Positions 1 through 53,425 of a stretch of 53,425 bases of DNA are shown in pieces. The notes beneath the pieces were generated by a model. The model was not told the origin of the DNA, did not search any database, and worked only from the letters and a program-made list of their open reading frames with translations. A program made the position numbers and the translations under genes. Origin of the DNA: Escherichia phage vB_EcoS-640R1. Positions within the stretch are counted from its first letter, which is position 1. Every line of letters starts with the position of its first letter. The stretch is taken from the sequence record ON470612. The stretch is one strand, 5' to 3'.

Positions 1-3000
1 TGCTGGCGCAGACGGGCAATATCCAGCAGGGTACGCGCCGGATCTGGCAGCAGGCCGAAGCGATCGATAAGCTCGACTTTGATCTCTTCCAGTTCGTTTT
101 CCGTTTTGGCGCTGGCAATACGTTTGTAGAACGACAGACGCGTGTTCACGTCAGGGATGAAATCATCTGGCAATAGCGACGGCATCCGCAGCTCGACTTC
201 TGTTTGCTGGCTGGTGAGATCTTCCAGCGACGGCTCGCGTCCGGCTTTCAGTGCATCGACGGCGTTTTCCAGCAACTCCATATACAGCGAGAAACCGATG
301 GTTTCCATTGAGCCGCTTTGTTCTTCGCCAAGCAGTTCACCCGCGCCGCGAATCTCCAGATCGTGCGTTGCCAGCGCAAAACCTGCCCCGAGATCTTCCA
401 GCGAGGCAATTGCTTCAAGACGTTTTTGTGCATCGGTAGTCATCGCTTTTGGATGCGGTGTCAGCAACCATGCATATGCCTGATGATGCGAACGTCCGAC
501 GCGACCGCGTAACTGGTGCAGCTGCGCCAGACCGAAGTGATCCGCGCGTTCAATGATAATAGTGTTGGCTGTCGGGATGTCGATCCCGGTTTCGATAATG
601 GTTGTACAAACCAGCACGTTGAAACGTTGATGATGGAAATCATTCATCACCCGTTCCAGTTCGCGCTCGCGCATCTGCCCGTGACCGATGGCGATCCGCG
701 CTTCTGGCACCAGTTCTGCCAGCCGTTCGGCGGCTTTCTGAATGTTTTCCACATCATTGTAGAGATAATAAACCTGTCCTCCGCGCAAAATTTCACGCAG
801 GATCGCCTCCCGGACCACCATGCTGTCATACTCACGGACAAAGGTTTTAACTGCCAGACGACGGGCGGGCGGCGTGGCGATAATCGACAGGTCACGCATT
901 CCGCCCATTGCCATATTCAGCGTACGTGGGATCGGCGTTGCAGTAAGCGTCAGAATATCCACGTTCGCGCGCATCGCTTTAATGCGCTCTTTATGACGCA
1001 CCCCGAAGCGGTGTTCTTCATCGACAATCAGCAGGCCTAAATCTTTAAACTTGACGTCACTTTGCAGCAGTTTGTGCGTACCGATCAGAATATCGATTTT
1101 CCCTTCCGCCACTTCCGCAAGGATTTGCGTCTGCTCTTTGGCGCTGCGGAAACGGGAGATCATTTCGATACGTACCGGCCAGTTGGCGAAACGGTCGCGG
1201 AAGTTGTCGTAATGCTGCTGCGCGAGAAGGGTGGTAGGCACCAGCACCGCCACCTGCTTGTGGTTATCTACTGCCAGGAAAGCTGCGCGCATCGCCACTT
1301 CTGTTTTACCAAAGCCAACATCGCCGCACACCAGACGATCCATTGCCAGCGGCTGACACATGTCGCTAAGTACCGCATTAATGGCCTGCGCCTGATCCGG
1401 CGTGGTTTCAAACGGGAAGCTGTCGCAGAACAACTGATACTGCTCACGATCGTGTTTAAACGCGAAGCCCTCTTTGGCGGCGCGTTGCGCGTAGATATCC
1501 AGCAATTCCGCCGCCACATCACGCACTTTTTCCGCCGCTTTCTGCCGCGCGCGTGACCACGCATCGCCGCCAAGTTTATGCAGCGGGGCGTTTTCTTCCG
1601 CGCCACCTGCGTAACGGCTAATCAGATGCAGTGACGACACCGGAACATACAGTTTGGCGTCGTTGGCATAGGTGAGCATCAGATACTCGCCAGTAATGCC
1701 ACCCGCTTCCAGCGTGGTCATTCCGGCATAACGACCGACGCCGTGCTCCAGATGGACCACCGGCTGACCAATATGCAGTTCCGCAAGGTTACGGATCAGT
1801 GTATCGGGGTTGATGGTGCGGCGAGAATCCTGACGACGACGGGCAACGCGTTCACCGAGCAGATCGCTTTCGCAAATCAGCGCCAGATTACGCACCGTAT
1901 CGACAAAACCATGTTCGGCAGCGCCAATCATCAGATAACGCCCACGGTCGCTGGCTTCATCAAGACGCATAATGCGTTGCGGAGCAATTTTAATTCGTGC
2001 GAGCAGTTCACCCAGCGCTTCACGGCGACCTTCACTTTCTACCGAGAACACCACCGGACCGTCGAAAGTCTCGAGGAACTTACGCAGCGCATCCAGCGGC
2101 GCTTTTTGTTGTGCCTGAACGGCCAGGTCTGGCAGTTTCTGGAAACCTAAATTGGCATTCGCGGCTTTTGTCGGTAAATGTTCAGTTTTTAGCTGCACCC
2201 GGGGCCAGTTTTTCAGCTCTGAGAAGAGCTCGTCCACCCGCAGCCAGAGCGATTGTGGTGGCAACAGCGGGCGCATCGGATCGACGCCGCGATTCTCAAA
2301 ACGCGCCAGCGTGTCAGCCTGGAAACGTTCGGCACTGGTTTCCAGATCGCCAGTATTCACGAGCAAGGTATTGGCAGGGAAATAACTGAACAGCGGCGGC
2401 AGTGGTTCGCTGAAGAACAATGGCTGCCAGTACTCGATCCCGGCAGGTAATGTGCCTTTACTCACTTGCTGGTAAATATGTTCTGGATCGCGCTTCACTT
2501 CGAAGGTATCGCGCCACTGGCTGCGGAACAGTTCAATTGCCGCTTTATCGGTCGGAAATTCGTGCGCGGGCAGCAGATTGATCGCTTCTACTTCCTCCAG
2601 CGTGCGCTGGCTGTCGACGTCAAACACCCGCAGGCTGTCGATTTCATCATCAAAGAAATCAAGACGATAAGGCAGCTCACTCCCCATCGGGAAGAGATCC
2701 AGCAACGCGCCGCGCGTGGCGTATTCGCCGTGCTCCATCACCTGGTCAACATGGCGATAACCGGCGCTGTCCAGTTGGGTTCGTAATGCATCTCGTGACA
2801 GGCGCTGACCTTTTTTCATCACCAGCGCATGACCGTGGAGAAAACTGTGTGGGCAAACGCGCTGCATAAGCGTATTCACCGGAACAATCAGTACGCCACG
2901 CTGCATCGTCGGTAGCTGGTAAAGGGTGGAAAGGCGCGAGGAGATAATGTCCTGATGAGGCGAAAAACTGTCGTAGGGAAGAGTTTCCCAGTCCGCCAGA

Positions 3001-3206
3001 TTCATCACCATTTGATCGGTAAACTGGCTGATTTCATCATGCAAACGCAGAGCATTTTGCATATCTGGTGCAATGAGTACCACCGGACCGGCGTGACGTT
3101 CGGCAATTTCCGCTACCAGCGTTGCACAGGCTGCGCCGGTTAACTCGCCCAGCAGACGCTGCTCACCCGCTTTGACGGGCAGCGTATAACGATATTGTTC
3201 AGGCAT
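1..3206 (-). CDS. mfd: Transcription-repair coupling factor Mfd, 3' end truncated by window start
   Basis: Reverse complement of 3181-3206 encodes MPEQYRYTL, the Mfd N-terminus; minus-strand frame stays open to position 1 (absent from ORF track because no stop in window). Intrinsic terminator hairpin of downstream ycfT at ~3310-3330. Confidence 0.88.
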   Translation of the reverse strand, partial: MPEQYRYTLPVKAGEQRLLGELTGAACATLVAEIAERHAGPVVLIAPDMQNALRLHDEISQFTDQMVMNLADWETLPYDSFSPHQDIISSRLSTLYQLPTMQRGVLIVPVNTLMQRVCPHSFLHGHALVMKKGQRLSRDALRTQLDSAGYRHVDQVMEHGEYATRGALLDLFPMGSELPYRLDFFDDEIDSLRVFDVDSQRTLEEVEAINLLPAHEFPTDKAAIELFRSQWRDTFEVKRDPEHIYQQVSKGTLPAGIEYWQPLFFSEPLPPLFSYFPANTLLVNTGDLETSAERFQADTLARFENRGVDPMRPLLPPQSLWLRVDELFSELKNWPRVQLKTEHLPTKAANANLGFQKLPDLAVQAQQKAPLDALRKFLETFDGPVVFSVESEGRREALGELLARIKIAPQRIMRLDEASDRGRYLMIGAAEHGFVDTVRNLALICESDLLGERVARRRQDSRRTINPDTLIRNLAELHIGQPVVHLEHGVGRYAGMTTLEAGGITGEYLMLTYANDAKLYVPVSSLHLISRYAGGAEENAPLHKLGGDAWSRARQKAAEKVRDVAAELLDIYAQRAAKEGFAFKHDREQYQLFCDSFPFETTPDQAQAINAVLSDMCQPLAMDRLVCGDVGFGKTEVAMRAAFLAVDNHKQVAVLVPTTLLAQQHYDNFRDRFANWPVRIEMISRFRSAKEQTQILAEVAEGKIDILIGTHKLLQSDVKFKDLGLLIVDEEHRFGVRHKERIKAMRANVDILTLTATPIPRTLNMAMGGMRDLSIIATPPARRLAVKTFVREYDSMVVREAILREILRGGQVYYLYNDVENIQKAAERLAELVPEARIAIGHGQMRERELERVMNDFHHQRFNVLVCTTIIETGIDIPTANTIIIERADHFGLAQLHQLRGRVGRSHHQAYAWLLTPHPKAMTTDAQKRLEAIASLEDLGAGFALATHDLEIRGAGELLGEEQSGSMETIGFSLYMELLENAVDALKAGREPSLEDLTSQQTEVELRMPSLLPDDFIPDVNTRLSFYKRIASAKTENELEEIKVELIDRFGLLPDPARTLLDIARLRQ

Positions 3207-3333
3207 AACGGTTGTCAGATTCTCGTTAGGATATGCCTCAACATATGGGGGCATATCTCTGATAAGCAATGCTGTTCATTATCCGTAATCGACATGGTTT
3301 AGCAAATTGAATCGCCCCGGCTGGGGCGATGGC

Positions 3334-4407
3334 TTAGCGGGAGTAACTGACGGCAGCGGGCAGTGAAGGCGGGGAGAACAACAGATCGCTGAATGCACGC
3401 TGTGAAAGTTTTCTTACCAGCAAGCCCGCAACAGTACAGATGAACAAACTGACAAAGGGATAAACCAGCAGGAGTGTCAGTTCGACTTGCGGCGACCAGC
3501 GTGCTGCGTTCATTTGCGCAAGCAGAGTTAAGCTGAATATTTCAACCAGAATGCGATGGGTGGTGTAGATAGCAATGGTGTTGGAGCCAATCACATTCAG
3601 CAGGCTGGTGGAGCGCATACCGAATCGTTGCTCGTATTGATAAAACAGCTTCATGATCACCACAATCGATACCAGCGACAACAGCAGCGAGATAGTAAAC
3701 AACCAGGCACCGACCGCCAGAACGGTAAGCAAAGAAGCCATCAGCAGATGGCGGCGCAACGGCACCTCTTTAACACAGGTCATTATTGTTGCGCCAAACC
3801 ATGCGCCAAGGCTGTAATAAGGCAAATTGCGGATCACACTGTTCATTCCCCACCACGGCGTGGGAACGAAATTAACCGCCACACTCAGCAGTACAAACAA
3901 GGCGAATAGTGGCAGCGCCAGACGGCTAAAAATTTTACATACCACGAAATAGACAATTAACGCATACAGATACCACAAGCTGTTGCTGGCGGTGATCATC
4001 CCGTGCAGGAACTCACCGGTGGAATCGGCATAAGCGGCATTGGAGGCATTGCTTAAATCGCGCTCAGGTGCCAGCCACTGGTTCAGCGCACTTAACGCCA
4101 GCCACTGCACCACGCCCCAAAGCGCCAGCACCCAGAAGATGTTCCAGATCCGTTTATCGAGACAATTTCCCCACGGTACGCTGTCGATATAGCGGCGAAT
4201 CAAATAGCCGGATATAAAGAAAAAAACCGGCATACGAAAGGGGGCAAGGTAAAGATTGAAATAGATCCAGCATTTGCTCAGGACTTCCGATAACGGATGC
4301 TGAAAAGTGGTCAGATGCGGATAAAAGGTAATGACCGAGTGATAAATCACCACCAGACAAATACATAACCCTTTGATCTGGTTAATCCATAGCTCTTTTT
4401 GTTTCAT
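3334..4407 (-). CDS. ycfT: Inner membrane protein YcfT (acyltransferase-3 family)
   Basis: 357-aa ORF, MKQKELWINQIKG..., multi-TM hydrophobic profile; conserved position between mfd and lolC. Confidence 0.85.
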   Translation of the reverse strand: MKQKELWINQIKGLCICLVVIYHSVITFYPHLTTFQHPLSEVLSKCWIYFNLYLAPFRMPVFFFISGYLIRRYIDSVPWGNCLDKRIWNIFWVLALWGVVQWLALSALNQWLAPERDLSNASNAAYADSTGEFLHGMITASNSLWYLYALIVYFVVCKIFSRLALPLFALFVLLSVAVNFVPTPWWGMNSVIRNLPYYSLGAWFGATIMTCVKEVPLRRHLLMASLLTVLAVGAWLFTISLLLSLVSIVVIMKLFYQYEQRFGMRSTSLLNVIGSNTIAIYTTHRILVEIFSLTLLAQMNAARWSPQVELTLLLVYPFVSLFICTVAGLLVRKLSQRAFSDLLFSPPSLPAAVSYSR

Positions 4408-4557
4408 CAGGACAACACGCTCTTTTTTAATTTACATGCGGTTGATCCTGCGGGTTATGACCCGAGGTGTAATGGGTATCTGTCTGTATTGGATGATTTT
4501 TCAGATTAAGATCAGGCGGCAAGATTGATGATAAAACATGGCAATTTAGCCGATTGA

Positions 4558-7806
<3,249 letters not shown>

Positions 7807-7834
7807 AGGCAGTACATTAAAACAAGGAGCGGCA

Positions 7835-8746
7835 ATGTATTACGGGTTTGATATTGGTGGAACAAAAATTGCGCTTGGCGTGTTTGATAGCGGTCGGCAG
7901 TTGCAGTGGGAAAAGCGGGTGCCGACACCGCGTGACAGCTATGACGCATTTTTAGATGCAGTGTGTGAGCTGGTAGCTGAAGCTGACCAACGTTTTGGCT
8001 GTAAAGGTTCTGTCGGCATCGGTATTCCGGGAATGCCGGAAACAGAAGATGGTACGCTGTATGCCGCCAATGTCCCCGCTGCCAGCGGTAAACCGCTGCG
8101 TGCCGACCTGAGCGCACGTCTTGATCGCGATGTACGCCTTGATAACGATGCCAACTGTTTTGCCCTTTCAGAAGCCTGGGATGATGAATTTACTCAATAT
8201 CCACTGGTGATGGGGTTGATTCTCGGCACCGGTGTTGGCGGCGGGCTGATTTTCAACGGCAAACCGATTACCGGTAAAAGCTACATTACCGGCGAGTTTG
8301 GCCATATGCGTCTGCCGGTTGATGCGTTAACCATGATGGGGTTGGATTTCCCGTTACGCCGCTGCGGCTGTGGTCAGCATGGCTGCATTGAAAATTATCT
8401 GTCTGGTCGCGGTTTTGCGTGGCTGTATCAACACTATTATCATCAACCGTTGCAGGCTCCCGAAATTATTGCGCTTTATGATCAAGGCGATGAGCAGGCA
8501 AGGGCGCACGTTGAGCGTTATCTGGATTTATTAGCGGTTTGTCTGGGAAATATCCTGACCATCGTTGACCCTGACCTGGTCGTCATTGGTGGTGGCTTAT
8601 CGAATTTCCCGGCAATCACAACGCAACTGGCGGACAGGCTGCCTCGTCATCTCTTACCTGTAGCTCGTGTTCCGCGCATTGAACGCGCGCGCCACGGTGA
8701 TGCGGGAGGAATGCGTGGTGCGGCCTTCCTACATCTAACCGATTAA
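7835..8746 (+). CDS. nagK: N-acetyl-D-glucosamine kinase (ROK family)
   Basis: Internal start [16 protein letters not shown] of track ORF 7775..8746; ROK motifs and Cys-rich zinc site (CGCGQHGC); 303 aa. Confidence 0.88.
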
Positions 8747-8761
8747 ACAACAGAGGTTGCT

Positions 8762-9601
8762 ATGCTGTCGCGTCGGGGTCATCGGTTAAGTCGTTTTCGT
8801 AAAAATAAACGCCGCCTGCGCGAGCGTTTGCGTCAGCGTATTTTTTTCAGAGATAAAGTGGTGCCGGAAGCAATGGAAAAACCAAGAGTACTCGTACTGA
8901 CAGGGGCAGGAATTTCTGCGGAATCAGGTATTCGTACCTTTCGCGCCGCAGATGGCCTGTGGGAAGAACATCGGGTTGAAGATGTGGCAACGCCGGAAGG
9001 TTTCGATCGCGATCCTGAACTGGTGCAAGCGTTTTATAACGCCCGTCGTCGACAGCTGCAGCAGCCAGAAATTCAGCCTAACGCCGCGCATCTTGCGCTG
9101 GCTAAACTGCAAGACGCCCTCGGCGATCGCTTTTTGCTGGTGACGCAGAATATCGACAACCTGCATGAACGCGCAGGTAATACCAATGTGATTCATATGC
9201 ATGGGGAACTGCTGAAAGTGCGTTGTTCACAAAGTGGTCAGGTTCTCGACTGGACAGGAGACGTTACCCCAGAAGATAAATGCCATTGTTGCCAGTTTCC
9301 GGCACCCTTGCGCCCGCACGTAGTGTGGTTTGGCGAAATGCCACTCGGCATGGATGCAATTTATATGGCGTTGTCGATGGCCGATATTTTCATTGCCATT
9401 GGCACATCCGGGCATGTTTATCCGGCGGCTGGGTTTGTTCACGAAGCGAAACTGCATGGCGCGCACACCGTGGAACTGAATCTTGAACCGAGTCAGGTTG
9501 GTAATGAATTTGCCGAGAAATATTACGGCCCGGCAAGCCAGGTGGTGCCTGAGTTTGTTGAAAAGTTGCTGAAGGGATTAAAAGCGGGAAGCATTGCCTG
9601 A
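8762..9601 (+). CDS. cobB: NAD-dependent protein deacylase (sirtuin) CobB
   Basis: 279-aa ORF with sirtuin motifs [14 protein letters not shown] and zinc-binding Cys pairs; long isoform with basic N-terminal extension. Confidence 0.88.
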
Positions 9602-9605
9602 TGCA

Positions 9606-9693
9606 CTACGCTTATCAGGCCTGCAAGGGGACGCAATTAATTGAATTTGCGGGTTTTGTGGGCCGGATAAGGCGTTCGCGCCCCATCCGGCAT
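9606..9693. repeat. REP (repetitive extragenic palindromic) elements in cobB-ycfZ intergenic region
   Basis: GCCGGATAAGGCGTTCGCGCCCCATCCGGC-type palindromic unit plus a partial second unit (CTTATCAGGCCTGCAAGGGG). Confidence 0.6.
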
Positions 9694-9720
9694 AATACAC
9701 GCGCACTTTTCCGGCCTCTT

Positions 9721-10509
9721 TTATCGTTTACTCGTCAATAACAATGCGGCAATAAACGTACAGACACCAATTAGCCCTGCCCAGAGTGGCGATATTCTGG
9801 TAATCGCAAAGCTATTATCGATATACAAACATAAAGCCTGATAACCCATATTGGCAATAGTCATCGCCACTGCAAATTTTAACGCATAAATAAAACGAGT
9901 CGTGTAGTAAAAGATCCTGGAAAATAAGATAAACGTCGCAGCCCAGGCGATAAAACCTAATGTGTTGGTGCTGCCGGGGGGAGCATTTTCATGCTGTTGT
10001 CCTGGATGCGGATAATACGTTAGTGGCGGCGTCGATTGTTTTAATATCTGTGCTTGTAGAACAGCCAATGCATTATTGATTCCCTGATACCAGAGATCTG
10101 CATTTAAATAAGCCAGCGTGTGATTTTCTATCAGAAGGCCGAGATGTTTATCGTCCAGACCACTTTCAACCTGGCCGTTGGTGATCATAATTAACCGTGG
10201 TTCGCGGGTAGTAAATAGTAACAGAACACTTCCTTTTACATCACTCAATGAAGATGACGCATGCGCCAGCATCGCTTTACCATTTTGTCTGAGACTGGCT
10301 TCATTATTAATGTCGGGTAAAACCACAATAAACGGTGCAATTCCCGTTTGTTGGCGAAAAAGCTCGGCTTTATGCGCGATCTCTTCAGCATCTGGTACAG
10401 TACCGGTAACGTCCGTAAAAAGTGTCTTCATTATTGGAATTAATGGCTTGCTGGCTGCTGTCAGAGGCAGGAGTATCAGTAAACTGAGCAGTATAATGAA
10501 TTTTTTCAT
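9721..10509 (-). CDS. ycfZ: Inner membrane protein YcfZ
   Basis: 262-aa ORF with N-terminal signal/TM ([20 protein letters not shown]) and C-terminal TM helices; conserved neighbourhood. Confidence 0.8.
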
Positions 10510-10976
10510 GGGCGGGACTTCCGTTTCCTGCGTGATTTTTTAGAGGAGGGCATACTTATTAATAAACCGACGGCGATAAAAATAACGCCCATAATGCCGA
10601 TAAACCCCCATTTAAAAAAATTAACCCACGGGTTATTTATCTCAGCCTTTTCAGGATGCCCGGGAGAATAATAAACATTAACTTTATCGCCTTCGCTGTC
10701 TTCATAAAAATCGCTGCCGATACTCGAATTGAAAATTAGCGTGTAATCTGGCGTCGGTCGAAAGGCAACGACGGGATACCACGAACCATCTTTACCCGTG
10801 CGATGAGAATGACTGGAGTGCCAGACGGTATCAACAATGACGCCTTCGGTATGAATCGCGTCTTTGCTATAGGTGAACTGGTTATAAAAGACAACAACAG
10901 AAATGAGGATCAGTACCAGACCGATACCGAGGAATATACGAAAGAAAACTTTACTGTCCTGACTCATTAGCCACAT
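10506..10976 (-). CDS. ymfA: Inner membrane protein YmfA
   Basis: 156-aa ORF, two TM helices, overlaps ycfZ start by 4 nt; true start may be Met 4 (MSQDSK). Confidence 0.75.
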
Positions 10977-10988
10977 CCTTGCTAACTA

Positions 10989-11011
10989 AAAAACGGGCGG
11001 TAATACCACCG
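10989..11011. terminator. Hairpin (possible bidirectional terminator) between potD and ymfA
   Basis: GGGCGGTAATACCACCGCCC inverted repeat flanked by A/T runs. Confidence 0.5.
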
Positions 11012-11024
11012 CCCGCTTGCTGAA

Positions 11025-12071
11025 TTAACGTCCTGCTTTCAGCTTCTGATAATACTCTTCATAAATGCTGCTGGCTGCGCCAACGTCATTCTGCCATTCG
11101 CCATTTTTAATGGTTTCAGCATCCGGGTAGAGTGTTTTATCGTTCGCCACTTCTGGACTTAACAGCTTACGCGCCGCAAGGTTTGGCGTTGGATAACCGA
11201 TAGTTTCAGCAACCTGTTTTGCCACATCCGGGCGCAGCAGGAAGTTGATCAATTTCAGCGCGCCTTCTTTGTTTTTGGCATTTGCCGGGATCGCCAGGCT
11301 GTCCATCCAGAAAATGCCGCCTTCTTTCGGCCACACCACGTCAATTGGCGTACCCGCCTGGCGTGCAACGAAAGCAGAACCGTTCCAGATCATGCCGAGG
11401 TTAACTTCGCCTTCCATGTACGGGTTCGCCGGGTTATCGGAGTTAAAGGCTGCCACGTTTGGCATCAGTTTTTTCAGCTCGTTATATGCAGCTTCAATCT
11501 CTTTCGGATCGGTGGTGTTACCGGAGTAGCCCAGCTTACGCAGCGCCATCTGGAACACTTCACGGGCATCGTCGGTCAACAGCAGGCTGCCTTTGTACTC
11601 TGGCTTCCACAGATCGGCCCAGCTGGTGACAGATTTCGGATCCACCGCATCACCGTTAACACCAATCGCCGTCGCACCCCAGATATACGGAATGGAGTAG
11701 TCGTTATTCGGGTCAAAAGGCTTGTTGAGCATGTCTGGATCGAGATTGCTGAAGTTTGTTAACTTCGACTTGTCGATCTTCTGGATCATCCCTTCTTTAC
11801 GCATTTTATCAACGTAATAGGTTGAAGGAACCACCAGATCATAGGCACCGTCTTTGTATGTTTTCAGCTTGGCGTACATGGTTTCGTTCGACTCGTAAGT
11901 CGAATAGATAACCTTAATACCGGTTTCTTTGGTGAACTGTTCAAGCAGTCCTGGCGGCACGTACTCGGTCCAGTTGTAGAAATACAGCGTGTTGTTGTCA
12001 TCGGCGTGAGCGGCGCTCATGCCCAGTGCCAGAGCACCCGCCGCGAGCAGGTGGCGTGACCATTTTTTCAT
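11025..12071 (-). CDS. potD: Spermidine/putrescine ABC transporter periplasmic binding protein PotD
   Basis: 348-aa ORF with signal peptide MKKWSRHLLAAGALALGMSAAHA and PotD-like sequence throughout. Confidence 0.92.
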   Translation of the reverse strand: MKKWSRHLLAAGALALGMSAAHADDNNTLYFYNWTEYVPPGLLEQFTKETGIKVIYSTYESNETMYAKLKTYKDGAYDLVVPSTYYVDKMRKEGMIQKIDKSKLTNFSNLDPDMLNKPFDPNNDYSIPYIWGATAIGVNGDAVDPKSVTSWADLWKPEYKGSLLLTDDAREVFQMALRKLGYSGNTTDPKEIEAAYNELKKLMPNVAAFNSDNPANPYMEGEVNLGMIWNGSAFVARQAGTPIDVVWPKEGGIFWMDSLAIPANAKNKEGALKLINFLLRPDVAKQVAETIGYPTPNLAARKLLSPEVANDKTLYPDAETIKNGEWQNDVGAASSIYEEYYQKLKAGR

Positions 12072-12862
12072 TTAACGTCCCCTGTGTTACCTTTCGTTTT
12101 ATCACGAGCAATAAGCTGGCTGGCAATAACCATCACCAGCGACAGCACCAGTAATATGGTTGCCAGCGCGTTAACTTCCGGCGATACGCCGACTTTGACC
12201 ATCGAATAAATTTTTAACGGCAGAATTTCATAACTTGGTCCGGTGACGAACGAAGAAACTACCACATCGTCCATCGACAGGGTAAAGCTTAACACCCAGC
12301 CCGCCGCCACCGCTGGAATTGCCAGTGGCAGAATGATTTTTCGCAGAATGGTAAATTCGCTGGCACCGAGATCTTTCGCCGCTTCCAGCATTCGCACGTC
12401 AAAACCTTTCAGGCGCGAATACACCGTCACCACCACAAATGGCAGGCAGAAGGTGATATGCGAGAACAGCAGCGACCAGAAGCCAAGCTGAATACCCAGC
12501 AGCATAAACAGCACCAGCAGCGAAATCGCCATCACGATATCTGGTGACATCATCACCACAAACAGCATTCCGCTAACGAACGGCTTACCACGAAAGCGAT
12601 AACGGTACAGCGCAACTGCCGTCAGTGAACCGATAAGCGTAGCAAACGTCGCCGAAAACACCGCCATTGTTAGTGAATGCTGCGCTGCCTGTAACAGGCT
12701 GTCGTTGTTCATCAGCAGGCTATACCATTTGGTGGTAAAACCCTGCCAGTTGATGCCAAAGCGCGAGCTGTTAAAGGAGTTCACAATCAAAATAATGATT
12801 GGGATATACAGGTACGCGTAGATAGCGGTCATAAAACCGCCGCGAAGCAGTCGACCGATCAT
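12068..12862 (-). CDS. potC: Spermidine/putrescine ABC transporter permease PotC
   Basis: 264-aa ORF MIGRLLRGGFMTAIYAYLYIPIIILIV...; ABC permease signature; start overlaps the stop of the reading frame that carries the potB 3' end. Confidence 0.92.
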   Translation of the reverse strand: MIGRLLRGGFMTAIYAYLYIPIIILIVNSFNSSRFGINWQGFTTKWYSLLMNNDSLLQAAQHSLTMAVFSATFATLIGSLTAVALYRYRFRGKPFVSGMLFVVMMSPDIVMAISLLVLFMLLGIQLGFWSLLFSHITFCLPFVVVTVYSRLKGFDVRMLEAAKDLGASEFTILRKIILPLAIPAVAAGWVLSFTLSMDDVVVSSFVTGPSYEILPLKIYSMVKVGVSPEVNALATILLVLSLVMVIASQLIARDKTKGNTGDVK

Positions 12863-13028
12863 TCGAGTTCCACCTTCTTATTCATAAGGCGGGACACTTT
12901 CAGGATTTTGAATTTATTCAATTTTTTCCTTTCTCCAAAATCTCTCCAAAACGTTTCCCCAAAACTAGGCCACGCATTTTACAACACTTTTTTCCTGAGA
13001 TGGTGACGGATATTCCATATGGTGTTTG
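12859..13028. other. Prophage left junction (attL): last codons of potB fused to phage DNA
   Basis: Minus-strand frame ending in TGA overlapping the potC ATG reads ...SRLMNKKVELE*, matching the PotB C-terminus as recalled from memory, but has an in-frame stop 39 codons upstream and no PotB-like sequence beyond about 12895; the integrase gene is immediately adjacent. Confidence 0.5.
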
Positions 13029-14147
13029 TCAAATAACCAACTTAACCCATTCCTGACCTCGAGTATCGTTATAGCGATCGGTGGTTGCCTGGACTTTATG
13101 TCCTAGTAATGTTTTTGTATCGATACCCTGTGCACGGTACAGCCGTTCTGATAGAGAGCGTTGTTCATGAAATGTTGGCGGAGTTTTTCCTGCTGGTGGA
13201 ATTATCCCAGCCAGATCCCGTGCTTTGGCAAAGTAGTCGCTCAGGTTGTCTTTACTCATCGGCTTCGGTTGTTTCTGGTGCCGACTATGGATTAGATATG
13301 GACTTAATATTCTGTCTCGGCACCCATCAATAACTTCTTTTAACGTTATCCCAATGGCATCACAGCGTAGTGTAAGCGGTAACGCCAGACGCATTCCGGT
13401 TTTTCCCTGGGTGATATGCAAGTGTTCGTTCCACACATCTGAAAAACGCATGTGGCAAATGTCATCACGGCGCTGACCAGTAACAATCGCAAGAAGCATT
13501 GCGTTACGGATAAAGTGTTTTTCAGGCGTTGCATTGTAAATTTTTTGCCAGTCTTCCATGGTGAGCCTGGCTCTGGTTACTTTAGGGATCGGTTTACGGG
13601 TAGCCTCCGGAGGATTCCATCCAGGAGGAACTTCCCCTGCATGCTGTGCTTCTTTATAAATATCAACCCATAATCCACGATTTACTCTCGCTGTGCTGAC
13701 CATGTCTTTATCCAGCCACTCATCCAGTATTAATGCAAAGTCTCTTACTTCCAGTTCTTTCAATGGGTGGTTTCCCAGACGGGAAACCAGGTATGCAGCC
13801 ATTCGAGTTTTTTCTTTGTGAGTTGTAGCTGCAATATCTCCATTTTTCAGTCGCGTGTCCTGTATTTTCAGATATCGATCAACCCATGCCTTTAATCTGA
13901 TACCCCGACGTTTTGTTGCTGACAGACTTTCATCAATTTTGCGCATGAAATATTCAGCTTCTGCTGCAGCTATTCGCTGATTGGCTGTGGAAGCGATTTT
14001 TTCTGCCTTACCTTTGTCTGTTCCGAGTCCGTGAAATTTTCCAGTCACAGGATTTTTATACTGGTAGTAAACTCTGCCAGTTCTGCGATCAAACTTTTCG
14101 TAAAGACCGGCTACGTCAGTGCTGTTTTTTCGTGGCCTCGGTGACAT
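13029..14147 (-). CDS. int: Phage integrase (tyrosine recombinase)
   Basis: 372-aa ORF at the prophage edge next to xis; lambda-Int-like architecture. Confidence 0.85.
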   Translation of the reverse strand: MSPRPRKNSTDVAGLYEKFDRRTGRVYYQYKNPVTGKFHGLGTDKGKAEKIASTANQRIAAAEAEYFMRKIDESLSATKRRGIRLKAWVDRYLKIQDTRLKNGDIAATTHKEKTRMAAYLVSRLGNHPLKELEVRDFALILDEWLDKDMVSTARVNRGLWVDIYKEAQHAGEVPPGWNPPEATRKPIPKVTRARLTMEDWQKIYNATPEKHFIRNAMLLAIVTGQRRDDICHMRFSDVWNEHLHITQGKTGMRLALPLTLRCDAIGITLKEVIDGCRDRILSPYLIHSRHQKQPKPMSKDNLSDYFAKARDLAGIIPPAGKTPPTFHEQRSLSERLYRAQGIDTKTLLGHKVQATTDRYNDTRGQEWVKLVI

Positions 14148-14385
14148 GAGTTAAAATCTCCTTCAGTGCATCATCATCGCCAGTATGAATTTCCGGCGCA
14201 ATTCCCGTTTCACCAGGCCCAACAAATACTGCTCGGCGATCTATCAGCCAACGCCCACGAATTTTTTGTGGCCTTGGAACGATGTATCCTAGTTTTCCGT
14301 ATTTCACCAGGGTAGTGTTTGTTATTGGGAGACTGAACCGTTTTGGTTTCCACTCGTCGAGCGTTATCAGGTACTGTTCGCTCAT
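14116..14385 (-). CDS. xis: Excisionase-like protein
   Basis: Small ORF overlapping int start; start set at ATG (MSEQYLITLDEWKPK...) with GGAG upstream; track ORF begins at an upstream GTG (14394). Confidence 0.6.
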   Translation of the reverse strand: MSEQYLITLDEWKPKRFSLPITNTTLVKYGKLGYIVPRPQKIRGRWLIDRRAVFVGPGETGIAPEIHTGDDDALKEILTHVTEATKKQH

Positions 14386-14446
14386 GGCTATCACTCCGGA
14401 ACGCGCCAGTTGCAGAATATCAACGACAACTGGCGACGGTTGAACA

Positions 14447-16888
14447 TTAAAAATCAGCCTGACTCGGGATCAGTTTTTGCCAGATAACTGAAACGTATTT
14501 TGCCTGGTAACGGGCGTCATCAAGTGCATTATGGCGCTCACCTTCGAATGGAATAGCCGTTCTGGCATCGAAGTCTATGGCTTTCCCCAGCTCAACGATT
14601 GTGCGTACATCGCGATCGTTGTAGTAACGCCACGGGCAGGGGATCCCCTGCCGTTCGTATGAACGGCGCAAAATCGTGTTGTCGAAGTTGGCTCCATTTC
14701 CCCAGACCTGAACAAAAAATTCACCGGAGTTTTCGTCGATAAATTCCCGCAATTGTAACAGTGCATCATCTAACGGGATTTCATCGGTCATAATGGCAGA
14801 TTGCGCTTCGCGTGATTGCTTAAGCCACCATTTAATGGTGTCCCGATCAATGACTCCGCCAGCAGTTTCCAGATCGATAGTCTTACTAAATTCCGGTCCC
14901 ATATCTCCGGTTTGCGGATCGAAAAATATTGCACCTATTGAGATGATCGGGGCATCAGGATTTTTTCCCATGGTTTCAAGGTCGATCATTAGATGGTCAC
15001 ACGTCCTGCTGGTGGATGTGATTTCTTGATGACCGTTCACCTTAATTGAGTGATCTGCCGTCTCGCCAGTTTCATTATCGCTATCGTGATGCTGATTGCC
15101 GCCAGTGTTCTCCTTGTGTGGATGTTCAGCGCCTTCCATTTCCTCCGGATCATCTTCCTGAACTTCAACCTGATACTCTTCATCGAATGTTTCCTGGTAT
15201 GTTGCGTCGCCCATCACCGCGCCACAATCAGGGCAGTTGCCGCCGCCGGTCTGACCGCAGGCGGTGCAGACTTTTTCCACTTCCTGTTGCGCCACTGGTT
15301 CGGATTGTTTCGTTTCTGGCTCGTTTTGTAACGCATTTGGGCTGTTTTGTTCCGCTTTTTGGTCGTTCCGTTCCGATTCATGCTGGTTCTGGTTCACAGA
15401 ATCGCGAGTCTGGATCCCTTTGACCCATTTCGGATCATTAGGGTCGCTAATCCCCTCAACAAATTCACCACGCGATACAGCAAGTAACTTATCGGCGTCA
15501 GGCTGGCTGATATTGGCTGCCTGCATAATTTTGTTTACTTCGTCAGCGGTGACTTTTACTTGGTTAGCGGAACTCACCTGCGACTGAGCATCCAGCGACT
15601 GCGCGTTCTGGCCATGTTCAGTTGTATCCGGTTCCATTGTTTCAGTTGTTGCCTGTTCACCTGCCATTGCGTCAGATGGTTGTGGTTTTTCTTCTTCTGT
15701 TTCACGCTCAGTAACCACCTCGCGGTTAATTTCTTCCAGGATATCTTTTTCCGGCGTATGCCGGGCAGCTGTGAGAGTTTCCTTGCTGGGGTTCTCGTGA
15801 TCAGTTTCCGTCAAATAGGCGTTGATATACCCCTGAAGGCGTCCCGGGTAGTGATAAAATTCAGGGTGTGCGCTTCGGATAAGTGCAAAAATAGCGGCGC
15901 GGGAATAGTCCAGAATACCCGGGGTTGCACGAAGTGCTGCGGACCATTCTTTGAACGGACTTTCTTTGTTCAGGACTACTTCTTTTGCGCGACGATAAAC
16001 GCTGCCCGGAATTTCATAAATATTAAAATCCATCGGAAGTGTGGCTGCTGCAATCTCCACATCCAGTGTGTCGAGGGTGTGTACTAAATTCGGATTGCGA
16101 TCGGTTTTGTTCCCACCGCCAGCATTAGCACCGGAAGCCGTGCGGGTGATGCGTGAAACACGATTTCCTTTCATCCACTCTTTTGTCAGCAGACCCCGAT
16201 CAGTGTAGTCAGCGTCTAGGTATGCTTCGAAAAAAGCAGTTATTAGTCCCAGGTCTGAATTACCAGGATTAGGGAAAACTTTGTCAGTGTCACGAACCAG
16301 TTTGTGGAGGTCGCGAATCTCCAGCGAGTCGAGCAGACTGGTTTTATGCGAAATAGCCAGGGCAGTAACAGCCGGTAGTTCTTCAGCCCGTGCAATGTGT
16401 AATGCCTGGAGTTCGTCGCGTGAAACGTGCGTTACTGGTTTTTCGCTGCCGTGTTGAGCAAGCCAACGAATGGGCAGTTCCTGACCGGAGACAGGCAGAA
16501 GCATGCTCTCCTCAATCTCAGTCATGGCTTCGCCGTTGATGTTGGTATTGTCAGTGCTGGCTGGTTTGTCCTGAACAGAGGGGGAAGGGCCGATAAATGT
16601 CATTGTGATGCCATCTTTCCCGCCTTTTTCATAGCGGTTGCAGAATTCAGTATCAAACACGCCTTCTGGCGGAAGGTCGTCAACAACGGGCAAATTGACG
16701 CGGACGGGTTTTTTAAAGTCGTCTTCATCATAATCGTTGTCATCCATTGCGGTAATGCAGCGGGAGATTGCAACAGATAATTTTTTTGCTGTAGTCCAGT
16801 AAAAACCACCTTTAATTCCTAGGCGTTTTCTTACTTTGTCATTTTTTGCTTCGCAATATAGTGCAAATTCTTCTTTATCAGTGCTCAT
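14447..16888 (-). CDS. Phage exonuclease, 813 aa, C-terminal DEDD-type 3'-5' exonuclease domain (the class often annotated exodeoxyribonuclease VIII-like)
   Basis: C-terminal ~190 aa carry DnaQ-like motifs (MIDLETMG..., HNALDDARY); centre is a long acidic low-complexity linker with a CTACG...CPDCG zinc-ribbon-like motif. Confidence 0.7.
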
Positions 16889-16981
16889 TATTGGTAAACC
16901 TCATCACAGATTTAAGGGTGAACAAATCTCTGCCATTGCTGACATATAAGAATGAAACTGGATATTTATTACGGTGCTGTT

Positions 16982-17173
16982 TTAAAATCCTGCCGGGATT
17001 TCGTTATTATCCTGGTGAATAACTTTATCGACCGGATAACAGTTGCCTGGAATTTTCTGTTCGGTTGCTGCTGCCATACATTCCTGCATTGTTCTGTGAA
17101 CACTGACTGCAATATCAACTGGCTCTCCGGAAACAAGAAAAACCGTCAGAATAAGTGCAAATACTGGATTCAT
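16982..17173 (-). CDS. Hypothetical small early-left protein with hydrophobic N-terminus
   Basis: MNPVFALILTVFLVSGEPV...; start placed at internal Met of track ORF 16982..17227. Confidence 0.4.
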   Translation of the reverse strand: MNPVFALILTVFLVSGEPVDIAVSVHRTMQECMAAATEQKIPGNCYPVDKVIHQDNNEIPAGF

Positions 17174-17358
17174 TGTGCACATCCTTTTGGCATCAGACGT
17201 AAACGGGCCAGCATTGAAACAATGCATACTTTATTTAATAACTCCCGTTCGTGTTTTCTTTTGTTAATGGCATCTTCAGTAAATACAGGATTACTGATAG
17301 TGACACCAATTTCAAAACAACCTTCAGACGTATTAACGTTTGGTAATAACGTTTTCAT
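17170..17358 (-). CDS. Hypothetical small early-left protein
   Basis: MKTLLPNVNTSEG... with GAGGG Shine-Dalgarno upstream; within track ORF 17170..17463. Confidence 0.4.
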   Translation of the reverse strand: MKTLLPNVNTSEGCFEIGVTISNPVFTEDAINKRKHERELLNKVCIVSMLARLRLMPKGCAQ

Positions 17359-17926
17359 TATCGCGCCCTCAACAATGAGTTTTGTGATGCGGTGCCTGGT
17401 GCCTCCAGGTGACGTTAACCAGTTAACAATTAACGCCGGATACAGAGAATCCACCCATAACACTGTTTTTGGTTTTAACTGTTCCGCGTGCGCTTAGCCG
17501 CATTCACCGCATCACAAAATTCACTTTAAAAAGGGCGGCAGAGCAGTCACGGAGTAAAACTGATACCGCCAAACGTCACCAGAAAATTGATAACAGAGGG
17601 CGTTGCAGTGGGGTTGTCACTTAAGCGTATGGTCAACCTGACAACCCGGTGTCCTCAACGGGGGAAGGAATAACCCCGCCATACTTACCGCCGCGCCATT
17701 TCGCGGATTGCCACAACCGGAAGCGCACGGTCGACGAAAATTTAACGACAGGCTATCTATGAACCAGCTACCTCGCCGTGCGCTTTCGCGTTATGGCCTG
17801 ACTTTTCAGGGAAATATCCTTTCAGTAAACTGTCAGTGCCGGATGCTCACCCGTGTCCGGCGCACGCACTCCACCTCACCCGTGGAGAACTCCTTAATTA
17901 CCAACCTTAGCTTCGTTGGTTATCTA

Positions 17927-18145
17927 TTAACGCGGGTATGTAATCATTCTGGCAATGCTTAATGCCGCTGCTTTTTCCAGCCTGGTGATATCCTGCTCCA
18001 GAGCGGACAGATTTTCAGCCTGCTTAGCCCTGGCTTCATTGGCCCATTTCAAATCCTGCGCTGCATTAATTTTCTGGCGCATCCACTCATAAAGTTCATC
18101 ATCGGTATAGTCTGGCGCGATGATGACGGGTTCTCGTTTCTGCAT
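17927..18145 (-). CDS. Hypothetical phage early protein (72 aa)
   Basis: Track ORF on the early-left strand, charged helical sequence. Confidence 0.45.
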   Translation of the reverse strand: MQKREPVIIAPDYTDDELYEWMRQKINAAQDLKWANEARAKQAENLSALEQDITRLEKAAALSIARMITYPR

Positions 18146-18216
18146 GTCGGCTCCTTGTGGTTAGCGTTGCCTGCTTTTAACCACGTCAGGCGAGGTGGTA
18201 TCCTCTGAGGGGTCTG

Positions 18217-18573
18217 TTACTCGAGAGGAAATTGGTTATGAATACAATCAAGTTTTCTTGCCCAGAATGTGGTGGCGAAGTCTTTGACACATCCTTTAAA
18301 CCGCAGGGCTCTGACAGTTTCGCGGGAGCCATCTGCAAAAATTGTGGTCACCTTGTAACTGAAGATGAGTCCTCGCAGTTTGATGACGAAATCGTTGACA
18401 ATATCTTCGGTGCACTCACCAGAGACTTTCTGAAGTAAAGGCGCATACCGCTTAGTTACCGCTCTGATAATTCTTACCTGTCCGGCAATGGCGCTGATAT
18501 CAATATAAAGCGCCATCGCTGTTTCTTTGCTGATCCCTGGACGCCTTCCATTCTGATGTTTGACTTCGCCCAC
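18217..18573 (-). CDS. Hypothetical first early-left gene (118 aa, GTG start); conflicts with the antisense zinc-ribbon ORF
   Basis: On the pL strand, AGAGGA 7 nt before GTG, E. coli-like codon usage; fully overlaps the + strand ORF 18238..18438. Confidence 0.35.
   Translation of the reverse strand: MGEVKHQNGRRPGISKETAMALYIDISAIAGQVRIIRAVTKRYAPLLQKVSGECTEDIVNDFVIKLRGLIFSYKVTTIFADGSRETVRALRFKGCVKDFATTFWARKLDCIHNQFPLE
18238..18438 (+). CDS. Hypothetical zinc-ribbon protein (66 aa); conflicts with the antisense 118-aa ORF
   Basis: CPECGG...x17...CKNCGH paired CxxC motif, GAGG before ATG, acidic C-terminus; orientation opposes the early-left operon. Confidence 0.35.
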   Translation: MNTIKFSCPECGGEVFDTSFKPQGSDSFAGAICKNCGHLVTEDESSQFDDEIVDNIFGALTRDFLK

Positions 18574-18869
18574 TGAGAAATCCTCTGTTTCCCCTTAACG
18601 CCGGGGTAGCGGAACAAAAACCTGCTGCATAGTTATTAAAGTTGAACCCTGCCGTCATGTTCTTACGCCTCGGGCTGGCTACTTAACCCCTGACCACTGC
18701 CTGGTAACTCGAAGTATTGCCCTGCATTCTGTAGGATGGGGTGAGGGAATGAATGAAGTTTAGAAAAACGAACTTTTCAGGTCAATGTTTTTTTATCAAA
18801 ACATTTTAAGCAGGCAGCTGTTAAGCCATCACCACGATGGCATACAGTTAATCAAATAGATGAGGTTGG

Positions 18870-19508
18870 TTAAATATCTTGTTGAATTTTAAAGCATACG
18901 CCCAATATGCAAGATAGATCATCCAGCATAATTGAAGGGTAGCGAGGATTCGTGGGGACTAAAAGAATATCCGGCCCTTCTATCTCCAGTTTACGAATGA
19001 CAGGTGTTGTGGTCCCTTTGGGTAAGGCAAGGACAATATTTCCTGGTTGTACGGTTCGATCGGGATCAACAAAAACTGTTGAACCATTTGGGATGGAAAC
19101 TCCCCCACCAGATGTTGACATACTGTCACTCTCTAGAACAACTGCAAAGGTATTGACCGGGATTTCTCCGACAAGCTGCACACAAGAGGTTATTGAGGAA
19201 TTTTTCATATAATCACTCCAGCTTGCTGCCTGCTGAAGTGATAGTAGCGGAACCGTTTTTATCGGCGGTAAAGATAGATCAAGCGAATCACCTGTATTTA
19301 ACTCTCCTCCATTAAGAAGCCAATTTTCGTTTACTTTCAATATTTTTGCCAGTGAACTTATGTAACGCGAGGACGGCGCTCCTCCACCGTTCATCCATTG
19401 ACTTACGGAGCCTTTTGATGCGCCAGTGCCATTGACAAGGTCTTTGCCTTTCAGGTTTAGCGCATGCATACGTTGGGTTATGCGTTCAGATATAGTTTGC
19501 TTGCTCAT
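18870..19508 (-). CDS. cI: CI-like prophage repressor (HTH plus S24 LexA-type peptidase domain)
   Basis: 212-aa ORF with N-terminal HTH (ISERITQRMHALNLKGKDLVNGTGASKGSVSQWMNG) and C-terminal autocleavage domain; divergent from the cro-like gene. Confidence 0.85.
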   Translation of the reverse strand: MSKQTISERITQRMHALNLKGKDLVNGTGASKGSVSQWMNGGGAPSSRYISSLAKILKVNENWLLNGGELNTGDSLDLSLPPIKTVPLLSLQQAASWSDYMKNSSITSCVQLVGEIPVNTFAVVLESDSMSTSGGGVSIPNGSTVFVDPDRTVQPGNIVLALPKGTTTPVIRKLEIEGPDILLVPTNPRYPSIMLDDLSCILGVCFKIQQDI

Positions 19509-19599
19509 GTTTTGATTTTAAAACACAGATGGTTTTGTTTCTTGACTTTCTTTGGTTTTGATTATTAAACTTTTGACGTTCAGTTTTATGGAGCGACTC
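19509..19599. promoter_or_regulatory. Putative OR/pR/pRM divergent control region
   Basis: Three copies of GTTTTG(A/T)TT, TTTAAAA palindrome, TTGACT -35 then a TATTAA-like -10 ahead of cro. Confidence 0.45.
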
Positions 19600-19842
19600 A
19601 TGAAAAAATCAGAAGTATTAGGCTATTTTGGCGGAGTTGTTAAAACAGCCGCAGCTCTAGGAACGTCAAAAACCACAGTCAGCATGTGGGGGGAAGAGGT
19701 TCCGTGGAAATGGGCGTTGCTAATTCAGGCAGTCACTGCCGGGGCGCTCAAATATGAGTTACACATACCGACGGTTGTCATTCCCGGTTCTGATCATAAT
19801 CCGCCTTCTAACCAAGGGGGGATTCATGAAAATCAAGCATGA
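19600..19842 (+). CDS. Cro-like HTH regulator, YdaS family
   Basis: MKKSEVLGYFGGVVKTAAALGTSKTTVSMWGEEVPWKWALLIQAVTAGALK matches the YdaS/Cro-like pattern; GGAG upstream; start at internal ATG of track ORF. Confidence 0.7.
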   Translation: MKKSEVLGYFGGVVKTAAALGTSKTTVSMWGEEVPWKWALLIQAVTAGALKYELHIPTVVIPGSDHNPPSNQGGIHENQA

Positions 19843-20251
19843 ACACATCCGCATGGCGATGAATGCCTGGGCGCATCCGGACGGCGAAAAAGTACCGGCT
19901 GCGAAAATTACCAAAGCGTATTTCGAGCTGGGAATGACGTTCCCGGAACTGTATGACGACAGCCATCCGGAAGCCCTGGCTCGCAATACCCAGAAAATTT
20001 TCCGCTGGGTGGAGAAAGACACCCCTGATGCAGTTGAAAAAATTCAGGCGTTGTTACCAGCGATCGAAAAGGCAATGCCACCTTTGCTGGTGGCCAGAAT
20101 GCGCAGCCACAGTTCAGCTTATTTTCGGGAGTTGGTGGAGACGCGGGAGCGACTGGTGAGAGACGCTGATGATTTTGTCGCAGTGGCAATCGCCGGTTTC
20201 AATCAGATGAACCGTGGTGGCCCGGCAGGAAATGCTGTGGCAGTACATTGA
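19826..20251 (+). CDS. YdaT-like regulatory protein (cII-position)
   Basis: MKIKHEHIRMAMNAWAHPDGEK...; strong AAGGGGGG Shine-Dalgarno; follows the cro-like gene as ydaT does in Rac. Confidence 0.6.
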   Translation: MKIKHEHIRMAMNAWAHPDGEKVPAAKITKAYFELGMTFPELYDDSHPEALARNTQKIFRWVEKDTPDAVEKIQALLPAIEKAMPPLLVARMRSHSSAYFRELVETRERLVRDADDFVAVAIAGFNQMNRGGPAGNAVAVH

Positions 20252-20322
20252 CTGACAATAGTCATATCGAATCGCTTCCGGCAACTCGTGAGTAAAAAGA
20301 TTCGGTATCAGAAGAGGTGAGT

Positions 20323-21393
20323 ATGGCTAACGCCTGGCTCAGATTATGGCATGACATGCCAAATGACCCTAAGTGGCGAACAATTGCCAGGGTGTCAGGG
20401 CAGCCAATTGCAACAGTGATGGCAGTGTATATCCACCTCCTGGTGAGCGCGTCACGAAATGTCACGCGAGGTCACATTGATGTCACGACAGAAGATTTGG
20501 CAAGTGCGCTCGACGTGACAGAAGAGGTAATTGATTCAATTTTGCAGACGATGCAGGGGCGGGTACTTGATGGTGATTTAATCACTGGATGGGAAAAACG
20601 CCAGGTGCTGAAAGAGGACAACGGCAATATTTCGCAAACCGCAAAATCTCCGGCAGAGCGCAAGAGGGCGCAGCGAGAGAGGGAAAGAAAGCGGGAACAA
20701 AATGGCGATTGTCACGGCGAGTCACGAAATGTCACGCACATGTCACGACGAGTCACGACAGATAAAGATACAGATAAAGATACAGATCAAGAAGATCAAA
20801 ACACTATGGTCCATGGCGTAAAAAACGCCACGAACCAGGCAGGGGATGTTCAGACCGTCACTCCTGGCCAGCCCGCAGGCACGACACCGGAAGCCGATTC
20901 AGCGTATGCGCTGAAAGCCGATTCGGGCGCTGTGCAGCAGGTGATGACCGCAAGGCAGGAGCAATCACACCAACTTCAGCAGCCTGAAGCCGATTCCGCC
21001 ATTCAGCGGGAAGCCGATCGGGTAGTCCCGGAAAACACCGGGCAGCCTGTGGGACGAGTGGATTATCCTGATGTGTTCGAACAGGTCTGGCGGGAATACC
21101 CGTTGCGTGCCGGGGCAAACCCGAAGAAATCCGCTTTCAGTGCCTGGAAAGCCAGATTACGCGAGGGGGTGCCACCAGAGGCCATGCTGGATGGCGTGAG
21201 GCGTTACGCAAGATACCTTGCGGCTACCGGGAAAACGGGAACGGAATTTGTTCAGCGAGCGACGACGTTTTTTGGACCGGACCGGAATTTTGAAAACCCC
21301 TGGCTGCTCCCGGTAAGCGGCACGAACAACCAGCGTTGTGTGAATCATATTTCTGAACCGGATAACGAAATTCCGCCGGGCTTCAGGGGGTAA
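20323..21393 (+). CDS. Phage replication initiation protein (O-like), contains origin iterons
   Basis: N-terminal replisome-organiser-like region; iteron clusters and AT-rich tract inside the gene; ATG with AGAGGTGA upstream (track ORF starts at GTG 20317). Confidence 0.65.
   Translation: MANAWLRLWHDMPNDPKWRTIARVSGQPIATVMAVYIHLLVSASRNVTRGHIDVTTEDLASALDVTEEVIDSILQTMQGRVLDGDLITGWEKRQVLKEDNGNISQTAKSPAERKRAQRERERKREQNGDCHGESRNVTHMSRRVTTDKDTDKDTDQEDQNTMVHGVKNATNQAGDVQTVTPGQPAGTTPEADSAYALKADSGAVQQVMTARQEQSHQLQQPEADSAIQREADRVVPENTGQPVGRVDYPDVFEQVWREYPLRAGANPKKSAFSAWKARLREGVPPEAMLDGVRRYARYLAATGKTGTEFVQRATTFFGPDRNFENPWLLPVSGTNNQRCVNHISEPDNEIPPGFRG
20451..20800. repeat. Putative phage replication origin: two GTCACG iteron clusters plus AT-rich repeat
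   Basis: GTCAC(G/A) repeated at 20451, 20461, 20471, 20482 and at 20711, 20721, 20731, 20742, 20752, followed by GATAAAGATACA x2 and an AT-rich stretch. Confidence 0.6.
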
Positions 21394-21433
21394 GTGTTAA
21401 TTTCTGGTCATGAGGTAATTTTCAGGAGGGCTT

Positions 21434-21856
21434 GTGGCAAAAGTTTTTACACAAGAAGAGCGGGAAAAAATTAAAGGACAGGTTCTTGAACTCGTACGCC
21501 AGAGTGGGCGCGAGACGTTACGACAACTGGAAGCTAAAACTGGGGCAACAAGATATCTGATGAGCGTTCTGGCCAGAGAGCTGGTTGCCAGTGGCGATGT
21601 ATACAATTCTGGCTACGGGTTATTCCCGTCTGAACAGGCTCGTAAAGACTGGCAAAATGCCCGCAAAAAATTATCGAGGGCAAAGCTGAAGAAACCGGTT
21701 GTGGTTGATCCGGACCTTATCTGGTCGTTACCTGACGGAGAAATACGTCGCTACGACAGTCGCCTAAACATAATCTGTCGCGAGTGCCGGAAGAGTGAAG
21801 CTATGCAGCGTGTACTGGCTTTCTATCAGGGTAATTTTCAGGAGGCGGTACTGTGA
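21434..21856 (+). CDS. Hypothetical phage replication-region protein (140 aa)
   Basis: GTG start 3 nt after AGGAGGG; sits where P/helicase-loader genes lie but not recognisable as such. Confidence 0.45.
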   Translation: MAKVFTQEEREKIKGQVLELVRQSGRETLRQLEAKTGATRYLMSVLARELVASGDVYNSGYGLFPSEQARKDWQNARKKLSRAKLKKPVVVDPDLIWSLPDGEIRRYDSRLNIICRECRKSEAMQRVLAFYQGNFQEAVL

Positions 21857-21913
21857 GTGAAATTAGCTATCAGGCTTCAATTACCGCTGGCATTCGCATC
21901 AAAGGAGAGGAGC

Positions 21914-22270
21914 ATGGAAATAAAACCAGAGGATGAGTTAAGCAATATCGTTTTATTTCCGGTAAAAGAGGATGACCCTCGTAATCAGGTTAATTTTCTT
22001 TATGAGCCATCGGAAAGACCATATTGTCATCACGCCTCTGTCCGGGTTGACGAAAAAGAGCGTCAGGTCCGCTGTAAAATCTGCGGTGCAGTTGTGGAGC
22101 CATTTGACTGGATGCTCTCTGTGGCGAAAAGAGAAACCAGACTGGCAGATGATGTAAGGCTCTTGCGTCAGGAGGAGCGGGAAAGGCGAAAAAATATAGA
22201 AAAGCTAATTCAGATTGAGCGTAACGCGAAAGCGCGGATACGCAGGGCGACAAAATCCAGAACTGAATAA
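21914..22270 (+). CDS. Hypothetical phage protein with CHH...CKICG metal-binding-like motif
   Basis: Start at ATG preceded by AGGAGAGGAG (internal to track ORF 21857..22270). Confidence 0.5.
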   Translation: MEIKPEDELSNIVLFPVKEDDPRNQVNFLYEPSERPYCHHASVRVDEKERQVRCKICGAVVEPFDWMLSVAKRETRLADDVRLLRQEERERRKNIEKLIQIERNAKARIRRATKSRTE

Positions 22271-22363
22271 TTAAATTTAGCTCTGTTAAAAATTTAATCC
22301 TTAACCGGAGGGATTTCTGCACCCTCAGAACATCAGGAGGCCGCCCGAAAGGGCGGTAGTTAA

Positions 22364-22546
22364 ATGCGAAAGTTTAAAATAATTATTGAAACGGGAATAG
22401 CCGGTGGAGATTTCGAGGATGAATTCGAAGTGGATGATGATGCGACGCCTGATGAAATACATGACGAAGCAAAAGATATTTTCTTTAACTACTGCAATTA
22501 CTCATATCACGAAATAAAAGACGAAGAGGAAGAACAAAATGGCTGA
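22364..22546 (+). CDS. Small highly acidic protein (60 aa)
   Basis: Track ORF rich in D/E (EDEFEVDDDATPDEIHDEAKD...KDEEEEQ) in an AT-rich segment. Confidence 0.4.
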   Translation: MRKFKIIIETGIAGGDFEDEFEVDDDATPDEIHDEAKDIFFNYCNYSYHEIKDEEEEQNG

Positions 22547-22714
22547 TTTTGGTTCAACTAAATACAACGTCAGTTTTGAAGAATGGCATGAACTGTTAAT
22601 GGACTATGCAGAGTTACGTGGTGGCAGTGCTGCTGATGCTGAAGCATGGCGTGATGATTATGAAGCAGGAAAAACTCCGGTCGAAGCATATTGTGATGAG
22701 TGGGGCGATGAATG
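22538..22714 (+). CDS. Small acidic protein (58 aa), below ORF-track cutoff
   Basis: ATG at 22538 preceded by GAGGAAG; MADFGSTKYNVSFEEWHELLMDYAELRGG...; overlaps the previous stop. Confidence 0.4.
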
Positions 22715-22969
22715 AGCGAGGTTAATTATCAGGAAGGGCATGAAACGGCGGGGCAAGCAAAAACAGTGGCATGGCGATATCGCTACGTGAAAAAAAAGGC
22801 GTTACGGACTTTCAGGAGAAGTAGTGGTCTGGTGACTGGAAATATGTACCGAAAAAAGAGGATTGTAACGACAGGCCGAACTATGAAATTCAGGCCTTAT
22901 TCACTGCCCCGCCAGTCCCGGTTACATCAGAAGAACTGGTTAAAGCTGTGCACTTTTATGAACAACTAA
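22712..22969 (+). CDS. Doubtful ORF; competing frame carries a better-looking but amber-interrupted reading frame
   Basis: Track ORF translation is basic and low-complexity after the A8 run at 22790-22797; the frame from 22771 looks more protein-like but has TAG at 22822. Confidence 0.2.
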   Translation: MSEVNYQEGHETAGQAKTVAWRYRYVKKKALRTFRRSSGLVTGNMYRKKRIVTTGRTMKFRPYSLPRQSRLHQKNWLKLCTFMNN

Positions 22970-23198
22970 AACGCGAAAATCCACCAGCATCCGGAAACCT
23001 GATTACAGATTCCCAGATAAGGCAATGAGCTACCTGGCGCAGAACGGGCTGATAAGTATGGGGAATGTTTTACGATGAATATTTAGACTAAAGAGTTTGT
23101 AACGCTATGTAAGTGATTTTTTCTGGTTTAGATATTTATATGTTCGGCCAAATTGAGGTGTGTTTAAATGTAATTGCACATTGATTGTAGGAGGAATA

Positions 23199-23378
23199 AT
23201 GAAAAACGCATTGCAGTTTTTGTTTGTTGCGTTCTGGTTGTTCGTATCATGTATGCCCATCATCTTCACAGCAAGGTATATGGAAAAAGTTGATGTTTTG
23301 ATATTAATATTTGGATATATAAATGCCCTTTTTTTAGGGGTGTTCATGGCGGTCATGTGCATTGAATACTGGCGGTAA
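23199..23378 (+). CDS. Small two-TM membrane protein (59 aa) in AT-rich island
   Basis: AGGAGG 4 nt before ATG; MKNALQFLFVAFWLFVSCMPIIF...LILIFGYINALFLGVFMAVMCIEYWR; local AT-richness. Confidence 0.5.
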   Translation: MKNALQFLFVAFWLFVSCMPIIFTARYMEKVDVLILIFGYINALFLGVFMAVMCIEYWR

Positions 23379-23637
23379 ATACAGCGAACGCCATTGGTTT
23401 AGTTGGATATTTACTGTGCCGGACAAAAACGGTTTGCGGGGAAATCTTAGTTAAGTAGAATGACTGCGGGTGCTTGAGGCTATCTGTCTCAGGCATGAAC
23501 ACCAAAAGGCAGATAGAGAAAAGCCCCAGTTAACATTACGCGTCCTGCAAGACGCTTAACATTAATCTGAGGCTCAATCTATGAACGGCAAATCTAGGTT
23601 AGCCTCTTACGTGCCGAAAGGCAAGGAGAAGCAGGCT

Positions 23638-23793
23638 ATGAAGCAGCAAAAGGCGATGTTAATCGCCCTGATCGTCATCTGTTTAACCGTCATTGTGACG
23701 GCACTGGTAACGAGGAAAGACCTCTGCGAGGTACGAATCCGAACCGGCCAGACGGAGGTCGCTGTCTTCACAGCTTACGAACCTGAGGAGTAA
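23638..23793 (+). CDS. hokD: Hok/Gef-family type I toxin (HokD/RelF-like)
   Basis: MKQQKAMLIALIVICLTVIVTALVTRKDLCEVRIRTGQTEVAVFTAYEPEE: single TM plus conserved Cys/Tyr periplasmic tail typical of Hok; in-frame upstream extension from 23581; terminator downstream. Confidence 0.85.
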   Translation: MKQQKAMLIALIVICLTVIVTALVTRKDLCEVRIRTGQTEVAVFTAYEPEE

Positions 23794-23862
23794 GAGACCT
23801 GGCGGGGGAGAAATCCCTCGCCACCTCTGATGTGTCAGGCATCCTCAACGCACCCGCACGTA

Positions 23863-23889
23863 ACCCGCTTCGGCGGGTTTTGTTTTTTC
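23863..23889 (+). terminator. Intrinsic terminator after hok
   Basis: CCCGCTTCGGCGGG hairpin followed by TTTTGTTTTTT. Confidence 0.6.
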
Positions 23890-23960
23890 CTGGCATTCTG
23901 GTTTACAATTCGCACGCCAGCCTGAACAACTGGCACCTGCTGCGCCAGCAGAGACAACCG

Positions 23961-24239
23961 ATGGCGCACGATACCAAATTACACAATTCTAATGATTCTG
24001 CCGTCTTTGCCAGTAGGTGCGGACGGCGTTTTCACGCATTCAAATCAGACTGGTTCCAGCATCCTCCATGCACTGAAGAGCAGGCGGAATGGATAATTCA
24101 GTGTTACCGCAGGCGCGGATACGAGGTTAAGAAAGCTCTTAGCCTCGACTACCGTCACTGGATAATCTCAGTCAGACTCCCTTACTCCGAACGCCCACCG
24201 CGTTCATCCCGCACATACCAGCAACGGATCTGGAGGTAA
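23961..24239 (+). CDS. Hypothetical nin-region protein (Rem-like position)
   Basis: Internal Met of track ORF 23832..24239; lies between hok and the DUF968 gene as rem does in Qin. Confidence 0.4.
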   Translation: MAHDTKLHNSNDSAVFASRCGRRFHAFKSDWFQHPPCTEEQAEWIIQCYRRRGYEVKKALSLDYRHWIISVRLPYSERPPRSSRTYQQRIWR

Positions 24240-24240
24240 C

Positions 24241-25299
24241 GTGCGGATATTACTTCGACCTGTTCTGGTACCGGAACTCGGGCTGGTGGTCCTTAGGCCG
24301 GGCCGTGAATCCATGCAAGTATTTCATAACCCTCGAGTGCTGGTGGAGCCTGAACCGAAAAGCATGCGCGGTCTGCCGTCCGGAGTCGTCCCTGCCGTTC
24401 GCCAGCCGCTGGCGGAGGATAAATCATTACTGCCATTTTTCAGCGATGATCGGGTGATTCGTGCTGCTGGCGGCGCTGGGGCACTGTCTGACTGGCTGTT
24501 GCGTCATGTCAAATCCTGCCAGTGGCCTCATGGTGACTATCATCACAGTGAAACCGTCATTCACCGTTACGGTACCGGCGCGATGGTGTTGTGCTGGCAC
24601 TGTGACAACCAGTTGCGGGACCAGACATCAGAATCACTCGGGCAACTTGCTCATCAAAACTTGTCAGCATGGATGATTGACGTCATCCGTCACGCAATCA
24701 GCGGTACGCAGGAGAGGGAGTTATCGCTGGCCGAATTATCCTGGTGGGCGGTCTGCAATCAGGTGGCTGATGCGCTTCCGGAGTCTGTATTGTGTCGTTC
24801 ACTGGGATTACCGGTGGAAAAAATCCGCTCCGTATACCGTGAGAGTGACATCGTACCGGGAGAACAGACTGCCACCAGCATACTGAAGCAGCGCACAAAA
24901 AATATTGCGCTGCCACTTCACGTCCACCAGCAACAGCCCCCACTCCAGGAAAAGACGTTAGTAAGCATCGCCGTTGATCCGGAGTCTCCGGTTCAGTATC
25001 TCCAGCGCCAGAAACCACAACGGGAAGAGATGCCTGTATACACGCGCTGGGTAAAAACGCAGAAATGCATGACGTGCGGTAATCAGGCAGATGATCCGCA
25101 TCACATCATTGGTCATGGCCTGGGAGGTATGGGAACAAAGGCTGATGATTTGTTTGTTATTCCGCTGTGCCGTAAATGTCATAACGAACTGCACGCCGGG
25201 GTAAAAGATTTTGAAGAAAAACACGGCAGCCAGCTGTTGTTGCTGATTCGTTTTTTAATGCACGCGAGAAATTCGGGTGTCCTGAAGTGGAAAGCATGA
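24241..25299 (+). CDS. DUF968-family phage protein (YdfU-like) with C-terminal Cys/His motif
   Basis: 352-aa ORF, GTG start after TGGAGGT; C-terminus CMTCGNQADDPHHIIGHG...CRKCHNELH. Confidence 0.7.
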   Translation: MRILLRPVLVPELGLVVLRPGRESMQVFHNPRVLVEPEPKSMRGLPSGVVPAVRQPLAEDKSLLPFFSDDRVIRAAGGAGALSDWLLRHVKSCQWPHGDYHHSETVIHRYGTGAMVLCWHCDNQLRDQTSESLGQLAHQNLSAWMIDVIRHAISGTQERELSLAELSWWAVCNQVADALPESVLCRSLGLPVEKIRSVYRESDIVPGEQTATSILKQRTKNIALPLHVHQQQPPLQEKTLVSIAVDPESPVQYLQRQKPQREEMPVYTRWVKTQKCMTCGNQADDPHHIIGHGLGGMGTKADDLFVIPLCRKCHNELHAGVKDFEEKHGSQLLLLIRFLMHARNSGVLKWKA

Positions 25300-25680
25300 A
25301 TGACTGAACGCATAGAATTTGTTTTGCCTTACCCGCCGACGGTGAATACCTACTGGCGACGTCATGGCAATACGTATTTCATCTCGGAGGCCGGAAAGCG
25401 TTATCGCCGTGATGTGGCGCTAATTGTTCGCCAGCAGCGGCTGAAATTAAACCTGTCCGGAAGGCTGGCGATAAAGGTGATTGCAGAGCCACCGGATAAG
25501 CGTCGTCGCGACCTGGACAATATCCTGAAAGCACCGCTGGATGCGCTGACGCATGCGGGAGTGTTAATGGACGATGAGCAGTTTGATGAAATCAATATCG
25601 TTCGTGGTCAGCCAGTATCTGGTGGACGTCTGGGGGTGAAGATTTACCCCATAATGCATGAAGAGCAGGTCAAAAAATGA
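25300..25680 (+). CDS. rusA: Holliday junction resolvase RusA
   Basis: MTERIEFVLPYPPTVNTYWRRHG...DLDNILKAPLDALTHAGVLMDDEQ: RusA motifs; 126 aa. Confidence 0.9.
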   Translation: MTERIEFVLPYPPTVNTYWRRHGNTYFISEAGKRYRRDVALIVRQQRLKLNLSGRLAIKVIAEPPDKRRRDLDNILKAPLDALTHAGVLMDDEQFDEINIVRGQPVSGGRLGVKIYPIMHEEQVKK

Positions 25681-26498
25681 AACTGGAAGATTTACCGAAA
25701 TACTACTCCCCAAAATCCCCTGGCCTGACCGATGCATCGGCCTCAACGTCAAAAGATGCGCTGAGTATCACTGATGTGATGGCCGCGCAGGGCATGACAC
25801 AGAATCGGGCTGAGATGGGGTTTTCTGCGTTCCTGGGGAAAATGGGCATCAGTATGAATGACAGGGCGCGGGCAACAGAATTACTGGCAGATTATGCACT
25901 CAGTCGGTGCGATCGTGTTGCGGCGTTGAGAAAACTTCCGGCAGAAATAAAACCGTTAGTGATGCGCATTATGGCTTCGTACGCTTTTGAGGATTATGCC
26001 CGCAGCGCAGCGAGTAAAAAGCAGTGCCCTTGTTGCTATGGGGAAAAATTTATTGAAAGCGTAGTTTTTACAAACAAGGTCCAGTATCCGGATGGTAAGC
26101 CGCCGGTATGGGCAAAGTGTACGAAAGGTGTGTATTCGTCTTACTGGGAAGAATGGAAAAAAGTCAGGGAGGTGGTAAAAGTTGCCTGTCCGGAGTGTGG
26201 CGGAAAGGGTGAGGTTTCCACCGCCTGTAAGGATTGCCGTGGGCGTGGTGTCGCCATTCATCGTGAAGAGTCGGTAAAACGTGGTATGCCTGTTATCAGA
26301 GACTGCCAGCGTTGTGGTGGTCGTGGCTATGAAAGACTACCATCAACGGAGACATTTAATGCTATATGCGAGGTGACAAACCAGATAACACGCGCGTCAT
26401 GGGAAAAAACAGTTAAGAAATTCTATGATGCGCTGGTGACCCGGTTTGATATTGAAGAAGCATGGGCTGAGCGGCAGTTAAAAAAGGTAACTAGGTAA
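25677..26498 (+). CDS. Late-gene antiterminator Q-like protein
   Basis: 273-aa ORF directly upstream of a pR'-like promoter, with CPECGGKG...CKDCRGRG...CQRCGGRG zinc-binding motifs; start overlaps rusA stop. Confidence 0.75.
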   Translation: MKLEDLPKYYSPKSPGLTDASASTSKDALSITDVMAAQGMTQNRAEMGFSAFLGKMGISMNDRARATELLADYALSRCDRVAALRKLPAEIKPLVMRIMASYAFEDYARSAASKKQCPCCYGEKFIESVVFTNKVQYPDGKPPVWAKCTKGVYSSYWEEWKKVREVVKVACPECGGKGEVSTACKDCRGRGVAIHREESVKRGMPVIRDCQRCGGRGYERLPSTETFNAICEVTNQITRASWEKTVKKFYDALVTRFDIEEAWAERQLKKVTR

Positions 26499-26503
26499 CA
26501 AGG

Positions 26504-26540
26504 TTGATTTTTCCGGAATCTGTGGTAAATTCGTCATAAT
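26504..26540 (+). promoter_or_regulatory. Putative late promoter pR'
   Basis: TTGATT -35, 16-nt spacer, extended -10 TGgTAAATT (the lambda pR' -10 is TAAATT), directly after the Q stop. Confidence 0.5.
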
Positions 26541-26578
26541 AATGGGCTTTTTATGCCTGACGTTAGAAGAGTTTCTAC

Positions 26579-26603
26579 AACCCGCCGCCGAGCGGGTTTT
26601 TTA
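26579..26603 (+). terminator. tR'-like intrinsic terminator
   Basis: CCCGCCGCCGAGCGGG hairpin followed by TTTTTTATT. Confidence 0.6.
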
Positions 26604-26641
26604 TTGCGGAATTAATTACGGACCGTTATTATTCTACTCCC

Positions 26642-26717
26642 GGCCCTTTAGCTCAGTGGTGAGAGCGAGCGACTCATAATCGCCAGGTCGCTGGTTCAAA
26701 TCCAGCAAGGGCCACCA
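26642..26717 (+). tRNA. tRNA with CAU anticodon (Met/Ile2-type, ileZ-like phage tRNA)
   Basis: 76 nt cloverleaf: 7-bp acceptor GGCCCTT/AAGGGCC, D-arm GCTC-AGTGGTGA-GAGC, anticodon loop CTCATAA, T-arm GCTGG-TTCAAAT-CCAGC, 3' CCA. Confidence 0.85.
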
Positions 26718-26815
26718 TCACAAACCGCCATTAGCTTATCAGGAAGAGCAGACGACACGATAACAGGGTTGTTGGTGCGGGGGCGGGTCCCCGATGGCGG
26801 TCCATTATCGGTATT

Positions 26816-26895
26816 CAGCGTTGTTAGCTCAGCCGGGCAGAGCAATTGCCTTCTAAGCAGCTGTGGTTGCACTCCTGTTGTTTCTGGTGGTGATG
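26816..26895 (+). pseudogene. Degenerate tRNA-Arg(UCU)-like remnant
   Basis: TTAGCTCAG...AGAGCAA...CCTTCTAAG matches the 5' half of argU-type tRNA, but the T-arm and acceptor 3' strand are not foldable. Confidence 0.4.
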
Positions 26896-27054
26896 GTGGA
26901 CTTCAGCAGCCGGATAATGTCGGTGCTGTCTGATGGTGTTTTGGTGGCGGGTGTGTGGTTGTTGCTTTCCCGTTGCTGAAAAAGAAAGCATCAGGCGATT
27001 AGCAGGGTATCAGTTACCCGTTGAAATTTTTAAATACCTCACAATTCCACAGCT

Positions 27055-27258
27055 TGATGATTGTCTGGCTGCCGGAGAATTTGTTAAAAATTACATCGCA
27101 TGGTGAATCCCCCTCAGCGGCGGGGCATCTGGCAAAGTGTATGATCCAGAGAACATGCAAATTCAGTAGACAGGCTGAATTTACCGGGAGGCCCCTGGCA
27201 CCATGCGACAGACAGAAATTAGGCTATACTTCAGCCCCTCTCCGGAGGGGCTTTTCTG
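27055..27258 (+). ncRNA. Candidate structured RNA element, copy 1, ends in intrinsic terminator
   Basis: Shares conserved blocks with copy 2 (TTGTCTGGC..TTTGTTAAAAA..CGCATGGTGAATCCCCCT; GAATT(T/C)ACCGGGAGGC..GGCACCATGC; AGCCCCTCTCCGGAGGGGCT + T-run); alternative pairings of GCATGGTGAAT with ATT(T/C)ACC or CACCATG. Confidence 0.4.
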
Positions 27259-27445
27259 TGCAGGATGTGTCACAGTTTCCTGAATTCTGAGTACTGTCCT
27301 GTTACTCAGGGTGCTATATTTTCTGACGTGATGAAAGTCTGCCGGAAGGCGGAACGTATCGGAAATGACCCAGTAGAGAAAACGTTGACTCAGATACCGA
27401 TGCTGAGTTACCGGGAAACCGGCATCACATGACCGCTATCCTTCC

Positions 27446-27475
27446 AGGCTCGCTCCGGCGGGCCTTTTTACTGCA
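27446..27475 (+). terminator. Intrinsic terminator between the two RNA-like elements
   Basis: AGGCTCGC-TCCG-GCGGGCCT hairpin (one G-U) followed by TTTTTA. Confidence 0.45.
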
Positions 27476-27525
27476 GAAAACAGTTTTCCCGTAAAATGCC
27501 ACGTTGCTCATAATTCAGGCTGGCG

Positions 27526-27720
27526 ATTATTGTCTGGCCGGCGGGAAGTTTGTTAAAAAATTTCGCATGGTGAATCCCCCTGTGCGGAGGGGTAATCAGC
27601 GAGTAGGTATATGGGATAATCGCGGATTCAGGTGCTGGTACTGAATTCACCGGGAGGCACCCGGCACCATGCAATGGCACATAGCGCCACTCTCCAGCCC
27701 CTCTCCGGAGGGGCTGTTTA
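27526..27720 (+). ncRNA. Candidate structured RNA element, copy 2, ends in terminator-like hairpin
   Basis: Same conserved 5', 3' and hairpin blocks as copy 1, with a divergent central segment. Confidence 0.4.
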
Positions 27721-27750
27721 TATTGATTTTGTCAGATGTGAGTAAACTCC

Positions 27751-28086
27751 TTATGGACTTTGTTGTTTTAGTCCATAAGGACATATTTGCAGAATGCAAC
27801 GGTTATTAAAGCATTCATTCAATACGTTATCTGTATTTGTAGGGCATTCCTGGCTGTTTTTGATTAAATTCCAGAATGTTTTATTGAATGGTACTACGTT
27901 GTAAATGGTTACAGGTAGCACTTTGTTATTGAGCATGATACCTGTGTGAGTCAGTGTAAATATACTTTCAGGAGGTAAGAAAGCATCCGATTGATACCAG
28001 ATTATTAATTTTACTTTACTCCATATGACTGAAAAAGATATTCCGCATGATGGCTGGATAACTGTATCAATTACAATCCACTTCAT
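27751..28086 (-). CDS. Hypothetical 111-aa protein in AT-rich moron island (the slot where Stx phages carry stxAB)
   Basis: Track ORF with AAGGAAG Shine-Dalgarno 4 nt before ATG; surrounded by markedly AT-rich DNA (27720-28330); no recognisable family. Confidence 0.5.
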
Positions 28087-28346
28087 TTAGCTTCCTTGTT
28101 TATGCCTTGCTGGTGATGTTCTGAAAAGTATAAATGATATTTTTGAATATAAACCATAGAGCAGAATTATTTTTCTGATGTTGTTTATTGTTTATTTAAA
28201 TGCAGGGTGGTTTATATCTCGTCTTGTAGTTTATCCATGCATATCTGCTTGATGATCAGGTTTCTATTTAAGGTATGGTTTTGTGTTTTTTCTGTGTTAC
28301 ATGTCTGGTATTTTAAAGAATTATTTTTCAGATGGTGGAAAGAACC

Positions 28347-28535
28347 ATGGCATTTAAACACTATGATGTTGTCAGGGCGGCGCCGCCGTCAGATCTTGCG
28401 GAAAAGCTGACACATAAACTGAAAGAGGGCTGGCAGCCGTTTGGTAGTCCGGTGGCCATAACCCCTTATACCCTGATGCAGGCGATTGCAGCAGAAGGTG
28501 ATGTGGTGGTCAGTGGTGCAACTGAGCCGGAGTGA
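28347..28535 (+). CDS. DUF1737-like small protein, commonly found just upstream of lambdoid lysis cassettes
   Basis: MAFKHYDVVRAAPPSDLAEKLTHKLKEGWQPFGSPVAITPYTLMQAIAAEGDVVVSG...; internal start of track ORF 28332..28535. Confidence 0.65.
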   Translation: MAFKHYDVVRAAPPSDLAEKLTHKLKEGWQPFGSPVAITPYTLMQAIAAEGDVVVSGATEPE

Positions 28536-28691
28536 TACTACGTCATCGTACTGGCCCGGCATTCCAGACCATAAAAGACGGTCTGGCAGTGGGACTAAAT
28601 GCACTGACGCTGACGGATATTACCAAAAATGCAACGTATGGCGTTGAGATAGAAAGTCTGGTGCTGGAGATAAATACACCGGCATCATCAT
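28532..28691 (+). CDS. Possible small ORF (53 aa, GTG start) below ORF-track cutoff
   Basis: Protein-like translation (...[37 protein letters not shown]) in a frame overlapping the preceding stop; weak RBS. Confidence 0.25.
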
Positions 28692-28842
28692 AAAAAGTGA
28701 GCCAGTCAAATGGAAGGTATCGTTAAACTCACCGGTAGTGTCAGTGGATCGTCTGAGACGCTTGCATGAGTTATCAGAGCCATCAGTAGTTAACTGGTGG
28801 CTTTTTTATTGTTGTCAGCTTCCGGATAACGGGAGACGGGGT

Positions 28843-29058
28843 ATGGACCAGATGGAAAAAATCACAACAGGTGTGTCATACACCACGTCAGCGGTGGGAA
28901 CGGGCTACTGGTTCCTGCAGTTGCTGGACAGGGTTTCCCCGTCTCAGTGGGCGGCAATAGGCGTGCTGGGGAGTCTGCTGTTTGGGCTGCTGACATATCT
29001 GACTAACCTGTATTTCAAAATCAGAGAGGACCGTCGTAAGGCGGCACGGGGAGAGTAA
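28843..29058 (+). CDS. Pinholin, phage 21 S-type, with dual-start motif
   Basis: [71 protein letters not shown]: two TM helices, Met1/Met4 dual start, charged C-tail; track ORF extends upstream from a GTG. Confidence 0.85.
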
Positions 29059-29062
29059 TTCA

Positions 29063-29413
29063 ATGACTCAAAACTATGAACTGATTGTGAAAGGGATCCG
29101 CAATTTTGAGAATAAAGTTACGGTAACTTTAGCGTTACGGGACAAAAAACGCTTTGACGGTGAAATTTTTGACCTGGACATCTCGCTGGACCGTGTTGAA
29201 GGTGCCGCGCTGGAGTTTTATGAGGCAGCAGCCAGAATGAGTATCAGACAGGTCTTCCTGGATGTTGCTGCCGGGTTATGTGAAGGGGATGAGCAGTCGC
29301 CGGAAAAGCGCCCCGTAATTTTAGAGGCGCAGAATGTATGGATAACCTACAAAGGAAAGCTACCGGGAAGAATTACTGGTTCTCTGAAGACTCCTCCGGA
29401 ATCACAACCTTAA
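29063..29413 (+). CDS. Hypothetical 116-aa protein inserted between holin and endolysin
   Basis: ATG after GGGGAGAG; occupies the whole S-R interval; no recognised family. Confidence 0.5.
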   Translation: MTQNYELIVKGIRNFENKVTVTLALRDKKRFDGEIFDLDISLDRVEGAALEFYEAAARMSIRQVFLDVAAGLCEGDEQSPEKRPVILEAQNVWITYKGKLPGRITGSLKTPPESQP

Positions 29414-29476
29414 GTCACTGACCGGAACAGATAAACCTGTCCGTGGGCAGAAACCGATAAATCCTGATAAATATCC

Positions 29477-30010
29477 ATGAACGCAAAAATCAGATACGGC
29501 CTGTCGGCTGCCGTTCTGGCACTGATTGCCGTCGGTGCGCCCGCGCCTGATATTCTCGACCAGTTTCTGGATGAAAAAGAAGGTAACCACACAACGGCAT
29601 ACCGCGATGGGTCCGGCATCTGGACCATCTGTCGGGGTGCCACGATGGTGGATGGAAAACCCGTTTTTCCCGGTATGAAACTGTCGAAGGAAAAATGCGA
29701 CCAGGTCAACGCCATTGAGCGTGATAAGGCGCTGGCATGGGTGGAGCGCAATATTAAAGTACTACTGACCGAACCACAAAAAGCGGGTATAGCGTCATTC
29801 TGTCCCTATAACATTGGCCCCGGTAAGTGTTTCCCGTCGACGTTTTATAAGCGGCTGAATGCCGGTGATCGTAAGGGCGCATGCGAGGCGATTCGCTGGT
29901 GGATAAAAGATGGTGGGCGCGATTGCCGCATACGTTCAAATAACTGCTATGGACAGGTTATTCGTCGTGACCAGGAAAGCGCATTAGCCTGTTGGGGGAT
30001 AGAGCAGTGA
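29477..30010 (+). CDS. SAR (signal-anchor-release) endolysin, lysozyme family
   Basis: N-terminal SAR domain ([18 protein letters not shown]) followed by a lysozyme E...D...T catalytic region ([22 protein letters not shown]); 177 aa. Confidence 0.88.
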
Positions 30011-30468
30011 GCAGAGTCGCCGCGATTATTTATGCTTTGGTTATCTGCATCATCGTCTGCCTGTCGTGGGCGGTCAATCATTACCGTGATAACGCCATCG
30101 CCTACAAAGAACAGCGTGATAAAAAAGTCAGTGAGCTGAAGCAGGCGATCGCCACTATCGCTGACATGCAGCAGCGTCAGCGTGATGTTGCTGCACTCGA
30201 TGCAAAGTACTCGAGAGAATTAGCCAATGCGAAAGCTGAAAATGAAACTCTGCGCGCTGATGTTGCCGCTGGTCGTCGTCGGTTGCACATCAAAGCAGTC
30301 TGTCAGTCAGTGCGTGAAGCCACCACCGCCTCCGGCGTGGATAATGCAACCAGCCCCCGACTGGCAGACACCGCTGAACGGGATTATTTCACCCTCAGAG
30401 AGAGGCTGATCACAATGCAAAAACAACTGGAAGGAACCCAGAAGTATATTAATGAGCAGTGCAGATAG
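30007..30468 (+). CDS. i-spanin Rz
   Basis: GTG start overlapping the endolysin stop; [39 protein letters not shown]... matches lambda Rz; track ORF begins at upstream TTG 29992. Confidence 0.85.
30227..30409 (+). CDS. o-spanin Rz1, embedded in Rz in the +1 frame
   Basis: [24 protein letters not shown]... lipobox VVGC and proline-rich PPPPPAW; 60 aa. Confidence 0.85.
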
Positions 30469-30499
30469 AGCTGCCCATATCGATGGGCAACTCATGCAA

Positions 30500-30793
30500 T
30501 TATTGTGAGCAATACACACGCGCTTCCAGTGGAGTATAAATGCCTAAAGTAATAAAACCGAGAAATCCATTTACGAATGTTTGCTGGGTTTCTGTTTTAA
30601 CAACATTTTCTGCGCCGCCACAAATTTTGGCTGCATCAACAGTTTTCTCCTGTCCAATTCCCGAAACGAAGAAATGATGGGTGATGGTTTCCTTTGGTGT
30701 TACTGCTGTCGGTTTGTTTCCAACAGTAAACGTCTGTTGAGCACATCCTGTAATAAGCATTGCCAGAGCGGCAGAAAACAACATTTTTTTCAT
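30500..30793 (-). CDS. bor: Bor-like serum-resistance lipoprotein
   Basis: MKKMLFSAALAMLITGCAQQTFTVGNKPTAVTPKETITHHFFVSGIGQEKTVDAAKICGGAENVVKTETQQTF... near-identical to lambda Bor; start at internal Met of track ORF. Confidence 0.88.
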   Translation of the reverse strand: MKKMLFSAALAMLITGCAQQTFTVGNKPTAVTPKETITHHFFVSGIGQEKTVDAAKICGGAENVVKTETQQTFVNGFLGFITLGIYTPLEARVYCSQ

Positions 30794-31318
30794 CTTATTA
30801 TCCTGCATTGTTAAAAACGGCAGAATCCTATGTGACAACAATTAAACGATAGTTAAATGGATTGATGAAAATTAAAACTATATAGGTGGATGCTCAGCCT
30901 ATTGGAGGTAGTCAGGATTTGAATGTCAGTCTGTTGTCGGCATTCTGGCAATGCAATTTGGATAAAGCGGGGATTAAAAAGATAGAGGCGAGCCGGTCAG
31001 GTAGAAATGAATCAGGCTCAAAGTGAAGCGGAAAAGGTCTGTGGCACAAGCTGATGCAGCCATAATTACAGCCTGATGATTTGTGGAATGAAACATGTTG
31101 AACCTCCTTAATTGATGTTATTCGAGTGATGAAGGCATTCTGTCCTTCTATAGTGTCCAGTAAATCAAACAGGAAACTTGTCCAACGTGTTGGACAAGCC
31201 TCTCCATTAGTGAGTTGTATTGATCACAACTCTACAAAGAATTCATTACTGGGTAGATGAAAATAGTTTCACTATGAATGGAGGAGGCTATGTCGGTGGC
31301 TTCTTCATTGGAGTACAT

Positions 31319-31669
31319 ATGCCCCCACGAATCCCACGCGCCTGCCGTAAGCGTGGATGTGCAGGTACAACCACAGACAGTTCTGGTTACTGCGATAAAC
31401 ATCGTGGCGAAGGATGGGTACAGCATCAACGCGGACTGAGCCGCCACCAGCGTGGCTATGGCTCGAAATGGGATGCCATACGTGCGCGCATACTGAAGCG
31501 TGATAATCATCTGTGTCAGAACTGCCTGCGCAATGGGAGAGCCGTTGAAGCCAGAACTGTGGACCACATCATTCCGAAAGCTCATGGTGGCACGGATGCA
31601 GACAGTAACCTGCAGAGTCTGTGCTGGCCCTGTCATAAAGCAAAAACAGCGCGCGAACGCCTCAATTGA
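31319..31669 (+). CDS. HNH endonuclease associated with terminase (HK97 gp74-like)
   Basis: Cys-rich N-terminus and HNH motif (DHIIPKAHGGTDADSNLQSLCWPCH); GGAG upstream; precedes terS/terL. Confidence 0.8.
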   Translation: MPPRIPRACRKRGCAGTTTDSSGYCDKHRGEGWVQHQRGLSRHQRGYGSKWDAIRARILKRDNHLCQNCLRNGRAVEARTVDHIIPKAHGGTDADSNLQSLCWPCHKAKTARERLN

Positions 31670-31797
31670 TAACAGTTCCCATCTGTAGGGGAGGGGCAGG
31701 TCAAATCTCTGCAACCCTGGCTGCTCAGTACCGCCGCCTGACCTTTCCTCGCATCGCCGCAGGTTCGAAAACTTTTTTTTGGAATGTGATTAAATGA

Positions 31798-32295
31798 TTG
31801 ATAGGTAAAATCGATTATGTCTGGACNNNNNNNNNNNNNNNCCTGCATTTGATACGAGGTAACCCCTCAAAGCGGCCAGTTAAAGACTCCAAAAAAACCG
31901 CTAAAAAGGATGAAAAAGGTCTCCCTAAAATTCCGCAACATTTAGGGGCGCAGGGGAAGTACTGGTTCAGGCGAATGGCGGAAGAGCTGAATGCGGAAGG
32001 GATCATTTCTCAGCTCGATGCACGTGCGCTCGAGTTACTGGTGGAAGCCTACACCGAATACCGGCATCACTGCGAAATACTCGATGTTGAGGGTTATACC
32101 TACCGCACGGAAACGCAGAATGGCGATGTGCTGATCAAGGCACACCCGGCTGCTGCGATGAAGGCTGATGCCTGGAAGCGGATTCGGGCGATGCTTGCAG
32201 AGTTTGGTATGTCACCGGCAAGCCGGGCGAAAGTAAATACCGCCGGACCGGATGATGTTGATCCGCTGGCAGAGCTTTTAAAAGCGAGAGACTGA
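31798..32295 (+). CDS. Terminase small subunit (P27/HK97-type); 5' end uncertain because of a 15-N gap
   Basis: LHLIRGNPSKRP... family-like sequence; stop overlaps terL start; the ORF spans the N-run at 31827-31841. Confidence 0.65.
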   Translation: MIGKIDYVWXXXXXXLHLIRGNPSKRPVKDSKKTAKKDEKGLPKIPQHLGAQGKYWFRRMAEELNAEGIISQLDARALELLVEAYTEYRHHCEILDVEGYTYRTETQNGDVLIKAHPAAAMKADAWKRIRAMLAEFGMSPASRAKVNTAGPDDVDPLAELLKARD

Positions 32296-34052
32296 TGGCA
32301 AAAGTGGCTGACGGGATCCGCTACGCCGAACGTGTTGTTGCAGGAGAAATTGTTGCTGGCGAATTTGTCCGTCTGGCCTGCCAGCGTTTTCTTGATGATC
32401 TGAAGTACGGCGAAGAGCGGGGGATTTATTTCAGTGAACCCCGTGCACAGCACATCCTTAATTTCTACAAATTTGTACCCCATGTGAAAGGGGCGCTGGC
32501 AGGTCAGCCCATTGAGTTGATGGACTGGCATGTGTTTATCCTCATTAATATTTTTGGTTTTGTCATTCCGCTGGTGAATGAAGAAACCGGGGAAGTTGTC
32601 ATGCGCAGCGATGGCAGTGGACGCCCGGTGATGGTGCGCCGGTTCCGGACAGCATACAACGAAGTTGCCCGTAAAAACGCAAAATCAACCCTGTCATCGG
32701 GTATCGGTCTGTATATGACGGGGGCAGATGGTGAAGGCGGGGCTGAGGTGTATTCAGCCGCAACCACGCGTGACCAGGCCAGAATTGTGTTTGAAGACGC
32801 CAAAAATATGGTCAGAAAAGCCCGGTCGACACTCGGGCGGTTGTTTGATTTCAACAAGCTGGCGATTTACCAGGAGCAGAGCGCATCAAAATTTGAACCG
32901 CTTTCCTCGGATGCAAACAACCTGGACGGTCTGAACATCCACTGCGCCATTATTGATGAGCTGCATGCTCATAAAACCCGTGACGTGTGGGACGTTCTGG
33001 AAACGGCAACCGGTGCCCGTCTGCAGTCTCTGTTATTTGGCATCACCACGGCTGGCTTTAACAAGGAAGGGATTTGCTACGAGCAGCGCGATTACGCCAT
33101 TAAGGTATTGCGAGGCTATAACAGCGACGTGGAGGGCGCGGTAAAAGACGACTCCTACTTTGCGATCATTTACACGCTCGATGAGGGAGATGATCCGTTT
33201 GATGAAACGGTCTGGCAGAAAGCGAATCCTGGCCTGGGCATCTGTAAACGCTGGGATGATCTGCGTCGTCTGGCGAAAAAAGCGAAGGAGCAGGTCTCTG
33301 CGCGGGTGAATTTTTTTACCAAACACATGAATGTGTGGGTCACTGCCGAATCTGCCTGGATGGATATGATTAAGTGGGAGAAGTGCGAATACATTGCTCC
33401 ACAACATGAGCTGAAAACATATCCCATGTGGGTCGGCGTCGACCTTGCTCATAAGATTGATATCTGTGCGGCGGCAAAACTCTGGCGAACCGATAACGGA
33501 CATGTTCATGCTGATTTTAAATTCTGGCTTCCGGAAGGACGGCTGGAGCGATGCTCGCGGCAGCAGGCAGAACTTTACCGGAAGTGGGCGGAGATGGATA
33601 AGCTCATCCTGACGGATGGTGATGTTATCGATCATGCTCAGATAAAAAGTGACTTACTGGAATGGATTGGCGGTGAAAACCTCAGGGAACTGGGATTTGA
33701 CCCGTGGAGCGCAATGCAGTTCAGCCTGGCACTGGCTGAAGAAGGGATACCGCTGGTGGAGGTTCCGCAGACGGTCCGCAATCTGTCAGAGGCCATGAAG
33801 GAAACGGAATCACTGGTTTATGCCGGGCGTTTCCATCACAGCAATCATCCGGTCATGAACTGGATGATGTCTAACGTTACGGTAAAACCGGACAAAAACG
33901 ACAACATCTTCCCGAATAAATCCACGCCTGAAGCCAAAATCGACGGCCCTGTTGCGCTTTTTACGGCCATGAGCCGCTTTCTGGTAAATGGCGGGGGCGT
34001 GAATGACTTTCTGTCCACGCTTGATCCTGATGAGGACCTGTTAATTCTGTGA
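32295..34052 (+). CDS. Terminase large subunit
   Basis: 585-aa ORF with ATPase and nuclease regions typical of HK97-type TerL. Confidence 0.88.
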   Translation: MAKVADGIRYAERVVAGEIVAGEFVRLACQRFLDDLKYGEERGIYFSEPRAQHILNFYKFVPHVKGALAGQPIELMDWHVFILINIFGFVIPLVNEETGEVVMRSDGSGRPVMVRRFRTAYNEVARKNAKSTLSSGIGLYMTGADGEGGAEVYSAATTRDQARIVFEDAKNMVRKARSTLGRLFDFNKLAIYQEQSASKFEPLSSDANNLDGLNIHCAIIDELHAHKTRDVWDVLETATGARLQSLLFGITTAGFNKEGICYEQRDYAIKVLRGYNSDVEGAVKDDSYFAIIYTLDEGDDPFDETVWQKANPGLGICKRWDDLRRLAKKAKEQVSARVNFFTKHMNVWVTAESAWMDMIKWEKCEYIAPQHELKTYPMWVGVDLAHKIDICAAAKLWRTDNGHVHADFKFWLPEGRLERCSRQQAELYRKWAEMDKLILTDGDVIDHAQIKSDLLEWIGGENLRELGFDPWSAMQFSLALAEEGIPLVEVPQTVRNLSEAMKETESLVYAGRFHHSNHPVMNWMMSNVTVKPDKNDNIFPNKSTPEAKIDGPVALFTAMSRFLVNGGGVNDFLSTLDPDEDLLIL

Positions 34053-34210
34053 AACAGCTTATTACTGATATGACCGGGCTGATCGGTTTCGGTTTGCTCA
34101 CTGCTGGCGTTTATCTGTATGCAGGTCTGCCAGCGTCTCTGATGCTGTCGGGCTGTTTGTTGCTGCTTTATGCACTGGTAGTGTCCATGAGGAGAAAACA
34201 TGCTTCTTGA
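34051..34210 (+). CDS. Possible small membrane protein between terL and portal (below ORF-track cutoff)
   Basis: GTG-initiated 52 codons, VKQLITDMTGLIGFGLLTAGVYLYAGLPASLMLSGCLLLLYALVVSMRRKHAS; overlaps neighbours. Confidence 0.25.
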
Positions 34211-35426
34211 TGCTCTGTTTCGCAGTGAGTCTCTGGAAAATCCCTCGGTTCCGGTAACCGGAGAGGCCGCTGAGACGGATAATATTTTTGCCCGGGATGT
34301 GTATGTCAGTCCGGAAACATCCATGAAGCTGGCTGCTGTCTATGCCTGTATTTATGTTATTTCATCCAGTGTGGCTCAGATGCCCCTGCATGTGATGCGA
34401 AAAACGAATGAGCATGTTCAGCCTGCACGCGATCATCCGTTGTTCTGGCTCGTTCATGATGAACCTAATGCCTGGCAGACCAGCTATAAGTGGCGGGAAC
34501 TGAAGCAGCGTCATGTGCTGGGGTGGGGCAATGGTTATACGTGGGTAAAACGTAATCGTCGTGGAGAGGTTACCAGCCTTGAATGCTGTATGCCATGGGA
34601 AACCACGTTACTTAACACCGGTGGGCGTCATACTTACGGGGTGTATAACGAAGAGGGTGCATTTGCGGTAAGTCCGGACGACATGATCCATATCAGGGCG
34701 CTGGGAAACAATCAGAAAATGGGACTGAGCCCGATCATGCAGCATGCTGAAACCATTGGTATGGGAATGAGTGGCCAGCAGTATACCAGCGCCTTTTTTA
34801 ACGGTAATGCCCGTCCTGCCGGTATTATTTCTGTGAAAAATGAACTGAACGAACAGAGCTGGGGCAGGCTTAAAAATATGTGGCAGCGGGCGGTGACAGC
34901 GCTTCGCAGCCAGGAAAATAAAACCATGCTGTTGCCTGCGCAACTGGATTACCGCGCTCTGACAGTTTCTCCGGTGGATGCTCAGATCATTGATATGACC
35001 AAGCTGAACAGGTCGATGATTGCAGGGATTTTTAATGTCCCGGCGCACATGATTAATGACCTGGAAAAAGCCACATTTTCGAATATTACGCAGCAGGCGA
35101 TTCAGTTTGTTCGCTACACGATGATGCCCTGGGTTGCGAACTGGGAGCAGGAGCTTAACCGTCGCCTGTTTACCCGTACAGAACGGGCTGCCGGGTATTA
35201 CGTTCGTTTTAACCTCACGGGGTTGCTCCGTGGGACCCCACAGGAGCGTGCGCAGTTCTATCACTTTGCCATTACAGATGGCTGGATGAGTCGGAATGAA
35301 GCCAGGGCATTTGAGGATATGAACCCGGTTGACGGTCTGGATGAAATGCTGGTCAGCGTAAATGCAGCAAATCCGTTGAATAACTTTAAAGATACGAAAG
35401 GCAAAGAGGAAAAGAACGATGAATGA
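34200..35426 (+). CDS. Portal protein (HK97 family)
   Basis: 408-aa ORF; GAGGAG RBS; position between terL and prohead protease. Confidence 0.88.
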   Translation: MLLDALFRSESLENPSVPVTGEAAETDNIFARDVYVSPETSMKLAAVYACIYVISSSVAQMPLHVMRKTNEHVQPARDHPLFWLVHDEPNAWQTSYKWRELKQRHVLGWGNGYTWVKRNRRGEVTSLECCMPWETTLLNTGGRHTYGVYNEEGAFAVSPDDMIHIRALGNNQKMGLSPIMQHAETIGMGMSGQQYTSAFFNGNARPAGIISVKNELNEQSWGRLKNMWQRAVTALRSQENKTMLLPAQLDYRALTVSPVDAQIIDMTKLNRSMIAGIFNVPAHMINDLEKATFSNITQQAIQFVRYTMMPWVANWEQELNRRLFTRTERAAGYYVRFNLTGLLRGTPQERAQFYHFAITDGWMSRNEARAFEDMNPVDGLDEMLVSVNAANPLNNFKDTKGKEEKNDE

Positions 35427-36017
35427 CCGTGAAACGCGCTGTTACAGCGGGGAGGTGCGGGCGGAACAATATGATAATGCCCGACCCACATTCTGGGGTA
35501 TGGCTCGGTATTTAACAGTCGTTCAGAACCTCTGTGGGGATTTCGTGAAATCATCAAGCCGGGGGCTTTTGATGATGTACTGAATGATGATGTACGTGGC
35601 TTGTTTAATCATGATCCTAATTTCATTCTCGGACGAAGTTCTGCCGGCACATTGTCATTGTCGGTGGATGAACGCGGTTTACGTTATGACATTGTTGCAC
35701 CGGATACTCCGACTATTTGTGACCTGGTGCTGTCTCCAATGTTGCGTGGTGACATTAACCAGTCCTCGTTCGCGTTTCGTGTCGCCCGTGACGGAGAGAG
35801 CTGGTATGAAGACGACGAGGGGATTGTTATCCGGGAAATCACGCGCATTTCTCGTCTGTATGACGTCAGCCCGGTGACATATCCGGCCTATCAGGACGCA
35901 GACTCCGGTGTCCGCTCAATGAAAGCCTGGCAGGAAGCGCGGGCGAGTGGTGCGCTGAAGAAAGCTGTTAATGAACGAATGGCGCGTGAGCGCCTTTTGA
36001 CCCTTCTTAATGCATAA
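35419..36017 (+). CDS. Prohead protease (HK97 family), interrupted by an apparent -1 frameshift at a G4 run (35495-35498)
   Basis: N-terminal 26 codons (MNDRETRCYSGEVRAEQYDNARPTFW) from ATG 35419 after AGAGGA; family-like sequence continues in the other frame (GYGSVFNSRSEPLWGFREIIKPGAFDDVL...NHDPNFILGR...), which is the track ORF 35601..36017. Confidence 0.7.
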
Positions 36018-36031
36018 GGATACTACTGACG

Positions 36032-37249
36032 ATGAAACTTCATGAGATGAAGCAAAAACGAAACACCATTGCAAAGGATATGCGTGCACTGCATGAAAAA
36101 ATTGGTGATAACGCATGGACTGATGAGCAACGGGCAGAGTGGAACAGGGCGAAAGCTGAGCTGGATGCGCTGGATGAGCAAATCGCCCGTGAAGAAGAGT
36201 TGCGCCGTCAGGATCAGGCATATGTGGATGAGTCCGGGCCGGAAGAGCGCCAGAATAATGAGGCGGAGAACGGGAAAAAGGCGGTGGAAGAGAAGCGTGC
36301 TGCGGCATTTAACCGTTTTCTGCGTGCCGGATTTGCAGAACTGAATGCTGAAGAGCGTAATCTGATGCGTGAACTGCGGGCTCAGAGTGTAACAACGGAT
36401 TCTCAGGGCGGATATACGGTGCCCACGCAGATGCGTAACAAAATCATTGACACCATGAAGGCTTATGGCGGGATTGCCAGTGTGGCGCAACTTCTGACCA
36501 CATCAACCGGGCAGGATATCACCTGGTCAACGTCTGATGGCACGACTGAAGAGGGCGAACTGCTGGCGGAAAATACAGCCGCAACGGAACAGGATGTGAC
36601 GTTCGGGACCGCTATTCTGGGGGCTAAAAAGCTGTCATCAAAAATAATTCGTGTGTCCAATGAGCTGCTCCAGGACAGTGGGGTGGATATTGAATCTTAT
36701 CTGGCAAACCGTATTGCCCAGCGTATTGGTCGTGGAGAGGCAAAATATCTGGTTCAGGGGACCGGAACGGGATCACCGTTACAGCCAAAAGGGCTGGCAG
36801 CGTCGGTGACGGGAACCATCCAGACTGCAGCCTCTGCCGCTTTCACCTGGAAAGAAATGAATGCCCTGAAACATGCCATTGATCCGGCATATCGTGGTGG
36901 GCCGAAATACCGCTGGGCATTCAATGATGCCACATTGCAGACTATTGAAGAGATGGAGGATGGACAGAAACGCCCGTTATGGCTGCCGGATATTGCAGGC
37001 GGTACGCCGGCTACTGTGCTGGGGATCCCTTATGTTATTGATCAGGCTATTGACGGGATTGGTACTGGAAAAAAATTCATTTTCCTGGGGGATTTCAACC
37101 GCTTTATCATTCGCCGCGTTACTTATATGGAACTGAAACGTCTGGTTGAGCGTTATGCTGAGTTTGATCAGGTGGCATTTCTGGCTTTCCATCGTTTTGA
37201 CTGTGTGCTGGAAGATGTGGCAGCCATCAAGGCGCTCACTGGCAAATAA
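36032..37249 (+). CDS. Major capsid protein (HK97 fold) with N-terminal scaffolding delta domain
   Basis: 405-aa ORF, coiled-coil charged N-terminal ~100 aa then capsid domain; strong terminator downstream. Confidence 0.88.
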   Translation: MKLHEMKQKRNTIAKDMRALHEKIGDNAWTDEQRAEWNRAKAELDALDEQIAREEELRRQDQAYVDESGPEERQNNEAENGKKAVEEKRAAAFNRFLRAGFAELNAEERNLMRELRAQSVTTDSQGGYTVPTQMRNKIIDTMKAYGGIASVAQLLTTSTGQDITWSTSDGTTEEGELLAENTAATEQDVTFGTAILGAKKLSSKIIRVSNELLQDSGVDIESYLANRIAQRIGRGEAKYLVQGTGTGSPLQPKGLAASVTGTIQTAASAAFTWKEMNALKHAIDPAYRGGPKYRWAFNDATLQTIEEMEDGQKRPLWLPDIAGGTPATVLGIPYVIDQAIDGIGTGKKFIFLGDFNRFIIRRVTYMELKRLVERYAEFDQVAFLAFHRFDCVLEDVAAIKALTGK

Positions 37250-37269
37250 CCACTCGTTGTTCAGTTACA

Positions 37270-37293
37270 GACCGCGCCGACGCGGTTTTTTTA
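37270..37293 (+). terminator. Intrinsic terminator after major capsid gene
   Basis: CCGCGCCGACGCGG hairpin followed by TTTTTTTAT. Confidence 0.6.
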
Positions 37294-37325
37294 TGCCCGC
37301 ACAGTGTTGCGGGCAGGAGTTTCTG

Positions 37326-37643
37326 ATGGCAGCAATAGTGGAAAAACTCAGGGCGCAGTGCCGTATTGATACAGATGATGCAACTGATGATGAGTTACTG
37401 ATGCTGTATTTCCGGGCTGCCTGCCGCAAGGCAGAAAATTTTATCAACCGTAAGCTTTATGAGGAGACGGTGCCGGAAGGTGATCCTGAAGGGGTGCTTA
37501 TAGCTGATGATGTTTTGCTGGCGCTCATGTTGCTGGTCGGGCACTGGTGCGAAAACCGGGAAAATTCCTCAGATGTCAGTAAGGCACCAGTCCCGTTTGG
37601 TTTTTCTTCTCTGCTGGAGCCTTATCGTTTTATTCCTTTGTAG
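37326..37643 (+). CDS. Head-tail connector protein (gp6-like)
   Basis: MAAIVEKLRAQCRIDTDDATDDELLMLYFRAACRKAENFI...; CAGGAG RBS; internal start of track ORF 37146..37643. Confidence 0.75.
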   Translation: MAAIVEKLRAQCRIDTDDATDDELLMLYFRAACRKAENFINRKLYEETVPEGDPEGVLIADDVLLALMLLVGHWCENRENSSDVSKAPVPFGFSSLLEPYRFIPL

Positions 37644-37651
37644 GAGGAGAC

Positions 37652-37990
37652 ATGCAGGCGGGCAGATTACGTGATCGCGTAATTATTCTGAATGTCACCA
37701 CCGCCCGCTCTCCGTCAGGGCATCCGGTGGAGACGGTGACGGAGGGAGCTACCGTATGGGCAGAAGTTAAGGGTATCAGCGGGAGGGAGATAATCTCAGG
37801 CGGAGCAGAAACCGCTCAGGCTACGGTCAGAGTCTGGATGAGATTCCGGCGCGATGTGACAGCGACTTCACGTCTGAAAGTGCTGACCGGTGCATTTAAA
37901 GGGGCCATTCTGGGTATAGAAGGTCCACCAATACCGGATGCACGCGCTACCCGGCTTGAAATACTCTGCAGCCTGAAGGGGAATGTGTGA
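37652..37990 (+). CDS. Head closure / head-tail adaptor protein (gp7-like)
   Basis: 112-aa ORF after AGGAGGAGA RBS in the conserved HK97-type order. Confidence 0.75.
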   Translation: MQAGRLRDRVIILNVTTARSPSGHPVETVTEGATVWAEVKGISGREIISGGAETAQATVRVWMRFRRDVTATSRLKVLTGAFKGAILGIEGPPIPDARATRLEILCSLKGNV

Positions 37991-38436
37991 TGGATTTCAG
38001 TCTTGATTTTTCCGGCCTGGCGGATATTGCACGGGATTTGGAGACGCTCAGCAGGGCAGAAAACAATAAGGTTCTGCGCGATGCCACCCGTGCCGGTGCT
38101 GAAGTTATGCGGGATGCAGTTGTTGAACGTGCGCCGGAGCGAACCGGGAAACTGAAGAAAAATGTGGTTGTTCTCACTCAGCGTTCAAAGCGTCGGGGGG
38201 AAATTATCTCGGGTGTCCACATTCGCGGACGGAACCTGCGAACCGGAAACAGTGATAACAGCATGAAAGCCAGCGATCCCCGAAATGCATTTTACTGGCG
38301 CTTTGTGGAGCTGGGAACGATAAACATGCCCGCGCATCCATTCATTCGCCCGGCTTTCGATACGACAGAGGAGCTGGCGGCGCAGGTTGCCATACAGCGA
38401 ATGAATCAGGCTATTGATGAGGTCTTAAGTAAATGA
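37990..38436 (+). CDS. HK97 gp10-family tail-completion-like protein
   Basis: ATG overlapping the preceding stop; conserved order. Confidence 0.7.
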   Translation: MDFSLDFSGLADIARDLETLSRAENNKVLRDATRAGAEVMRDAVVERAPERTGKLKKNVVVLTQRSKRRGEIISGVHIRGRNLRTGNSDNSMKASDPRNAFYWRFVELGTINMPAHPFIRPAFDTTEELAAQVAIQRMNQAIDEVLSK

Positions 38437-38777
38437 GGGAGGGCACACTGTATTCCCTGTTGTCTCAGCTGGCCGGAGGACAGGTTTATCCTTATGTGGT
38501 CCCGCTGACGGAGGGAAAGCCTGCAGTATCTCCGCCGTGGCTGGTGTTTTCTGTGGTGTCTGACACGGTATCTGATGTGCTTGATGGGCAGGCTGAATCC
38601 AGAATTACCGTGCAGATCGATGTCTGGGCGACAGTACCTGATGACGCAGATAATATTCGTGAGCAGGCGCTTGATGCGGTAAGAAAACTGGCACCCTCCG
38701 TTATTTCTAAAACGCAGGGTTATGATCCTGACTCCCGTCTGAGCAGAGCCACGCTTGAATTCCAGGTAATAGCCTGA
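38433..38777 (+). CDS. Tail completion protein (DUF3168/gp11-like)
   Basis: 114-aa ORF overlapping the preceding stop, followed by a terminator. Confidence 0.7.
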   Translation: MREGTLYSLLSQLAGGQVYPYVVPLTEGKPAVSPPWLVFSVVSDTVSDVLDGQAESRITVQIDVWATVPDDADNIREQALDAVRKLAPSVISKTQGYDPDSRLSRATLEFQVIA

Positions 38778-38795
38778 GGTCATTAATGATTTTAC

Positions 38796-38822
38796 CCACC
38801 CGCCGCTGGCGGGTTTTTTTAT
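38796..38822 (+). terminator. Intrinsic terminator before major tail gene
   Basis: CCCGCCGCTGGCGGG hairpin plus T8 run. Confidence 0.6.
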
Positions 38823-38837
38823 TTTCAGGAGACGAGT

Positions 38838-39542
38838 ATGTCCTCTAATTTTGAGCGTTCGCAACTGACGAAAATTATGATTTCGTCTGCACCGGTAACA
38901 GCAGAAACCCTGGATTCTGCCAGCTATCTTGGCCTGAGCTGTACAATCAAAGAGGTGCAGTTTACCGCAGGACAAAAGCAGGATATTGATGTCACCACGC
39001 TGTATTCTGTTGAGCAGGAAAATATTAACGGTCTTGGGGCTGCTTCAGAGATTTCCATGTCAGGCAACTTTTATCTGAATGCTGCCCAGAACGCGTTGCG
39101 CAGTGCCTATGACAATGACACCACGTATGGCTTTAAAGTTATTTTTCCGTCAGGCAACGGATTTACCTTTATGGCAGAGGTGCGTCAGCATACCTGGTCT
39201 GCAGGAACCAATGGTGTTGTGGCTGCAACGTTTTCTCTGCGCCTGAAAGGTAAGCCTGTGCTGACGACAGAGCAGCTGAAAGTGAAGGTCGATTTAAAAA
39301 GCACGCTGCGGGTTGCTTCCGGAGCGAAACTTGAAATGGCGGTTGAGGCTGTGGGTGGTGTGCCGCCTTATTCTTATGCCTGGAAAAAAGGTGGTTCTCC
39401 TGTTTCCGGACAGACGGCGGCAACGTTCAGTAAGGCATCAGCAGCATCCGGTGATGCCGGTGCGTATACCTGCGAGATTTCTGATTCAGCGAGCCCGGTT
39501 AACAAAGTGACCTCCACTTCCTGCACTGTAACCGTCAGTTAA
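38838..39542 (+). CDS. Major tail protein with C-terminal Ig-like domain
   Basis: 234-aa ORF, AGGAGA RBS; C-terminal ~80 aa resemble a bacterial Ig-like domain. Confidence 0.8.
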   Translation: MSSNFERSQLTKIMISSAPVTAETLDSASYLGLSCTIKEVQFTAGQKQDIDVTTLYSVEQENINGLGAASEISMSGNFYLNAAQNALRSAYDNDTTYGFKVIFPSGNGFTFMAEVRQHTWSAGTNGVVAATFSLRLKGKPVLTTEQLKVKVDLKSTLRVASGAKLEMAVEAVGGVPPYSYAWKKGGSPVSGQTAATFSKASAASGDAGAYTCEISDSASPVNKVTSTSCTVTVS

Positions 39543-39928
39543 TGAGGATGGATGTGATGACTAAAAATATCCGTAATCTGGCACTGGCAACGATGTCGGG
39601 GTTTCGCCATAAAACCGTTGATGTGCCTGAATGGGAGGGAGCAACGGTTGTGTTACGGGAACCTTCTGCAGAAGCCTGGTTGCGCTGGCAGGAGATCGTT
39701 AAAGCAAAAGATGATGAGACACCGTTATCCGTTGCGGAGCGCGCCCGCCGAAATCTGGAGGCAGATGTTGAACTGTTCATTGATGTTCTGTGTGATACCG
39801 GACTGCAACCCGTATTTTCAGAGGATGATCGTGAACAGGTGATTGCCGTGTATGGCCCGGTGCATGCGCGGCTTCTTCGGCAGTCTCTGGAACTGATCAG
39901 TGATGCCGGCGAGGTTAAAAAAAAGTAG
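39542..39928 (+). CDS. Tail assembly chaperone (G-like)
   Basis: Acidic ~125-aa protein ending at the slippery run A AAA AAG; alternative start at 39557. Confidence 0.8.
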   Translation: MRMDVMTKNIRNLALATMSGFRHKTVDVPEWEGATVVLREPSAEAWLRWQEIVKAKDDETPLSVAERARRNLEADVELFIDVLCDTGLQPVFSEDDREQVIAVYGPVHARLLRQSLELISDAGEVKKK

Positions 39929-40230
39929 CGCTTCCGGGGATGCGTTTTCTGATGATGCTGGCGCTCAGGATGGGGCGCACATTGTCAGAGTTACGCCGGG
40001 AAATGTCCGCATCAGAAATCATGATGTGGGCAGAATTTGACAGGTTCAGCCCGCTGGGGGACGAACGGGCTGATTTCCGGGCTGCCCAGATTGTTTCAGC
40101 TATTTACGGTGCGCAGGGGGTCAAAGTGTCACTGAATGATGCGCTTCTTCAGTGGGAGAAGGAGCAGACAGAAGGCGCTTCAGATCCATTTGCCGGACTG
40201 GAAAACGCGCTTTTAATAGTGTCTCAGTGA
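39542..40230 (+). CDS. Tail assembly chaperone G-T fusion via programmed -1 frameshift at 39919-39925
   Basis: Slippery heptamer A AAA AAG immediately before the G stop; the -1 frame continues into ...VALPGMRFLMMLALRMGRTLSELRREMSASEIMMWAEFDRFSPLGDERADFRAAQIV... (track ORF 39940..40230). Confidence 0.75.
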
Positions 40231-40238
40231 GTCAACAT

Positions 40239-40260
40239 AACCGCTTCGGCGGTTTTTTTT
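40239..40260 (+). terminator. Terminator-like hairpin between the T region and the tape measure gene
   Basis: AACCGCTTCGGCGGTT hairpin plus T8. Confidence 0.5.
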
Positions 40261-40270
40261 CGTCCGGAGA

Positions 40271-43200
40271 ATGAGTGTGGCGACATTACGTGAACTGATT
40301 ATTAAAATCTCGGCAAACTCCCGGTCATTCCAGTCAGAGATCTCCCGGGCTTCGCGTATGGGGCAGGATTACTACCGCACCATGCAGAACGGAGGCCAAC
40401 AGTCTGCTGCTGCCTCCCGTGAAATGCGGCGTGCACTGGCAGAAGTGACGGATCAGATAAATACAGCTAAATCTTCGGCACTGAATATGGCGGGGGCATT
40501 TGCCGGGGCTTTTGCTACCGGTCATCTTATTTCTCTCGCCGATGAGTGGAATTCAGTAAATGCCCGTCTGAAGCAGGCCTCACAGTCCAGTGATGATTTT
40601 CAGGCATCACAGCGTGAATTAATGGCGATCAGCCAGAGAACGGGGACGGCGTTTTCTGATAACGCCAGCCTTTTTGCCCGTTCTGCAGCTTCCATGCGGG
40701 AGTATGGTTACAGTTCTGAGGAGGTACTGAAAGTCACCGAGGCGATCTCCACGGGCCTGAAATTATCCGGTGCCAGTACAGCAGAAGCCAGTTCGGTGAT
40801 CATGCAGTTCAGTCAGGCACTGGCGCAGGGAGTGCTGCGCGGTGAAGAGTTTAACTCGGTGAATGAGAACGGCGATCGTGTTATTCGTGCGCTGGCTGCG
40901 GGAATGGGGGTTGCCCGTAAGGATCTGAAGGCCATGGCGGATAACGGAAAACTGACCGCCGATAAGGTTGTTCCTGCACTGATTAGTCAGCTTGGGGCGT
41001 TGCGTGATGAATATGCAGCAATGCCTGATACTGTTTCATCCTCTGCAACCAAAGTTGAAAACGCCTTTATGGCCTGGGTTGGTGGTGCGAACGAGGCAAG
41101 CGGAGTGACAAAGACACTCTCCGGTGTGCTGAATGGTGTTGCAGACAATATTGATACCGTGGCTGCTGCAGCTGGCGCACTGGTTGCCGTCGGGGTAGCC
41201 CGATATTTTGGCAATATGGCGTCGTCTGCTGGATCTGCAACTGCCGGATTAATTACTGCAGCCAGAAACGAAGTGGCTCTTGCTGAAGCGCAACTTCGGG
41301 GGACACAGATAGCAACCGCCAGAGCGCGTGCGGCGGTTTATCGTGCGCAACAGGCGGTTGTTGCTGCTCGCGGTACCGAAAGGCAGGCCGCAGCAGAAGC
41401 GAAGCTGACAGCTGCTCAGGCGTCACTTACCCGTAATATTGCGGCCAGAACAGCGGCGCAGACAACGCTGAATACTGTCACGTCAGTGGGGAGTCGTCTG
41501 TTAAGTGGTGCGCTGGGGCTGGTTGGTGGTGTGCCGGGACTCGTCATGCTGGGGGCGACGGCCTGGTACACGATGTATCAGAATCAGGAGCAGGCCAGAG
41601 AATCTGCACGCCAGTATGCCGCAACAATCGACGAAATTCGCCAGAAAACGTCGGCAATGTCGCTTCCTGAAGCGTCAGATAATGAGGAAAAGACGCGGCA
41701 GGCACTTGATGAGCAAAACAGGTTAATTGACGAGCAGAAAAGTAAGATTAAATCCTTACAGGAAAAAATTGCTGGCTATCAGTATGTGCTGGCAAACCCG
41801 GGCTGGACAACCGATAACGGTTTTATGATTAACCACATGACGTCGGTAAAAACAGTCACAGAAGGGCTTGCAGAAGCAACAAATCAACTGGCAGTTGAAC
41901 AGTCCCGTCTCACACAAATGCAGGGCAAAGCGCAATCCATTCAGGATGTGCTTGCCGGGCTGGAGGAGCGGCGGGTTGCGTTGATCCGTCAACAGGCGGC
42001 GGAACAAAACAAAGCGTATCAGTCCCTGTTGATCATGAATGGGCAGCATACCGAGTTTAATCGCCTTCTTGGGCTTGGTAATGAATTACTTCAGCAGCGA
42101 CAGGGGTTGGTGAATGTACCGTTACGGCTACCACAGGCAACCCTGGATGATAAACAGCAGACCGCACTGAATAACAGCAAGCGCGAACTGGCTCTGTCCC
42201 GCCTTAAGGGGGAAGCGCGTGAGCGTGCTCGACTGGGCTATGCTGCGGATGATCTTGGCTTTGTGGGAGAGGCGTATCAGACAGCCAGACAGAATTATAT
42301 CAATAACTCACTGGATGCCTGGCGAAATAACCAGGCAAATAAACCCAAAGCGCATAAAAAGACCGAAGCGGAAAAAACAGAAGATATTTATAAACGGCTG
42401 ATTAAACAGCAAAAAGAACAGATAGCACTGGCAGGGCAGAATACTGAACTGGCTAAGATGAAATATCAGGTCAGTCAGGGCGAATTATCAACCCTGTCAG
42501 AAGCGCAGAAAAAAACGCTTTTGCAGAATGCAGCACTCATCGACCAGAAAAAGATTCGTGAGCAGCTTGCTGCGTATGAAAGCAGCCTGGCGGACAGTAA
42601 TGCCAGTACCCGGGCGTCTAACGACGCGCAGTTACTGGGATATGGTGAAGGCTCACGGATGCGTGAACGACTCCAGGAAATGTGGAGTATCCGGCATGAG
42701 TTTGAGCAGAAAAATAACGAGCTGCTGAGACAGTATCAGGCCGGAGAAATTGAAGAAGCCCTGTGGAAACAGGAGAAAGAACTGAATAAAAAATATCTGG
42801 AAGAGCGTCTCAGCGATCAGCAGGATTATTATGCAAAGGCCGATGCTTTACGTAATAACTGGAATGCAGGACTCCAGGAGGGGCTGACCAACTGGGCAGA
42901 CAGTGCCACCGATTATGCTTCGCAGGCGGCAGATGCTGTCGTTTCCACTATGGACGGGCTGGTATCAAATATTTCCGATGCACTGGCCGGAAATGTTGTG
43001 GACTGGAGGAACTGGGGGAGTTCAGTTCTCCGGGAAGTTTCAAAAATTCTGATGAATGCAGCCATTGTTAACGGACTGAAATCACTCTCCGGTGCCGGAG
43101 GGTGGCTTGGTACGGTCGGCGGATGGATTTCGGGGGCAGTGGCAAACGCAAAAGGTGGTGTTTACACATCGGCAAATCTGAGTGCTTACAGTAACACTAT

Positions 43201-43504
43201 TGTGGATACACCGACGTATTTTGCTTTTGCGAAGGGGGCCGGGTTGATGGGCGAGGCCGGGCCTGAAGCAATCATGCCACTGACACGGGCAGCGGACGGC
43301 TCTCTTGGGGTCAGGGCCATTGGAGATGTGAATGGTGGCGGTGGATTTGTTTATTCTCCCGTGTATCACATCAGCATTCAGAATCAAGGGAGCAATGGCG
43401 AGATAGATGCGCGCTCAGCCAGGGGACTGGTGGATCTGATCGACAGCAGGGTTGTGTCAATTATGCAGTCATCGCGTCGGGATGGAGGATTGTACAGTGC
43501 CTGA
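40271..43504 (+). CDS. Tail tape measure protein
   Basis: 1077-aa ORF, long alpha-helical Ala/Gln-rich sequence, located after G/G-T. Confidence 0.9.
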   Translation: MSVATLRELIIKISANSRSFQSEISRASRMGQDYYRTMQNGGQQSAAASREMRRALAEVTDQINTAKSSALNMAGAFAGAFATGHLISLADEWNSVNARLKQASQSSDDFQASQRELMAISQRTGTAFSDNASLFARSAASMREYGYSSEEVLKVTEAISTGLKLSGASTAEASSVIMQFSQALAQGVLRGEEFNSVNENGDRVIRALAAGMGVARKDLKAMADNGKLTADKVVPALISQLGALRDEYAAMPDTVSSSATKVENAFMAWVGGANEASGVTKTLSGVLNGVADNIDTVAAAAGALVAVGVARYFGNMASSAGSATAGLITAARNEVALAEAQLRGTQIATARARAAVYRAQQAVVAARGTERQAAAEAKLTAAQASLTRNIAARTAAQTTLNTVTSVGSRLLSGALGLVGGVPGLVMLGATAWYTMYQNQEQARESARQYAATIDEIRQKTSAMSLPEASDNEEKTRQALDEQNRLIDEQKSKIKSLQEKIAGYQYVLANPGWTTDNGFMINHMTSVKTVTEGLAEATNQLAVEQSRLTQMQGKAQSIQDVLAGLEERRVALIRQQAAEQNKAYQSLLIMNGQHTEFNRLLGLGNELLQQRQGLVNVPLRLPQATLDDKQQTALNNSKRELALSRLKGEARERARLGYAADDLGFVGEAYQTARQNYINNSLDAWRNNQANKPKAHKKTEAEKTEDIYKRLIKQQKEQIALAGQNTELAKMKYQVSQGELSTLSEAQKKTLLQNAALIDQKKIREQLAAYESSLADSNASTRASNDAQLLGYGEGSRMRERLQEMWSIRHEFEQKNNELLRQYQAGEIEEALWKQEKELNKKYLEERLSDQQDYYAKADALRNNWNAGLQEGLTNWADSATDYASQAADAVVSTMDGLVSNISDALAGNVVDWRNWGSSVLREVSKILMNAAIVNGLKSLSGAGGWLGTVGGWISGAVANAKGGVYTSANLSAYSNTIVDTPTYFAFAKGAGLMGEAGPEAIMPLTRAADGSLGVRAIGDVNGGGGFVYSPVYHISIQNQGSNGEIDARSARGLVDLIDSRVVSIMQSSRRDGGLYSA

Positions 43505-43838
43505 GCCTGAAGTTTTTAACTGGATCCCCCGTGAGGGGATGGAGACGACACGAAAGCCATCAGTTATTACGGTAAAGTTTGGTGACGGATATGAACAGCG
43601 ACGGGCTGGTGGTCTGAATGCGGATCTGAAAACGTTTAAACCGGTATTTCGTGTCACAGATGAATATTCCCGTGCCGCGCTGGACAGTTTTTTATCCCGT
43701 CATGCCGGGATTCGTGCTTTTTTGTGGCGTCCGCCAAAACACAACAGGACTGTCCGGGTTGTCTGCAGGGAGTGGAGCATTTCGGATAATGCCATGTATA
43801 CCGATTTTAACTGTACCTTTGAAGAGGTCACTCACTGA
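43498..43838 (+). CDS. Minor tail protein M
   Basis: GTG start after GGAGGA; ...VITVKFGDGYEQRRAGGLNADLKTFKPVFRV... aligns with lambda M. Confidence 0.85.
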
Positions 43839-44536
43839 TGCAGGATATACAGCAGGAAACACTCAATGAGTGCACTAAAACGGAGCAATCCGCGCTGGTC
43901 GTGCTCTGGGAAATTGATCTGACAGAGGTCGGCGGAGATCGTTATTTCTTCTGTAATGAGCAGAACGAAAAAGGTGAACCAGTCACCTGGCAGGGGCGGC
44001 AGTATCAGGCTTATCCCATTCAGGGAAGCGGATTTGAGATGAACGGCAAAGGAGCCAGTGCAAGGCCAACGCTTAAAGTCTCTAATCTGTACGGCATGGT
44101 CACCGGGATGGCGGAAGATATGCAGAGTCTGGTCGGCGGAACGGTGGTCCGGCGTAAGGTTTACGCCCGTTTTCTGGATGCGGTGAACTTCGTCAACGGA
44201 AACAGTTACGCCGATCCGGAGCAGGAGGTGATCAGCCGCTGGCGCATTGAGCAGTGCAGCGAACTGAGCGCGGTGAGTGCCTCCTTTGTACTGTCCACGC
44301 CGACGGAAACGGATGGCGCTGTTTTTCCGGGACGTATCATGCTGGCCAACACCTGCACCTGGACCTATCGCGGTGACGAGTGCGGTTATAGCGGTCCGGC
44401 TGTCGCGGATGAATATGACCAGCCAACGTCCGATATCACGAAGGATAAATGCAGCAAATGCCTGAGCGGTTGTAAGTTCCGCAATAACGTCGGCAACTTT
44501 GGCGGCTTCCTTTCCATTAACAAACTTTCGCAGTAA
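43838..44536 (+). CDS. Minor tail protein L
   Basis: 232-aa ORF near-identical to lambda L as recalled (MQDIQQETLNECTK..., C-terminal Cys cluster). Confidence 0.9.
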   Translation: MQDIQQETLNECTKTEQSALVVLWEIDLTEVGGDRYFFCNEQNEKGEPVTWQGRQYQAYPIQGSGFEMNGKGASARPTLKVSNLYGMVTGMAEDMQSLVGGTVVRRKVYARFLDAVNFVNGNSYADPEQEVISRWRIEQCSELSAVSASFVLSTPTETDGAVFPGRIMLANTCTWTYRGDECGYSGPAVADEYDQPTSDITKDKCSKCLSGCKFRNNVGNFGGFLSINKLSQ

Positions 44537-44541
44537 ATCCC

Positions 44542-45285
44542 ATGACACAGACAGAATCAGCGATTCTGGCGCACGCCCGGCGATGTGCGCCAGCGGAGTC
44601 GTGCGGCTTCGTGGTAAGCACGCCGGAGGGGGAAAGATATTTTCCCTGCGTGAATATCTCCGGTGAGCCGGAGGCGTATTTCCGTATGTCGCCGGAAGAC
44701 TGGCTGCAGGCAGAAATGCAGGGTGAGATTGTGGCGCTGGTCCACAGCCACCCCGGTGGTCTGCCCTGGCTGAGTGAGGCCGACCGGCGGCTGCAGGTGC
44801 AGAGTGATTTGCCGTGGTGGCTGGTCTGCCGGGGGGCGATTCACAAGTTCCGCTGTGTGCCGCATCTTACCGGGCGGCGCTTTGAGCACGGGGTGACGGA
44901 CTGTTACACGCTGCTCCGGGATGCTTACCATCTGGCGGGAATTGAGATGCCTGATTTTCATCGTGAGGATGACTGGTGGCGTAACGGCCAGAATCTCTAT
45001 CTGGATAATCTGGAGGCGACGGGGCTGTATCAGGTGCCGTTGTCAGCGGCACAGCCGGGCGATGTGCTGCTGTGCTGTTTTGGTTCATCGGTGCCGAATC
45101 ACGCCGCAATTTACTGCGGCGACGGCGAGCTGCTGCACCATATTCCTGAACAACTGAGCAAACGAGAGAGGTACACCGACAAATGGCAGCGACGCACACA
45201 CTCCCTCTGGCGTCACCGGGCATGGCACGTATCTGCCTTTACGGGGATTTGCAACGATTTGGCCGCCGCATCGACCTTCGTGTGA
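44542..45285 (+). CDS. Tail assembly protein K (MPN/JAB plus NlpC/P60 domains)
   Basis: 247-aa ORF MTQTESAILAHARRCAPAESCGFVV..., HSHP motif; near-identical to lambda K as recalled. Confidence 0.9.
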   Translation: MTQTESAILAHARRCAPAESCGFVVSTPEGERYFPCVNISGEPEAYFRMSPEDWLQAEMQGEIVALVHSHPGGLPWLSEADRRLQVQSDLPWWLVCRGAIHKFRCVPHLTGRRFEHGVTDCYTLLRDAYHLAGIEMPDFHREDDWWRNGQNLYLDNLEATGLYQVPLSAAQPGDVLLCCFGSSVPNHAAIYCGDGELLHHIPEQLSKRERYTDKWQRRTHSLWRHRAWHVSAFTGICNDLAAASTFV

Positions 45286-45830
45286 AAACGGGGGCCGAAG
45301 CCATCCGGGCGCTGGCCATGCAGATCCCGGCGTTTCGTCAGAAACTGAGCGATGGCTGGTATCAGGTGCGCATTGCCGGGCGTGATGCAGGCGAAAACGA
45401 ATTATCAGCCCGTCTTAATGAGCCGCTGAAAAATGGTGCCGTGATCCACATCGTTCCGCGTCTTGCGGGAGCAAAAAGTGGCGGTGTGTTTCAGGCGGTG
45501 CTGGGTGCGGCGCTGATTGCAGTGGCGTGGTGGAACCCTGTGGGCTGGCTGGGAGCTGCGGCTGTATCGGGCATGTATGCTGCGGGGGCCAGTATGATCC
45601 TTGGCGGTGTGGCGCAGATGCTGGCACCGAAAGCCAGAACTCCCCGTACACAGACAACGGATAACGGTAAGCAGAACACCTATTTCTCCTCACTGGATAA
45701 CATGGTTGCCCAGGGCAATGTTCTGCCCGTTCTGTACGGTGAAATGCGCGTGGGGTCGCGGGTGGCTTCTCAGGAGATCAGCACGGCAGACGAAGGGGAC
45801 GGTGGTCAGGTTGTGGTGATTGGTCGCTGA
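45183..45830 (+). CDS. Tail assembly protein I
   Basis: MAATHTLPLASPGMARICLYGDLQRFGRRIDLRV...; overlaps the 3' end of K as in lambda. Confidence 0.88.
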   Translation: MAATHTLPLASPGMARICLYGDLQRFGRRIDLRVKTGAEAIRALAMQIPAFRQKLSDGWYQVRIAGRDAGENELSARLNEPLKNGAVIHIVPRLAGAKSGGVFQAVLGAALIAVAWWNPVGWLGAAAVSGMYAAGASMILGGVAQMLAPKARTPRTQTTDNGKQNTYFSSLDNMVAQGNVLPVLYGEMRVGSRVASQEISTADEGDGGQVVVIGR

Positions 45831-45890
45831 TGCAAAACGTTTTATGTGAAACCGCCTCAGGGCGGTTTTGTCGTTTCTGGAGCGTGAGGA

Positions 45891-48800
45891 ATGGGTAAAG
45901 GCAGCAGTAAGGGGCATACCCCGCGCGAAGCGAAGGACAACCTGAAATCATCCCAGATGCTGAGCGTGATAGACGCCATCAGTGAAGGGCCGGTTGAAGG
46001 TCCGGTGGATGGATTAAAAAGCGTGCTGCTGAACAGTACGCCGGTGCTGGACACTGAGGGGAATACCAACATCTCCGGTGTCACGGTGGTGTTCCGTGCC
46101 GGTGAGCAGGAGCAGACACCGCCGGAGGGGTTTGAATCCTCCGGCTCCGAGACGGTGCTGGGTACGGAAGTGAAATATGACACGCCGATCACCCGCACCA
46201 TCACGTCTGCAAACATCGACCGTCTGCGCTTTACCTTCGGTGTGCAGGCACTGGTGGAAACCACCTCAAAGGGGGACCGGAATCCGTCGGAAGTTCGCCT
46301 GCTGGTTCAGATACAGCGTAATGGTGGCTGGGTGACGGAAAAAGACATCACCATTAAGGGCAAAACCACCTCGCAGTATCTGGCCTCGGTGGTGGTGGAT
46401 AACCTGCCGCCGCGCCCGTTTAATATCCGGATGCGCAGGATGACGCCGGACAGCACCACAGACCAGCTGCAGAACAAAACGCTCTGGTCGTCATACACCG
46501 AAATCATCGATGTGAAACAGTGCTACCCGAACACGGCACTGGTCGGCGTACAGGTGGATTCGGAGCAGTTCGGCAGCCAGCAGGTGAGCCGTAATTATCA
46601 TCTGCGCGGGCGCATTCTGCAGGTGCCGTCGAACTATAACCCGCAGACGCGGCAATACAGCGGTATCTGGGACGGAACGTTTAAACCGGCATACAGCAAC
46701 AACATGGCCTGGTGTCTGTGGGATATGCTGACCCATCCGCGCTACGGCATGGGGAAACGTCTTGGTGCGGCGGATGTGGATAAATGGGCGCTGTATGTCA
46801 TCGGCCAGTACTGCGACCAGTCGGTGCCGGACGGCTTTGGCGGCACGGAGCCGCGCATCACCTGTAATGCGTACCTGACCACACAGCGCAAGGCGTGGGA
46901 TGTGCTCAGTGATTTCTGCTCGGCGATGCGCTGTATGCCGGTATGGAACGGGCAGACGCTGACGTTCGTGCAGGACCGACCATCAGATAAGGTGTGGACC
47001 TATAACCGCAGTAATGTGGTGATGCCGGATGATGGCGCGCCGTTCCGCTACAGCTTCAGCGCCCTGAAAGACCGCCATAATGCCGTTGAGGTGAACTGGA
47101 TTGACCCGGACAACGGCTGGGAGACGGCGACAGAGCTTGTTGAAGATACGCAGGCCATTGCCCGTTACGGTCGTAACGTCACGAAGATGGATGCCTTTGG
47201 CTGTACCAGCCGGGGGCAGGCGCACCGCGCCGGGCTGTGGCTGATTAAAACGGAACTGCTGGAAACGCAGACCGTGGACTTCAGCGTGGGTGCGGAAGGG
47301 CTTCGCCATGTACCGGGGGATGTCATTGAAATCTGCGATGATGACTATGCGGGTATCAGCACCGGCGGGCGCGTGCTGGCGGTGAACAGCCAGACCCGGA
47401 CGCTGACGCTCGACCGTGAAATCACGCTGCCATCCTCCGGTACCACGCTGATAAGCCTGGTTGACGGTCAGGGTAATCCGGTCAGCGTGGAGGTCCAGTC
47501 CGTCACCGACGGCGTGAAGGTGAAAGTGAGCCGGGTTCCTGATGGTGTTGCAGAATACAGCGTGTGGGGGCTGAAGTTGCCGACGCTGCGCCAGCGCCTG
47601 TTCCGCTGTGTGAGTATCCGTGAGAACGATGACGGCACGTATGCCATCACCGCCGTGCAGCATGTACCGGAAAAAGAAGCCATCGTGGATAACGGGGCGC
47701 ACTTTGACGGCGACCAGAGCGGCACGGTGAATGGTGTCACGCCGCCAGCGGTGCAGCACCTGACTGCCGAAGTCACCGCAGACAGCGGGGAATATCAGGT
47801 GCTGGCGCGCTGGGACACGCCGAAGGTGGTGAAGGGCGTGAGCTTCCTGCTCCGTCTGACCGTAACAGCGGATGACGGCAGTGAGTGGCTGGTCAGCACG
47901 GCCCGGACGACGGAAACCACTTACCGCTTCACACAACTGGCGCTGGGGAACTACAGGCTGACAGTCCGGGCAGTAAATGCGTGGGGGCAGCAGGGCGATC
48001 CGGCGTCGGTATCGTTCCGGATTGCCGCACCGGCAGCGCCGTCGCGGATTGAGCTGACGCCGGGCTATTTTCAGATAACCGCCACGCCGCATCTTGCGGT
48101 TTATGATCCGACGGTACAGTTTGAGTTCTGGTTCTCGGAAAAGCGGATTACCGATATCAGGCAGGTTGAAACCACAGCACGCTATCTTGGCACGGCGCTG
48201 TACTGGATAGCCGCCAGTATCAATATCAAACCGGGCCATGATTATTACTTTTATATCCGCAGTGTGAACACCGTTGGCAAATCGGCATTCGTGGAGGCTG
48301 TTGGTCAGCCGAGTGATGATGCATCCGGTTATCTGGATTTTTTCAAAGGCGAGATAGGGAAAACCCATCTGGCTCAGGAGCTGTGGACGCAGATTGATAA
48401 CGGTCAGCTTGCGCCTGACCTGGCTGAAATCAGGACGTCCATTACGGATGTCAGCAATGAAATCACGCAGACCGTCAATAAGAAACTGGAAGACCAGAGT
48501 GCGGCAATTCAGCAGATACAGAAGGTTCAGGTTGATACAAATAATAACCTGAACAGCATGTGGGCTGTGAAGCTGCAGCAGATGCAGGACGGACGCCTTT
48601 ATATCGCGGGTATTGGTGCCGGTATTGAGAACACCCCTGACGGCATGCAGAGTCAGGTGCTGCTGGCGGCAGACAGGATTGCGATGATTAATCCTGCGAA
48701 TGGCAACACAAAGCCGATGTTTGTTGGGCAGGGCGATCAGATATTCATGAACGAAGTGTTCCTGAAACGCCTGACGGCTCCCACCATTACCAGCGGCGGT

Positions 48801-49370
48801 AATCCTCCGGTATTTTCCCTGACACCGGACGGGCGGCTGACGGCGAAAAATGCCGATATCAGCGGTAACGTGAATGCGAACGCCGGGACGCTCAACAACG
48901 TCACGATTAACGAGAACTGTCGGGTTCTGGGAAAACTGTCCGCCAACCAGATTGAAGGCGATCTCGTTAAAACAGTGGGCAAAGCTTTCCCCCGGGACTC
49001 CCGTGCACCGGAACGGTGGCCATCAGGGACCATCACCGTCAGGGTTTATGACGATCAGCCGTTTGACCGGCAGATTGTTATTCCGGCGGTGGCATTCAGC
49101 GGCGCTAAACATGAGCGGGAGAATAACGATATTTATTCGTCATGCCGCCTGATAGTACGGAAAAACGGTGCTGAAATTTATAACCGTACCGCGCTGGATA
49201 ATACGCTGATTTACAGTGGTGTTATTGATATGCCTGCCGGTCACGGTCACATGACACTGGAGTTTTCGGTGTCAGCATGGCTGGTAAATAACTGGTATCC
49301 CACAGCCAGTATCAGCGATTTGCTGGTTGTGGTGATGAAGAAAGCCACTGCAGGCATCACGATTAGCTGA
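45891..49370 (+). CDS. Host specificity protein J (central tail fibre)
   Basis: 1159-aa [23 protein letters not shown]...; lambda-J-like throughout with fibronectin-like repeats. Confidence 0.92.
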
Positions 49371-49437
49371 ATTTTATAACCCAGATACGGGCGCCAGAAA
49401 TGGCGCCTTTTTTATTGCAGAAAAGCGAGAGGTAATT

Positions 49438-50037
49438 ATGCGTAAAGTTTATGCAGCTATTTTGTCCGCAGCCATCTGTCTGGCCGTATCAGGTACGCCT
49501 GCATGGGCGTCTGAACACCAGTCCACACTGAGCGCAGGGTATCTTCATGCCCGTACGAACGTCCCCGGCAGCGATAATCTGAACGGGATTAACGTGAAAT
49601 ACCGTTATGAATTTACGGACACGCTGGGGCTGGTGACGTCATTCAGTTATGCCAATGCCAAAGATGAGCAAAAAACGCATTACAGCGATACCCGCTGGCA
49701 TGAAGATTCCGTGCGTAACCGCTGGTTCAGCGTGATGGCGGGGCCGTCTGTGCGCGTGAATGAATGGTTCAGCGCGTATGCGATGGCGGGTATGGCTTAC
49801 AGCCGTGTGTCGACTTTCTCCGGGGATTATCTCCGCGTAACTGACAACAAGGGGAAAACGCACGACGTGCTGACCGGAAGTGATGACGGTCGCCACAGCA
49901 ACACGTCTCTGGCGTGGGGGGCTGGCGTGCAGTTTAACCCGACCGAATCCGTGGCCGTTGATGTCGCTTATGAAGGTTCCGGCAGTGGCGACTGGCGCAC
50001 TGACGGTTTCATCGTGGGTGTCGGTTATAAATTCTGA
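49438..50037 (+). CDS. lom: Lom-like outer membrane protein (Ail/Lom family)
   Basis: 199-aa ORF with signal peptide and beta-barrel pattern ending ...GVGYKF; terminators on both sides. Confidence 0.88.
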   Translation: MRKVYAAILSAAICLAVSGTPAWASEHQSTLSAGYLHARTNVPGSDNLNGINVKYRYEFTDTLGLVTSFSYANAKDEQKTHYSDTRWHEDSVRNRWFSVMAGPSVRVNEWFSAYAMAGMAYSRVSTFSGDYLRVTDNKGKTHDVLTGSDDGRHSNTSLAWGAGVQFNPTESVAVDVAYEGSGSGDWRTDGFIVGVGYKF

Positions 50038-50101
50038 TTAGCCAGGTAACACAGTGTTATGACAGCCCGCCGGTTCAGGCGGGCTTTTTTGTGGGGTGAA
50101 T

Positions 50102-53100
50102 ATGGCAGTAAAGATTTCAGGTGTACTGAAAGACGGCACAGGAAAACCGGTACAGAACTGCACAATCCAGCTGAAAGCAAAACGTAACAGTACCACGGTG
50201 GTGGTGAACACGCTGGCCTCAGAAAATCCGGATGAAGCCGGGCGTTACAGCATGGACGTTGAGTACGGTCAGTACAGCGTTATTCTGTTGGTGGAAGGAT
50301 TCCCGCCGTCACATGCCGGGACCATCACCGTGTATGAAGATTCCCGACCCGGTACGCTGAATGATTTTCTCGGTGCCATGACGGAGGATGATGCCCGTCC
50401 TGAGGCACTGCGCCGTTTTGAACTGATGGTGGAAGAGGTGGCGCGTAACGCGTCCGCGGTGGCACAGAACACGGCAGCCGCGAAGAAGTCAGCCAGCGAT
50501 GCCAGCACATCAGCCCGTGAGGCGGCAACCCGTGCGACTGATGCTGCAGGCTCAGCACGTGCAGCCAGCACGTCAGCCGGACAGGCCGCGTCGTCGGCTC
50601 AGTCAGCGTCTTCCAGCGCAGGAACGGCATCAACAAAGGCCACTGAAGCATCAAAAAGTGCTGCCGCCGCAGAGTCTTCAAAAAGCGCGGCAGCCACCAG
50701 TGCCGGTGCAGCGAAAACGTCGGAAATGAATGCCGCAGCATCACAAAAATCTGCGGCCACATCTGCATCCACCGCGACCACGAAAGCGTCAGAAGCTGCC
50801 ACCTCAGCCCGGGATGCGTCGGCTTCAAAAGTGGCGGCAAAATCATCAGAAACGAGCGCTGCCTCGAGCGCCGGCAGTGCAGCTTCCTCGGCAACGGCAG
50901 CAGGAAATTCCGCGAAGGCCGCAAAAACGTCTGAGACGAATGCGGATAACAGCGCACAGGCGGCAGCAGACTCACAAACTGCATCGGCAAACTCCGCGAC
51001 AGCAGCCAAAAAATCAGAAACCAACGCGAAAAATAGTGAGGCAGCAGCAAAGGTCAGCGAAACCAACGCTAAAGCGTCAGAGAACAAGGCGAAAGAATAT
51101 CTCGACAAGGTCGGGGGACTCGTCAGCCCGATGACGCAATACGATTGGCCCGTTGTTACTGGTAATGAGTCTTTTTACATAAAGATCGCGAAACTTTCCG
51201 ATCCCGGAAGCGGCAATTGCCATGTAACGCTAATGGTTACTAATGCCGGTAACTACGGCTCCCCTTACGGAAACATTGACTTTATCGAGATCTCGGCGCG
51301 CGGTCTGCCTTCTTTGCTTAGTGCGGATAATGTTTCTCGTCATCTGAGTATACGCCGCTTAGGGTCAATCGGGCTGACCGATAACAACCAGATGCGTTAC
51401 GGCCTGGTTAAAGGTGACGGCTTTATTGAGGTTTGGGCCTTCCAGCGCGCATTTATCAACGGCGCAAAGGTTGCGGTGCTGGCGCAGACGGCACGCCCGG
51501 AATTATACATTCCAGACGGATTTGTTAAGCAAACCGCCGCGCCTTCTGGATATGTTGAAAGCCCCGTTGTAAGGATTTACGACCAGTTAAACAAGCCGAC
51601 TAAAGCAGATTTGGGTCTTTCTAATGCTATGCTTACAGGCGCTTTCGGTCTTGGCGGTAGCGGGATATCAACAAACGGCAAGATGAGCGATGTAGAGATC
51701 TTAAAAGCTCTGCGTGACAAAGGTGGTCATTTCTGGCGCGGTGATAAGCCGACCGGAAGCACGGCGACCATTTATAGCCACGGTTCTGGTATATTCTCGC
51801 GGTGCGGCGATACGTGGTCAGCGATCAATATCGACTACTCAACCGCGAAGATTAAGATCTATGCCGGCAACGATGCCCGGCTTAACAACGGGACTTTTAG
51901 CATCAATGAGCTATACGGCTCGGCAAACAAGCCGTCGAAATCGGATGTTGGACTTGGCAACGTAACTAACGATGCGCAGGTGAAAAAATCCGGCGATGTT
52001 ATGTCTGGTGATCTTGATATATTGAAAGAAACGCCATCTATCAGGCTAAAATCAGCAAAAGGAACCGCTCATCTGTGGTTCATGAACAACGACGGAAGCG
52101 AGCGCGGCGTTGTTTGGTCGCCTGAAAACAACGAATCACTTGGCGAAATCCACATCAGGGCGAAAAACACAAAAGGTGAATCAAGTGGTGATTTTATTGT
52201 TCGCCACGACGGGAGGGTTGAGGCCCGCAATCTAAAAATAACTTACAAAATCAGCGCAGCCACCGCAGAATTTGCAAACACAAGCACCAGTTCCGATAAC
52301 ACTACGGTAAGCATCAAAGGATCTCAGCATACGCCTTTGGTTTTAACGAGCAACAACACAATTAAAAACTTGTCCATTGGGTTTAAGGTTGATGATGTTG
52401 ATCAAAAATACCTGGGTATAGCTGGTGACGGTGATTTGTATTTTGGTAGTTATTCTGACCACACAAAAAACAGCAAAGTAATCACACAAGCAAAACTCGA
52501 TAGCGGGGTGACGGTAGGCGGTAAAACAACCTTTTCTGACTTTGCCACATTTAACGCAGGTATGGCGGGATCTATCGAGCCGGAAACCATTGACAACAAG
52601 ACTATTGATTTAAACGACTTGATCATTGCTAATACAGTGGCTGGATCTGTTAAATACTATCAATGCAAAACTGTTGCAGGTGGTGCATATATTACCAATA
52701 AGCCTGACGGCGTAAGCGGTAACTTTTTGCTACGTGTAGAATCTACTCGTAAAACTACGGGTTCAGATTATGCGATCATGCAAACGCTGATTGGCAGCGA
52801 CACAAAACGCATATACGTTCGCTTTGTTGTCAATGGAAACTGGACGGAGTGGAGTCAGGTAGTTGTTTCAGGATGGAATCAGGATGTAACCGTCAGGTCG
52901 TTAACCTCGACGACTCCATCAAAATTAGGCGGCGGGCGTGTTGATGTGCTGGGGAGTACGTCAGATTACAGTAGTATGAATTGTGCTGTGCGCGGTGTTG
53001 ATAGCACTGGAACCAATTCGGCGTGGTCGGTAGGCACATCAGAAAGCACAGGCAAAATGTTGTTCCTGAAAAACCACAGAAGCAGCGCTCAAGTGCTGTT

Positions 53101-53425
53101 AAATGGCGATGATGGAGCGGTTCAACTACTAAGTGGCACTGTTAACGGTGCTACAGCGCAGGCGCTAACCATCAACAAAGATGAGGTTAACTCAACTGCC
53201 GATTTAGTAATTAGAAAACAAACAGGGACTGGCAATCGTTTTGCTTTACTTAATTCAGGTAATTCAGAACTACCAGTTAGTATCAGGGTGTGGGGTTCCA
53301 GTACTCGACAAAACGTTTTTGAGGTTGGAACGTCTGCTGCGTATCTGTTTTATGCGCAAAAAACAACAGACGGGCAAAACCTTACTGAACCGCCCCGGGT
53401 TTCCTGGAGAGTGTTTTATCTGTGA
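50102..53425 (+). CDS. stf: Side tail fibre protein (Stf-like), complete; stop codon is the last triplet of the window
   Basis: MAVKISGVLKDGTGKPVQNCTIQLKAKRNSTTVVV... matches the lambda Stf N-terminus; long Ala/Ser/Thr-rich repeat region (about 50480-51100); AT-richer divergent C-terminal domain. Confidence 0.85.
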   Translation: MAVKISGVLKDGTGKPVQNCTIQLKAKRNSTTVVVNTLASENPDEAGRYSMDVEYGQYSVILLVEGFPPSHAGTITVYEDSRPGTLNDFLGAMTEDDARPEALRRFELMVEEVARNASAVAQNTAAAKKSASDASTSAREAATRATDAAGSARAASTSAGQAASSAQSASSSAGTASTKATEASKSAAAAESSKSAAATSAGAAKTSEMNAAASQKSAATSASTATTKASEAATSARDASASKVAAKSSETSAASSAGSAASSATAAGNSAKAAKTSETNADNSAQAAADSQTASANSATAAKKSETNAKNSEAAAKVSETNAKASENKAKEYLDKVGGLVSPMTQYDWPVVTGNESFYIKIAKLSDPGSGNCHVTLMVTNAGNYGSPYGNIDFIEISARGLPSLLSADNVSRHLSIRRLGSIGLTDNNQMRYGLVKGDGFIEVWAFQRAFINGAKVAVLAQTARPELYIPDGFVKQTAAPSGYVESPVVRIYDQLNKPTKADLGLSNAMLTGAFGLGGSGISTNGKMSDVEILKALRDKGGHFWRGDKPTGSTATIYSHGSGIFSRCGDTWSAINIDYSTAKIKIYAGNDARLNNGTFSINELYGSANKPSKSDVGLGNVTNDAQVKKSGDVMSGDLDILKETPSIRLKSAKGTAHLWFMNNDGSERGVVWSPENNESLGEIHIRAKNTKGESSGDFIVRHDGRVEARNLKITYKISAATAEFANTSTSSDNTTVSIKGSQHTPLVLTSNNTIKNLSIGFKVDDVDQKYLGIAGDGDLYFGSYSDHTKNSKVITQAKLDSGVTVGGKTTFSDFATFNAGMAGSIEPETIDNKTIDLNDLIIANTVAGSVKYYQCKTVAGGAYITNKPDGVSGNFLLRVESTRKTTGSDYAIMQTLIGSDTKRIYVRFVVNGNWTEWSQVVVSGWNQDVTVRSLTSTTPSKLGGGRVDVLGSTSDYSSMNCAVRGVDSTGTNSAWSVGTSESTGKMLFLKNHRSSAQVLLNGDDGAVQLLSGTVNGATAQALTINKDEVNSTADLVIRKQTGTGNRFALLNSGNSELPVSIRVWGSSTRQNVFEVGTSAAYLFYAQKTTDGQNLTEPPRVSWRVFYL

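Follow-up and report, generated by a model that had tools for sequence, protein, structure and literature searches.

A candidate replication origin with two phased iteron arrays inside the initiator gene of Escherichia phage vB_EcoS-640R1

The 53,425-nucleotide DNA of Escherichia phage vB_EcoS-640R1 (ON470612), referred to here as the window, encodes a 356-amino acid replication initiator on the plus strand at 20323..21393. The open reading frame list places the ATG at 20323, with a GAGG sequence ahead of it at 20314-20317; in Escherichia phage vB_EcoS-813R8, which is 100% identical, the same ORF (20323-21393) has been annotated as a CDS. Upstream lie the genes for an S24 repressor (18870-19508, minus strand), a P22-Cro-like protein annotated as DicC (19552-19842) and a YdaT/CII-like protein (19754-20251); downstream lies a DUF977 gene (21434-21856), followed by a zinc-ribbon gene. 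With these two as the next genes, no helicase or helicase-loader gene follows the initiator gene in the window. Among 53 relatives, the initiator gene is followed by a lambda-P-like gene in 11, a DnaB-like one in five, an IstB/DnaC-like one in five, a Toprim primase-helicase gene in two and a G39P-like gene in one; the families were counted separately and a gene may match more than one, the total amounting to roughly two fifths of the 53 relatives. These helicase- and loader-type neighbors in the relatives indicate that the gene holds the initiator position of phage replication modules. A scan for promoters and terminators returned consensus-level matches only, at chance frequency; a pR-like site at 19542-19571 is plausible. 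DnaA boxes (TTATNCACA, with at most one mismatch) are absent from 20317-21300, the nearest being at 21339 and 21445, so a role for host DnaA is unsupported, and the total number of DnaA boxes in the window is at chance level.

The initiator matches the PHROGs family phrog_3729, 'replication initiation protein', with an E-value of 7e-257, and more weakly families described as 'DnaD-like helicase loader' and 'replisome organizer' (for the latter, phrog_4880 at E = 7e-6 and phrog_5968 at E = 1e-4). Its NCBI name is 'phage replisome organizer'. The gene is mostly annotated as 'hypothetical protein' or 'replisome organizer' with no origin annotated, and the 'protein O' label found in some phage records is given by position only. 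A Pfam search with the whole protein gave no match at E ≤ 0.01. When amino acids 1-130 were searched at a permissive threshold, PF09681 (Phage_rep_org_N) was returned with a score of 16.5 bits (E = 0.0085), short of the gathering threshold of 23.3, in a weak alignment that spans profile positions 1-119 of 121. The N-terminal domain, amino acids 1-95 (20323..20607, plus strand), has a winged-helix fold, superposes best on the N-terminal winged helix of DnaD and is the presumed reader of the iterons described below. The coding region for the C-terminal helical domain and tail, amino acids 248-356, occupies 21064..21393 (plus strand), and here the likeness is to DnaT. The domain is modeled with pLDDT above 90 at amino acids 250-320, and hhalign aligns it with residues 107-179 of Escherichia coli DnaT with 92.5% probability and E = 5e-7. 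The last 20 residues of the tail, ...SEPDNEIPPGFRG, are nearly those of the DnaT C terminus, with 15 of 25 positions identical; the NCBIfam DnaT model matches at its positions 156-179 with E = 7e-4, the DnaT tail was the only match in a PDB sequence search, and PF17948 is present in relatives. The C-terminal DnaT-like domain presumably connects the protein to the host helicase-loading machinery.

The sequence-only reading of this DNA had reported nine GTCAC(G/A) repeats in two clusters within the coding sequence, and direct reading, a repeat finder and Tandem Repeats Finder all bear this out. Iteron array 1 (20451..20487, plus strand) contains four GTCAC(G/A) cores, with plus-strand GTCACR starting at 20451, 20461, 20471 and 20482 and thus spaced by 10, 10 and 11 bp; it codes for amino acids 43-56, the H1-beta1-H2 connection of the winged helix. 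Array 2 (20711..20757, plus strand) contains five GTCACG cores starting at 20711, 20721, 20731, 20742 and 20752, spaced by 10, 10, 11 and 10 bp, and codes for amino acids 130-145 in a disordered linker. The type of unit is the same in both arrays, a direct repeat of 10-11 bp with the asymmetric core GTCACG. Array 1 sits in the DNA-binding-domain coding region, not in that for the linker. A tenth copy, absent from the earlier list, is a single inverted core at 20514..20519 (minus strand), 27 bp past array 1, which reads CGTGAC on the plus strand. Across the whole 53-kb window, GTCACR matches number 46 when the two strands are taken together and 51 in shuffled sequences, and because the motif is not enriched overall, only 0.21 copies would be expected in 307 bp, within which ten are found (Poisson P = 3e-14). 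Elsewhere in the 53-kb window there are no further clusters of the GTCACR core, and no alternative origin-like region was seen in it.

An AT-rich stretch with a short repeat had also been noticed after the second cluster, and both are present. Tandem Repeats Finder identified ACAGATAAAGAT in 2.9 copies at 20758-20792, with 95% matches, abutting array 2. The 45 nucleotides after the last core are 71% A+T, compared with 46% for the gene, and 76% purine on the coding strand, and in the composition profile G+C falls to 0.35 at 20760-20819. The A+T- and purine-rich tract that holds the repeats extends over 20758..20806 and is a candidate DNA-unwinding element; two GATC sites lie inside it, at 20785-20788 and 20794-20797. 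Array 2 and the tract together code for the start of the disordered linker, which is rich in D, K, T and E. In 51 related genes, the 45 nucleotides after the last core have a mean of 65% A+T against 44% for the gene (Wilcoxon P = 6e-10) and are 72% purine against 57% (Wilcoxon P = 6e-10). The tract that comes right after array 2 in relatives takes the form (C/T)AGATAAAGATA..., CAGATACAGATAC..., TAGAGAAGA... or TAGAGGAGAGG.... We consider it likely that DNA unwinding takes place at 20758-20806.

To the right, the A+T-rich tract is adjoined by an inverted repeat with 13-nucleotide arms and a 5-nucleotide loop (20807..20837), detected by the repeat finder. As single-stranded DNA, the minus strand of this element has a folding energy of -10.9 kcal/mol (z = -5.5) and the plus strand -8.7 kcal/mol (z = -3.1). 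Relatives show a weak tendency to have a G+C-rich inverted repeat at the matching place (Wilcoxon P = 3e-6), which exceeds the best control window of its own gene in only 29%; because it is not above that window in 71% of the genes, we regard the inverted repeat only as a possible part of the origin proposed below. As an inverted repeat to the right of the A+T-rich tract, it resembles the lambda palindrome.

The repeats are not explained as a repeated peptide motif without conserved spacing, the objection that had been raised when the clusters were first noticed: they occupy three reading frames, and the 10/11-bp phasing is kept. The reading-frame positions of the nine cores are 2, 0, 1 and 0 in array 1 and 1, 2, 0, 2 and 0 in array 2. 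Since cores are found in all three frames, they code for different peptides (SR, VT, GH and CH) and there is no repeated peptide motif. To compare synonymous sites, 24 GTCAC-type genes, the N-domains of which are 64-96% identical in amino acid sequence, were aligned by codon, and the four-fold synonymous sites at conserved residues were considered. At the eight four-fold sites within cores, the majority base accounts for 98% and the mean entropy is 0.125 bit, whereas at the 21 sites elsewhere in amino acids 1-125 the majority base accounts for 45% and the mean entropy is 1.73 bit, with none below 0.3 (Mann-Whitney U = 0, P = 2e-5). The inverted core supplies the GTG codon for V65 in 21 of the 21 sequences that have V65. 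The freezing of the sites is seen in genomes with G+C contents from 33% to 69%. This pattern of codon usage indicates that selection is acting on the repeats as DNA, independently of the protein for which they code.

The conservation of the layout was assessed in 60 loci with the same N-terminal domain, drawn from one-genome-per-species bacterial genomes, and in additional loci from phage isolates; 59 full-length genes were compared. Phased arrays are present in 51 of the 59 full-length homologous genes, and at least two arrays in 48; with the three core motifs tested, clear arrays were not found in the other eight. The layout is spread over γ-, β- and α-proteobacterial genomes and phages, with G+C contents from 33% to 69%. 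In the relatives, array 1 is found between about +116 and +160 of the gene, and array 2, with two to six cores and always followed by a purine- and A+T-rich tract, between about +300 and +500. Most GTCAC-type relatives have the inverted copy at +192 (or +180). The 27 GTCAC-type genes contain 200 cores, with spacings of 10 bp (113 cases), 11 bp (32) and 9 bp (one), distributed over the reading frames as 60/84/56. By lineage, the core is GTCACG, GTAACG or CGAACGC, with ACG common to all. Classed independently, arrays 1 and 2 had the same core in 45 of 46 genes; the remaining gene has a mixed GTAACGC/GAAACGC unit. In none of the 59 genes did the rest of the sequence toward the 3' end contain a periodic core.

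At loci L055 and L057, array 1 is in another protein loop, within a short insertion at about amino acids 28-36; the DNA element has thus been retained at a different place in the protein. Among close E. coli relatives, indels coincide with the arrays, as in P0003 and P0022, which have an extra TCHGVSR, and the variant P0019 is without three cores and without the A+T-rich tract. From the first core of array 1 to the first core of array 2, the distance in relatives ranges from 202 to 350 bp and is not conserved, and there is thus no evidence of fixed helical phasing between the arrays. The C-terminal domains and the partner genes vary widely among the relatives, and the arrays travel with the N-domain.

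The region 20451-20837 is very likely the vegetative origin of a lambdoid (Qin/DicB-type) prophage, located inside the gene of its own initiator. We favor this because synonymous sites are frozen, the 10/11-bp phasing and the two-array layout are conserved, the cores covary and the gene occupies the initiator slot. The best reading of the sequence would be a lambda/SPP1-style origin embedded in the initiator gene, an origin of a known kind with an initiator of a different family.

A working model of initiation can be drawn from the anatomy of the sequence and its conservation, from which we infer each of its steps. Derepression would lead to rightward early transcription of the genes for the Cro-like protein, the YdaT/CII-like protein and the initiator, and this transcription would cross the origin. 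The N-terminal DnaD-like winged helix would bind the 6-bp GTCACG cores. Because these are spaced by 10-11 bp, they would lie on one face of the DNA, and a co-oriented protein array would therefore form on the five sites of array 2. A second protein array would form about 260 bp upstream on array 1, with its four sites and one inverted site; it may be an auxiliary or enhancer array, a looping partner or a control site. The nucleoprotein complex, negative supercoiling and transcription would together melt the 71% A+T, purine-rich tract at 20758-20806, and the C-terminal DnaT-like domain and tail would hold a single strand, recruit host DnaB-DnaC, or both. That the DnaT-like domain is the link to host helicase loading is a tentative part of the model, to which we give somewhat less than even weight. 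The origin would have to stay translatable throughout, array 1 into the winged-helix loop, and array 2 with the unwinding tract into the D/K/T/E-rich linker. More speculatively, the winged-helix loop encoded by array 1 may itself take part in iteron reading, in which case the site and its reader would change by the same mutations. Outside this iteron-encoded loop, no N-domain residues were found to covary with core type, and the iteron-encoded segment is the only obvious one in the N-domain that is specific to core class.

It is improbable, we think, that the arrays are mainly regulatory binding sites of the initiator or another phage protein, acting in roadblock autoregulation, handcuffing copy control or titration, with the origin situated elsewhere. 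What speaks for such a role is array 1, which is separated from the A+T-rich tract by about 260 bp, falls in the part of the gene that codes for the DNA-binding domain, comes with an inverted copy and would be superfluous for a minimal origin composed of iterons and an unwinding element. Plasmid iterons, too, serve control as well as initiation. However, array 2 is always joined directly to an A+T- and purine-rich tract, and such a tract would be unnecessary for regulation alone; the 53-kb window offers neither another core cluster nor an alternative origin-like region, and the layout matches that of proven origins in initiator genes (PMC7466680, PMC5737612, PMC8965321). The arrays may serve regulation in addition to origin function.

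We would be very surprised if the arrays were read by some other system, as a partition or centromere-like site, a packaging site or a site for a host factor, and were in the initiator gene by coincidence. Plasmid centromeres also have short direct-repeat arrays at helical spacing, and the neighboring DUF977 protein (21434-21856) is an uncharacterized possible DNA binder. Yet the arrays follow the N-domain across hosts and phages with differing neighbors, DUF977 being encoded next to the initiator in only one of 53 relatives, and N-domains of different lineage go with different core types; the C-terminal domains, too, differ widely. The view that the repeats have no function as DNA and are due to chance, slippage or a repeated peptide could appeal to the low complexity of the linker (DKDTDKDTD), linkers being prone to accumulate repeats, and to the variation in copy number among close relatives (the extra TCHGVSR of P0003 and P0022), but it is refuted by the three reading frames, the frozen synonymous sites, the ten copies against 0.2 expected, the agreement of core between the arrays and the retention of the layout from 33% to 69% G+C.

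The reading that we prefer, an origin embedded in the initiator gene, has a precedent in phage lambda. Initiation of this kind has been demonstrated by experiment for ori-lambda, for SPP1 oriL and for TP901-1 and Tuc2009. The iterons and A+T-rich tract of ori-lambda are in the middle of gene O; the O protein binds these iterons, each an imperfect inverted repeat of 19 bp, and also binds single-stranded DNA (PMC7466680). The parallel with ori-lambda that had been drawn from the sequence stands for the embedded iterons, the A+T-rich tract and their order relative to transcription, and falls for the form of the iterons, as there are no 19-bp dyads; it does not extend to the protein, which has no homology to O. 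As in ori-lambda, the candidate origin is in the initiator gene, the repeats are followed along the direction of transcription by an A+T-/purine-rich tract, and both code for protein. As in ori-lambda and the Stx phages, the number of repeats varies among relatives with matching insertions in the protein (PMC7466680). Unlike those of lambda, the units are direct and 10-11 bp long with a core of 6-7 bp, there are two arrays, one of them within the DNA-binding-domain coding region, and no P-like loader gene comes after the initiator gene in vB_EcoS-640R1. Two lambda-based assignments were tried and rejected: iterons of the lambda type, with dyads of about 19 bp, in view of the 10-11-bp direct repeats with an asymmetric core, and membership of the lambda O family (PF04492), because Pfam searches with the whole protein at E ≤ 0.01 and with amino acids 1-130 and 230-356 at E ≤ 10 did not return it.

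A second precedent is provided by phages of Gram-positive bacteria. Gene 38 of SPP1 contains oriL, which is made up of AB boxes and an unwinding element (PMC5737612), and the organizers of the lactococcal phages TP901-1 and Tuc2009 bind direct repeats in their own genes, those repeats being the origin (PMC8965321). The vB_EcoS-640R1 gene resembles those of SPP1 G38P, TP901-1 ORF13 and Tuc2009 Rep2009 in being a 'replisome organizer' gene with internal direct repeats beside an unwinding element, which is here a candidate one. SPP1 G38P binds in addition a second, distant site, oriR. The vB_EcoS-640R1 gene differs from the SPP1, TP901-1 and Tuc2009 genes in that the similarity of the proteins is marginal (16.5 bits), the hosts are proteobacterial, the repeats are other ones, the C-terminal domain resembles that of DnaT, and in vB_EcoS-640R1 the initiator gene is not followed by a phage gene for a helicase or loader. 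The protein would be no more than a remote member of the Gram-positive 'replisome organizer' family.

The neighboring genes are of the same kind as in the YdaU region of the Rac prophage of E. coli K-12, in which a repressor, the Cro-like YdaS and the CII-like YdaT precede the replication gene. The sequence-only reading had described the protein as a non-lambda replication type with Rac-like neighbors, and this can be retained; the protein is not of the Rac YdaU type, as it has no DUF1376. The label 'Rac ydaU-type' was rejected on the ground that YdaU matches PF07120 (E = 3e-26) and the window protein does not. In BLASTP, similarity to YdaU is confined to the C-terminal tail and the linker, and what the two share is only the DnaT-like C-terminal tail (...PD..IPPGFRG) and the AGATAAAGATA tract. 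Rac ydaU has internal direct repeats of its own (CAGATGTTCAA-like, four copies), followed by AATAAAGATACAGATAAAGATC, which is nearly identical to the tract at 20758-20790 of the window, and the AGATAAAGATACAGATAAAGAT element of the window tract also occurs in this otherwise unrelated gene. In Rac, unlike in vB_EcoS-640R1, the N-domain is DUF1376, the repeats are different and the next gene encodes the DnaC-like YdaV. The Rac YdaU region is presumably the locus of the Rac origin oriJ, the map position of which we did not find in the literature.

Origins outside these phage groups offer a further likeness of layout. The ori/crr of satellite phage P4 and the SaPI origins have initiator-binding repeats of 6-8 bp that form two distinct groups close to an A+T-rich region. 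The P4 alpha primase-helicase and the SaPI Rep helicase are unrelated to the initiator described here, and those origins are not known to be embedded in a DNA-binding-domain coding region.

E. coli DnaT, of the replication-restart primosome, and Bacillus DnaD, which the two ends of the initiator resemble, are host proteins that are not specific for an origin sequence. The N-domain of DnaT is absent from the window protein, and the combination of a DnaD-like N-terminal part with a DnaT-like C-terminal part belongs to the phage protein. We raise as a speculative and rather doubtful possibility that the initiator is a chimera, in which a DnaD-like winged helix reads the origin and a DnaT-like C-domain plugs it into the host replication-restart (DnaT/PriA-type) pathway of DnaB-DnaC loading. 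Such use of the host restart route, if real, would explain why the phage does not need its own loader. The polypurine tract and neighboring hairpin would then be a single-strand landing site, and the host dnaT-dnaC operon would resemble a domesticated phage module of an 'organizer C-domain plus loader'.

Literature searches for an origin of this family, for GTCACG iterons and for the origin of phage D3 did not find a published origin for this initiator family, and papers that classify the replication regions of non-lambdoid Stx phages do not discuss origins. The candidate origin would give the non-lambda replication modules of E. coli, Shigella and Stx-type prophages a cis element that is open to testing, and could serve as a marker that separates replication-competent from decayed prophages such as the variant P0019. 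The GTCACG, GTAACG and CGAACGC classes represent three natural specificities in which the co-evolution of initiator and iteron can be followed under the constraint of coding for the initiator, and the family could be used to approach what the C-terminal domain and tail of DnaT do, which is poorly understood. A plasmid search for a natural mini-replicon returned only large prophage-bearing plasmids and two circular D3-like phage genomes of 50.9 kb. The N-domain family forms 911 clusters at 50% identity (E ≤ 1e-10) in Proteobacteria and beyond, and the N-domain occurs in only 24 records among 50,697 phage genomes; the 400-bp candidate origin segment is found in 2036 of 5426 complete E. coli genomes.

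The phage replisome organizer, Rac YdaU and host DnaT are alike at the C-terminal end. Their last approximately 20 residues (..VNHISEPDNEIPPGFRG; window 21334-21390, L062:3120-3977 for Rac ydaU and L069:2479-3018 for dnaT) are near-identical, although the N-domains of the three proteins are mutually unrelated. The gene order of the host dnaT-dnaC operon matches that of the phage ydaU-ydaV module, in which an organizer C-domain is followed by a DnaC-like loader, and this correspondence suggests either common ancestry or domestication. Where relatives of the organizer gene are followed by a helicase loader or helicase, the window instead encodes a DUF977 protein (21434-21856), annotated as LygF and assigned by PHROG to "Ren-like exclusion protein", and then, as the second gene past the initiator, a zinc-ribbon protein (21857-22270).

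Rac ydaU also contains internal repeats. It possesses, one after the other, four CAGATGTTCAA-like direct repeats, AATAAAGATACAGATAAAGATCTAAAAACAGATC and CCCCCCC..CCCCCCC/GGGGG, an order of iterons, purine-A+T tract and G+C inverted repeat identical to that of the window. The ydaU segment (L062:3472-3634, corresponding to NC_000913.3 1421471-1421633) is a candidate for the core of oriJ, from which Rac would replicate. The A+T-rich tract of the window includes a pair of GATC (Dam) sites at a spacing of 9 bp (20785-20788 and 20794-20797), and GATC is also present at the tract end in Rac ydaU and in Aeromonas phage pAEv1818. Dam or SeqA may take part in controlling the origin.

In two distant GTCAC-type relatives (L055 and L057), array 1 is found at gene positions +74 to +103, within a 6-aa insertion (LSRNVTVGH or LSRKVTIGH) that separates helix 2 from helix 3, rather than at aa 43-56. 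A hairpin is present approximately 30-60 nt 3' of the A+T tract in L003, L017, L048 and L011; in several relatives the hairpin loop is conserved (TCACTACGTTC or TTCACTTCGTTC) and the stem is variable, and other relatives possess CCCCCC..GGGGGG stems past the tract. A natural deletion variant of 302 aa (P0019), encoded in complete E. coli genomes, has lost the equivalent of window ~20728-20880 with the reading frame intact, and with it three of the five array 2 cores, the entire A+T tract and the inverted repeat. Its carrier is probably a prophage no longer able to replicate.

The organizer/iteron module is also carried by two 50.9-kb circular P. aeruginosa "plasmids" (CP137943.1 and CP124671.1) that are in fact D3-like phage genomes. 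The organizer gene, iterons included, is missing from the annotation of both genomes and of phage phi1, and falls in a gap between annotated CDSs.

Scanning with Rfam and ARAGORN identified RNA genes for DicF (17533-17584, minus strand) and, on the plus strand, the sok antitoxin RNA of a hok/sok-type locus (23468-23643), tRNA-Met (26642-26717) and two copies of the sRNA STnc100 (27068-27261 and 27537-27725). Together with the DicB, DicC, YdfC, YdfD and YdfU homologs of the matching phage record, these RNA genes mark the window as a Qin/DicB-type lambdoid prophage. Distant from the origin, two neighboring cores 6 bp apart are found at 49240-49251 (GTCACGGTCACA), the only site in the window outside the origin where two cores lie close together, and this pairing is probably due to chance.

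Follow-up and report, generated by a model that had tools for sequence, protein, structure and literature searches.

Few bacterial small RNAs (sRNAs) are annotated as often as STnc100, which is curated in Rfam as family RF02076, described as a 'Gammaproteobacterial sRNA', with a gathering score of 47 bits. Strain EDL933 carries 11 STnc100 copies, one of which has been confirmed by Northern blotting. In EHEC, EcOnc05, EcOnc06, and EcOnc27 were positive by both Hfq-CRAC and Northern blotting; EcOnc27, also called sRNA103, is a copy downstream of stx2B that is crosslinked to Hfq, and its overexpression raises the transcript levels of fimZ and espA, the only effects reported for STnc100-type RNAs. 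Tree et al. described such RNAs in eight Sakai prophages, where they form one half of convergent sRNA dyads located between pR′ and the lysis genes. Further, PasD1 and PasD2 of EPEC were found by Hfq RIL-seq and are highly abundant on CsrA too, and according to a 2026 preprint they share a common ancestor with STnc100. Relatives are abundant Hfq-bound RNAs in uninduced lysogens.

The locus studied here lies in the window, that is, the whole 53,425-nt stretch of DNA that was analyzed. Its two outer units had been noticed from the sequence letters by an original prediction, which proposed duplicated phage sRNAs or a switch-like leader and recognized nothing that matched them. Scanning the whole window with Rfam 15 showed that RF02076 matches unit 1 at 27068–27261 (138 bits, E = 2e-30) and unit 2 at 27537–27725 (132.5 bits, E = 6e-29), in both cases over the full model (positions 1–206) and with scores to be compared with the 47 bits required. 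As a single covariance model matches each of them at an E-value of about 1e-29 to 1e-30, the similarity of the two units is far beyond chance. Their MFE and centroid folds reproduce the long-range closing helix, the internal hairpins, and the terminator of the family, and both are located in the moron slot of a lambdoid late region. Units 1 and 2 are canonical STnc100 members and, being copies of a known family, are therefore an ordinary case of an established element rather than a new RNA switch. The proposal of duplicated phage sRNAs was borne out by these full-length matches, while the covariance search that the original prediction suggested returned precisely what it had not recognized, a multi-copy prophage sRNA family. 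What was achieved is that a curated Rfam family was correctly recovered from raw sequence where the RefSeq annotation leaves it out, the units carrying no ncRNA annotation there.

Since a third, diverged unit lies between units 1 and 2, the locus constitutes a three-gene array, and we consider it highly probable that it is one of tandem paralogous STnc100-family sRNA genes in the moron slot of a lambdoid prophage, whose products would be Hfq-associated regulators acting in trans. Neither the tandem three-unit arrangement nor a promoter reading of the 5′ block of the units was found described in the literature searched, and these are incremental points. The window is a lambdoid E. coli prophage, and many complete genomes match the 1.5 kb around the array with 100% identity; one strain that carries this prophage is E. 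coli M217 (NZ_AP019189.1, 2776439–2777109). When an array was counted wherever at least 80% of the query was covered, the full array was present in 672 of 5,426 complete E. coli genomes (about 12%); it is a conserved three-gene arrangement with a middle copy under the Rfam threshold. The family as a whole is multi-copy in E. coli and occupies up to 12–16 places per genome. The outer units were spaced by 467–483 nt in arrays from E. albertii and about ten viral contigs, and directly adjacent unit pairs, 232 or 267 nt apart, were seen too. An 888-nt contig labelled Xanthomonas pisi, with STnc100 and AsxR scores equal to those of the Sakai Sp5 stx2-downstream region, looks like E. coli phage sequence contaminating that assembly; a MAG labelled Proteobacteria was listed alongside it.

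Based on the RefSeq annotation of one matching genome and on Pfam, the gene order is DUF968, RusA, Q, tRNA-Ile (CAT), a DUF3927 ORF, the units, a convergent iraM-like gene, holin, lysozyme, Rz, and iss, in agreement with the late-region moron slot in which the units had originally been placed. In detail, the antitermination protein Q gene (25677–26498, + strand; Pfam PF03589, E = 1e-54; RefSeq 'antitermination protein') is followed at 26504–26604 (+) by a putative pR′-like late promoter and the first terminator. The promoter-like sequence, TTGATT-16-TGgTAAATT at 26504–26531, comes right after the Q stop codon, and the strong terminator at 26579–26598 with its T-run would, together with pR′, give a leader of ~65 nt. 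A weak isrK-like match (14 bits) covers 26538–26602, and a −10-like CATAATAAT is found at the predicted pR′ start. The tRNA with anticodon CAT (26642–26717, +) was matched in the Rfam scan, was called Met by ARAGORN and Ile by RefSeq, and is probably the lysidine-modified ileZ type, as in the same slot of Sakai Sp4. The small DUF3927 ORF (26863–26979, +; Pfam PF13064) lies just upstream of unit 1, and the iraM-like gene (27751–28086, − strand; RefSeq 'anti-adapter protein IraM'), in which the Pfam scan gave no match, ends ~30 nt past unit 2. This gene takes the slot of the convergent AsxR/AgvB-type anti-sRNA of the Sakai prophages.

A direct-repeat search recovered four blocks shared by units 1 and 2, namely 27056–27090/27525–27559 (83% identity), 27096–27125/27563–27592 (90%), 27175–27206/27641–27672 (91%), and 27229–27255/27692–27718 (93%), and the alignment showed a divergent centre between them, so that the description of two ~200-nt units with conserved blocks around a divergent centre was accurate. 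The terminator scan located terminator-like hairpins at 27233–27252, 27446–27465, and 27695–27716. The first and the third of these are the GC hairpins with T-runs that had been predicted to end each unit, the T-run of unit 2 being interrupted (CTGTTTATATT); the second had also been predicted as a terminator between the units, correctly as to the hairpin, but it had been missed that this hairpin belongs to a third, diverged unit. For Hfq binding, the short or interrupted U-tails of units 1 and 2 are not ideal.

All three units are read from the plus strand and have the same layout. Unit 1 starts with a promoter-like block at 27061–27090, which consists of a putative −35 element TTGTCT (27061–27066), an 18-nt spacer, and a putative extended −10 element TGtTAAAAA (27082–27090). 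The sRNA body, delimited by the RF02076 match, the folds, and the terminator scan, spans 27098–27256; within it the closing helix P1 joins 27098–27105 with 27199–27206 around the internal hairpins, a single-stranded linker and putative seed follows at 27207–27232, and the terminator stem occupies 27233–27252 with a U-run to 27256. In unit 2, the corresponding promoter-like block lies at 27530–27559 (−35-like TTGTCT 27530–27535, 18-nt spacer, extended −10-like TGtTAAAAA 27551–27559), and the body, based on the RF02076 match and the folds, spans 27565–27720, with P1 at 27565–27572 and 27665–27672, the linker at 27673–27694, and the terminator stem at 27695–27716 followed by a U-rich tail. The middle unit at 27326–27470, which is identified by a sub-threshold RF02076 match, its fold, and a compensatory P1, is preceded by a putative extended −10 element TGcTATATT (27312–27320) and comprises P1 (ACGUGAUG at 27326–27333 with CAUCACAU at 27423–27430), a linker (27431–27445), and a terminator (27446–27465, U-run to 27470). 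The structured domain of the units is ~105 nt long and near-invariant, while the linker sequence is completely different among the three; among the homologues, near-identical cores carry swapped 3′ linker-terminator modules. The plan of the family is an invariant structured 5′ body with exchangeable 3′ linker-terminator modules.

Folding and covariation showed that the long-range helix P1 (GCAUGGUG/CACCAUGC) closes a conserved multi-helix junction. For unit 1, the MFE and centroid folds were concordant in giving the P1-closed junction (shuffle z = −2.6), and for unit 2 they were the same structure, again with the P1-closed junction (z = −3.2). When the Rfam-like structure was laid on 76 distinct homologues, a standard pair was found in 91.2% of the cells, and 14 pairs had changed on both sides. 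None of 500 column shuffles reached the observed pairing values, and the pairing fell to 37–51% when the 3′ partner was shifted by one to three columns. Covariation across homologues, the absence of which the original prediction had named among the outcomes that would refute it, is present. It is located in the local hairpin and the terminator. The local hairpin P4, formed by AAAUUCAG/CUGAAUUU in unit 1 and GGAUUCAG/CUGAAUUC in unit 2, is compensatory at six of its eight pairs. As the 5′ strand of P1 was held constant in the homologue search pattern, the evidence for P1 covariation comes from the middle units and from changes of its 3′ strand, which are wobble-only.

The middle unit was matched by RF02076 at 27297–27472 in a 2.4-kb search, with 30 bits (E = 4e-4) vs. 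the gathering score of 47 bits. It is nevertheless a diverged paralogue, as its architecture, the compensatory changes in its P1, and its position in the array are in common with the family: its fold has the architecture of units 1 and 2, and its P1 is preserved although it differs from theirs, with three compensatory pair changes in the copy of the window and four in a second variant, which occupies the same slot in other arrays with 86% identity. The exchanges are G-C to A-U, C-G to U-A, A-U to G-C, and G-C to A-U. The extended −10-like TGcTATATT is unchanged in the alignment of both variants.

From 5′ to 3′, units 1 and 2 consist of TTGTCT, the 18-nt spacer, TGtTAAAAA, about 6–8 nt, and GCAUGGUG, the 5′ strand of P1. 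When the regions upstream of homologues were compared (45 distinct ones), conservation was confined to the −35-like and TTTGTTAAAA parts, with a freely varying spacer. Further, the 5′ block aligns with the PasD promoter region, in which the counterparts are TTGACT and TAAAAA, and the PasD RNA start, as estimated from RNA-seq, is the G of GCATGG (GCAUGG). From this hexamer-only conservation and the PasD start, the 5′ block and Rfam positions 1–29 were read as promoter DNA, most likely a sigma-70 promoter with an extended −10 element; the first ~29 positions of the RF02076 model would then look like promoter DNA rather than RNA.

The RNAs would be ~145–160 nt long if started at GCAUGG and ~200 nt if started upstream. 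In Sakai, Northern sizes are ~222 nt for EcOnc05 and ~235/247 nt for EcOnc27, which exceed the distance from GCAUGG to the terminator by 65–77 nt, compared with an excess of only 14–28 nt for RNAs with PasD-type promoters; overall, the Northern sizes range over ~177–247 nt and the excess over 14–77 nt. Because of the larger Sakai sizes, a longer RNA containing the 5′ block is possible. A conserved CAYAAT(TC) motif was observed ~52–57 nt upstream of GCATGG in the STnc100-type units, at 27040–27045 and 27509–27514 in the window, where it has neither a −35 element nor a TG extension, and at 795–800 and ~418–423 in two extracted loci outside the window. If transcription could also start further upstream, this motif might serve as the −10 element, in line with the longer Sakai Northern sizes. 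A 15-nt AT-rich inverted repeat (27019–27033/27084–27098, 87% complementary) surrounds the promoter region of unit 1 and overlaps its −10-like element; unit 2 has no counterpart of it.

The units here have the helices of the STnc100 relatives and, like them, occur in lambdoid prophages between pR′ and the lysis genes. EcOnc05 and EcOnc06 were probed within the central sequence type that is seen in unit 2, and unit 2 itself contains the EcOnc05 probe target. The Sakai Sp4 copy with this target matches unit 2 at every position between the RNA start and the end of the terminator stem, and only the U-tails differ; EcOnc05 was detected by Northern blotting in Sakai. The linker of unit 1 resembles the Northern probe target of EcOnc27. 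However, the Sakai dyads pair such RNAs with a convergent AsxR/AgvB-type anti-sRNA, whereas here three head-to-tail units with a diverged middle one are followed by the iraM-like gene.

PasD1 and PasD2 (EPEC E2348/69; EcOnc13 in EHEC) are more distant. They have the 5′ core GCAUGGUGAAUCC...GGAGGGG and CGGGAGGC in common with the units, the same general layout of structured body, seed, and terminator, and loci with a DUF3927 gene immediately upstream and a holin gene downstream, as at this array. In contrast, their consensus −35 element is TTGACT with no TG extension, while the units have TTGTCT and TG; they carry another 3′ module with the seed UGUGAG, which does not occur in the linkers here; and their copies are reported to be dispersed, while the units are tandem. 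As only the 5′ core aligns and the 3′ module and seed differ, the units do not belong to PasD. Despite the common 5′ core, the PasD1 and PasD2 loci of E2348/69 score below the gathering score of RF02076. With these loci and the middle unit both under the threshold, RF02076 as built misses part of a wider family.

AsxR and AgvB (RF02703 and RF02702) are similar to the units in being prophage-encoded and Hfq-bound, in occupying the same moron slot, and in combining a conserved scaffold with a variable seed, but they are unrelated in sequence, only 51–60 nt long, and transcribed convergently. Neither was found in the window at the gathering score, nor in 26400–28800 at E-values up to 10. The lambda 6S, StxS, and IsrK-type leaders are, like the units, short terminated late-region transcripts downstream of Q; they start at pR′, however, whereas the units lie ~500 nt downstream of the pR′-like promoter and apparently have promoters of their own. 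The analogue of lambda 6S, StxS, or IsrK at this locus would be the putative ~65-nt leader of 26504–26604. Tandemly duplicated adjacent sRNA genes that are partly alike and partly different are also known from the paralogues OmrA and OmrB; by contrast, it is here the structured 5′ body that is conserved, whereas the putative seed varies together with the terminator module, which is exchanged within the family.

As to function, each unit most likely is transcribed from its own sigma-70 extended −10 promoter and ends at its own intrinsic terminator. In lytic growth, RNA polymerase that starts at pR′ and is modified by Q would have to pass all four terminators before it reaches the lysis genes. 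The 3′ region of PasD contains both the seed UGUGAG, just 5′ of the terminator, and the ends of the RIL-seq chimeras. The Hfq cluster of EcOnc27 maps to the linker and terminator once an offset of ~137 nt between genome versions, which was revealed by the AsxR coordinates in the Sakai Hfq-CRAC data, is corrected; before this correction, the cluster appeared to lie on the 5′ block, an assignment that was rejected. If the units behave like PasD1/2 and EcOnc27, Hfq binding and target contacts should fall on the 3′ linker and terminator of each unit, and the variable linker would be the likely seed. The PasD seed position, the EcOnc27 Hfq cluster, and the module exchange together suggest that the RNAs most likely are trans-acting, Hfq-associated base-pairing sRNAs that share a stable body and differ in their seeds, so each unit may have a different target set. 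A search for complementarity to the linkers in the window gave longest matches of 9–12 nt, which for the unit 1 linker, where the null was computed, are within the range of the shuffles. The only 12-mer, at 12821, was rejected as a target because it is antisense to the gene there.

A more speculative variant, to which we give only a small chance, places the function in the 5′ multi-helix junction, for instance as a docking platform for CsrA onto which the 3′ seed-terminator cassettes have been swapped. The structured 5′ domain has GGA motifs at hairpin loops, and PasD2 is among the most abundant CsrA-bound RNAs. If this were true, the array would bring one effector to three target sets and represent a natural programmable guide system.

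Somewhat less probable still, and in our judgement improbable, is that the units are mainly cis signals, that is, a terminator stack which silences the lysis genes without Q and of which the RNAs are by-products. Four plus-strand terminators, at 26579, 27233, 27446, and 27695, indeed lie between Q and the holin gene. Such a role is compatible with the sRNA reading. Taken as the main function, however, it leaves unexplained the near-invariant structured domain, the promoter-like elements in all three units, and the compensatory changes, and it contrasts with the abundance and Hfq binding of the relatives in uninduced lysogens.

The trans-acting sRNA reading is also to be weighed against the switch-like leader of the original prediction, in which the 5′ segment GCATGGTGAAT pairs with either ATTYACC or CACCATG and the single T/C difference between the copies preserves the former pairing. 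As a cis-acting switch or attenuator, GCAUGGUGAAU would alternate between AUUYACC and CACCAUG and thereby govern the terminator and late-gene read-through. Both complementarities do exist in units 1 and 2, with seven of seven pairs possible, and the units sit in the late operon with the lysis genes downstream. Only the CACCATG helix, which is P1, was supported. The alternative helix GGUGAAU/AUUYACC showed no covariation, and in 32 of the 76 homologues its A10 pair is broken, since the partner position follows the local hairpin P4 in its covariation; the T/C difference makes up half of an A-U/G-C exchange that is compensatory in this hairpin, so that the claim of a preserved alternative pairing failed. 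In the middle paralogues, P1 is rescued by compensation, while the alternative helix is reduced to four of seven pairs. Folding of both copies, which had been proposed as a check for alternative helices, yielded the P1-closed junction only: forcing the alternative helix cost +11.5 and +13.8 kcal/mol, its pair probability was 0, and it was absent from the predicted fold even of a nascent RNA lacking the 3′ strand of P1. Further, neither P1 nor the alternative helix overlaps the terminator, and therefore neither could control it. With an alternative helix that is not maintained, is energetically excluded, and does not reach the terminator, a riboswitch or attenuator is very unlikely.

Still harder to sustain is the reading of the units as the remnant or pseudogene of a minus-strand protein-coding gene. 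PGAP places a partial 'hypothetical protein' pseudo-CDS over unit 2 (~27555–27680, −) and a 132-aa hypothetical protein antisense to PasD1 in E2348/69 (2001–2399 (−) of the extracted locus), and the minus-strand core is free of stops in some frame in 60 of the 76 homologues, which is uninformative by itself. However, Pfam scans of the ORFs overlapping the units (27021–27290 on the plus strand and 27468–27680 on the minus strand) were empty, and the core lengths of the homologues fall into all three mod-3 classes (38, 12, and 9), therefore no reading frame is conserved, consistent with the original statement that no ORF explains the conservation. The substitutions are compensatory for RNA helices, and sense-strand RNAs of the relatives have been detected experimentally. 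The PGAP calls antisense to unit 2 and PasD1, at neither of which an ncRNA is annotated, look spurious. Finally, an IS-element fragment or MITE-type repeat, which like the pseudogene had been named beforehand as what might undo the sRNA reading, can practically be dismissed even though the family is multi-copy in E. coli, since the repeat search found only the direct-repeat blocks, the terminator palindromes, and the short AT-rich inverted repeat, and neither terminal inverted repeats nor target-site duplications, and since the copies always occur in the same lambdoid-prophage position and match the sRNA covariance model.

Two more known RNAs were matched over their full Rfam length elsewhere in the window: the sok antitoxin RNA at 23468–23643 (+), which adjoins hokD, and DicF at 17533–17584 (−).

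Follow-up and report, generated by a model that had tools for sequence, protein, structure and literature searches.

The sharply AT-rich island between the Q antiterminator gene and the lysis genes of Escherichia phage vB_EcoS-640R1 (record ON470612; by "the window" we mean this whole stretch of DNA, 53,425 nucleotides) is almost certainly, judged from its sequence, the iraL cassette of a lambdoid prophage lying beside potC, and would encode an RssB-binding anti-adaptor that stabilises RpoS. Work on uropathogenic E. coli had already characterised the gene in 2014, which makes the finding a real but ordinary one. Its value is one of annotation: an AT-rich moron that looked like an orphan, between Q and the lysis genes of a prophage on the potC side, can be named iraL. 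The window itself offers no new biology. Only side observations point forward: a paralogue adjacent to stx2B, a cysteine-rich C-terminal tail and a PhoP-like promoter element.

The features of the locus are:

Upstream of the tRNA: Q antiterminator gene (PF03589).
26575-26605: terminator-like hairpin with a T-run, after Q (sequence and repeat scan).
26642-26717: tRNA with anticodon CAU, the only intact tRNA (Ile according to PGAP, Met according to ARAGORN).
About 26725-26860: two tRNA-Arg remnants, one scrambled and one truncated (comparison with CFT073 and the O157 Stx2c prophage).
27537..27725, plus strand: STnc100 sRNA, copy 2 (Rfam RF02076, 132.5 bits, gathering score 47).
27748..27781, minus strand: 12-bp hairpin over the iraL stop codon, a structure at the 3' end of the mRNA with no U-tract after it (RNA fold).
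27751..28086, minus strand: iraL coding sequence, 111 aa (ORF list, NF007393, 8TWD, identity to CFT073, dN/dS).
28088..28119, minus strand: predicted iraL 5' UTR including the AAGGAAG ribosome-binding site, with a putative start at 28119 (homology to the CFT073 5'-RACE).
28120..28346, minus strand: AT-rich iraL promoter and divergent intergenic region (239/249 nt to the CFT073 upstream region).
About 28332/28347..28693, plus strand: nanS-p-type remnant in two pieces, the right flank and divergent partner of iraL.
Downstream of the island: DUF1737 (PF08410), P21-type holin and phage lysozyme (Pfam scan).

Identity of the 111-aa protein

On its sequence the 111-aa protein is IraL, a prophage-borne RssB anti-adaptor of the IraM/IraL family. 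A sequence-only reading of the same DNA had placed it in no family that it recognised, but it is a plain member of this one. Specifically, the NCBIfam model NF007393, "anti-adapter protein IraM" (PRK09919), matches it end to end (residues 1-110 of 111 on profile positions 1-113 of 114) with 162 bits against a curated cutoff of 121, and the solved IraM chain 8TWD_A is matched without gaps at E = 8.7e-32 over residues 1-78, the crystallised RssB-binding domain, with 51 of the 78 positions identical. The closest characterised protein is IraL of uropathogenic E. coli CFT073, formerly ycgW and described on the "potB genomic island" (Hryckowian 2014, mBio, PMC4045071). The two proteins agree at 109/111 residues, the substitutions being V25I and I98T, and the first 107 codons of the genes differ at 4 nt. 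The orphan look of the reading frame probably arises because Pfam has no model for IraM/IraL and PHROGs files the protein as phrog_4407, "unknown function". The Pfam search that had been proposed for it indeed returned no family, which leaves membership unaffected given the missing model; the identity came from NF007393 and 8TWD instead.

Hryckowian et al. take as iraL a gene whose entire coding region is at least 95% identical to CFT073 iraL and whose upstream region is at least 96% identical to that of CFT073 (PMC4045071), and the subtype is further marked by a prophage or island at potB/potC. Besides the near-identical protein, the 249 nt upstream of the ATG in the window are 96% identical to those of CFT073 iraL (239/249), and the mapped start sequence is present with two mismatches. 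The site can be judged from record M217, in which the island and its flanks (27650-28400, a 751-bp query) are 100% identical to those of the window and a prophage integrase and excisionase adjoin potC, as they do in CFT073. Because gene, promoter and prophage site all match, we take the window locus to be the published iraL locus. The agreement extends to the neighbourhood: positions 27508-29402 are 97.4% identical to CFT073, and the order is the same in both, namely Q, tRNAs, DUF3927, iraL on the minus strand, a truncated DUF1737 gene, holin, YdfR and lysozyme. The prophages differ elsewhere, the window having a P27-type small terminase and an HK97-type head whereas CFT073 has lambda-type terminase, portal and head-decoration genes, with an IS200 and three intact tRNAs upstream. 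We also note that the HK97-family prohead protease gene is frameshifted according to PGAP in M217 (about 35423-36021 in the window, mapped from M217), and because of this frameshift the window prophage may be unable to form heads.

The transcription start of CFT073 iraL was mapped by 5'-RACE, and a sigma-70 promoter was proposed (PMC4045071). The 32-mer from that experiment matches 30 of 32 bases at 28088-28119 on the minus strand, which is its sole match in the window (chance expectation 0), and iraL transcription would accordingly begin at 28119. The gene thus has its own promoter in the spacer, in keeping with the independent expression that had been proposed for it. A putative -10 element is TATACT, the complement of 28127-28132; this is our reading of the sequence and not a program prediction, and the iraL promoter was missed by a generic sigma-70 scan. 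Relative to CFT073 there are two base differences in the spacer of the ribosome-binding site and one change each at -1 and close to the -35 region, so the expression level of iraL could differ from that in CFT073. At the other end of the gene, the fold of 27690-27800 on the minus strand has a minimum free energy of -39.4 kcal/mol (z = -5.96 versus shuffles), which includes the STnc100 terminator hairpin read in reverse; this convergent terminator lies some 25 nt beyond the hairpin over the iraL stop codon.

Two further features of the spacer are worth recording. A 21-nt direct repeat, AGAATTATTTTTC(T/A)GATG(T/G)TG, has its two copies at 28163-28183 and 28317-28337, a distance of 154 bp; the former lies 44-64 nt upstream of the predicted iraL start, and the latter immediately precedes the nanS-p remnant. 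In CFT073, loss of fur increases IraL (PMC7157518), but the sequence does not support direct control of iraL by Fur: the best match in the promoter is 11/19 to the 19-bp consensus, below the shuffle mean of 11.7.

It is very improbable that the gene is IraM proper, the PhoP-dependent K-12 anti-adaptor of Mg2+ starvation, and not the IraL subtype. PGAP and NCBIfam do both use the name "IraM", and 63-79 nt upstream of the predicted start, at 28182-28198 on the strand opposite to iraL, stands a PhoP-box-like direct repeat, TGTTTATTGTTTATTTA (TGTTTA-TTGTT-TATTTA). With 1 mismatch it is the only site in the 53 kb with at most one; it is identical in CFT073, and its position is kept, as CGTTTA-TTCTT-TGTTTA, in the promoter of the paralogue carried by the O157:H7 Stx2c prophage (the O157 paralogue). 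However, shuffling the 260-bp AT-rich region yields an equally good site in about 5% of cases, and for this reason the repeat is a candidate site that we regard as only a lead; moreover, the same scan finds no PhoP-like site upstream of K-12 iraM itself. The protein shares 67/111 residues (60%) with K-12 IraM against 109/111 with IraL. By blastn the K-12 similarity ends at the coding sequence, so the promoters of iraL and K-12 iraM are unrelated, which is in line with the different reported regulation of the two genes: Mg2+ starvation induces IraM, which contacts both domains of RssB (PMC4045071, PMC10844676), whereas IraL acts in log phase and contacts the RssB N-terminal domain only (PMC4045071). 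The context differs as well, being beside e14/icdC in K-12, where the neighbouring ycgX is a DUF1398 gene in surroundings unrelated to the window locus, and in a potC-side prophage here. Identity, promoter and context together rule out a K-12-type coding sequence with a K-12-type (PhoP-dependent) upstream region.

The identification as IraL leaves still less room for the first reading's suspicion that the moron encodes a new toxin or a new factor of anti-phage defence. Moron position, opposite strand and atypical composition would suit such a gene, as would a PHROG (4407) that carries no function, but the protein is fully explained by a family for which a complex has been solved and a genetic phenotype described, and since it matches 0 PADLOC-DB families at E up to 1 we reject the defence reading.

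Predicted action on RpoS

For CFT073 IraL the activity is known. [quoted passage not shown] Because of the 98% identity we carry RssB binding, RpoS stabilisation and the start site over to the window, and expect the same RssB-binding, RpoS-stabilising activity in the window strain. IraL would thus bind RssB, the response-regulator-like adaptor that hands sigma-S (RpoS) to ClpXP, and would occlude the sigma-S-binding face of RssB, so that RpoS would not be degraded. A lysogen would then keep RpoS and RpoS-dependent stress resistance raised even in exponential growth.

In the crystal structure of IraM with RssB, the anti-adaptor uses three clusters of residues to cover the RssB 4-5-5 face, which sigma-S requires (PMC10844676). 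K-12 IraM (b1160; PDB 8TWD, in complex with RssB) is homologous to the window protein over its full length and its gene has a similarly low GC content (about 0.34); Cys14, Phe18, Trp30, Ile61, Tyr62 and the four C-terminal cysteines of IraM are also present in the window protein. Of the RssB-contact residues, 10/14 are identical to IraM. The identical residues comprise all five of cluster I, which faces the RssB N-terminal domain; three of five in cluster II, which contacts the C-terminal domain (changes T13S and L75I); and two of four in cluster III, which contacts the linker (changes H63N and I64V). This pattern, with cluster I whole and clusters II and III partial, fits the reported interaction of IraL with the N-terminal domain only, and the fully conserved cluster-I residues probably contact that domain of RssB.

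Because of the 65% identity to the solved chain 8TWD, the N-terminal domain of the window protein is predicted to be a PmrD-like beta-barrel, PmrD being the only other fold in the PDB like the IraM N-terminal beta-barrel (PMC10844676). PmrD (PDB 4HN7), the connector of PmrA, is small and like IraM binds a partner of the response-regulator type, but its target and outcome differ from those of IraL, and the search that found 8TWD gave no sequence match between PmrD and the window protein. RssC of Salmonella belongs to the same iraL-iraM-rssC family (PMC4045071), though it is distant in sequence from IraL.

Outside the crystallised domain, Cys81, Cys92, Cys97 and Cys102 (IraL residues 81-111, at 27751-27846) are invariant in IraL, IraM and the O157 paralogue. 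They form part of a C-terminal motif, CP...C....C....CP[YF]GL, and the cysteine pattern persists even in a Salmonella fragment with 35% identity. The C-terminal tail of IraM was left out of the crystallised construct.

Transcription of iraL would run leftwards out of the AT-rich spacer, where the gene has its own promoter, and would be antisense to the Q-dependent late transcript. Since iraL lies antisense within that transcript, prophage induction should oppose its expression; read-through of the late operon after induction would do so, although this step is pure inference. The antisense placement may in this way couple RpoS stabilisation to the lysogenic state. In a wider and rather unlikely form of the idea, the phage-borne genes of the IraM family would respond to further inputs in addition to such a coupling. 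One such input may be the PhoP-box-like repeat, found at the same promoter position in iraL and the Stx2c-phage paralogue; another could be the four C-terminal cysteines, acting as a metal- or redox-sensing knuckle. If true, the uncharacterised paralogue 3' of stx2B would tie carriage of Stx2c phages to a rewiring of the general stress response in O157:H7.

The AT-rich island and its neighbours

The composition of the island is extreme for the window. The 611-bp stretch 27720-28330 has a GC content of 0.321 against a mean of 0.507 (sd 0.047) for segments of that length, z = -4.0, and no other 611-bp segment is as low; 27717-28343 is the lowest-GC stretch of about 600 bp in the whole window (0.32). 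In 200-bp steps the GC content falls to 0.285-0.36 at about 27700-28300, with both flanks at about 0.45-0.55. Comparison with the related phage phi296, which lacks the island, places its edges at about 27717 and about 28343, so that 27720-28330, where the sequence-only reading had put it, is correct to some 15 bp. In place of the island phi296 has a 232-bp segment of 50% GC between the sRNA terminator and nanS-p. Next to the island, the lowest GC content in the window is that of a patch at about 16700-17400, which coincides with dicB and ydfD in the early region.

As that reading had also stated, the island holds a single ORF of more than 70 aa, an intact frame of 111 aa at 27751..28086 on the minus strand, antisense to the late operon, with an ATG start and an AAGGAAG ribosome-binding site 4 nt upstream of it. 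Its view of the ORF as a horizontally acquired cargo gene, or moron, is borne out. AT-rich DNA, poor in GC-rich codons, can hold long chance ORFs, and the flanking nanS-p and tRNA-Arg sequences are decayed, but a spurious frame in filler DNA or the remnant of an IS is hardly conceivable here, given a dN/dS of 0.10-0.25 against three homologues at a dS of 1.1-2.0 between paralogues (iraL, iraM and the O157 paralogue), which shows constraint on the protein, a reading frame that is present and intact, by annotation, in over 1,400 complete E. coli genomes, an orthologue backed by genetics and biochemistry, and an island with no transposase ORF and no terminal inverted repeats or target-site duplication bracketing it. 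Inverted repeats at the island are limited to the STnc100 terminators and, upstream, one short AT-rich pair.

The gene is common in the species. A megablast search with the island and its flanks found matches in 2,225 of 5,426 complete E. coli genomes, with at least 80% of the query covered in 1,427, and in every RefSeq genome the match is annotated "anti-adapter protein IraM" and stands next to a truncated DUF1737 gene. With the coding sequence alone as query, the best hit has at least 90% nucleotide identity, the iraL-type allele, in 1,442 E. coli records; iraL is carried by about 1,440 of the 5,426 genomes. In another 3,333 records the best hit is 60-80% identical, most of them near 71%, which is the K-12 iraM type, with a smaller group at 77% from O157:H7.

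The surrounding layout was largely as first described. Q, the terminator-like hairpin, the tRNA(CAU), the tRNA-Arg remnants, the holin and the lysozyme are all in place; the DUF1737 gene, however, is not intact. It is the N-terminal piece (28347-28535) of a nanS-p remnant whose C-terminal end is a 53-aa ORF at 28532-28693. Of the 634 positions of profile phrog_143 (NanS-p-type), one ORF matches 1-58 and the other 582-632, and because they match its two ends we read them as a sialate-esterase gene, nanS-p, that has lost about 520 internal codons. The deletion is common to CFT073, PGAP flags the remnant as incomplete, and the DUF1737 N-terminus can be aligned with phi296 NanS and with the DUF6645 protein in the O157 prophage. 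Among the tRNA-Arg remnants, the first (TCG) is scrambled in the D and anticodon arms and the second (TCT) breaks off right behind the anticodon loop.

On the left, the terminator of the second STnc100 copy (27695-27716) forms the border of the island and converges on iraL. The STnc100 copies are arranged in tandem between the tRNA remnants and iraL, at 27068-27261, 27297-27472 and 27537-27725; two are full (138 and 132 bits) and one is degenerate (30 bits, less than the gathering score), and all three have a GC-rich terminator hairpin at their end. A 38-aa ORF at 26863-26979 on the plus strand, at the place where Stx phages have stxAB, is called DUF3927 by PGAP and matches phrog_1470, [quoted passage not shown], at E = 2e-13. 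Elsewhere in the window, a second opposite-strand moron, the iss (bor-like) "increased serum survival" lipoprotein gene, follows Rz/Rz1 at 30500-30793 on the minus strand with a GC content of 0.37-0.42, and the early region holds the DicF sRNA (17533-17584, minus strand) and a hokD/sok toxin-antitoxin locus (23468-23643, plus strand).

Relatives of the module in Stx phages

The sequence-only reading had seen in the island the slot in which Stx-converting phages carry stxAB. The Q-to-lysis region is right, but in Stx2c-type phages stx2AB lies upstream of the iraM-like module and the two are present together. The slot proper, at about 26860-27540, holds the tRNA-Arg remnants, the 38-aa DUF3927/TciB-like ORF and STnc100 sRNA copies in the window; the iraL module is not the occupant of the stxAB position between the tRNAs and the sRNA/nanS-p, and Stx2c phages carry both. 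In the O157:H7 Stx2c prophage, Q is followed by three tRNAs, stx2A, stx2cB, an STnc100-like element, the iraM-like gene on the minus strand and nanS-p, in this order. Because this paralogue lies directly 3' of stx2B, the module accompanies stx and is not an alternative to it.

Positions 27549-28402 of the window align as a whole with the O157:H7 module at 68% nucleotide identity, in the same orientation and order: STnc100-like element, gene on the minus strand, AT-rich spacer, nanS-p on the plus strand. The Stx2-phage paralogue (for example in phages 2851 and 1717, and WP_001303568 in O157:H7) is 72-74% identical to IraL and has the same pattern of RssB-contact residues. It differs in its length of 107 aa, two extra cysteines, a GC content of 0.41, an intact nanS-p next to it and its place directly downstream of stx2B. 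The literature that we searched contained no functional study of this paralogue.

Comparison of the same slot across related prophages, which had been suggested at the outset, gave a clear distribution. The gene is absent from phi296 and from most Stx2a phages (the 933W-like type), which have 232 bp of ordinary composition instead, and the paralogue is present in Stx2c-type prophages. A protein search of phage records found the family in 45, three of them identical to the window protein. Stx2-converting phages account for 41 of the 45, most of them named Stx2c-converting and the rest Stx2-, Stx2a- or Stx2k-converting; the remaining record is the Salmonella fragment with 35% identity, deposited as a phage and flagged as unverified. 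The gene at 6003-6326 of the O157:H7 Stx2c prophage forms a third clade beside IraM and IraL, and in most phage records it is unannotated or called "hypothetical".

Follow-up and report, generated by a model that had tools for sequence, protein, structure and literature searches.

In Escherichia coli K-12 MG1655, the lysis genes of the Qin cryptic prophage are arranged in the order essQ-ydfR-rrrQ-rzpQ/rzoQ, with ydfR (b1555, P76160) located 4 nt after the S21-type holin gene essQ and overlapping, by its stop codon, the start of rrrQ, which encodes a 177-aa lysozyme. The 103-aa product of ydfR belongs to the Pfam family DUF1327. The same S-ydfR-R order has been described in the Stx1 phage BP-4795, where the gene is ORF47, and is found in H-19B, YYZ-2008 and the equivalent Stx1a and Stx2c phages, the BP-4795-type ORFs being 114-116 aa long and separated from R by a spacer of ~50-63 nt. 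From the literature, no function could be retrieved for DUF1327 or for the S-R gene of H-19B and BP-4795, and the sole experiments on YdfR that we found concern the K-12 protein (Gopel et al., RNA Biol 2026; PMC13232886).

Here, we have analyzed a stretch of 53,425 nucleotides from Escherichia phage vB_EcoS-640R1 (record ON470612; the window), in which a sequence-only reading had pointed to a 116-aa ORF at positions 29063-29413, between the pinholin (S) and endolysin (R) genes, as an extra gene that could be a lysis regulator or a cargo co-expressed with lysis. The ORF list and the sequence confirm these coordinates. The gene order is the one of K-12 Qin, including the 4-nt junction between S and ydfR, while a 63-nt spacer replaces the overlap between ydfR and the lysozyme gene. 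We consider it likely that this ORF belongs to the YdfR/DUF1327 family and acts as an optional accessory late gene, i.e., a cargo, rather than a core component of the lysis machinery.

The lysis cassette of the window

The features of the cassette are collected in Table 1. The S-R interval measures 418 nt, of which 351 belong to the ydfR ORF; the latter starts 4 nt after the S stop and does not fill the whole interval as first proposed, since the spacer remains between its stop and the start of R. Regarding the ribosome-binding site that had been ascribed to ydfR as its own, a GGAG motif is indeed present 9 nt before the ATG, but it is embedded in the 3' end of S and serves R where ydfR is absent. 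The R leader (29454-29479 with the R start codon, ccGATAAATcctGATAAATatccATG) contains a tandem GATAAAT and is devoid of a Shine-Dalgarno sequence. The pinholin has possible dual starts, M1 and M4, and is named 'class II holin family protein' at an identical RefSeq locus. For the lysozyme, we infer the SAR designation from the hydrophobic N-terminal segment of its translation. Downstream (3') of Rz/Rz1 come a minus-strand gene for a bor/iss lipoprotein and, further on, HNH and terminase genes.

Table 1. Features of the lysis cassette and of the ydfR-family gene, in positions of the window.
Feature	Position	Strand	Basis
S21-type class II holin (pinholin), 71 aa	28843..29058	+	PF04971 E 9e-33; PHROG holin families
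Shine-Dalgarno GGAG within S 3' end	29050..29053	+	sequence; 9 nt 5' of ydfR ATG
ydfR-family gene (DUF1327)	29063..29413	+	ATG start, 116 aa; PF07041 E 5.3e-42
Conserved N-terminal domain, residues 1-72	29063..29278	+	AF2 model, identity to K-12, dN/dS
Variable C-terminal tail, residues 73-116, including module EKRPVILEAQNVWITYKGKLPGRITGSLKTPP	29279..29410	+	alignment, low pLDDT, dS contrast
Spacer between ydfR and R, 63 nt	29414..29476	+	sequence and junction alignment
AT-rich R leader without Shine-Dalgarno, final 23 nt of the spacer, ccGATAAATcctGATAAATatcc	29454-29476	+	junction alignment
Lysozyme R, putative SAR-type N-terminus, 177 aa	29477..30010	+	PF00959 E 1.5e-23
Rz i-spanin	30007..30468	+	PF03245 E 9e-50; start per identical RefSeq locus ('lysis protein')
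Rz1 o-spanin, embedded in Rz	30227-30409	+	PF06085 E 2.8e-20

By megablast, genes 100% identical to the ydfR of the window were found in many complete E. coli genomes, under the name 'YdfR family protein'; of the 5426 complete genomes of this species, 4314 contain related DNA. In strain M217, the whole neighborhood runs collinear with the window, all positions being shifted by the same amount, and is annotated, in this order, as class II holin, YdfR family protein, lysozyme, lysis protein and Iss. Given these RefSeq names, the collinearity with M217 and the same order in K-12 Qin, the gene and its arrangement are already known and named, with annotations in thousands of E. coli genomes, K-12 among them.

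Several other features were observed in this prophage. Upstream of the holin gene, a 12-bp hairpin followed by a T-run (28776-28804, +), ~40 nt 5' of the holin start, looks like a late-operon terminator that Q-modified polymerase would read through; the same hairpin/T-run element is located 5' of S in phage Evi (L104, 1715-1743). A 67-aa DUF1737 ORF (28332-28535, +; PF08410, E 4e-17) also lies 5' of the holin, its counterpart in strain M217 being flagged as partial by PGAP. Further upstream, a 111-aa ORF on the minus strand (27751-28086) has as its M217 RefSeq counterpart the 'anti-adapter protein IraM'; this IraM-type ORF is a lysogeny-oriented cargo gene 5' of the lysis genes. The sRNA STnc100 (Rfam RF02076) is present twice in full length 5' of the lysis cassette and 3' of the Q antiterminator/tRNA region, at 27068-27261 and 27537-27725 (+), with 138 and 132 bits, and each copy ends at a terminator-like hairpin. 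Downstream of Q, a tRNA with anticodon CAT (26642-26717, +) is called tRNA-Met by ARAGORN and tRNA-Ile by RefSeq in the collinear locus, which suggests a phage-carried, lysidine-modified tRNA-Ile2. Finally, gathering-level Rfam matches were obtained for the sok antitoxin RNA of a hok/sok module (23468-23643, +) and for the DicF antisense RNA (17533-17584, -).

Family assignment and protein architecture

The ORF had been described as having no recognisable family. The homology and HMM searches suggested at the same time nevertheless identified a named one, YdfR/DUF1327. Indeed, the protein matches PF07041 with 142.4 bits for a gathering cut-off of 25, over profile positions 1-92 of 93, and also matches PHROGs 406, 2091 and 1085. 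All the core residues of DUF1327 are present (Y5-E6-L7, V9-K10, R44, E46-G47 and L50-E51-F52-Y53-E54); these columns are invariant among Escherichia-type members, and Y53-E54 alone stays invariant once distant members are included. As in other Escherichia-type loci, an S21-type holin gene directly precedes ydfR and the gene of a 177-aa lysozyme follows. Judged from its sequence, the predicted protein passes each sequence and position test for YdfR/DUF1327. Beyond this family, no match was found in an NCBIfam scan of the window protein, in a PDB sequence search with the family profile (E <= 10) or in a Foldseek search of BFVD (E <= 0.001), and no defence family was returned by PADLOC (E <= 1), whether the query was the window protein, a standalone homologue or a 176-aa form.

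The window protein and K-12 YdfR share 81% identity over residues 1-72 (58/72), and from about residue 71 onwards their tails are unrelated. With an alignment of 33 sequences, AlphaFold2 modeled residues 1-76 at a pLDDT of 90.9, as a three-stranded antiparallel sheet (residues 5-14, 18-27 and 33-43) packed against a long helix (50-71), and residues 73-116 at a pLDDT below 50. This tail is swapped for other modules in K-12 and in forms of 169-287 aa, which carry coiled-coil-like and further C-terminal modules and in which a Pfam scan detected no additional domains. In agreement with the initial description of the protein as not membrane-like, the highest Kyte-Doolittle mean over 19 residues is 1.03 and the pI is 5.2, with no signal sequence and no hydrophobic segment visible in the translation. 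Window YdfR is thus predicted to be a soluble acidic protein composed of a conserved beta-beta-beta-alpha domain under purifying selection and of a swappable tail.

The two parts of the protein have distinct histories. BP-4795 ORF47, whose C-terminal module is shared with the window protein, is 63% identical to it overall, the tail being nearly the same and the N-domain a deeply diverged allele. Over the N-terminal 76 codons, dS is 1.5, i.e., saturated, in comparison with BP-4795 and phage 86, and dN/dS is 0.26 for the BP-4795 allele; over tail codons 77-112, dS is 0.15-0.23 in comparison with the same two phages. Such a contrast indicates a recombination breakpoint between the two parts and implies that the tail was recently exchanged between deeply diverged N-domain alleles.

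An optional gene at the S-R junction

Among phage records searched by tblastn, 426 encode this pinholin type and 100 encode YdfR; roughly three quarters of the records with the pinholin are therefore without ydfR, if the YdfR set is assumed to lie within the pinholin set, the two counts being compared as totals and not record by record. The description of ydfR as an extra gene relative to the canonical, contiguous S21-type cassettes is borne out by phages without it: in VT2phi_272, S and R are separated by a 4-nt gap, and in 2G7b and phi467 R begins at the S stop or right behind it. Among the cassettes without ydfR are some whose S is near-identical and whose R is closely similar. When the VT2phi_272 cassette was aligned with those of BP-4795 and K-12, the ATG of ydfR fell where R otherwise has its own (…GGGGAGAGTAAnnnnATG), so that ydfR is read from the S-embedded Shine-Dalgarno that would else serve R. 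On the other side, the AT-rich R leader ccGATAAATcctGATAAATatcc is conserved in the other ydfR-bearing cassettes examined, with one base differing in BP-4795, except for the overlap type of K-12 and mEp460. In cassettes bearing this leader, R begins with MN(A/T)KI (MNANI in Evi), and with MSRKL in VT2phi_272. These differences in the leader and in the N-terminus of R place the right-hand recombination junction within the first codons of R.

The survey of S-R intervals that the sequence-only reading had called for was carried out on 97 loci with ydfR and showed that the distance from this gene to R is variable. The gap between S and ydfR is 3-4 nt in all 97 loci. The distance from ydfR to R falls into classes of -4 (the overlap of K-12 and mEp460), 28, 50-63 or 319-511 nt, the last holding, in most cases, a reverse-strand ORF of 69-127 aa. 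Of the 97 loci, 72 have the form present in the window (116 aa, 4 nt before and 63 nt after), close relatives being overrepresented in this sample. Every Escherichia copy examined is within the lysis cassette and tightly coupled to S. An Rfam scan revealed no RNA family in the S-R interval, and simple scans, which have limited power, found no promoter- or terminator-like site flanking ydfR. The S-R junction appears to be a cargo and recombination hotspot of Escherichia lambdoid prophages.

The gene is hence common but optional, and not a standard conserved component of the cassette with an established function. As for the features expected of a core lysis component, ydfR is missing from a part of the cassettes and its product has no transmembrane domain, SAR domain, signal peptide or lipobox. 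The 'morons' of lambdoid phages, such as bor/iss and lom, are an established concept of Hendrix and colleagues. Like ydfR, they are present or absent at a fixed junction between collinear phages and are unrelated to the function of the flanking genes. However, a classical moron is flanked by a promoter and a terminator of its own and is active in the lysogen, whereas ydfR has the orientation of the late operon and an S-embedded Shine-Dalgarno. With no promoter or terminator of its own found, ydfR is not a classical autonomous moron.

Distant relatives and convergent genes

The DUF1327 family is small and confined to Enterobacteriaceae: it counts 319 clusters at 90% identity and, in a set of 1.84 billion proteins, 89 representatives at 50% identity. 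In 185,579 species genomes, loci were found in Escherichia and Shigella only, in addition to two MAG-labelled contigs that are probably E. coli contamination; locus searches with single-protein queries returned 0-1 loci. By profile search, standalone proteins of 72-86 aa, named in Citrobacter, Enterobacter and Cronobacter, were found to align to residues 1-72 with 25-50% identity. Their genes are located after the tape-measure gene, between tail genes M/L or L/K, after gpI or upstream of HNH/terminase genes, and none of them is in a lysis cassette in the 8 distinct contexts inspected (L090, L091-L099, L109-L115).

In each of these 8 contexts, the standalone DUF1327 gene is followed, after 5-42 nt, by a convergent gene coding for 79-182 aa, those of L090, L091 and L098 forming one family, phrog_10490. 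A similar forward/reverse layout exists inside the S-R interval of phages Evi, 86 and PhiR12_2. A single family of reverse-strand partners was considered and rejected, the reverse genes of these three phages being unrelated, by blastp and hhalign, to each other or to phrog_10490. A Pfam scan of the reverse-strand partner genes gave no domains, and tblastn found no partner homologue in the window or in E. coli loci. In simple scans, no promoters were found for the reverse genes, and a terminator was found near the reverse gene in phage Evi only.

A probable late cargo and its possible target

According to the mechanism that we favor, ydfR would be carried by the Q-dependent late transcript and translated from the Shine-Dalgarno embedded in S, and its product would be a late-expressed, cytoplasmic cargo acting outside the holin/endolysin/spanin machinery. 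This proposal is based on the late-operon orientation of the gene, the solubility of the protein, the absence of ydfR from about three quarters of the pinholin records and the existence of relatives outside lysis cassettes. Two observations speak against a cargo: Escherichia copies are always in the cassette and coupled to S, and in K-12 ydfR overlaps R. Of the two roles initially envisaged, the cargo co-expressed with lysis is thus the one supported by the comparative evidence, while the lysis regulator is disfavored by the distant homologues found outside cassettes.

Phages encode RNase E modulators, among which T4 Srd, T7 gp0.7 and phiKZ Dip, and the target proposed for YdfR, another small phage protein, would likewise be host RNase E. 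Srd is reported to bind the N-terminal catalytic half of the enzyme, as is K-12 YdfR. With RNase G as bait, a bacterial two-hybrid screen recovered residues 1-72 of K-12 YdfR three times, and two-hybrid signals were obtained with RNase E, Rne(1-597), the full-length protein interacting with a single Rne construct (PMC13232886). In addition, Strep-YdfR co-purified Rne(1-598)-FLAG together with DNase-resistant nucleic acid, an RNA that, according to the authors, might have come from a contaminant (PMC13232886). Overexpression of YdfR barely changed the transcriptome and left growth unaffected, and the K-12 gene is essentially silent in standard culture (PMC13232886).

Since the identity between the window protein and the K-12 protein reaches 81% over the interacting residues 1-72, the target of the former might be RNA and/or host RNase E, in its catalytic N-terminal half, and the protein would serve the phage to adjust RNA turnover at a late stage of infection. 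We propose this mechanism, borrowed from the K-12 orthologue, tentatively and as rather doubtful. Indeed, the overexpression, two-hybrid and co-purification data all concern the K-12 protein, and the window protein, acidic with a pI of 5.2, is not a typical RNA binder. It has no similarity, in sequence or fold, to the RNase E regulators RraA, RraB, T4 Srd and phiKZ Dip.

Alternative explanations

Extra small genes regulating the SAR endolysin are reportedly present in the lysis cassette of phage Mu, and P1 LydB is a further regulator encoded by an additional cassette gene. Like ydfR, these small genes are inserted inside SAR-endolysin cassettes. YdfR could regulate lysis timing, either by binding the cytoplasmic C-terminal tail of the pinholin or by controlling the translation of the Shine-Dalgarno-less R, and would thereby set the time at which the SAR endolysin is released. 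The genomic position invites such a role: Escherichia ydfR is always between S and R, beginning 3-4 nt past the end of S; in K-12 and mEp460, its stop codon runs into the start of R; and R is without a Shine-Dalgarno in ydfR-bearing cassettes, where the AT-rich leader and its tandem GATAAAT are conserved. However, about three quarters of the phage records with the same pinholin do without ydfR, among them cassettes whose S is near-identical and whose R is closely similar, and in Evi, 86 and PhiR12_2 a reverse-strand gene stands between ydfR and R, which indicates that the coupling to R is not conserved. Moreover, the Mu-type and LydB regulators reside in the membrane or have the holin as their target, unlike YdfR, which has no membrane or hydrophobic segment and has distant domain homologues outside lysis cassettes, in tail and terminase regions.

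Experimental data on the K-12 gene could also be read in favor of such a regulator, as K-12 YdfR may bind RNA (PMC13232886) and the Keio ydfR mutant was scored among the hits of a screen for envelope integrity, or leakiness (Paradis-Bleau et al., 2014, supplementary tables), a screen to which the RNA Biol article refers. We suspect, though, that this mutant phenotype could be polar, through read-through from the kan cassette into the SAR endolysin gene rrrQ. On balance, a regulator of lysis timing is an unlikely explanation for YdfR, and we retain a late cargo as the preferred one.

YdfR could, alternatively, be the late-strand half of a mobile two-gene module made of a forward DUF1327 gene and of a small convergent gene expressed by the prophage. 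The window would then have lost the partner, and the original role of the orphan, e.g., neutralizing this partner during lytic growth, may no longer apply. The convergent gene found in 8/8 standalone contexts, several times from phrog_10490, and the forward/reverse layout kept in the S-R interval of Evi, 86 and PhiR12_2 are what such a module would produce, and the absence of any partner homologue in the window is what its loss would leave. Nevertheless, the reverse genes of the E. coli phages are mutually unrelated, which fits a cargo hotspot beside DUF1327 better than a fixed partnership, and the partner-less 116-aa form is the commonest one (72/97 loci, in a biased sample) and is under purifying selection. 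With, in addition, no PADLOC match and no reverse-gene promoters in simple scans, we regard this explanation as improbable.

A more speculative scenario, to which we give little credence, combines several of these elements: the 72-residue DUF1327 domain would be a new small late phage effector that docks on RNA or on host RNase E, at its catalytic half, moves between late-operon sites of enterobacterial prophages as a forward/reverse pair and may counteract a prophage-expressed partner during lytic growth, the Escherichia module having settled in the S-R junction and its partner having been lost in many phages, including this one.

Finally, that the ORF is a chance or decaying frame without protein product is effectively excluded, since the almost nil RNA-seq reads of K-12 ydfR in standard growth (PMC13232886) correspond to the silence expected of a late gene in a lysogen and the low-confidence prediction of the C-terminal 44 residues is outweighed by the strong Pfam and PHROG matches, the hundreds of homologues, the dN/dS of 0.26 at saturated dS, the confident fold and the well-spaced Shine-Dalgarno. 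The ydfR of the window is a genuine gene.

Concluding remarks

In itself, the identification of this gene matters little, gene and position being already annotated in thousands of E. coli genomes. It is nonetheless worth considering where the gene resides. YdfR is encoded by one of the commonest E. coli prophage genes, in the cassette whose timing of lysis also sets the release of toxin. Among Shiga toxin-converting phages, the presence of YdfR follows the phage type: with classes taken from record names and not cross-checked record by record, YdfR and the pinholin are found in 41 and 47 Stx1a-converting records, in 15 and 17 Stx2c-converting records and in 2 and 124 Stx2a-converting records, respectively. 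If YdfR modulates RNase E or lysis timing, burst size and the release of Shiga toxin could change. The S-R junction is, moreover, a potential source to be mined for small prophage genes.

Follow-up and report, generated by a model that had tools for sequence, protein, structure and literature searches.

Organization of the prohead protease locus

The window, i.e. the whole stretch of 53,425 nucleotides that was analysed (Escherichia phage vB_EcoS-640R1, sequence record ON470612), carries a lambdoid prophage whose integration site lies between potB and potC on an E. coli chromosome of the ST167 type. Between its portal and major capsid genes lies an HK97-family prohead protease gene whose reading frame is broken. 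The locus comprises the following features:

34200..35426, plus strand: HK97-type portal gene (TIGR01537 portal_HK97, 324 bits), the stop of which overlaps the protease start
35419..36017, plus strand: HK97-family prohead (head maturation) protease pseudogene with a 1-nt deletion; the intact form has 600 nt and 199 aa
35419..35583, plus strand: ORF translated from the native start, 54 aa, made up of 21 native and 33 out-of-frame residues
35480..35482, plus strand: CCC run, the deletion site; the ancestral allele, kept in intact genes, is CCCC, where GCC CCG encodes Ala21-Pro22
35481..36017, plus strand: native frame 3' of the deletion, residues 22-199, holding the His65 and Ser117 codons
35495..35498, plus strand: GGGG run, where the initial annotation had placed the lesion; the same in intact genes and not the lesion
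36032..37249, plus strand: HK97-type major capsid gene, 405 aa (TIGR01554 major_cap_HK97, 349.6 bits)

The protease ATG at 35419 overlaps the portal stop codon (TGA 35424-35426) and is placed 9 nt after an AGAGGA ribosome-binding site at 35405-35410, both the overlap and the ribosome-binding site having been described in the initial annotation. From this ATG the frame reads MNDRETRCYSGEVRAEQYDNARPTFWGMARYL... and terminates at TGA 35581-35583; the premature stop had also been recognized, apart from a trivial offset in its position, which had been given as 35584. With respect to the ATG, the coding frame is shifted by -1 further downstream, i.e. one base is missing. Read one base back, the downstream frame is open from 35478, reads CPTHILGYGSVFNSRSEPLWGFREIIKPGAFDDVLNDDVRGLFNHDPNFILGR..., contains ...GYGSVFNSRSEPLWGFREIIKPGAFDDVL...NHDPNFILGR and extends, in agreement with the earlier description, up to the TAA at 36015-36017. 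Alignment with intact homologues gives a native protein with the N-terminus ...QYDNAPTHILGYGSVFN that reads ...EQYDNAPTHILGYGSVFN..., and with CCCC the intact protease is one continuous 600-nt ORF. Gene family, role and pseudogene status are already established, and a RefSeq/PGAP label exists: the identical sequence in the M217 chromosome is annotated as 'HK97 family phage prohead protease, frameshifted'.

The family assignment is based on the intact 199-aa allele, which equals the repaired window sequence and matches Pfam PF04586 Peptidase_S78 (139.4 bits, E 1.6e-40, cut-off 21) as well as TIGR01543 proheadase_HK97 (97.9 bits vs a cut-off of 59). A Pfam search with the 54-aa product gave no match and thus no protease domain, and a solved-structure sequence search with the intact protease returned a chance tubulin match only (E 0.55). 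The gene is located between the portal gene and a delta-domain capsid gene: the capsid protein, presumably the substrate of the protease, has an N-terminal extension of ~125 aa (delta/scaffolding domain), with its Pfam Phage_capsid domain beginning at residue 126, and no separate scaffold gene intervenes between the two genes. This order of portal, protease and delta-domain major capsid protein is common to HK97 gp4, while identity to gp4 is only ~30% and the protein has 199 aa here vs 225 aa in gp4. In the alignment, His65 falls on gp4 His65 and Ser117 on gp4 Ser114, both in invariant columns; following the HK97 literature, we take these two gp4 residues to be catalytic. The codons for His65 (CAT 35610-35612) and Ser117 (TCG 35766-35768) both lie 3' of the shift. 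Unlike HK97 gp4, the window gene is interrupted after codon 21 by the 1-nt deletion and does not encode a full-length protein. A functional Peptidase_S78/TIGR01543 member has a continuous ORF, but the frame is broken at 35480-35482, and the window gene is a pseudogene of the family and not a functional member.

Other features of the prophage

Besides the protease locus, the following features were recorded in the prophage:

12871-12884: 14-mer CACCTTCTTATTCA, candidate att core
17533-17584, minus strand: Rfam match
18870-19508, minus strand: 212-aa repressor-like ORF
22712-23028: second PGAP pseudogene
23468-23643, plus strand: Rfam match
26642-26717: tRNA gene, anticodon CAT
27068-27261, plus strand: Rfam match
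27537-27725, plus strand: Rfam match
30500-30793, minus strand: iss/bor
31827-31841: stretch of 15 N
39557-40230: tail assembly chaperone G/GT
49438-50037: lom
50102-53425 (window end): side tail fibre gene

The 14-mer is found just outside potC beside the integrase gene and, in M217, again at the potB 3' end, which is the far prophage end; given its small length, this candidate att core at the potB/potC junction might be a coincidental match. The 212-aa ORF combines an HTH_3 match below the Pfam cut-off with a Peptidase_S24 domain and resembles a full-length CI/LexA-like repressor, of which PGAP annotates the C-terminal 112 aa only, as 'LexA family protein'. The Rfam matches, all above the gathering score, comprise the DicF sRNA beside dicB, the sok antitoxin RNA of hokD and two STnc100 RNAs in tandem. 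ARAGORN calls the tRNA a tRNA-Met and PGAP (identical M217 gene) a tRNA-Ile, the latter implying a lysidine-modified CAT. The second pseudogene, a hypothetical protein labelled 'frameshifted; internal stop', is common to strain AR_0011, and the cargo genes iss/bor and lom are intact. The 15 N replace 19 nt of M217 and AR_0011 (CCCC.GAAAACCCCGCCACG) and are situated between an HNH endonuclease gene (31319-31669) and the small terminase gene (end at 32295), where an HK97-type cos site is expected.

In the tail region, G/GT contains the heptamer A AAA AAG (39919-39925) just before the G stop, and the -1 frame runs on for ~100 codons, a true programmed -1 frameshift. At 53386-53425, the side tail fibre gene meets the terminal repeat of an IS3-family (IS629-like) element; the M217 copy of this IS is interrupted by a group II intron (ltrA), with a 3' remnant of the tail fibre gene beyond. 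Since AR_0011 has the same IS insertion, the insertion is older than the protease deletion.

Position of the lost base

When the window was aligned with five intact homologues, a single gap was found, which falls in the C run at 35480-35482, with CCC in the window and CCCC in the intact genes. Over the first 200 nt of the gene there are no differences between the window, the M217 chromosome and the prophage record 733R4, and the intact gene of vB_EcoS-813R8 deviates over the same distance solely by one additional C, reading GATAATGCCCCGACC where the window has GATAATG-CCCGACC. The CCCC is likewise present in AR_0011, PhiR49_2 and coliphage Evi, an isolate from infant faeces (PMC10910852), all of which keep the GGGG located 13 nt downstream of the C run. 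In the protease-gene alignments with 813R8, AR_0011 and PhiR49_2 the C-run gap is the sole gap or difference. Apart from this indel, the intact alleles of AR_0011 (WP_000999828.1), 813R8 and PhiR49_2 are 99-100% identical to the window and that of Evi is 96% identical at the DNA level; all form a single 600-nt ORF with CCCC, in contrast to CCC in the window.

The initial annotation was right in its central statement that a single base lost from a homopolymer breaks the prohead protease and would leave a non-functional product, but it attributed the break to a G lost from GGGGG at 35495-35498. Formally, adding a G does give one long ORF; however, five residues of the resulting protein are wrong (RPTFW instead of the native PTHIL), and the N-terminus reconstructed in this way, ...NARPTFWGYGS, deviates from the native one. 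Both the repair and the N-terminus went wrong because the lesion site had been misplaced. The intact homologues have an extra C at 35480 and show GGGG, or GGGC in a Klebsiella phage. This Klebsiella homologue (79% nt identity) reads CTGGGCT at the position of the G run, i.e. GGG only, so that a five-G run is not a family feature, and a 42-mer with GGGGG found 0 matches among 5,426 complete E. coli genomes. The comparison with Evi also argues against a lesion in the G run: 3' of 35480 there are 22 substitutions, 21 of them at the third position of downstream-frame codons and the remaining one a synonymous CTG/TTG change. Three of these (35486, 35489, 35493) fall between the two runs, and as the changes are synonymous, functional phages translate the segment between the runs in the downstream frame. 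The probability that a G was lost is practically nil, and as judged from the alignments the lesion is a C4 to C3 change at 35480-35482 and not a G5 to G4 change at 35495-35498. This is of practical relevance, as a repair or primers designed from the G-run reading would yield a wrong protein.

Distribution of the CCC allele

For the allele counts we used 41/42-mer queries centred on the C run, so that each 28-nt megablast seed crosses the run. Among the 5,426 complete E. coli genomes, the CCC allele was present in 95 independent ones and the CCCC allele in 513. In every one of the 95 carriers it is single-copy and chromosomal, and the carriers come from many laboratories and from humans, dogs, a cat, a pheasant, sewage, seawater and feed. 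Exact copies of the 54-aa frameshift product were found on 549 public contigs (NCBI, ENA and Logan, using a 15-billion-protein collection), including Illumina assemblies. Besides, CCC is present in the three GenBank 'phage' records 733R4, 716R1 and 640R1, which are PHASTER predictions from HiSeq/SPAdes assemblies, and the short-read data are therefore in agreement.

These data bear directly on the possibility that the gene is really intact and that this one record contains a homopolymer sequencing or assembly error. A short homopolymer does belong to the class of sites where long-read assemblies make indel errors, but a run of three or four bases is too short for a systematic error site, and CCC recurs in complete genomes across many laboratories, hosts, countries and years as well as in short-read assemblies. 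The allele also follows lineage, as ST167 carriers have CCC vs CCCC in the ST167 strain AR_0011. An artefact would be confined to few assemblies and one platform and would show no phylogenetic pattern, which is not what we found. With 95 complete genomes and 549 contigs carrying the same allele, we reject a sequencing error, to which we assign an extremely small probability. From the two options of the initial annotation, a sequencing error or an inactivating mutation, it is the inactivating mutation that is supported.

Recoding and split-gene expression

A broken frame might still be functional if the ribosome or the polymerase were able to bridge it, i.e. if a -1 frameshift or transcriptional slippage within 35481-35583 gave enough protease for a viable prophage. 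Both frames are open for ~100 nt, the protease is required at a lower copy number than the capsid protein, and the allele has been kept in a successful clone with the remaining prophage almost unchanged. The layout also resembles the lambda-like tail chaperone G/GT, where two overlapping frames and a -1 shift are likewise needed for the long product. In G/GT, however, a conserved in-phase slippery heptamer is present and the two-frame layout is conserved among phages, whereas the protease split lacks such a heptamer and is not seen in functional phages that are related. Scanning 35419-35583 for an in-phase slippery heptamer X XXY YYZ revealed none, the longest run being a G5, while the true programmed G/GT site of the same prophage has the canonical in-phase A AAA AAG. 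The initial annotation had named GGGG in intact homologous phages with a two-frame arrangement as evidence against a lesion; intact homologous phages, Evi included, do carry GGGG, but within a single ORF. A single ORF is present in the 513 E. coli genomes, Evi, PhiR49_2 and the Klebsiella phage. As this is the arrangement of related phages that are functional, the split into two frames is a derived and not a conserved state. Finally, persistence of the allele is what one expects of a neutral lesion in a repressed prophage. Taken together, recoding is very improbable.

A second way to retain function would be separate expression of the downstream part as a protease, namely as a 138-aa ORF starting at TTG 35601. 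This ORF keeps the catalytic His and Ser, matches the Peptidase_S78 profile at positions 55-159 and has been named 'head maturation protease' by some annotators. It lacks, however, the first third of the domain and with it I25, G27, Y28, S30-N33, I45, I46, P48-F51, L55 and R60, which are invariant between this family and HK97 gp4. Initiation is an additional obstacle: none of the possible ATG, GTG or TTG starts of the overlap zone is preceded by a Shine-Dalgarno sequence, the downstream frame offers its first canonical start at TTG 35601, which lacks one as well, and the three ATGs directly 3' of the premature stop (35584, 35587, 35590) are all in the wrong frame. We therefore regard a split but functional protease as extremely improbable, too. 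The disrupted gene, which belongs to a well-known family and lies in a widespread E. coli prophage, is a case of ordinary prophage decay, neither a sequencing error nor a recoding signal.

Predicted consequences for head maturation

In HK97-type assembly, the protease is co-assembled in the prohead and cuts off the capsid delta domain, which permits expansion and DNA packaging. In the window, translation from the native ATG would leave the native frame after Ala21 and halt at 35581-35583, giving a 54-aa peptide that would lack the whole Peptidase_S78 domain including His65 and Ser117. As an HK97-type delta-domain capsid needs the protease, we predict that head maturation fails in this prophage; without a cognate protease provided in trans, it would form immature proheads only and would produce no infectious particles. 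It is thus very probable that the prophage carries an inherited 1-bp CCCC to CCC deletion in the prohead protease gene and, as predicted, has lost head maturation. Lost protease activity and arrested head maturation are what we infer from the lesion; spontaneous frameshifting at a low level, or a related prophage that complements the defect, would still be compatible with the sequence, and a second homologous place exists in a few carrier genomes.

Open reading frames are retained for the integrase, the 212-aa HTH+S24 repressor-like protein, the terminase and the lysis and tail functions, except for the side tail fibre gene, where the IS3-family insertion might still restrict the host range. 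With the remaining prophage largely intact, the protease lesion is plausibly its decisive structural defect. We also considered whether the 'phage' records 733R4 and 716R1 are derived from virions and hence from viable phages, but rejected this because they are PHASTER predictions from Illumina assemblies. The corresponding induction experiments were performed on mixed lysates, in which individual phages were not resolved (bioRxiv 10.1101/2022.06.29.498070). Both records are consequently uninformative on viability. Given a true mutation, PHASTER-type 'intact prophage' calls for the ST167 element are probably wrong with regard to viability; the 'intact' records affected are GenBank ON470607 and ON470621.

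Lineage of the deletion

The window differs from M217 by three SNPs over 53.4 kb, plus the masked stretch of 15 N. Every carrier of the CCC allele that is typeable from the literature, 15 in number, belongs to ST167 (PMC6392093, PMC7193042), and the ST167 carriers include M217, Sanji, ECONIH6, AR_0149, AR_0150, AR_0151, AR_0162, WCHEC005237, CRE1493, CREC-532, CREC-629, SCEC020007, 51008369SK1 and AR435. AR_0011 is an ST167 strain, too, but from another branch, characterized by a K30 capsule. An identically located prophage of the same kind is present in its chromosome, and every neighbouring gene encodes the same RefSeq protein, but its protease is intact (199 aa, WP_000999828.1) with CCCC. 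Over 37.9 kb, the AR_0011 prophage and the window are distinguished by two SNPs and the C deletion. Since AR_0011 is ST167 and so similar despite its CCCC, the deletion arose recently within ST167. The CCC allele is shared by a large branch of this clone, and the 95 carriers probably go back to a single origin with later inheritance.

What our analysis adds is the correct lesion site, the evidence that the allele is real and inherited, and its assignment to a position inside ST167; beyond correct annotation, the significance of the finding is little. Nevertheless, the single-base deletion distinguishes the majority of ST167 genomes from those of the AR_0011 branch and might be used as a lineage marker. 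It is conceivable, but unlikely, that the protease was lost early and became fixed in the globally disseminated, largely NDM-carrying ST167 branch by selection, and not as a neutral change. If this were true, the deletion would represent a selected domestication step in which an otherwise near-intact prophage was disarmed while its iss/bor and lom cargo was kept, and it would provide a clean single-base marker of the NDM-rich ST167 branch.
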